Program-made: the position numbers and the translations under genes
Part shown: positions 1 to 28,283 of the stretch, in pieces
Layout of the letters: every line of letters begins with the position of its first letter
How positions within the stretch are numbered: the stretch's first letter is position 1
The notes under the pieces: generated by a model
What the model saw: only the letters and a program-made list of their open reading frames with translations
The model's database searches: none
What the model was told of the DNA's origin: nothing
DNA from: Promethearchaeota archaeon
Lineage (GTDB): Archaea; Asgardarchaeota; Lokiarchaeia; Sigyniarchaeales; SOKP01
Assembly: GCA_030599585.1 (NCBI GenBank)
Contig: JAUVNS010000030.1
Location: forward strand, 1-28,283
DNA length: 28,283 bases
Reading direction: 5' to 3'

Positions 1-358
1 CTACGCGATACACATCTAAATCCATAACAATGTCGATGTATCCTTTAATTGTCTTATTGTTGTACACGCTGTAATTCGCGTCGTAATAAGTCGTTCGGGT
101 TTCTCTAAGCATCGTGTTATCGCTTTCGTTATACCAGCTATGTTTCGATTCTATAATATCCGAATAGGTGCCTGTGAAATTAATGATGTTCGAGTCGCCC
201 GACCACACGCGATCCAGCGTAAAGTGATAAGTTGTTTCTTGCCAGCTGTAATCTACGGTTGGTACGGGATCACCCAATACTAGAATAGGACTAAAACACG
301 ATAATACGAACACGCCCAACAAAACAATCGATTTAATTTTCTTTTTTATCTTGAACAC
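1..358 (-). CDS. 5' part of a secreted/cell-surface glycoprotein (runs off the left edge; not in the ORF track)
   Basis: GTG at 358 opens a frame with no stop to the edge: MFKIKKKIKSIVLLGVFVLSCFSPILVLG|DPVPTVDYSWQETTYHFTLDRVWSGDSNIINFTGTYSD... It has a Sec signal peptide and N-glycosylation sequons NFT, NES, NYS and NKT. GC and C-ending codons are visibly higher than in the rest of the window. Confidence 0.85.
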   Translation of the reverse strand, partial: MFKIKKKIKSIVLLGVFVLSCFSPILVLGDPVPTVDYSWQETTYHFTLDRVWSGDSNIINFTGTYSDIIESKHSWYNESDNTMLRETRTTYYDANYSVYNNKTIKGYIDIVMDLDVYRV

Positions 359-516
359 CTTTTATTTTCTTTTGAACTTTTTTTTTAGTTTTTTTTTATT
401 ATTTGTTTGCTTAACAAGGCCTTGTCAGTTATTTTGATTTTTTTCTTGCTGTTAAAGATTTTATTTTTTTTTCTTGTTTTATTTTTTTTTCCTAATGATT
501 TAATACTGATTAAATA

Positions 517-543
517 GGGTAAAATACTATTTAAATCTTACCC
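517..543 (-). promoter_or_regulatory. TATA box for the 1..358 gene, bracketed by a GGGTAA...TTACCC inverted repeat
   Basis: The minus strand reads TAAGATTTAAATAGT (TTTAAATA TATA box). GGGTAA is at 517-522 and TTACCC at 538-543. Confidence 0.55.
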
Positions 544-550
544 AAAATAC

Positions 551-616
551 GCAACCAAATGGTTTCATAGGTAAAATTGCTTGCAATCAAATGATTACAT
601 GAAACCAAATAGTTGC
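551..616. promoter_or_regulatory. Three copies of an 18-bp semi-palindromic operator
   Basis: GCAACCAAATGGTTTCAT (551-568), GCAATCAAATGATTACAT (583-600) and, on the minus strand, GCAACTATTTGGTTTCAT (599-616). Confidence 0.7.
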
Positions 617-718
617 AAGAGTAATAAAATCTCCTAAATCGGATTAAGGATGAAATTATTGATCTATACTATAAATAGAAATAATATTTATAAAGAAAAT
701 TGAGTTTTAAAACGAAAT

Positions 719-1291
719 TCAAAATGAAGCATTCTTGTTGTTAAAATTTTCAATAAAATCTTTGCTTGATTCAATTAATATTTGGCGAATTCTCTCGCAA
801 ATGTTTTTCAAACTAGATTCTGAAACGAAATCTCTCCCAAATTCGCGTAAAATTACGTCCTTAATAGGATCGTCTTGATACAGAACCAATTTCTCAGTAA
901 ACTCTGAAACTATTAGCGACATTGTTCTAAACGAAGCTTTATTTTTTCCATCTCTTCTCAGTTTCTTTATCCACATCTGCTCGAGCTCGGAAAGGTAAGA
1001 ACACGCTAAGGTGTAAATAAAATCCACTCCTTTTGCAGTAATATCGATAACTCGTTTTCCCTCTCCCCAATGACTCTCTATCAGTTGTTTGTTTTCCAAC
1101 TTATCTAAATACTTTGAGACGACTTGGTGTTTTTTGTAATTAAAGTGATACATAATGTCTTTAATATAAGTTGGCTTTCCTTTATCATTGTTATTTTTTA
1201 TTAACTTTAAAAATTTAATTGACAACGGAGCTAACTTAATACCAAATCCATTTTGAGACAAATTATTTGATATCGTCATTTTTTCTCTCAC
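719..1291 (-). CDS. Winged helix-turn-helix (MarR-like) transcriptional regulator with C-terminal extension
   Basis: YIKDIMYHFNYKKHQVVSKYLDKLENKQLIESHWGEGKRVIDITAKG matches the wHTH pattern (VS..L..LE...LI ... I.IT.KG). Confidence 0.75.
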   Translation of the reverse strand: MREKMTISNNLSQNGFGIKLAPLSIKFLKLIKNNNDKGKPTYIKDIMYHFNYKKHQVVSKYLDKLENKQLIESHWGEGKRVIDITAKGVDFIYTLACSYLSELEQMWIKKLRRDGKNKASFRTMSLIVSEFTEKLVLYQDDPIKDVILREFGRDFVSESSLKNICERIRQILIESSKDFIENFNNKNASF

Positions 1292-1825
1292 TCAAAAACT
1301 ATTATATTATCATTCTAATTTTTAGTAAAAAAATGCATATTCAAAAGATAAATTTAAAGAGTCATTACATTTCTTTAAAAGATCGGATCGGTTTAAACCA
1401 AAGATACTCGTATCTCACCTCAGCTGTTAGAAAATTTGCACTTTGATAGATCTTAGTTCTAAGAAATTCCGAACGAGCCTAATTTTTCAAGGTAAACTTT
1501 TGCAAATCCAACTGGCGCAATTGCTGATTGATTTTTCTTTAAGTCTTTGTATTTTTCAGATTTACGAAAATCACCGCTTTTATTTTCTGAGTGGGATTTT
1601 AAGAAAACCCTATTTAAATTACTACAAGTTTCATAACCAAAAGGGTTAAAGTAAAGCTCACTTTTTTTCAATTTTAGCATCTCTTACTCGCAAATTATCT
1701 TTATCCGAAATACATCCATTTGTCTTCTATATTTTTTGTAGTTATCATTGTTTAAGAAAGAACCCTAAAACACATACAATTCAATAAGCTCTAAATATGT
1801 TGATCTAAGCGCAAAAAAAGAAAAT

Positions 1826-2923
1826 TTGTATAGAAAGGTAAATTCAGAGTCTAATTTCAATGAAAATTCCTTTGAAAAAACGAAAGAAAATATAGATAGA
1901 GTATTTGTGGCAAAAGTACTAGGAGTCTCAATGTATCCCTTATTAAAACCAGGGACAGATGTTCTTTTAAAAACAATGCCACAAGGCTATAAATATAAAA
2001 CGGGAGATATCATCGTTTTTAGTAGGGATAAAATAAATATTATTCATCAAATTATAGATAGCTACGTTTATAACGGCATGACATATTATGTCACAGGCGG
2101 TTTAAATCCTGATACAAATCCATATGTAGACAGTTCAACTATATCAGAAGAACAAATTATAGGGAAGGCTGATGTATCTAAAGAAGCTTTAGCAGGGATT
2201 GATGAACTTGTTAAGCAAGGAAAAGTCCATTTTATTGGAGCTTTTGGGATGATTAATTATGGCGATTCAGATGCCTATAGATCTGTCTTTGAATATGGAT
2301 TTAATAATTTACGTGAGCAAATTGATACATTTGATAAATCCTATAAATTAAAACTATTAAATGAATTTCTAAAAGCAAATCTTTTCGATACACTTGTAAA
2401 ATACTCTCAATATAAGGAAAATGAATATAAAAAATATGCAGAAAAAGATGGAGTAATAAAAAACATTCATAATCCAGCATGGAATAATGATGATAATGCA
2501 AAAAGAGTACAGCGACTATTATGGGGGATTTTGACCGATTTTCGACATCCACTTACAGGAGAAAAAGTAGAAAGTCTTGAAGAATGGTTATCCTTCCCAC
2601 TGCATCATTGGAGAACAGCAAGTGGACAGCGGAATAATAAATTTGACTGCAGATTTTTATCACTAATTGTATTACCTCAGAGTAATAAATATGGTGGTGA
2701 TGGACATTCTAAAATTACAAGACAAATAGACATCGATGAAAAAAATAATAATATAAACAAAATAGGGCTTAAATGGGAAAATCAAATAGGAGAGGCAATC
2801 AAGTCAATTCTAGATGGCAAAGCACCCTCTGAAGGATGGAATTCTGCAGATCAAGAAGCATTTGAATCTTATGCTGAGTCAATTGAGGAAGTTAGAGAGC
2901 TAATAAAAATGTTCATAACATAA
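1826..2923 (+). CDS. Orphan polymorphic-toxin C-terminal cassette: S26 (Sec11-type) peptidase domain + HNH-like nuclease
   Basis: GVSMYP (Ser35), GDIIVF, IIHQI (His74), YVTGGLN, VDS and IIGK match S26 boxes, with no TM anchor. The C-terminal PLHHW..NNKFD..SLIVL..GHSKI is HNH-like. The frame is open from 1769 with only a TTG start and no clear RBS. Confidence 0.7.
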   Translation: MYRKVNSESNFNENSFEKTKENIDRVFVAKVLGVSMYPLLKPGTDVLLKTMPQGYKYKTGDIIVFSRDKINIIHQIIDSYVYNGMTYYVTGGLNPDTNPYVDSSTISEEQIIGKADVSKEALAGIDELVKQGKVHFIGAFGMINYGDSDAYRSVFEYGFNNLREQIDTFDKSYKLKLLNEFLKANLFDTLVKYSQYKENEYKKYAEKDGVIKNIHNPAWNNDDNAKRVQRLLWGILTDFRHPLTGEKVESLEEWLSFPLHHWRTASGQRNNKFDCRFLSLIVLPQSNKYGGDGHSKITRQIDIDEKNNNINKIGLKWENQIGEAIKSILDGKAPSEGWNSADQEAFESYAESIEEVRELIKMFIT

Positions 2924-2969
2924 GATACAAAGTTCATGGCAAAATTAAAATTGGAGTAGAAATAAGTTA

Positions 2970-2977
2970 TTTTTTTT
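2970..2977 (+). terminator. Oligo-T archaeal-type terminator after the toxin cassette
   Basis: T8 tract about 47 nt after the stop at 2923. Confidence 0.35.
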
Positions 2978-3044
2978 AAAAAATGTAAATACTTATTATA
3001 TGTAAAAAAAAAAGTATAATTGATTATTAGAGGAAATTTAAGGT

Positions 3045-3863
3045 ATGGATCGTAAGGTATTAGTGAGTGAAGAACTCAAAATCATCGAAGATATTGAAGC
3101 TGAAACAGATAAAGAAGTATATATTCAGGTTAATAAGAACAATAGAATTAAAACATTAAGAATAAAAGAATGTGGTTTAAATCATATTCCTAAGAATATA
3201 CATAGATTAGAATTTTTAGAATCACTTGTCATTAAAGAAAAGAATCTCTCAGAATTACCAAATTCAATTGGAAGTTTATCAAGGTTAGAAAATTTAGTCA
3301 TTTATCAAAGTAGTATTAAGAATGTAGCTGAATCTATAGTTAATTTAACGAATCTTAAACAATTGCGGCTTGTGAATAGTGAAATAGAAGACTTTCCCAA
3401 GCAAATTTGTGCACTTCCAATTTTAAAAGTTCTTGATCTAAACCAAAATAAAATACAAGAACTTCCCGAATGTATAGGAGATTTAATTAATCTTACTAAT
3501 ATATTTTTAAATAATAATAAATTAAGTTCGCTTCCCGATTCTATCTGTTTTCTTACAAATTTGAATAAACTTGTTCTTGATAATAATCAAATAGCGAATC
3601 TCCCTGAAAATATTGGAGATATGAGTAGTTTAGATCACTTAACATTAAATAACAATAAACTTGAGCAACTTCCGGATTCACTTGTTAGTTTAAAAGGGTT
3701 AGACTATTTAGAATTGAATAATAATCATTTTAAAGAATTTCCAGTGGTCCTTAAAAAGTTAGACTTACTCAGTTGGCTTCAGCTTTCTGGAAATCAAATA
3801 CAAGAATTCCCAAAAAAGGTGGGACATGCAAAATTAGTTGGAAATGGTGTGTATGAAGAATAA
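3045..3863 (+). CDS. Leucine-rich repeat protein (candidate immunity protein)
   Basis: About ten 23-aa repeats of type LxxLxLxxNxLxxLPxxIxxLxx. ATG with upstream GAGG/AAGGT and a TTATTATA element. Confidence 0.92.
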   Translation: MDRKVLVSEELKIIEDIEAETDKEVYIQVNKNNRIKTLRIKECGLNHIPKNIHRLEFLESLVIKEKNLSELPNSIGSLSRLENLVIYQSSIKNVAESIVNLTNLKQLRLVNSEIEDFPKQICALPILKVLDLNQNKIQELPECIGDLINLTNIFLNNNKLSSLPDSICFLTNLNKLVLDNNQIANLPENIGDMSSLDHLTLNNNKLEQLPDSLVSLKGLDYLELNNNHFKEFPVVLKKLDLLSWLQLSGNQIQEFPKKVGHAKLVGNGVYEE

Positions 3864-4055
3864 TAAACTTACCTTTAACTTCAAGAATTAGGAATATTAA
3901 ATCGGAAGTGATTTTTAAATCCATCTGTTTCACTATATCCTTTTTCTCTCTATTCTCCCTCCCCCTTGGTGCCCCCTTCCTTAAAGATTTATGAGATTAA
4001 TCTCTTAAGTCTTATTCAATTCCCACAAGGGATTATTTTCTAAACAATTAAGCTT

Positions 4056-4571
4056 TTAGATAATCATTTCTACATGCTGACATAACTTTTCTATGAAATA
4101 ATTAGCAACATTATCGGTTATAATACCCTCAATATACCAATCTTCAAATTCTTCATCAGTTCCTTTTTCTTTTAAAATATTTTTAAAATAATCTGTAAAA
4201 ATTATTCTCATTAAACCTGATTCTTTCATTTCAATATATTTTTTGTTTGCTAACATCCCAAAATTCTTTACATTCCTTATTTTCGAGCTTTTATTACCTG
4301 TAAAATCCTCACTAAAAGGAGTATTAAATCTTATTAATGGTTTTATTTCTATTCTAAATCCTCTTATTAAGATTGATCTACAATACGATACATACCAGAT
4401 ACCCATTATACCATAATCTTCCATAGCTCCCCTTTTCTTTCTTAATAAAAAAATCGTTCCCGGTTCGATTCTCTTTGTAAATTCAAATCGTTGATTAAGC
4501 AATATATCATTATATTCTTCTTCTCTCACATTCAATAAGCTTACGTCTCTCAGAGAATCTAAGTCAATCAT
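4056..4571 (-). CDS. Hypothetical protein, possible EVE/PUA-like domain
   Basis: IEPGTIFLLR...YGIMGIWYV...IEIKPLIRFNTPF resembles the EVE pattern (I.PGD.ll ... gi.G...V ... i...pl..F..P). Confidence 0.45.
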   Translation of the reverse strand: MIDLDSLRDVSLLNVREEEYNDILLNQRFEFTKRIEPGTIFLLRKKRGAMEDYGIMGIWYVSYCRSILIRGFRIEIKPLIRFNTPFSEDFTGNKSSKIRNVKNFGMLANKKYIEMKESGLMRIIFTDYFKNILKEKGTDEEFEDWYIEGIITDNVANYFIEKLCQHVEMII

Positions 4572-4625
4572 TTTGAATACTCTTCTATATAAATTATTAA
4601 ATTTTAAAAAAAATATAATTACTAG

Positions 4626-5885
4626 TTATAAATTTATCCCTATATTTCTTGAATTAACTAAGTTTGAAAATCTGTCTTCTGTTTTCATCTCATTTTTACT
4701 TGATTTATTTTTTATCTTTCTATTTTTTAGTAATAAAGTTTTATATGCCAATAAGCATTCATCTTGCACAATTTTTTCTTCAGAAAAAATGGCGTAAAAT
4801 AAAACAGATATAGGTTTGATTTTTAATTCCTTCGCGATAATCGGTGCCTTTTCGAATGGATCAGCTCTAATTGCTAACCATCTTTCTATAATCTTATGTC
4901 TTTCCATCATCAAATTCAGATATAAAGCCGTTGATTCAATCCTTGTTTCCATATCAGTTGAGTATCTACACAATGCTGCGACTGTGCTTGGATTTAATTT
5001 TTTAAGCTTCGCTAGCTTTTTGATTATTTTTATTGATGTTAATTGTGGATACTCCTTTCTAAGTTTAAGCAAATCTGGCGTTATATTATGCTTCTTTTCT
5101 TGTATTTCCCCATAAGCCTTAATAGCATTTAATCTTATTATTCTATCAGTACTATATCTAGCACTCGAGGCAACAGTAGCAGGGCTAATTTTTTTTTTTT
5201 TTGCAATGGCTATAATTACTTCCATCGCTGACAATTCATATCTTTCTTTTTTTAATCTTTGCCACTGTTTTGTAATTTCAAGTCTTTTTTCATACAACAG
5301 CTTATAAATCTTATTTGCTTCTGATGCTATATCACGATCTGGTGATTTCATTCCGTATAAGGCCACCGATAAAGGATCTAAACATAAGTCTTCGCTTATA
5401 AAGGAAAGGAGGTTTTCAAACTCAATAGAACTGTCTTGTTCAGTATATTTTGCCCATAAAATGGTACATAATAGAATTTTTATTGGCTTTTGGAAGGGTA
5501 TTCTACCTCTCTTCAATCTATTATGTTTCAAATAAATGTCCATCTGCTTTAGTTCAGTATCAATAAATTCTACAATATCCCTTAGATCTCTATTATTTAT
5601 CAAATAATTCTGATAATATGAAATATTTTCTTTATTTCTTTTTAAATTAAATTCAAAACTAACTAATAGTCTATTCTTTCTATGTATTCCTATAAAAAAA
5701 GCATTATTTATTGATAGAATAATGATTTCGAATCCTTTCTTTATAATCTTCTCGAGATAAAAATAACCCTTTACCTCTTTTATATTTAAAAAACGAAAAA
5801 AAGTCCCAACATTGAATTTAGACTTAAATTCCCTATTCTCAAGAGATCCCCAAAATTTTTTTGATAAAATTATTCTATTAATCAT
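4626..5885 (-). CDS. Basic hypothetical protein with four ~64-aa helical HTH-like repeats
   Basis: 419-aa ORF. Repeat cores: ISEDLCLDPLSVALYGMKSPD, IAKKKKISPATVASSARYSTD, LAKLKKLNPSTVAALCRYSTD, IAKELKIKPISVLFYAIFSEE. Confidence 0.8.
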   Translation of the reverse strand: MINRIILSKKFWGSLENREFKSKFNVGTFFRFLNIKEVKGYFYLEKIIKKGFEIIILSINNAFFIGIHRKNRLLVSFEFNLKRNKENISYYQNYLINNRDLRDIVEFIDTELKQMDIYLKHNRLKRGRIPFQKPIKILLCTILWAKYTEQDSSIEFENLLSFISEDLCLDPLSVALYGMKSPDRDIASEANKIYKLLYEKRLEITKQWQRLKKERYELSAMEVIIAIAKKKKISPATVASSARYSTDRIIRLNAIKAYGEIQEKKHNITPDLLKLRKEYPQLTSIKIIKKLAKLKKLNPSTVAALCRYSTDMETRIESTALYLNLMMERHKIIERWLAIRADPFEKAPIIAKELKIKPISVLFYAIFSEEKIVQDECLLAYKTLLLKNRKIKNKSSKNEMKTEDRFSNLVNSRNIGINL

Positions 5886-5945
5886 CTTAAATATCCCAAA
5901 CGAATATAAATATTTAAAATTTTTGATTATTTTTTTTTATAATAA

Positions 5946-6611
5946 AGAATAAAGAATACTCATCCTGGAAGAAATTTCTTAAGTAATTTATTCCAAAATT
6001 ATCGAGTAGGTATTAAAAATCCTCTTTATCATATAAAAATCAATGAGATTTTCGTAAATAAATTTTTATGGAATAGATTCCCTGTAGAATTTTTCCGCTT
6101 ATATCAGCTTTTTAATAAGGATTTATTTCTGAAATTGCCTTTAGGTACCCAGTTTTCAATCGCAAAAACTATTGGAATAATTGAAACTGAAAGAATTGGA
6201 ATAAGAATTATAAATAAAGGTGAGAGCTCAGAAAAAATAGTTATTACTACAAGTGGTAAAATTTATTGGTTGGAATTAGGAAATCCTGATGGGGGTATGG
6301 AACATATTTTATATCCTAGATTAGATTTTGAAGGTTTCACTAATCTTAATTCTCATCCCAGAGGTCATTTTCAAGATTTTTATAATTTAGGGTATAAAAC
6401 CAAAGAACAGATAGCGGAATTAATATTAGATACGCTTAGAACAAAAGAATATATATCTATAAGAGGTGACAAGGGAAACTTACTTGTATTTAAATTTGTA
6501 AGAAATGATGGTAGTCACTGGTATTTAGCAGTTGCTGTTGGTTTCAATGGTTATATTGTATCCGCATATCAATATAATCAACAACAAGGAGATAATTTAT
6601 ATAAAGAATAA
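5946..6611 (+). CDS. Orphan toxin tip, BECR-fold RNase-like (ORF track 6135-6611; frame open from 5946)
   Basis: GKIYWLELGNPDGGMEHI...HFQDF..LG...LAVAVGFNGYIVSAY matches the WLE.G....G..HI...H...F ... V.VG.NG.IV.A signature seen in RHS/CDI-type toxin C-termini. No in-frame ATG lies upstream of the toxin motif. Confidence 0.65.
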   Translation, partial: RIKNTHPGRNFLSNLFQNYRVGIKNPLYHIKINEIFVNKFLWNRFPVEFFRLYQLFNKDLFLKLPLGTQFSIAKTIGIIETERIGIRIINKGESSEKIVITTSGKIYWLELGNPDGGMEHILYPRLDFEGFTNLNSHPRGHFQDFYNLGYKTKEQIAELILDTLRTKEYISIRGDKGNLLVFKFVRNDGSHWYLAVAVGFNGYIVSAYQYNQQQGDNLYKE

Positions 6612-6642
6612 GACTTATATTTAATTAATTGAGGTTTAGATA

Positions 6643-6960
6643 ATGGAAATTATAATAAAATCTGTTGGAATTGGAGCGAAACATGAAGGTTATAACCCAT
6701 ATCTTTACATATTAGCTAAACTTAGGAGTGGAAAAGAAATTACATTATTTCTTTTCTTTACATATTTAACTCCCGATCCAGTTTACCACCTCGTTATGCT
6801 TCAAAGCTTTATGAATTCTGAATTAATCGAAAATCGCTTAAACTTCTACAGAATGGAAGCTATTCCAGGAAACGATATGGGAGAAATTTATACATATCCC
6901 AAGCTTTTAAATTCGTCTTACTCAGTTTTTATTTATCTCAAATTTAGAAATCCAAAATGA
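6643..6960 (+). CDS. Small protein directly after the toxin tip; candidate immunity protein, possibly 3'-chimeric
   Basis: ATG with GAGGT RBS at 6631-6635, 31 nt after the toxin stop. Confidence 0.55.
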   Translation: MEIIIKSVGIGAKHEGYNPYLYILAKLRSGKEITLFLFFTYLTPDPVYHLVMLQSFMNSELIENRLNFYRMEAIPGNDMGEIYTYPKLLNSSYSVFIYLKFRNPK

Positions 6961-7083
6961 AGTTTGGTTAAAATTAATCATCAATTTAATCGAGGGTTTT
7001 GAAAGTACTTAAATCTTTAAAATTAAGAAAATAAAACAAATTCTTAAGTTCTTAAAATGCCCAACCTGAGATCAAAATTTTAC

Positions 7084-7113
7084 ACTGGGTGAATTTTTGG
7101 CAGCACAAATAAT
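7084..7113 (+). repeat. 30-bp direct repeat, copy 1
   Basis: ACTGGGTGAATTTTTGGCAGCACAAATAAT; 28/30 identical to 7864-7893. Confidence 0.9.
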
Positions 7114-7157
7114 TTCTTTAGGACAGGTTTTTTAAAAAAAAGAGTTAATTAATTCTA

Positions 7158-7634
7158 TTAAATGATATTAATAAGGTCATCTAACACGCTAACATCATTA
7201 TTTTCTTTTTGAGCTGCAGGATATCCCTCGGAATAATAAGCTTCTATAGGATTGTTAACCCTACTAATTTTAAATTGTTGATGATGATCCCCCCGTGGTG
7301 GTGTAAGATGGATTTTATATAATCCTTTTACAATAATGTTTCCATCTCCTGTGGGTCTAACATCGTAGACAAAACCCATATCTTCAAATCTTTTACGAGC
7401 TTTAAGTAATAGAGACACAATCTCCTTTGCTTTCTTATTTTCCTGTTCTTCATTCAAACTTATTTTTTTATACGACTTAAGCTTTGCTTTAAAGCTTAAT
7501 CTTGGAAATAATGCTTTCCCTTTTCGTTTCATAAAAAAATCAATAATCTCAAGGACCGCTGCTACTGTAGCTATGATTGAACAGATCACTATTATGATAT
7601 CTAACACTGACATTATCTTAGTTTCTACCTCCAT
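7158..7634 (-). CDS. Membrane-anchored hypothetical protein
   Basis: N-terminal TM helix (VLDIIIVICSIIATVAAVLEII) followed by a basic segment; 158 aa. Confidence 0.8.
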   Translation of the reverse strand: MEVETKIMSVLDIIIVICSIIATVAAVLEIIDFFMKRKGKALFPRLSFKAKLKSYKKISLNEEQENKKAKEIVSLLLKARKRFEDMGFVYDVRPTGDGNIIVKGLYKIHLTPPRGDHHQQFKISRVNNPIEAYYSEGYPAAQKENNDVSVLDDLINII

Positions 7635-7863
7635 TTATTTATTTTTAAATATTTTCTTATTTTTCGATATTGTTTTTAATTAAATTAAATAGTTCTACTT
7701 AAAGGAATTTATCCAACTATTTAATATCTTCTATAAAATGAATTGTTTATTAAAAAGAATTCTACATATTTAAATATTTTCGATGTCACATTATAATTAT
7801 CAATAATTTAATAATTCTAATATCAAAGGTTAATAAGAAATAAGATAATATGACCAAAGCTTT

Positions 7864-7893
7864 ACTGGGAGAATTTTTGGCAGCACAAATTAT
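7864..7893 (+). repeat. 30-bp direct repeat, copy 2
   Basis: ACTGGGAGAATTTTTGGCAGCACAAATTAT, 780 bp from copy 1. Confidence 0.9.
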
Positions 7894-8356
7894 AACCGAC
7901 AAAAAAAGATACTTTTTTTAATTCTGCAAAATCATAATGACTTACGGATGGAGATTGAAACTCTATATTTTTGGTTACAGTGAAAAGAAAATTTAGCAGT
8001 AAATTTATTGTAAAAATAACTTTTAAATTTAAAAATAGCTGATTTTCATATAGTTACAATTGAGATAATCGAAAAAGAAGATCAAAAATATGTGTGTACA
8101 AATAATACATCAAGACTTTTCCAACTTAATGTTTTTATCATTGTTTTTTAAGATATATCTCTAATTTTAAGCATTTATTAAATCAGTAAATCATCATCAA
8201 TGCATTACATTCCTAAGACTCAGAGGGGTGAGTGAATGGTATTGAAAAATGAGAATTTAAATACAACTTAATTCACTATGTATTTGCACTTGATTTACAT
8301 TAAAATTCAGGTGTAATTCAAATTAAAAGATAAAAATGTAGAAATTAAACGAAGGA

Positions 8357-9739
8357 ATGAAATCCAAATCTATTAATGAAAAAAAAAAAAAAATTACTAG
8401 ATCCATGTCAGATTTAAAATTTAAAAAGCATACCCAAGAAAAATTGGATGAAATAAATTATTATTATAAAACTTGGTTTAAAATAGTTAAAAGACAAAAT
8501 TGTTACATAATTGACGCATATGCCGGAACTGGTTATGATCATATAGATACCGAAAAATTACCAGGTTCAGCTTTATTAGCGGTTGATTTATTTAAAACAG
8601 ATGCACTAAATAAATTTAAACTCATTCTTATTCAAATCGATCCTGAACAATGTGAATTATTAAAAAGAAATATATTAGATTTTATTTCAAAAAATAATCT
8701 AAGCATCTCTCTTAATGAACAGATTCAAATCTATGAAAACGATTGGGTACTAGTTATGGATCAGATTATAAATAATACGAAAGATGGTGTTCGATTATTT
8801 TTTTTAGATCCTACTGGAAATAAGTCATTACCTTGGAATGAGTTAATTAAGTTAGTTATTCAAGGTAAGAGTGAATTTGGTTATAAAGAGAGTGGTGTCG
8901 AGTTATTAATTAATTGGGGATGGCATGGTGTAAGAAGAATAATAGGAAAGTATTTTAGTGATAGAATTAACCATTCAGAGGAAGATAGAACAGAAATCGA
9001 GAATTTACATAATTTTTTTGGACCCTTAGATTGGAAGCAAATAGCTAATAATTATGAACCAAATATCTTTGATAAAAATAATAATGAACAAATCGAGAAA
9101 TTTAGTGATGAGCTTGTACAAGAATACATAAAACCCTTTTTTAAATATTTTAAATATTTATGCATTCATCCAGTATATGCGCGTATAAAAACTAAACAGG
9201 TAGGGATCAAAAAGAGAGGAAAAATAGTCTATTATCTTATTTTTGCATCAAATTATATTGATGCTCCTAATATTATCAGTCAGAAATTTAAAGAGTATAT
9301 AAATAAAGAATATTATCTACCAAGAAGCCAGAAAAATTTGACTGAATTTTTTGGAAAGAATATATCAAAAAAAGAACCAGTAAGAAGAATTACAATAAAT
9401 GATAAAATAAAAAATTTGCAGAAAAAATTGAAGTTAAGTTTAAATGAAAAAACTATCAGAATTATAAAATATCTATATAGAAGGCGTTCTTATGACTATG
9501 GTTGCTTTGATTTTGCGTTATACAATGAGTTCAATATTGATGAATCTGATTCAGACTTTAAGCTTTTACTAAATAATGAAATTATACAAATAAGAAAAAA
9601 GAATTTTAAATCTGGAGATGTAGGAACATATCTATTTTTGGATCATAAAACCTTAGTGAATCGTAATGATTATTTATATTTCAAGGACAAAATATTCCAA
9701 TACAAAAAAGGACGTTATTTAGAAATTCAAGAAAATTAA
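8357..9739 (+). CDS. tcmP: Three-Cys-motif partner protein (TcmP / GMT-type SAM-dependent methyltransferase-like fold with C-terminal wHTH-like region)
   Basis: HTQEKL...YY..W, YIIDAYAGTG, GSALLA, FFLDPTG, ELLINW and YYLIFAS are the TcmP motif series. The true start may be the ATG at 8405. Confidence 0.85.
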   Translation: MKSKSINEKKKKITRSMSDLKFKKHTQEKLDEINYYYKTWFKIVKRQNCYIIDAYAGTGYDHIDTEKLPGSALLAVDLFKTDALNKFKLILIQIDPEQCELLKRNILDFISKNNLSISLNEQIQIYENDWVLVMDQIINNTKDGVRLFFLDPTGNKSLPWNELIKLVIQGKSEFGYKESGVELLINWGWHGVRRIIGKYFSDRINHSEEDRTEIENLHNFFGPLDWKQIANNYEPNIFDKNNNEQIEKFSDELVQEYIKPFFKYFKYLCIHPVYARIKTKQVGIKKRGKIVYYLIFASNYIDAPNIISQKFKEYINKEYYLPRSQKNLTEFFGKNISKKEPVRRITINDKIKNLQKKLKLSLNEKTIRIIKYLYRRRSYDYGCFDFALYNEFNIDESDSDFKLLLNNEIIQIRKKNFKSGDVGTYLFLDHKTLVNRNDYLYFKDKIFQYKKGRYLEIQEN

Positions 9740-9794
9740 GTTTTTTATTCGAAAATGACAAATGTTAACCAACAAAAGATAATAAACTTAAGTA

Positions 9795-10742
9795 TTAAGA
9801 AGTAATCCCCTGTGTTTTTACATCATTTAATATCATCATTTTTATGATTGATTCTTTCCATTTTATTCTTGGATGATTATATAATTTCTCATAGTATTGA
9901 TAAACGTGTTCAAATTTTAACCGGGGTTTTATAAATTTGATAAACTCCTTTATTTCCCCTGTTCTTAGGGCAATTGGAATATACTGCGTTTTCAGTAAAC
10001 CAATCCAAATAGTTCCTATGTCTCTTTCATAATTTAAAGGAGATAAATAAGGTTCTAATCTCTCGATTAATTTGAATGGAGTGGAATCCAGTAGAGGTTC
10101 AATACTTATTGAAGTATTAAATCCATTTACTGTTGCATATTGGAGTGATTCTAATCTTTCTTCAAAGGTTGGAGCATTAATTTCTAAAATTTTTAGGATT
10201 CTAGAACTGGTAGAACCAATAGTAAATCGATAGGTCATTGTTTCTTTGTAATCTTGAAATAATTTGCATAACTTCTTTACTACTTTTAAAGAGGGTTTAA
10301 CAGTCACTAATACAGAGTTATCTGCTTCTAATAGTTTTTTTAATACTATTGTGCAAGCTGAAAAATAGGGTTCGTCAAGAATTATATTATGAGACGTTGG
10401 AAACATTATATCGTAGGGTTGTGAGCCTTTCTTCCTAACTTTAGAATATTTCTTATCAACAGCTCTAGAGTTTATTTCCATATTTTTCCAGGTTTCTTCA
10501 GTGCATCTTTTATAATGCTTTGCAATACCTTTTGCATAACAATATAGGCAATACATTCTACAGCCCTTAATACAATTAATTTCTCTTCTGGCCCATTCTC
10601 TAGTTCCCATTTTAATATTAGATAAGAGATTTTTTTTTTCTTCCATTGAAGTAGTTCGTTTCAACTTTAATTTATAATTGTTATTGTTGTTATCTAATAT
10701 AACATTGCTTTCAGTTGTGCAGTCAAAAGTTCTACTATTCAT
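9795..10742 (-). CDS. Radical SAM protein (SPL/DUF5131-related), convergent partner of TcmP
   Basis: GTREWA..EIN...GCRMYCLYCYA (Cx3Cx2C), EINAPTFEERLESL, SISIEP, IWIG. The start may be further downstream. Confidence 0.85.
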   Translation of the reverse strand: MNSRTFDCTTESNVILDNNNNNYKLKLKRTTSMEEKKNLLSNIKMGTREWARREINCIKGCRMYCLYCYAKGIAKHYKRCTEETWKNMEINSRAVDKKYSKVRKKGSQPYDIMFPTSHNIILDEPYFSACTIVLKKLLEADNSVLVTVKPSLKVVKKLCKLFQDYKETMTYRFTIGSTSSRILKILEINAPTFEERLESLQYATVNGFNTSISIEPLLDSTPFKLIERLEPYLSPLNYERDIGTIWIGLLKTQYIPIALRTGEIKEFIKFIKPRLKFEHVYQYYEKLYNHPRIKWKESIIKMMILNDVKTQGITS

Positions 10743-11233
10743 AGTTCCTAATTTGCTATAGTCTTTTTATTTATGCTTATCTTTATATTAAGGGTATGTA
10801 CGATTTTTCATTTTTAAATTTCAACTTTATGACATCTAATTTTATATTTTGATTAGAGATTTAAGGTATAATAAGGGTTATATTTATCAAATAATTCAAT
10901 TAAATCAAGAAAATCGTATTTAGTATAAGAGTTTATGTTCACATCGTTAGTTTTATGCCCAATTAATCGTTTAGCGACTTCATTTGAGCATCCCATCTCT
11001 TTTTTTCTCAAAGTATTTAGCGTGCTTCTAAATGTTTTGCAGGTGATATTTTCCCTTCAGACGATTCATTTTTTATTAGACGAATGCAAGGAATAGAACA
11101 GAAGTTTAGGAAAGATTCCATTGGAGATTTACTATCATGGATTGAGAATTCAATTAGTTGGAATCATGATAGTACTGATTATACCCTCCAATTAAGTGGT
11201 GATAATTATAATCTAGCTAAGCATTCACTTTTA

Positions 11234-12547
11234 CTATATAATGACCGCACATATGATAATTTTAGGTTTTGAATTAGATTTTTTTCTTTCTTTCTGATAT
11301 TTCTTTACACTAATAAATTCTCCTAAATCAGAATTAATCTTGTTTCTAATTTCTATTAACGATTTACTCTTAGAAATAATTTTAAAAAAAATGTCATCCC
11401 TACTAGTCAGAAATAATAGAGTAGATATAACATTTTTTACATCTTGAGAGGTAAAATTTTGAGATTCAAAACTAAAAAATTCTTTTTTTAGACCTACTTT
11501 AAATGGTTGTATCGATTCCTCCATTTTTCCATCTAATAATAATATAGTTCCTTTTAAAAAATATCCAAACCCATCATAAGGTATTAACTTCGTATACTTG
11601 TCAAGTAAGTCAATAGCTGGTTTAAACTGGTTTGATTTCACTAAAACAAATGTTAGAAATAGAATAATTAATCCATTACTGGAATTAATTTCTTGAATTG
11701 CTCTTAAATGTTCAATAAATTCAAATTTATCTTCAATCTCTAATTCAATCGTTATAAAACTCATTAAAACAACGACTATATAAAATAGGTTGAGGGGTTT
11801 GTATTCAATCATATTCATATTAACAAGATATTTTTCAGCTTTCTTAAAATCACGTTCTAAGAAATATCTCCTATATTTAACCGCAAAAATTATAAATCTT
11901 TCAATTAGAGAATACCTTGATTCCACTATCAATTCATTACTTTCAAGCTCCTCAATTAACCACTGAAAAAAAATAGAAAACTCACAATTATGCTCAATAT
12001 CATCGAATAAAGAATCAAATAAAATAATATTCGGAAACAATATTAGTTTAAAAACATCTTTAAGTGAGGAACACATATTAATTAACTCCTCAAAAATCCC
12101 TTCCTCCATATTCGATATTAGTAATTTTCCTGAAAAAAATGAAGCATATCTGAGACAAATCCATAAATATACTCTAATTAATAATTTCTCATTTGAAATG
12201 CTTGGATTTTTTAAAAATTCGAATATCATTCGATTTGACCAGGCATTAATCCTAAACTTTTTAATAGAAACACCAGGATTTAAGATATATTCAACTACTT
12301 TTTGGATTGAGAAATCATTCACTTTAACTCCTTTTGTTAAAAATCTTTCTGAGCGTATTTTTAAATAATCTAACATTTGTTCCTTTGTATTTTGAGTAGA
12401 TGATTCATAGTTAGATAGATAAGAATCTAAAGGTAGATTTAGGAGCTTAAAATTTATATCTTCTAATTCTTTAATAAGTGAGTTAATTTGAAATGTTCTC
12501 AAATGGTTTATTACTTCTGTCTCAACTGTTTTTATTTCATCTGCCAT
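11234..12547 (-). CDS. Helical hypothetical protein with C-terminal TPR motifs
   Basis: QFKPAIDLLDKYTKLIPYDGFGYFLKGTILLLDGKMEESIQPFKVGL is TPR-like. AGGA RBS. Confidence 0.75.
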   Translation of the reverse strand: MADEIKTVETEVINHLRTFQINSLIKELEDINFKLLNLPLDSYLSNYESSTQNTKEQMLDYLKIRSERFLTKGVKVNDFSIQKVVEYILNPGVSIKKFRINAWSNRMIFEFLKNPSISNEKLLIRVYLWICLRYASFFSGKLLISNMEEGIFEELINMCSSLKDVFKLILFPNIILFDSLFDDIEHNCEFSIFFQWLIEELESNELIVESRYSLIERFIIFAVKYRRYFLERDFKKAEKYLVNMNMIEYKPLNLFYIVVVLMSFITIELEIEDKFEFIEHLRAIQEINSSNGLIILFLTFVLVKSNQFKPAIDLLDKYTKLIPYDGFGYFLKGTILLLDGKMEESIQPFKVGLKKEFFSFESQNFTSQDVKNVISTLLFLTSRDDIFFKIISKSKSLIEIRNKINSDLGEFISVKKYQKERKKSNSKPKIIICAVII

Positions 12548-12774
12548 AATTAATCCTTTTTAAATGGATTTTCAATCACTATTACTAATTAAGATATATA
12601 TTACTTCTGATTATAACTCTTGCCAAGTTTACATGTAGATTGTAGTTTTTAGATTTAATAACCTTTCCATCTTTTATACGCTAATCTCTTTTGAATTTCA
12701 AAAATTATTGTAATTTTAATTGATTCAAATTTAATATTAAAAAAAAAAAAGTAGTTAATTTTTAAGTTCATCGA

Positions 12775-12960
12775 CTATATATTGACCGAAGTAATCCTGA
12801 CTCTCGACCTTAAAGTAATTATTATTGTCTGTTTGTGTTTAAAATAGAGAAAGACAGCTATGCTTGGATCTAATGTTCTATTTTTCATTAAATCCTGAAT
12901 TGTAAGTATGTTCATATTCAATTTCCTAATGTCCAATACAAAATGATTGAAATTTAGTGT
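12775..12960 (-). pseudogene. Fragment of a VirB11/CpaF/FlaI-type secretion ATPase
   Basis: HFVLDIRKLNMNILTIQDLMKNRTLDPSIAVFLYF matches the IRK...T...L...T......FL segment that precedes Walker A. Walker A itself is lost. Confidence 0.6.
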
Positions 12961-13120
12961 TTTTAAATTAGACGAATATAGCGGGTCTTTAAGCGAATTT
13001 ATACTTGGGATCGTTATTGGGCTTATCATTTTCTTAGTAATTATCGGACTTATCTTCGGATTTCTCGGTTGGGCTGGAGAATCTTTTAAGGATCTTTATA
13101 ATTTGACCGTGACTGGATAA
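12947..13120 (+). CDS. Small Flp/type IV pilin-like protein (57 aa; not in the ORF track)
   Basis: TTG start: MKFSVFKLDEYSG|SLSEFILGIVIGLIIFLVIIGLIFGFLGWAGESFKDLYNLTVTG*. Gly, then an early Glu and a long hydrophobic helix, as in class III signal peptides. The 5' end may be a junction. Confidence 0.5.
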   Translation: MKFSVFKLDEYSGSLSEFILGIVIGLIIFLVIIGLIFGFLGWAGESFKDLYNLTVTG

Positions 13121-13417
13121 TATTATTATCTTCCTTAATAATTACAATAAAGTTTACTAAATTCAGATTTTTAAATCCTTCCTTAAGTTTATTATTATAA
13201 AAAATATATAAATAACCAGAATAAGCGAAATGAGTACCTGATCAAATTTATAGATTGAAAATCTGAAAGTTAGATTGCCGCATAATATAAATCAGTGTAT
13301 ATTTTTTTACAAATCACTTAAAAAAAAAATGAAGTTAGGTTAGGTTTTGGTTTTTCTCTAGCTCCGTTCCGCTGAAGTATTGCAACCAGATGTTAATTCA
13401 ACGCGTAAATAAAAAGT

Positions 13418-13957
13418 TTAGTAAGGATCACTATATATTACTTTGATGTATTCTATGTATAAAGCTGGTCTTGGGTAATGATACCACCATGAAGGCCCAT
13501 GATCGATTGTTATATATTCTACTCTTTTATTCGAATCTAATGTATATCCTTCTGTATCATAACCTCCTCCAGTTGGGTATTCATCAAAACGATCACTTCC
13601 TCCTCCATAATAATATACAATTATACGCAATGGAATACCACTTGCAGCGTCATAACGAAATTTCAAACTAAGATATACAACAGGGTAATTGGAGGAAGGA
13701 TAATTAAATCCGATTGTCACTCCAAATTGCCATCCTATAAATAAACCATAATCCGTCGAATGCCAATGCACTTCATCACTATCATCATATTTAAGGCTGT
13801 CTACGTCACCATATACATCGTATCCATAATATTCAGAAAAACCATTAGCATATTTTGTTACGGGAGGTCGGTATGCTACAGTTAGAGGAGCTATCAAGAC
13901 AAAACCACAAGCAAGTAAACAAAAGAAACTAATTTTTTTAATCTGCTTTAATCTAAT
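13418..13957 (-). CDS. Secreted Tyr/Trp-rich beta-rich protein (ORF track 13418-13897; signal peptide extends to an ATT codon)
   Basis: The in-frame upstream extension IRLKQIKKISFFCLLACGFVLIAPLTVA forms a complete signal peptide. AGGAG RBS at 13968-13964; TTTAAATA TATA at about 14036-14043. Confidence 0.75.
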   Translation of the reverse strand: MRLKQIKKISFFCLLACGFVLIAPLTVAYRPPVTKYANGFSEYYGYDVYGDVDSLKYDDSDEVHWHSTDYGLFIGWQFGVTIGFNYPSSNYPVVYLSLKFRYDAASGIPLRIIVYYYGGGSDRFDEYPTGGGYDTEGYTLDSNKRVEYITIDHGPSWWYHYPRPALYIEYIKVIYSDPY

Positions 13958-14167
13958 AATACTCTCCTATTTTTTCTATAATTAAAAATCGATTTTTTTG
14001 TCAGATTTCGGTAGTGTATATTGAGTTACTCTAGTATTTAAATATTATTCTAAAAATTATGATTTAAAAAGGACTTGAAAAAAAAATTCCAGTGCATATT
14101 GCACATTCTGCTCTAAATTTTTTCGGTTCTTGATGTTTCACGAGTTCAAGGCCGATGTACTAAAGTT

Positions 14168-14560
14168 TTATTGTCCAATTCCTATTAATGCAGCAACTAA
14201 AAAAATCACTAGAATAAAAACCGAACAACCGCATGTAAAAAGAACTAATAAAATTAGATATTTTGGAAATAATTCGTTAAAAGTCTTATTTTTAACATTA
14301 TTTAATACTCGAAATTCGTCGTCTGAGGCTTTCACTACCTTAAAAGACTTACATATAAACAGTAAAATGAGTCATAAAAATCAGAAAGTATAATTTGGTG
14401 AGAAAAAATACGAGAGAAATAAAGAGATAATTGATTTGTAGAATAAGATTGGGTTTTATGAATAGTGATTCTTTTTTTACCATTAAAAACAGCGTCGTTC
14501 TTCTTTGCTGGAGGGACATCTAGCATTGAAACTGCACATATCGGGCAAAATAAGAGCTTA
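14168..14560 (-). pseudogene. Degraded zinc-ribbon + membrane protein
   Basis: KLLFCPICAV..., then a frameshift to SIISLFLSYFFSPNYTF*FL*LILLFICKSF...LVIFLVAALIGIGQ*, with TGA stops at 14381-83 and 14372-74. Confidence 0.45.
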
Positions 14561-14593
14561 GTGCGTTTACTTATCTTACTTACGGAAAAAAAA

Positions 14594-15232
14594 TCAAGTT
14601 TTAAGAATAATTTCTTTCATCACCTTTAAACTCTTTTCGGCTCTAGTGCTTTCATAAGATATCATTTCATCGATCTTTTTTCTCGCCCATGAGACCCTAT
14701 CTTTTCCAACGGGAATTTGATCTAGGATATGTTCAACAACCCAATGATTGTGTGCAATTCTACAGCTATCTGAGAATTTCTTTATTTTTGTGGTTTTTTT
14801 CTGCTTAGTGAAAAGAGGTATCATTTTAGAAAGTGGACTTCCAGATTTTAAGTCCTTCTTTTTAATTTTTGGTCTTTCGTTCTGTATCCACCATTTTCTC
14901 GCAGCCTCAGGTTTGTGACCAAAATCATCCTTATATTTTTTACAAAAAGGACACATAAAAGACCAATCTTTTCCATCAAAAATTTTTTCAATAATCTCTA
15001 TAAAAGAATTTCTCTCTCCGTCGCGTTCAGGATTAAAAAGGGTGTTTAATCTGACCGCATTCATAATAGGACTTGTGGAATCAATTGTCAAGTTAGTCTC
15101 AGCACCCATTGCTAAAGATAATATAGGGAACAAGATTGGAGCTCCAAGCCCAAGCCCATGAAATGAAGCCAATTCTTTACCTTCACTCTTATATCCATCA
15201 GTTAAACCACGAATAATTTCTGCAAATCTCAC
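14594..15232 (-). pseudogene. C-terminal half of a tRNA/DNA-guanine transglycosylase (TGT/DpdA-like) protein
   Basis: FHGLGLGAPILFPIL, TIDSTSP, CPFC and IAHNHW match the TGT C-terminal motifs (H..G, D.DS, Zn site, HN). The N-terminal catalytic half is absent. Confidence 0.7.
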
Positions 15233-15246
15233 GAAACGCCTTCTAA

Positions 15247-15369
15247 TACCTTGATGCCAACAAAAAAGTCTCTTATGTAACTTTATTTGCCCGTGATCCG
15301 GTCATCGGTGGTGGTTTTCAACAAGATATTTATGTCGATTATCTCTATATAGGATACAGTAACTTGTAG
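15247..15369 (+). pseudogene. 3' fragment of a paralogue of the 13418-13957 secreted protein
   Basis: YLDANKKVSYVTLFARDPVIGGGFQQDIYVDYLYIGYSNL* aligns with YTLDSNKRVEYITIDHGPSWWYHYPRPALYIEYIKVIYSDPY*. Confidence 0.65.
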
Positions 15370-15557
15370 GATACCTTAAATTCTTAATTTAATTTTTTTT
15401 TTTAATCAATATAATTACAATTTCCAGAAGTATTTTTATATTAACGAAAACGAGATTTATTCTTGGAGTTTAGTTTGAAAGCGTAAACGAAATAAAGATC
15501 AACTCTTCGGAGCATTCTTAATGTTTAAGACGAAAATAAGGATAAAACCTCGTCAAA

Positions 15558-15869
15558 AGGAATTTAACCAGAGGAGCAAATAATTATACTGGAATAAATC
15601 ATATCACTATAATTGAGGATGCACAATATTTTGCGCCTTAGGGTTTAACAAAAAAGTCAAAATTAACAAGTTATTTAGAAGACATTGCTCTACTGCAGAG
15701 AGGTATAGGAGAATGTTTAATAACCATAGCAACGCGTCCAAATATTAGTAAGGAGATATTAGCGAATATAAAATGTTTATATCTCTGGAGACTATCTAAT
15801 AAAGAAGTAGCAAGTTTTAGATTAGAGGGAATTTATGATAATGAAATAATAGATCATCAATTGAAATGA
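15558..15869 (+). pseudogene. Fragment of a HerA/VirB4-like P-loop ATPase
   Basis: HITIIEDAQYFAP*...EDIALLQRGIGECLITIATRPNISKEILAN: Walker B, the RG.G arginine motif and TRP...ILAN. In-frame TAG at 15639. Confidence 0.7.
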
Positions 15870-16248
15870 ATAAATGTACAATAGCAATAATCTATGATCT
15901 TTGGTTTTCTGATTTTGGAATGCTATCTCATTGATTTTTAGCTGGTCAATGGAAAATCATCAATACTATTGCCTGCGGTGAAGACACAGTCTGTCTATGC
16001 ATTTTCTTCAGAAGAAATTGTAACACTTATCAAAACTTAAAGCTATTTTCTTCAGAATTACCTTTGGATGTGATAGAACTAGGTAATTATACATCATTAT
16101 GATATATAAATGTTGAATCCTTTCAGTTTAATTGCTTCTGTAAAAAAATAAACATTTATATGTAACCTTATCTTATTTTATTCTTTGAAAATTCAATTTA
16201 CAAAATTGTCTATTAAATATTCAAATCAAATTCTAATTAAGTGATTGT

Positions 16249-16527
16249 ATGAAGAGAATAAAAGGATATTATTATTTAGTAATATTTTTAACAACATCAT
16301 TGTTTATTATGATGAGCTTTAATTCAATTATAGCAACTAATACTGACCCGAGAACGGACCAGATCCCCCAAACAATACCAACTGATCCTACTAATACTGA
16401 CACAAGAACTTATACTGGTGATGATCCTGGTTTTGAACCCTTTCTGTTTATTGGAACACTTATAACTTTTGGGATCATAATCATTTATAGATTTCATTAT
16501 CTTTCAAAAAAGCGTTTGTCTGTCTAA
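16249..16527 (+). CDS. Tiny sortase substrate: signal peptide + Thr/Asp/Pro-rich peptide + PGF/Loki-CTERM-like sorting signal
   Basis: N-terminal signal peptide, then TNTDPRTDQIPQTIPTDPTNTDTRTYTGDD, then PGF, a TM helix and a basic tail (YRFHYLSKKR). Confidence 0.8.
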   Translation: MKRIKGYYYLVIFLTTSLFIMMSFNSIIATNTDPRTDQIPQTIPTDPTNTDTRTYTGDDPGFEPFLFIGTLITFGIIIIYRFHYLSKKRLSV

Positions 16528-16550
16528 CAAAACCTCAAATCATCTAATGG

Positions 16551-17453
16551 TCAAATTCTTTTTCTTTCTTTTTTTATTAGGTATAAATAATAGATTGAGA
16601 GATATAGCTCTGGGGACAATTTAAAGGTGATAAATACATAGAATAGGACTCCAAAGAAGGATGTAAATAACAATAAAGTTTGATGAATTTTATCATGTGG
16701 AATTCCAATAGAGGGTAAATAACAAAGAGTAGTCAGCCGTAAGATATTTAAAAAATACAGACCTAGATTCGTAAAAATAAGAACTTTTGTCTTTCTCCAT
16801 AAGAGATCTTTCTTGTTATCTGAAGAATTAGACTGGGGTATTAAAACAATTGATCCCGTAATAATACTAAAAAAGGGTGCAGCGGTACAACGATTTACTA
16901 TAACAGCAGTCCAAGTACTATTAGGAACAAAAATTGCGGGATTTCCTCCCCATCCCGGGGGAAAGATTACTTCTGCGTTTGAATTAAAAATCAAATTGAG
17001 AAAGAATACAGTATTAATTGAGGTAATTTCGTTTAACCAATAATTTATTTCCATATAAAGCCATAAATAAATTAGAAGAGATAATAACGGAGCTCCCAAA
17101 ATGAAAAGAAAAATTGAATTTTTAGAAAATGAATATTCTTTTCCATTATGGAGTAGTAATGGAATTTCATGATTATTTTGTTTAAATTCATAATTATTTT
17201 CAATATTAATTTGTTTTAATTTACATTTACTATTTAGTGCCTTTTCATTATAGTGCAATTTTCTTATACTATTATGAAATCTATCAACTAAAATATAACT
17301 GAGAATTACAAATATTGTGAGTATGGTTATTACCATTATGAATTTTGCGTCTAACTCCATCTCATTAATGAAAGTTCCCATGAGAAAAGCTAACAATATC
17401 ATTAGTGATAAAAAGACCCATATTTTTATTTTATTGCTAATATTCTGATTCAT
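16551..17453 (-). CDS. Exosortase/archaeosortase family protein (archaeosortase H-like)
   Basis: Multi-TM protein with IVNRCTA (Cys189), LNILRL (Asn236/Arg239) and KIH (His257), the family Cys/Arg/His triad. Confidence 0.85.
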   Translation of the reverse strand: MNQNISNKIKIWVFLSLMILLAFLMGTFINEMELDAKFIMVITILTIFVILSYILVDRFHNSIRKLHYNEKALNSKCKLKQINIENNYEFKQNNHEIPLLLHNGKEYSFSKNSIFLFILGAPLLSLLIYLWLYMEINYWLNEITSINTVFFLNLIFNSNAEVIFPPGWGGNPAIFVPNSTWTAVIVNRCTAAPFFSIITGSIVLIPQSNSSDNKKDLLWRKTKVLIFTNLGLYFLNILRLTTLCYLPSIGIPHDKIHQTLLLFTSFFGVLFYVFITFKLSPELYLSIYYLYLIKKERKRI

Positions 17454-17550
17454 ATTGATACAAGTTTATACTAGATCTTTAGTTTATTCAAATTATTAGA
17501 CTAAGTTATCTAAAAGTGAATAGATTTATAATTCGTTTAGAGTATTATTT

Positions 17551-19440
17551 TTAATTAATCGTGCATAATTTGGTTTTGATTTTTCTGATAATAAATTCTA
17601 TTCTCGTTTTTATTCTATTTTCCTTTGGAGCTCTTAAATATAAATAAATAAGAATCCATATAATAAGAATCCAAAAGTAAATGTATCTACTAGAAAGAAA
17701 TATAATCCAAGACATAATCAATGGAAATAAATACCTCTTTTGAAATTTATATTTTTTTCCCTCAATTTCAGTTGCTTCTAAAAGCGATAAATCTCTAAAA
17801 TCAAATAATATTGAAATAAAAGGTACTAAAAGAATTAAATAATATTTATAGCTTCCTCGTGGATAAAATAATTGAATTGATATTATTATTAAAATTGAAA
17901 GAAAAATAGTTTCTATGAAACTAGAATTCTTATTAGATCTCATTATATTTCTTTTCGATATAAGATATTCTAATGTATAAAAATATATTTTCAATAAACA
18001 TGAGAATAATAAAATATAAAACCCAAGAGCATATGCTATGATGAAAGTTATAACTTTTGGGGCTTTTACCAATAGAAAAAAAGTATTGAAATTAATCGCT
18101 TTTCCCTGATCCATATCAAAAGTTAATAGATATTCAATTGGAATTGCAATATTACCAGTATAACTTTGAATATACGATTGAAAATTGGTGATTAAAAATG
18201 GTAATGAAATTAGCAACAATGTAAAGCAAAATATCATTGTATAGTAAAATACATACTTCATTATCATTTTAATTCGCTTTTCTCCTTTTTCATGAATTAA
18301 TAGAAGAAGTAAAATTGGAAAAAAAAAAAGAGCAAATTGTTTGTACAATACACCAATACCTAAAAAAAGCATTGAAAGATGATATTTTTGAGTAAGGACA
18401 AAATAAAATGAGAGAATAACAAAAAATGTAAATATTGATGGATTTAACCATAAAAAACTTGAATAAATTATCGTAAAGGGATTGATAAGGTAGAAAATCA
18501 TCGAATAAATCGAATACTTTTCATTCTCTGTAGTTTTCTTTGAAATCAAATAAACTATATAACCCGTTCCTATAGTTGACAAGAATAGGGGAATTGCTGG
18601 ACTCCAGATCGGGGTTGTAAATAAATTAAACATTCCAAGTGTTAAGATAAAAAGTGGACCATAAGAATAATGAGCATATTCTTCAGAATATGGAAACACC
18701 CCATTTTTAAATAGATCCACCCATTCCAAATACCAACCCTCATAGTCTCGATACATTTCAAAATGAGTAATATCTAAAAGCGGTGATATTAAAGACGGAT
18801 TCTCGATTAATAATTGAGGTAATATCGCTATGTGAATGAAGAAGAATGTTAAATTTATATTTACCCCTATAATAAAGTATCTCTTCCACCCATTTAAACA
18901 CCACGCTAACATCCCAAAAGTAAATAAAAACCCTACAGACATAACAATCAAACCATAATAATAAGTAGGAGAAATTATAGTATAATTATAATTAAAACCT
19001 AAAAATAAAACAGTATCATCATTATTCAAAATTAGAATATAAATTATCCCCTTGGTTGTAATTCTAAAAGAGTCTTGAAATATTGTCACATTTCTAGATA
19101 AGTCGTAATTTTCTTTCAAAATTCTAATGGTAATATAATTTTCTATAGAATCATTTGCTATAAAATTCTCATATTCGCTTGAATTCAAAAATACGACTGA
19201 TAAATTAGATTTTCCCTTAAATTGAGCTGAAAATTTAACTTTGAAATCTTTTCCAGAAATATCTATATTTGGTTCAATTGAGAAATTATAGGATTCATAT
19301 GGAGCCATAATTAGATTATCATAAAATTCTACTGATTTAATCTCTGCGGGAGCTAAATTGAAAATCAAGCCAATAGCAGAGATTGTTAAGCCAAGAATGA
19401 GGAACATTTTTCTCAAGTAATTTTTCTCAAATCTACACAT
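17551..19440 (-). CDS. GT-C fold (GT87/PIG-M-like) membrane glycosyltransferase with N-terminal extracellular beta domain
   Basis: YRDY...W...G.FPY....YSYGPLF, FYLINPF and GIGVLYKQFALFFFP motifs; many TM helices; several sequons in the N-terminal domain. Confidence 0.8.
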   Translation of the reverse strand: MCRFEKNYLRKMFLILGLTISAIGLIFNLAPAEIKSVEFYDNLIMAPYESYNFSIEPNIDISGKDFKVKFSAQFKGKSNLSVVFLNSSEYENFIANDSIENYITIRILKENYDLSRNVTIFQDSFRITTKGIIYILILNNDDTVLFLGFNYNYTIISPTYYYGLIVMSVGFLFTFGMLAWCLNGWKRYFIIGVNINLTFFFIHIAILPQLLIENPSLISPLLDITHFEMYRDYEGWYLEWVDLFKNGVFPYSEEYAHYSYGPLFILTLGMFNLFTTPIWSPAIPLFLSTIGTGYIVYLISKKTTENEKYSIYSMIFYLINPFTIIYSSFLWLNPSIFTFFVILSFYFVLTQKYHLSMLFLGIGVLYKQFALFFFPILLLLLIHEKGEKRIKMIMKYVFYYTMIFCFTLLLISLPFLITNFQSYIQSYTGNIAIPIEYLLTFDMDQGKAINFNTFFLLVKAPKVITFIIAYALGFYILLFSCLLKIYFYTLEYLISKRNIMRSNKNSSFIETIFLSILIIISIQLFYPRGSYKYYLILLVPFISILFDFRDLSLLEATEIEGKKYKFQKRYLFPLIMSWIIFLSSRYIYFWILIIWILIYLYLRAPKENRIKTRIEFIIRKIKTKLCTIN

Positions 19441-19760
19441 AACAATCTTTTTAAATAAGTTACTAAAACAATGTTTCTATGTTGTAAGAATATTTTAATT
19501 TTTGTAACATTTTCAACCGATATTTTAACGACCTAAGATTTGACAGTATAAAATTATTTTATTTTATTATAAATCTAGTCAAAAATTCTTCATAAGAAAT
19601 TAAACTAAATTTCGACTTTTTTTTTCTTTTTTGTAAATATTTAAATTATGTCGGTAAGATTATATGTTTACCAAAATCAATATGCAAAAATTAGTTACTA
19701 AAACGAGGGTTACAATTTTGCATGAAGTAGAATCTTAAATAAGGCATAAAGGAAGTCGAT

Positions 19761-20012
19761 ATGGTTAAAGAAGTTAAAAAATATAGAACAACAGACGGAA
19801 AAGAATTTGATACGATATGGAAAGCAGAGAGTTGTGAAAAGATTTCTGAGATTGCAAAACGAATTTCGTATATTTTTGGCATGGGAGGATTCCATACAAA
19901 CTATTTTAGGGAAATTATCGAAAGTAGAAAAGAATTAGGAAATTATCTTCTCGAAATTGAAGATTTTGATCCAAGAGGTCTTGACTTTTTTTTTGGAGAA
20001 AAAAAGAAATAA
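19761..20012 (+). CDS. Small hypothetical protein, virus-like N-terminal motif
   Basis: AGGA RBS + ATG. KYRTTDGKEFDT...AESCE resembles the Y.A.DG.EF....A..YE motif common in phage proteins. Confidence 0.6.
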   Translation: MVKEVKKYRTTDGKEFDTIWKAESCEKISEIAKRISYIFGMGGFHTNYFREIIESRKELGNYLLEIEDFDPRGLDFFFGEKKK

Positions 20013-20613
20013 TAATTTTTGAGGTATTTTGCATATGTTCCGAGACGCAATTAATAGCAAATTATCTAAAATGTCTCGCTGTTATAAAGGTATTTCCAAT
20101 TTGGAAGATATTTAATCATATGAATATAGTGTTAAAAAACCTTTTAAAATGAACAAAAAGGATTAAATAGCTAATGAAATTCTTTTAAGAATTTATGAGA
20201 TACTAAATCTTCGCATTTAAAATTGACAATTAACCTTTCTGGGTTAGAAGGAAATATTTACATAAATGTAAAGTTTTAATACTAGAATTTCTATATAAAA
20301 CATATAAAGGGAACTTCATTCAAAGAAAATTTGAGCTAAAATTGGATTTCGCCCTCTAATAAACTCAAATGAGTTTAAACTTTCCCTGATTTTAATTAAA
20401 ATGCTCAGATTTCTTTTCCCTTCTCTTTCTTTTTAATATTCACCTGTTCTCTTTTATTAAAGGTTAAACACGCATGGAATCGAAAATTAGTCTATTTGTA
20501 CTTTTCAGTCCATAAGACATCTAAGACTCTATTTAGAGTCTCATGTTGGAAATTATTTATAGCCTCTTGGTTAAAAGATTAAATAATAATATCTTAAACG
20601 TTCTCTTACTTAT

Positions 20614-20937
20614 TCAGTTCTTTAGTTTATCAAGTTCTGCTTCGATTTTAGAGAAATCTGATTTAACAAAAAACTTGGTAGAATATAGCTTATTTATACC
20701 ATTATGTTTTACCAAAGAAATAACATAATTCTCTCCCGCGGCATAATCGCTATAAGGTAATGCAAAACAAAAGCTTCTAATATCTAATATATCATTGGAA
20801 ATTATCTTATGGTCTTGTGACTCATCTAAACCTTTAAATAGATGATATTGAGTGTAAAAGAATGGAAGATTTTTAACAAAATCATAGATTTTATTCTCTT
20901 CATTAAATCGAAAACTATAAGGATCAAGATTATTCAT
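20614..20937 (-). pseudogene. Probable 3' fragment of a hypothetical (PIN-like) protein
   Basis: SNDILDI....ALPYSDY...E acidic motif near the C-terminus; the upstream sequence belongs to an unrelated fragment. Confidence 0.4.
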
Positions 20938-20971
20938 TTTGCAAGCTCGATATAAAAGGTTAGCAATGCTA

Positions 20972-21350
20972 TTAAGAATATAATGATTTTATGGTAGGTA
21001 CGGTCTGAGTCTGAGCTTTTGCGGACTTAATCGCTTCTTCTTTGCTCTTGATACCCTGTTCAATTGCTCTGATCTCCTCTAGTACTTTTCTCTGGGAAAG
21101 TTTGCGCTTACTAAATTGGTTCACTGTTTTATCTTTTAACTTTTTGTCGAGGATATATTCTCCAATTTTCGTTTTAGTTTTTATTGTTCTCTCTGAAGCA
21201 CCGATCTCTCTTGCTTGCGTTTTTGCGAACCCAAGTGTATATTTTGCATTTTAATTTTGTTTTGCTTCTTTATACTCAAAGGACTTTCTATCTCCACCTC
21301 GTCTGTATTCAGGGTGAATTTTCAAATATTTGATATATATCTTCTCTTTG
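20972..21350 (-). pseudogene. ParB-like HTH region fragment
   Basis: YLKIHPEYRRGGDRKS...*...GFAKTQAREIGASERTIK matches the HPE...GGDRKS...A...G.S.RTI motif of MGE ParB-like proteins. In-frame TAA at 21251-53. Confidence 0.65.
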
Positions 21351-21405
21351 AATTTACCATCTGATATAATGTCAGACGGTGTTTTTTACCCATCGAAAAG
21401 GGAGA

Positions 21406-21741
21406 TTATGATTTAATAATTTGAATTATTTTCTTAATTACTTCATCCATCTTTTTATTTTTTATTGTTCCAGTCTTGTGTAAAATTATATGATAATCGG
21501 CAGTAAAAAGACGATTTGGACGAATATTGCTATTTCCTCTTTTTAATTTTCCCTTATCAAAATCATTATTAGTCAAAGGGATTGAATAATTATCAGATTT
21601 AGTTTGACTTGTTATTTGACATAGAATGAGATCATCACCTTTTAAGTCGGCAATTACTAACGCAGGTCTGCGGGATGAATGAGAGAGATCGGAAAAAGGA
21701 AAAGGAACGACAACTACATCTTTTTTCATAAATCTTTCCAT
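21406..21741 (-). CDS. mazF: MazF/PemK family endoribonuclease toxin
   Basis: DVVVVPFPFSDLS...RRPALV, LCQITS, SNIRPNRLFT. The ATG at 21741 overlaps the end of the antitoxin gene. Confidence 0.92.
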   Translation of the reverse strand: MERFMKKDVVVVPFPFSDLSHSSRRPALVIADLKGDDLILCQITSQTKSDNYSIPLTNNDFDKGKLKRGNSNIRPNRLFTADYHIILHKTGTIKNKKMDEVIKKIIQIIKS

Positions 21742-21884
21742 GCTTCTTCTTCCTCTGGTGAAAGCCAATCTTTCTTTAAGCTTGATTCACTCATTATCGA
21801 ATTTTCTAATTGAGCAATGCGTGGAAACGAGGAAGGATGTTCAATTTCTTTAATTTGTTTTTTTGCAAAAAATAGTTTTGCCAT
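21726..21884 (-). CDS. Cognate antitoxin (DUF2281-like, 52 aa; not in the ORF track)
   Basis: MAKLFFAKKQIKEIEHPSSFPRIAQLENSIMSESSLKKDWLSPEEEEAWKDL*. The SE..L.KDW..PEE.EAW.DL tail is typical of antitoxins preceding this MazF subgroup. Confidence 0.8.
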   Translation of the reverse strand: MAKLFFAKKQIKEIEHPSSFPRIAQLENSIMSESSLKKDWLSPEEEEAWKDL

Positions 21885-21974
21885 TTTTCTAACCTTTTTT
21901 TTTCTCTTGTTACTAATAGTGATTACTATATTTATAAATTTTTATTACAAAAAATACAATATTAATCATTATTG

Positions 21975-22361
21975 TTAAGATTTTAAAGGTTTCATCGCTT
22001 TCATACGAACAATAAAATCTATCTTTTCTGATTGAATTCTAAAATCTCCATAGATATTTAATATACTTGATCCATCAGTAGGACAAAGAAAATAGTGACT
22101 ATAACCGTTTGCGAGACAAACATGTTACTCTTTAGACAATGGTGGTACGAGCTTTTTGAGTTGTTTGAAGATTGGAAAAATCCAATTGGAATAGGAGGAG
22201 CTGCTACCATGAAATCCATAAAAAAGTTTGATTTTAAGCGAATTGCCTGTTGATCTTCCGCCTCTTTTATCATAAATAAATTCAACACTCTCTCCTTCAA
22301 GTTTAAGTATCTTTTGATATTTTAAACCTTCCTCTTTAAATTTGTTCTCATTCATAGTCAT
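21975..22361 (-). pseudogene. Hypothetical protein interrupted by one in-frame stop
   Basis: ORF 22125-22361 continues in frame after TAA: LSKE*HVCLANGYSHYFLCPTDGSSILNIYGDFRIQSEKIDFIVRMKAMKPLKS*. Confidence 0.55.
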
Positions 22362-22723
22362 TTAACACTTGAATAGTATTAAAATTTCTTTTTTACGACC
22401 AAGCAGCAAGACAAAAAATCGTCCAGATGTGCAGAACCGGGATGGTTGATTATTAATGCCATCTGATTAAAATAATATAGCATTTAATATTAATGTGTAA
22501 ACCTTTTGAAAGAAATATTTTCCCCAACTTTTTGATGAAAATCCCTTTTACGAAAGTAAAGGAGTTAAATAGTGGATGGCCGCCTTCTAAGGATAAATCT
22601 TCGTCTCTAATCACAATTTCTTTCACATTGTTAGCTTGAGATTTACTATATATTATTTAATTTAAAAAACATAAAGTATGAGTCCCAATTAATTTGGAGT
22701 GAAACGTTTTTCATCATTTGATT

Positions 22724-24223
22724 TTATTGGTTCTTTGGTAAACCGTCCAAAAATTTATTAAGTTTGTCCAAAGCCTTTAATTCTTCGAAATTTATCGGTA
22801 TACTATCTTCATTCAAAATCGTAATTAAGATTTTTTTATAAAAATGGATTAATTCACTATCTTTTGATTTTATGCTAATTATACTTTCTAAATTATTGGA
22901 AAATGGAGTTAATATAAGCTCCTTCTCGTCCCTCAATGCTACAAAAAAACTATATGGAGCCCCTAGCCGTCTTACTTGAATATTCCCTAAATTATCCATT
23001 CCTGAATAGATTTTATCAAAAAATGCCTCTTCCCAAAATGAATAGAAAACTATTTTCTTCTCTTTGTTTTTAAAAGTCCACTCTGAAATAAACGAAAGTA
23101 TTTCTGGAAAAGGTAGCGGGATATAAATATAAGCTACATCTGTTGTATTGGAAATAAGAGTGTTAATAAGACTAATTAATGTTTCAATTCCATAAAAAAC
23201 TTCAAGGTTTATAACTAATTTTGGATAAATATCGTCAAAAAAATTTTTAAAATCTTTTTTATCTGTATTTGACTCGATATACGCTTTTGGAAACCGCTTT
23301 TCAAAGAAATTAATAATAGCTTCTCTGCAAAAGACTAAACTCTTTTCTTCGATTATTTTTCCATTTGCGTAGCGTTTTAGATTATGTAAATCAGATCGTT
23401 TCAGGTATTCGATGTATTCGATGTATTCGATGTTGTCATTATATAATCGCTGGGCTAATTTAATAAAAGCTTCATCCCATTCTTTATTCTCACTTTGTTC
23501 TTTAGGTAATTTTTCTTGTATTCCTAATTTTAGTTTTATGATTTTTGTTAATTTGAATATCTCCTTCGAGTCTTTTTTATTATCGGAATAATCACACTCT
23601 AGATGTTGATTACAATATTCTAACGCTTTATCAAATTCTTTTTCCTTGAAATGGATTTGTGCCATACTTTCTAATGCATTTAAATAGCTAGGATCGTCAT
23701 CTAATGTTTTTTTAATAAGTTTTTTTGCCTTTTCAGTGTTGGCTTTTCCGTAATAAGCCATATATAGACAAATCCATGCAGGGGTGAATATTCCTACTAA
23801 CTTTATTGCTCGTTTACACGCTTCTATTGCATCATCGTATTGTTCTGTTTTAACGAGAAGTTCTCCAAGACGATTCCATCTTTTATACTCATTTGGGTTA
23901 AGTTTCAATATTTTTCTTAGCGTATTTATTATAGGGGCAAAATCTCCTTCTTTTTCATTCTCTCTGAGTAAAGTTTCAAGAGTTCTTTTTTCTTTATTTG
24001 AATATCTTGATCCTATTTGGTAAATTCGGTGTTCACATTTATTATCTTTTGTTTTAGTAAAATAAGAAACATAATCAATTTTAGTTATATTATCTTCTTT
24101 TCCTTTTTCATAGCTAAACGAGCCGAAATATTGTATTCCTTCAAATTCTCGAGGATCTTCGTATATTATTTTACTACTTTTGAAAGCATAGTGTAGCGTT
24201 AAATCCTTTCGAGTTCCTTCCAT
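22724..24223 (-). CDS. TPR protein with C-terminal TrmB/PLD-like domain (probably 5'-truncated)
   Basis: TPRs such as WNRLGELLVKTEQYDDAIEACKRAIKL. The C-terminal EVFYG...LI....AYIYIP...LRDEKELILTP resembles TrmB-type effector domains. Coding-like sequence with stops continues upstream. Confidence 0.8.
   Translation of the reverse strand: MEGTRKDLTLHYAFKSSKIIYEDPREFEGIQYFGSFSYEKGKEDNITKIDYVSYFTKTKDNKCEHRIYQIGSRYSNKEKRTLETLLRENEKEGDFAPIINTLRKILKLNPNEYKRWNRLGELLVKTEQYDDAIEACKRAIKLVGIFTPAWICLYMAYYGKANTEKAKKLIKKTLDDDPSYLNALESMAQIHFKEKEFDKALEYCNQHLECDYSDNKKDSKEIFKLTKIIKLKLGIQEKLPKEQSENKEWDEAFIKLAQRLYNDNIEYIEYIEYLKRSDLHNLKRYANGKIIEEKSLVFCREAIINFFEKRFPKAYIESNTDKKDFKNFFDDIYPKLVINLEVFYGIETLISLINTLISNTTDVAYIYIPLPFPEILSFISEWTFKNKEKKIVFYSFWEEAFFDKIYSGMDNLGNIQVRRLGAPYSFFVALRDEKELILTPFSNNLESIISIKSKDSELIHFYKKILITILNEDSIPINFEELKALDKLNKFLDGLPKNQ
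23405..23431. repeat. In-frame 9-bp tandem repeat x3 (encodes IEY IEY IEY)
   Basis: GTATTCGAT x3, perfect. Confidence 0.9.
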
Positions 24224-24351
24224 AACGCTTTTAAATACAACCGGAAATTGTTCTAATTCGTATTTACTATAGGTTGAGAGCGTTTTCGGACTATTACTTA
24301 TGATCCCTCAGATAATATTTTATGGATCGATTCGGTTACCATCCAAGCAAT

Positions 24352-25317
24352 TTAGTTGATATCCCTTCTCCTAAAGATAATATATCCAATTAACATCAAA
24401 ATTGTTACAAATAGTAATATTATCAGTAGAGATGCTTGAGGGGGTAGATAATTTGTTCTAGTGTATATTTCGATTTCAGGGAACAACTCATCATATTCAA
24501 TGATATAAATACCCCAACTTACGAGCCATCTTATCAATGTAATTGAAAGTGTAGAAATAAAAGTTTCATAAAACCATGTATATATATTCATAAGATGATA
24601 CCCTAAATCAAAATAAAATATTTGGAAAACTTCATAATAAGGCATACCTGAGGGTGTAGGACTCATTAACATAGGTCTTATTATGAAAAATAAAAATATT
24701 GTTATCATTGAAAATGTTAAGGGTATTAATGCTGCAGTTTTAGCATTTCTGAAAATCATAGAAAATCCTATAGTAAAAGTGCTGTAAAAAAATATTATAA
24801 TTAACGAAAAAAGAAATTGTGATACAAAAAAAGAACCCATATCACTAAACGGATGTTTTAAGAATGCGATTAAACACAATATTCCCAGACTAACTATGCT
24901 AACTACGATACCATAGAATAGTAGTGCAAAATATTTACCCCATACTATGCTTCCCTTAGAAATGGGTTTTGTTGTTAGCAAAATCATGGTATTATATTTA
25001 ATTTCGTCAGCTATTAGTGAAGCTGAAGAATATATTAAAATTGAAGCAAAAGCAACACAATATGAAAATATAACCTGTATCATTCCCAAAAGTTCATTTA
25101 AGGATGTCTGGTCATTTATTAATTGTGGAGGGAAAAAAATTAACATCAATGAAGGAATTATAATAATAAATAACACCGAAAAAAGAGATTTCCAGTGGGT
25201 GTAAAGATCGAAAAAAAACGTTTTTTTAATTAAAACATAAAAGAGATTGATCCTATGCATTAGACCTTTAAGAGAAAATGAAATACTAATATTTAGTTTT
25301 TCTTTTTTTTCTAGCAT
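24352..25317 (-). CDS. ABC-2 type transporter permease
   Basis: LIADEIKYNTMILLTTKPISKGSIVWGKY motif, about six TM helices, C-terminal FRRRDI. Confidence 0.92.
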   Translation of the reverse strand: MLEKKEKLNISISFSLKGLMHRINLFYVLIKKTFFFDLYTHWKSLFSVLFIIIIPSLMLIFFPPQLINDQTSLNELLGMIQVIFSYCVAFASILIYSSASLIADEIKYNTMILLTTKPISKGSIVWGKYFALLFYGIVVSIVSLGILCLIAFLKHPFSDMGSFFVSQFLFSLIIIFFYSTFTIGFSMIFRNAKTAALIPLTFSMITIFLFFIIRPMLMSPTPSGMPYYEVFQIFYFDLGYHLMNIYTWFYETFISTLSITLIRWLVSWGIYIIEYDELFPEIEIYTRTNYLPPQASLLIILLFVTILMLIGYIIFRRRDIN

Positions 25318-25320
25318 TAC

Positions 25321-26268
25321 TTAATCATCCTCACTATTCATCAATTTTATAAAAACATCTTGTAAAGAAGTTTCAGGTTGGTGAAAACTCTTAATAATCA
25401 AATTTTGTTTAGAAATTAAATTTGAAATTAGTTTTTGAAGTTTTTCTTTTCCTCCATGAACGATATGAATTTTGTGATCCTCATCATCTAACCATGCTTT
25501 AACAATTTCTTCACTTCTAATCAATTCTTCTAAAACTACAGAATTTGAATTTGTATCTAATATAAAGTGGTCGTCAGAATGGGAATAATAATTCTTCACA
25601 TTTGGAATTGTATCTGTAAGCATTATTCTTCCGTTATTTATTATGGTTACCTTCTCACAAATCTGCTCTATCTCTGAAAGAATATGGCTGGAAATAAAGA
25701 TACTTATATCATTAGAAAGTTTTTTAATGTAATCCATAATATTTTTTCTTCCTATAGGGTCTAAATTTGTTGTTGGTTCATCTAATATAAGTAATTTTGG
25801 CTTGTGAATTAGAGCTGAAGCCAGTCCAACTTTTTGCTTCATCCCACCAGAATACTTAGATATAGGTTTACTTAGATCATCTGTTAGGTCAAAAAACTCT
25901 AAAATATTCATAATTTGATTATTAATCTTATTTTTTTTGACGCCAAAGAGTCTTGCTGAGTACGTTAGATATTCTGTAGCAGACATGTTCCCATAAAATA
26001 CGGGGTCTTGAGGAAGAAAGCCGATCATTTTTCGTGCTTGAATTGATCCCGCTTTTTCGCCCTTGATAAAAGCCTTGCCTTCTGTAATTGATATTGCCCC
26101 CATTAACATATTGATTGTAGTAGTTTTTCCTGCGCCGTTTGGACCTAAAAATCCATGGATTCCGGGTTCGATTTTTAAATTAATATGATCCACGGCTAAA
26201 GTTTGATTTGATCTTTTATGATATATCTTTGTTAGGTCTTTTGTCTCTATTTCATATTTGAACTTCAT
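25321..26268 (-). CDS. ABC-2 type transporter ATP-binding protein
   Basis: Walker A GPNGAGKTT, signature YSGGMKQK, Walker B LLILDEPT, H-loop SSH. Confidence 0.97.
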   Translation of the reverse strand: MKFKYEIETKDLTKIYHKRSNQTLAVDHINLKIEPGIHGFLGPNGAGKTTTINMLMGAISITEGKAFIKGEKAGSIQARKMIGFLPQDPVFYGNMSATEYLTYSARLFGVKKNKINNQIMNILEFFDLTDDLSKPISKYSGGMKQKVGLASALIHKPKLLILDEPTTNLDPIGRKNIMDYIKKLSNDISIFISSHILSEIEQICEKVTIINNGRIMLTDTIPNVKNYYSHSDDHFILDTNSNSVVLEELIRSEEIVKAWLDDEDHKIHIVHGGKEKLQKLISNLISKQNLIIKSFHQPETSLQDVFIKLMNSEDD

Positions 26269-26520
26269 TATTGTATGATTTATAATAATTTTATAAATTG
26301 AATTTATCTTTTTTGTAAGATAGTAATATAAACTTAAATATTTAAAGTTTGATGATGGAAGGTGTTATATTCGCTTATTAAATAATGAAGATTTTTTATG
26401 ATATTTTGACAAAAACATCAGATTTATATAAAATAATATTATAAATTAACATAACACAAATTTGTACAAAAATTCGTATTAAATCCAAAAAAAAAAAAAA
26501 TTCATAAAGGGAGGTTTTTT

Positions 26521-27342
26521 ATGAAGCATAAGAAAGAAATTGTTCTATCAGTTTCAATTTTAGCAATTGCTCTGTTTGGACTCTGTTTCAATAGTGTTTT
26601 CGCTGCTACTTTAGACGAAGCCAATTCTTCAGCTTACGGTACCGCAGGAGCTAGCGTATATCAAAGTAGAGTTGATATACAAGGTGATGCTGTGTATGAA
26701 GATGCGTCTGGTTCAACTGATTATGCGGTATTTATTACGGCATCAAACTGGTTTTGGACTACAGGTTACAGCACAAAAACATATGCTTATATTTATGTCT
26801 CTGCCCATTATTACTATGAATACGATTCTGGAATAGGTAATTATAACATATGGGATGCCGTTGATACTAATCTTATATCTTGGGAAGGTGATTATGTTTT
26901 TGATCACGATGGGGAGAGTTGGGAATGGTGGGTAGATTCAAACGAATATTACTGTAATGGGAATGATGAAACTACAACTTCATCGTGTTCAACAAGTTAT
27001 TCCGCTTCTGGGTCTGATCAAGGCACTTGGCAACTCTTAGGGTATTTTTATGTTTATAAAGCAGCAAACCGACATAAATATGACGCGCTTTTAAAATTAC
27101 AGATTGATAATTCTAAAGCAGAGGAATATATTGAGGGCCGGAGGTACTATGATCCTGATGACGGTTGGTATACTGAAACTATAAGTGAGATAAGAATAAA
27201 GATGTATTTTAAATTTTATTTTTACTCATGGTGGGCATGGCATTTAGATAAAACGCAAACTCATATTTTAGGTGACGGAGTCGGGGCTGGTGATTTAGCA
27301 AGCATACCATTAGTTGAAGGAACCGTAGATGGGCTCCAATAA
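26521..27342 (+). CDS. Secreted acidic Tyr/Trp/Ser/Thr-rich protein
   Basis: GGGAGG RBS, signal peptide ending VFA|A, two Cys in the mature part, no C-terminal anchor. Confidence 0.9.
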   Translation: MKHKKEIVLSVSILAIALFGLCFNSVFAATLDEANSSAYGTAGASVYQSRVDIQGDAVYEDASGSTDYAVFITASNWFWTTGYSTKTYAYIYVSAHYYYEYDSGIGNYNIWDAVDTNLISWEGDYVFDHDGESWEWWVDSNEYYCNGNDETTTSSCSTSYSASGSDQGTWQLLGYFYVYKAANRHKYDALLKLQIDNSKAEEYIEGRRYYDPDDGWYTETISEIRIKMYFKFYFYSWWAWHLDKTQTHILGDGVGAGDLASIPLVEGTVDGLQ

Positions 27343-27379
27343 TCTTAAAAAATGGATTCTAAAATTAATATTAAATTCC

Positions 27380-27389
27380 TTTTTTTTTT
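27380..27389 (+). terminator. Oligo-T terminator
   Basis: T10 tract about 38 nt after the stop at 27342. Confidence 0.4.
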
Positions 27390-28177
27390 AATTTATAAAA
27401 TTTTAAATTAGAGATTCAGTCTTTATAGTGATATAATTTAATCCTTAGAATTGCTTACAAAAGAAAGATAGTTATTAACGTAATATTTTAAATTTAGAGA
27501 GAACGAAGCTTTTTCCTTATTTCGCTTAGTTCAACTTCAAATTTATTGATCTTATCTTGTAGGTTTTCTGTTAACAATTTTAGTTTGGTTAATTGAGTTT
27601 GTATCCCCCTAAAATAATCTTCAACGATGTTTTCTATTAATTTTACAATTCTATCTTCTGAAGCCAATGGTCTAATTTCCTATTTGTAATGAATATTGTT
27701 ATTATACTTAATTCACATCAGATATAAACTTGACATTTTTATAAAATCTTATTAGTCTTGAAAGTGGGTATATTGCTTTTAAAAGGAGGATAACCACCAT
27801 TAATCGCTTTCCTCGAATCATGGATACGAAGTAATGAAAAATAACATTTAATTGATATCTTAGCTTCCTTGACTTTTATATATAAATCAAATAAATCAAG
27901 TCTTTCCTTAATTGAATCAAGAAAAACACGATATTTTGAAAGCCTTCGATAGATCAATATTTTGGATAACGCATTATCTCCTTTTTCTATGTCTTAGTAG
28001 ATCGGTGCTCAAATCTTATCGTTCCTGCCCTCAGCGCAGGAAATAATACCTTTCATTTTCAACAGTATTAACAAGTACAGTACTCTGAGGTTGGAAGGAT
28101 TATTTTAATAAATTTTTATTGATGAAGTTCTTTTTTTTGAATTTAGCAAGATACATACACTCTAGAAAGAGTCTTCC

Positions 28178-28283
28178 TTAATCTTTTTCTGAAAAATTAA
28201 CTGTATTGTAGAGTGGAATAAATTGTGTGTATTTCTCCCATTCGTGATTAGAAATATTAAATCCATATTTTTCTTGATTTTCA
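28178..28283 (-). CDS. 3' end of a gene entering from the right edge
   Basis: Open frame ENQEKYGFNISNHEWEKYTQFIPLYNTVNFSEKD*. Confidence 0.35.
   Translation of the reverse strand, partial: ENQEKYGFNISNHEWEKYTQFIPLYNTVNFSEKD

Follow-up and report, generated by a model that had tools for sequence, protein, structure and literature searches.

A Sec11-type peptidase domain as the putative self-cleaving release module of a polymorphic toxin family in Lokiarchaeia

What a signal-peptidase-like domain does in a soluble protein, directly ahead of an unrelated nuclease-like domain, is the question raised by one open reading frame in the 28,283-nucleotide stretch of Promethearchaeota DNA analysed here (the window). 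An earlier note, made from the letters alone, had taken the frame for a toxin whose S26 domain frees its C-terminal part. As judged from sequence comparison, the ORF and the LRR gene next to it form an orphan cassette, toxin plus putative immunity gene, that belongs to a polymorphic toxin family confined to one family of Promethearchaeia (Lokiarchaeia). Along the ORF a Sec11-type S26 domain is followed by a helix, the A-F-G site before M142 and an HNH-fold tip, with the LRR gene behind it:

1826..2923, forward strand: orphan toxin module ORF, 365 residues counted from TTG 1826; 78% identical over its full length to the C-terminal part of a 1009-residue trunk-fused protein
1833..1880, forward strand: dispersed 34-48 bp imperfectly palindromic DNA repeat, a putative recombination site; core 1837-1870, in-frame reading KVNSESNFNENS
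1901..2179, forward strand: soluble Sec11/S26B-type peptidase domain, residues 26-118, with S35 (1928), H74 (2045) and D102 (2129)
2180..2251, forward strand: family-specific extension from the structural model, with helix 119-130, strand 135-141 and the predicted scissile bond between A-F-G and M142 (ATG 2249)
2249..2920, forward strand: putatively released tip, a helical spacer plus an HNH-fold nuclease domain with H260 (2603), H261 (2606) and H294 (2705); model pLDDT 76
3045..3863, forward strand: LRR protein, the putative cognate immunity protein (Pfam LRR_14/LRR_8)

The frame is open from 1769 and stops at 2921-2923, and the earliest possible start is TTG 1826, with no obvious Shine-Dalgarno ahead of it, which agrees with the earlier description of a frame opening at 1769 without a credible start; the residue positions given there (S35, H74, A139-F140-G141 before M142 at ATG 2249, H260, H261 and H294) are likewise correct when counted from that TTG. 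A frameshifted 5' extension of the ORF within the window was rejected, the upstream frames being closed and containing opposite-strand remnants. Named homologues belong to Promethearchaeota/Lokiarchaeota, and the S26 toxin module was present in 19 of the 161 genomes of the class Promethearchaeia (Lokiarchaeia), all from one family. The profile search and the genome loci together gave 85 distinct S26 modules with a helix and a strand beyond the peptidase core; these homologues are kin, and counts over them overstate independence. A search of the phylum beyond the family returned 5 matches that covered the peptidase core alone (profile positions up to 91), a metagenome scan gave just weak matches restricted to that core, and no relatives of the module were found on viral contigs. 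One divergent S26 module without the helix-strand motif, followed by a long unrelated C-terminus, is a natural exception (L046:2038-4761), and in a close homologue (P0004, L204:10001-11099) a frameshift splits the HNH tip with the LRR gene left intact.

The peptidase domain scored 55.1 bits against TIGR02228 (archaeal signal peptidase I; curated cut-off 51.85), its S35, H74 and D102 aligned to human SEC11A/C (profile, E 3e-5), and its structural model matched SipA, SpsB, SEC11 and LexA (Z 7-8.5); both the Ser-His-Asp residues and the fold of the S26B/Sec11 type are present. Among the modules, the catalytic residues were the most conserved columns (S in 65/65, H in 79/80, D in 79/80). No transmembrane segment was found in the toxin ORF (highest Kyte-Doolittle 19-mer 1.06), and the membrane anchor expected beside a Sec11 catalytic domain is missing; in the host's own canonical membrane Sec11, encoded on contig C22, hydrophobic segments lie to either side. 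The missing anchor and the presence of this canonical enzyme ruled out a housekeeping signal peptidase, and the domain is evidently a Sec11 derivative. The soluble Ser/His S26 domain of the earlier note was thus recovered, as was the short helix that it placed next (119-130), and the hydrophobic stretch beyond proved to be a predicted beta-strand (about 135-141) and not a transmembrane segment. With signal peptidase I (Sec11, S26B; TIGR02228) the domain has in common the triad, the fold and a -3/-1 small-residue site, but it is anchor-free on both sides, and its putative substrate is part of the same chain, about 25 residues beyond the core.

Signal peptidase I cuts by the -3/-1 small-residue rule, and in these modules a site of that type and an intact S26 active site sit in one chain. 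A small-x-small pattern occupied the predicted cut position in 82 of the 85 modules; over 69 neighbouring positions its frequency averaged 4% and never exceeded 34%. P3 was A, V, G or T in 83/85 and P1 was G or A in 84/85, the lone Arg at P1 occurring in a truncated copy with an altered catalytic motif. Homology among the modules stopped within a residue or two of the predicted site, and median identity to the toxin ORF was 40% over the 100 residues before it and 15% after. In none of the structural searches did residues 131-141 align to a bound peptide, so that these searches were uninformative on the cis geometry. Because the site is conserved to this degree, we consider that the S26 domain probably cleaves in cis between G141 and M142 and releases the tip, and we put the probability of this reading at about 0.72.

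The 74 tips found behind S26 fell into 27 clusters, several of them made up only of truncated sequences, so that a conserved S26 domain and an A/V/G-x-G/A motif are followed by unrelated C-termini, as the earlier note had predicted; it had also expected some modules inside much larger proteins, and S26 homologues of 1009 and 1255 residues do hold the module internally. The tip classes were His-His...His (15, the window's class), BECR-like (13, with weak PBECR1 matches), PD-(D/E)xK restriction-type (7), HExxH metallopeptidases, a kinase-like pair and a toxin deaminase. On the S26 tree these classes needed 28 changes, the minimum being 10, and well-supported sister S26 modules bore different tips. 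A conserved N-terminal part joined to unrelated C-terminal toxin domains, as in polymorphic toxins, is therefore present. The window's own tip had no match in Pfam (including HNH), PDB-sequence or Atlas-feature searches. The ten best structural (VIA) matches of its model were all HNH nucleases, each at a modest Z (4.2-5.6), with retron PtuB, Cap5, Cas9, McrA, IscB and EndoVII as the HNH matches; the best Foldseek rows were mostly Cas9 HNH and weak. H260, H261 and H294 were invariant in 12 relatives, and the beta-beta-alpha fold and conserved His of HNH (His-Me finger) nucleases were thus found, at modest fold scores, in the domain that the earlier note had called HNH-like.

The LRR gene starts 121 bp after the toxin ORF. 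The window's HNH subtype has an LRR gene of the same kind next to it with or without S26, other subtypes have other families in that place, and the downstream gene family tracks tip class and not S26. Two further marks of polymorphic toxins were found in this adjacent gene that varies with the tip and in orphan tip/immunity cassettes, of which the window holds two and L002, L203 and other loci hold more. We infer that tip and next gene follow the pattern of toxin-immunity pairs, and LRR immunity proteins are known in bacterial polymorphic toxin systems (PMC3482391).

Every long N-terminal extension of the S26 modules matched the last few thousand residues of membrane-anchored giant proteins of 12,000-14,500 residues, the matching part being their C-terminal trunk, which was found in 43 of the 161 genomes. 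The carriers, 11,000-20,000 residues long, have at their C-terminal end Gly/Ala-rich hydrophobic helices, then a release module and last a variable tip; a giant of 12,290 residues has N-terminal membrane helices, a LamG domain and such Gly/Ala-rich helices ahead of its tip, and Pfam matches to Rhs or haemagglutinin domains were absent from the giant carrier. The window's genome (G000) has three intact giants of 13,906, 13,858 and 14,552 residues on contigs C23, C24 and C47. They have the trunk in common but differ in their tips, a homologous secreted-protein gene precedes each of them, and one of them ends in an HNH-like tip with an LRR gene next. ParB-like and primase-like genes were noted upstream of the giants on C23 and C24.

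About 13 S26 modules are fused in frame to the trunk, with up to about 1,700 residues of it. The genes that combine S26 with trunk either run off a contig end or are internally deleted or orphan forms, so that export of an S26-type toxin is putative. S26 is an optional module, one of several in the pre-toxin slot, since it was absent from all 18 giant frames of more than 9,000 residues and from the 43 trunk tails examined. The slot can also be filled by a ubiquitin-like domain (Pfam ubiquitin, E 1e-5) that ends in GG or a similar small pair and is 30-50% identical to the host's own ubiquitin-like protein. Such domains, mostly with GG or a similar small pair at the end, were located as follows:

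L045:447-1706; L141:1100-2338 and 11540-13136; L044:1430-2993; L203:13141-14367; L092; L108: ubiquitin-like domains in the pre-toxin slot

Their occurrence in the place of S26 suggests that the slot serves tip release, possibly by a deubiquitinase in the case of the ubiquitin-like modules.

The left boundary of the window's cassette is the DNA repeat at 1833-1880: identity to the nearest homologue was 20/20 within the repeat and 7/20 just upstream of its left edge. Pairs of loci had a common upstream flank and a different downstream one, or the reverse, with the switch at the repeat, and at trunk junctions the repeat lies in frame, its in-frame copies keeping their codons (Val GTA 13/13, background 34%; Ser TCA 9/9, 15%; Lys AAG 9/9, 25%). 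The proposal that S26 itself is the recombination anchor therefore needs revision, in that the sharp exchange point is this upstream repeat; exchange behind S26 was also seen, which makes S26 a second, looser anchor. Copies of the repeat occurred in 93 of the 161 genomes (0 for reversed-pattern controls) and numbered 8 in the window's genome, mostly intergenic (0 in a shuffle), and they often stood in co-oriented arrays at 0.5-3 kb spacing with unrelated cargo genes between. Arrays around ordinary cargo (acyltransferases, hydrolases, toxin-antitoxin genes) were observed at L174-L187 (e.g. G072:C19, G056:C392, G023:C171) and on C3 and C9 of the window's genome, many of these copies bearing integrase-operon upstream sequence on their left.

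At 10 distinct loci a distance of 79-80 bp separates the repeat from the start of a divergent gene for an RHH protein, the first cassette differing each time, and where the locus is intact this gene heads an operon with a tyrosine integrase. At L203 four toxin cassettes, each starting at the repeat, stand behind the integrase operon: two with S26, one with a ubiquitin-like module and one of another type. On C32 of the window's genome the repeat next to the integrase operon is missing; the related element there spans C32:204286-211455 and carries primase-like, ParB-like, HTH, integrase and RHH genes. Against TIGR02249 (IntI; cut-off 265) the integrase scored 51 bits, and its best match was XerA-like, also below the respective cut-off; the repeat showed no long, stable hairpin of the attC type, the window's copy having a z of about 0. 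A classical integron (IntI/attC) was ruled out by this integrase score, far under the IntI cut-off, and by the missing attC-like fold. On balance we favour a recombination site, with some reserve, and the repeat could instead be MITE-like and used by homologous recombination. Repeat and integrase together suggest a system of cassette exchange, not described before, that is present in most genomes of two genera.

In the mechanism that we propose, an anchor-free Sec11 derivative would fold its own C-terminal strand (135-141) into its own substrate groove and cut between G141 and M142; the HNH nuclease would thereby be freed, much as bacterial toxins are by HINT or caspase-like domains, and the LRR protein would neutralise the tip in the producer cell. 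Less firmly, an XerA-like tyrosine integrase may recombine copies of the upstream repeat, by which a silent or weakly expressed cassette would become fused in frame to a trunk or placed beside an integrase operon. At somewhat less than even odds, and hence tentatively, Lokiarchaeia may run integrase-driven toxin shuffling, in which a 34-bp in-frame site in giant contact-toxin genes accepts cassettes of release module, tip and immunity gene and the same site also builds ordinary cargo arrays; the release module would then be either a self-cleaving signal peptidase that has been domesticated or a ubiquitin-like domain that a deubiquitinase cuts.

The sequence fits cleavage in trans as well as in cis, and the cut could be made by another copy of the module or by the host's membrane signal peptidase; S26 would then act as a maturase on other molecules, or chiefly as a scaffold that presents the site. 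UmuD, which belongs to the related S24 family, is cleaved intermolecularly, and a canonical membrane Sec11 is at hand on C22 of the same genome. Against this, triad and site are kept together at a fixed distance in every intact module, and the hydrophobic h-region that a host signal peptidase would call for is missing, so that we regard trans cleavage as quite improbable. We judge in the same way the idea that the A-x-G strand is an uncut structural element or self-inhibitory pseudo-substrate, with S26 cutting the upstream trunk or target-cell proteins or being a linker: a packed beta-strand also needs small residues and most giants work without S26, but the end of homology so close to the site is the pattern of a processing site, and the presence of ubiquitin-like GG modules in that slot suggests that its function is release. 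That M142 is an internal translation start, giving a separate tip with no proteolysis, would suit the Met at P1' in 54 of 85 modules and the GGAG eight bases before the ATG in the window copy. Yet among 34 junctions a start codon at P1' is missing from 9 and a Shine-Dalgarno-like word is present in only 7, and all synonymous codons occur at P3 and P1, from which we conclude that constraint at the site acts on the protein; an internal start is very unlikely indeed.

An alternative of another kind agrees with cis cleavage and differs in the target alone, the cassettes being intracellular addiction (toxin-antitoxin-like) modules of an integrative element and not exported weapons, in which self-cleavage frees an LRR-checked nuclease. 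Many S26 cassettes are indeed trunk-less and stand beside the integrase operon or ordinary TA pairs, many have a TTG or ATG just before the repeat, and no S26 was seen in an intact giant (18 frames of more than 9,000 residues). The in-frame fusion of about 13 S26 modules with the trunk speaks against it, as do the same HNH and BECR-like tips, with matching next genes, at the ends of trunk-fused proteins and of intact giants without S26; we think it unlikely while granting it some chance. Self-cleavage that would free the tip of a putatively exported toxin remains our preferred reading.

LexA, UmuD and lambda CI cleave themselves at a small-residue bond. These S24 proteins, of the same clan, have a fold in common with the toxin S26 (Z 6-7) and are soluble, but they use Ser-Lys, are cut N-terminal to the core and need RecA, whereas the toxin S26 has Ser-His and its site lies C-terminal. 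Zhang et al. 2012 (PMC3482391) classed peptidases just before the toxin domain as processing enzymes, and the pre-toxin autopeptidases named there for bacterial systems are HINT, caspase-like/CPD, papain-like, ZU5, PrsW and the PVC metallopeptidase. The present family resembles the bacterial polymorphic toxins of that paper, as far as its available text describes them, in its large carrier, pre-tip peptidase, variable tip, orphan tip/immunity cassettes and LRR-type immunity. It differs in that the peptidase is S26 (the terms S26, LexA and signal peptidase are absent from the available text of PMC3482391), the carrier is an archaeal giant and a DNA repeat, short and dispersed, is linked with exchange.

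Aloposons of Heimdallarchaeum (Wu et al. 2022, PMC8813620) are likewise Asgard mobile elements with giant genes and partition-type genes upstream; compared by description only, their proteins are of 3,000-6,000 residues, in tandem and integrated at tRNAs, and the paper nowhere speaks of toxins. Integrons, including archaeal ones (Ghaly et al., bioRxiv 10.1101/2022.02.06.479319), also have a divergent tyrosine integrase, an adjacent site and co-oriented repeats between cargo, but in the repeat system cargo faces either way and a 34-48 bp site is read in frame within a toxin gene. No description of an S26 toxin-release module was found in the literature covered; an earlier mention is possible in a 2019 mBio survey of archaeal polymorphic toxins, outside that coverage.

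If our reading is correct, the signal-peptidase fold joins the short list of toxin-release autopeptidases, and a housekeeping membrane enzyme has been recast as a soluble self-cleaving domain. The abundance of giant proteins in Asgard archaea has been noted (bioRxiv 10.1101/2023.11.21.568195), and these giants, so far unexplained, would gain a function: weapons of competition, paired with LRR immunity proteins, in the prokaryotes most closely related to eukaryotes. At 125 residues, the S26 module is small enough for a direct cleavage test.

The DNA around the window's copy contains the following features:

1..358, reverse strand: 5' part, apparently truncated, of the secreted-protein gene that precedes giant toxin genes; 73% identical to the gene upstream of the C24 giant
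719..1291, reverse strand: winged-HTH gene of the same mobile-region kind (weak Pfam HTH_45); 79% identical to the copy in the integrase-bearing element on C32
1462..1683, reverse strand: remnant of a ParB-like gene of the kind that lies ahead of giant-toxin loci; three intact copies (C23, C24, C32) show 43-54% identity to it
1703..1754, reverse strand: remnant of a restriction-endonuclease-type toxin tip; 94% identical at the nucleotide level to the tip belonging to an S26+REase cassette in L067
5946..6960, forward strand: second orphan pair, a start-less BECR-like tip (5946-6611; 49% identical to the last 207 residues of the 12,290-residue giant) and a short immunity-type gene (6643-6960)

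Contig C39 overlaps the window's start by 107 bp and then continues into unrelated DNA. The gene at 6643-6960 resembles, by eye, the gene after the 12,290-residue giant, and no repeat was detected ahead of the second orphan tip. The window's copy is best read as a stored orphan cassette in a decayed region, and it may be silent, given its TTG-only start without a Shine-Dalgarno and the gene remnants around it.

Elsewhere in the window, two Tyr/Trp/Asp-rich secreted-looking proteins without Pfam matches are encoded at 13418-13897 and 26521-27342, and a PemK/MazF toxin gene lies at 21406-21768. The three-Cys-motif partner protein TcmP (TIGR04474, above cut-off) is convergent with a radical-SAM-like gene at 8357-10742, and an archaeosortase H-like gene (16551-17453; under the equivalog cut-off) adjoins a PIG-U/PMT-like membrane glycosyltransferase gene (17551-19440).
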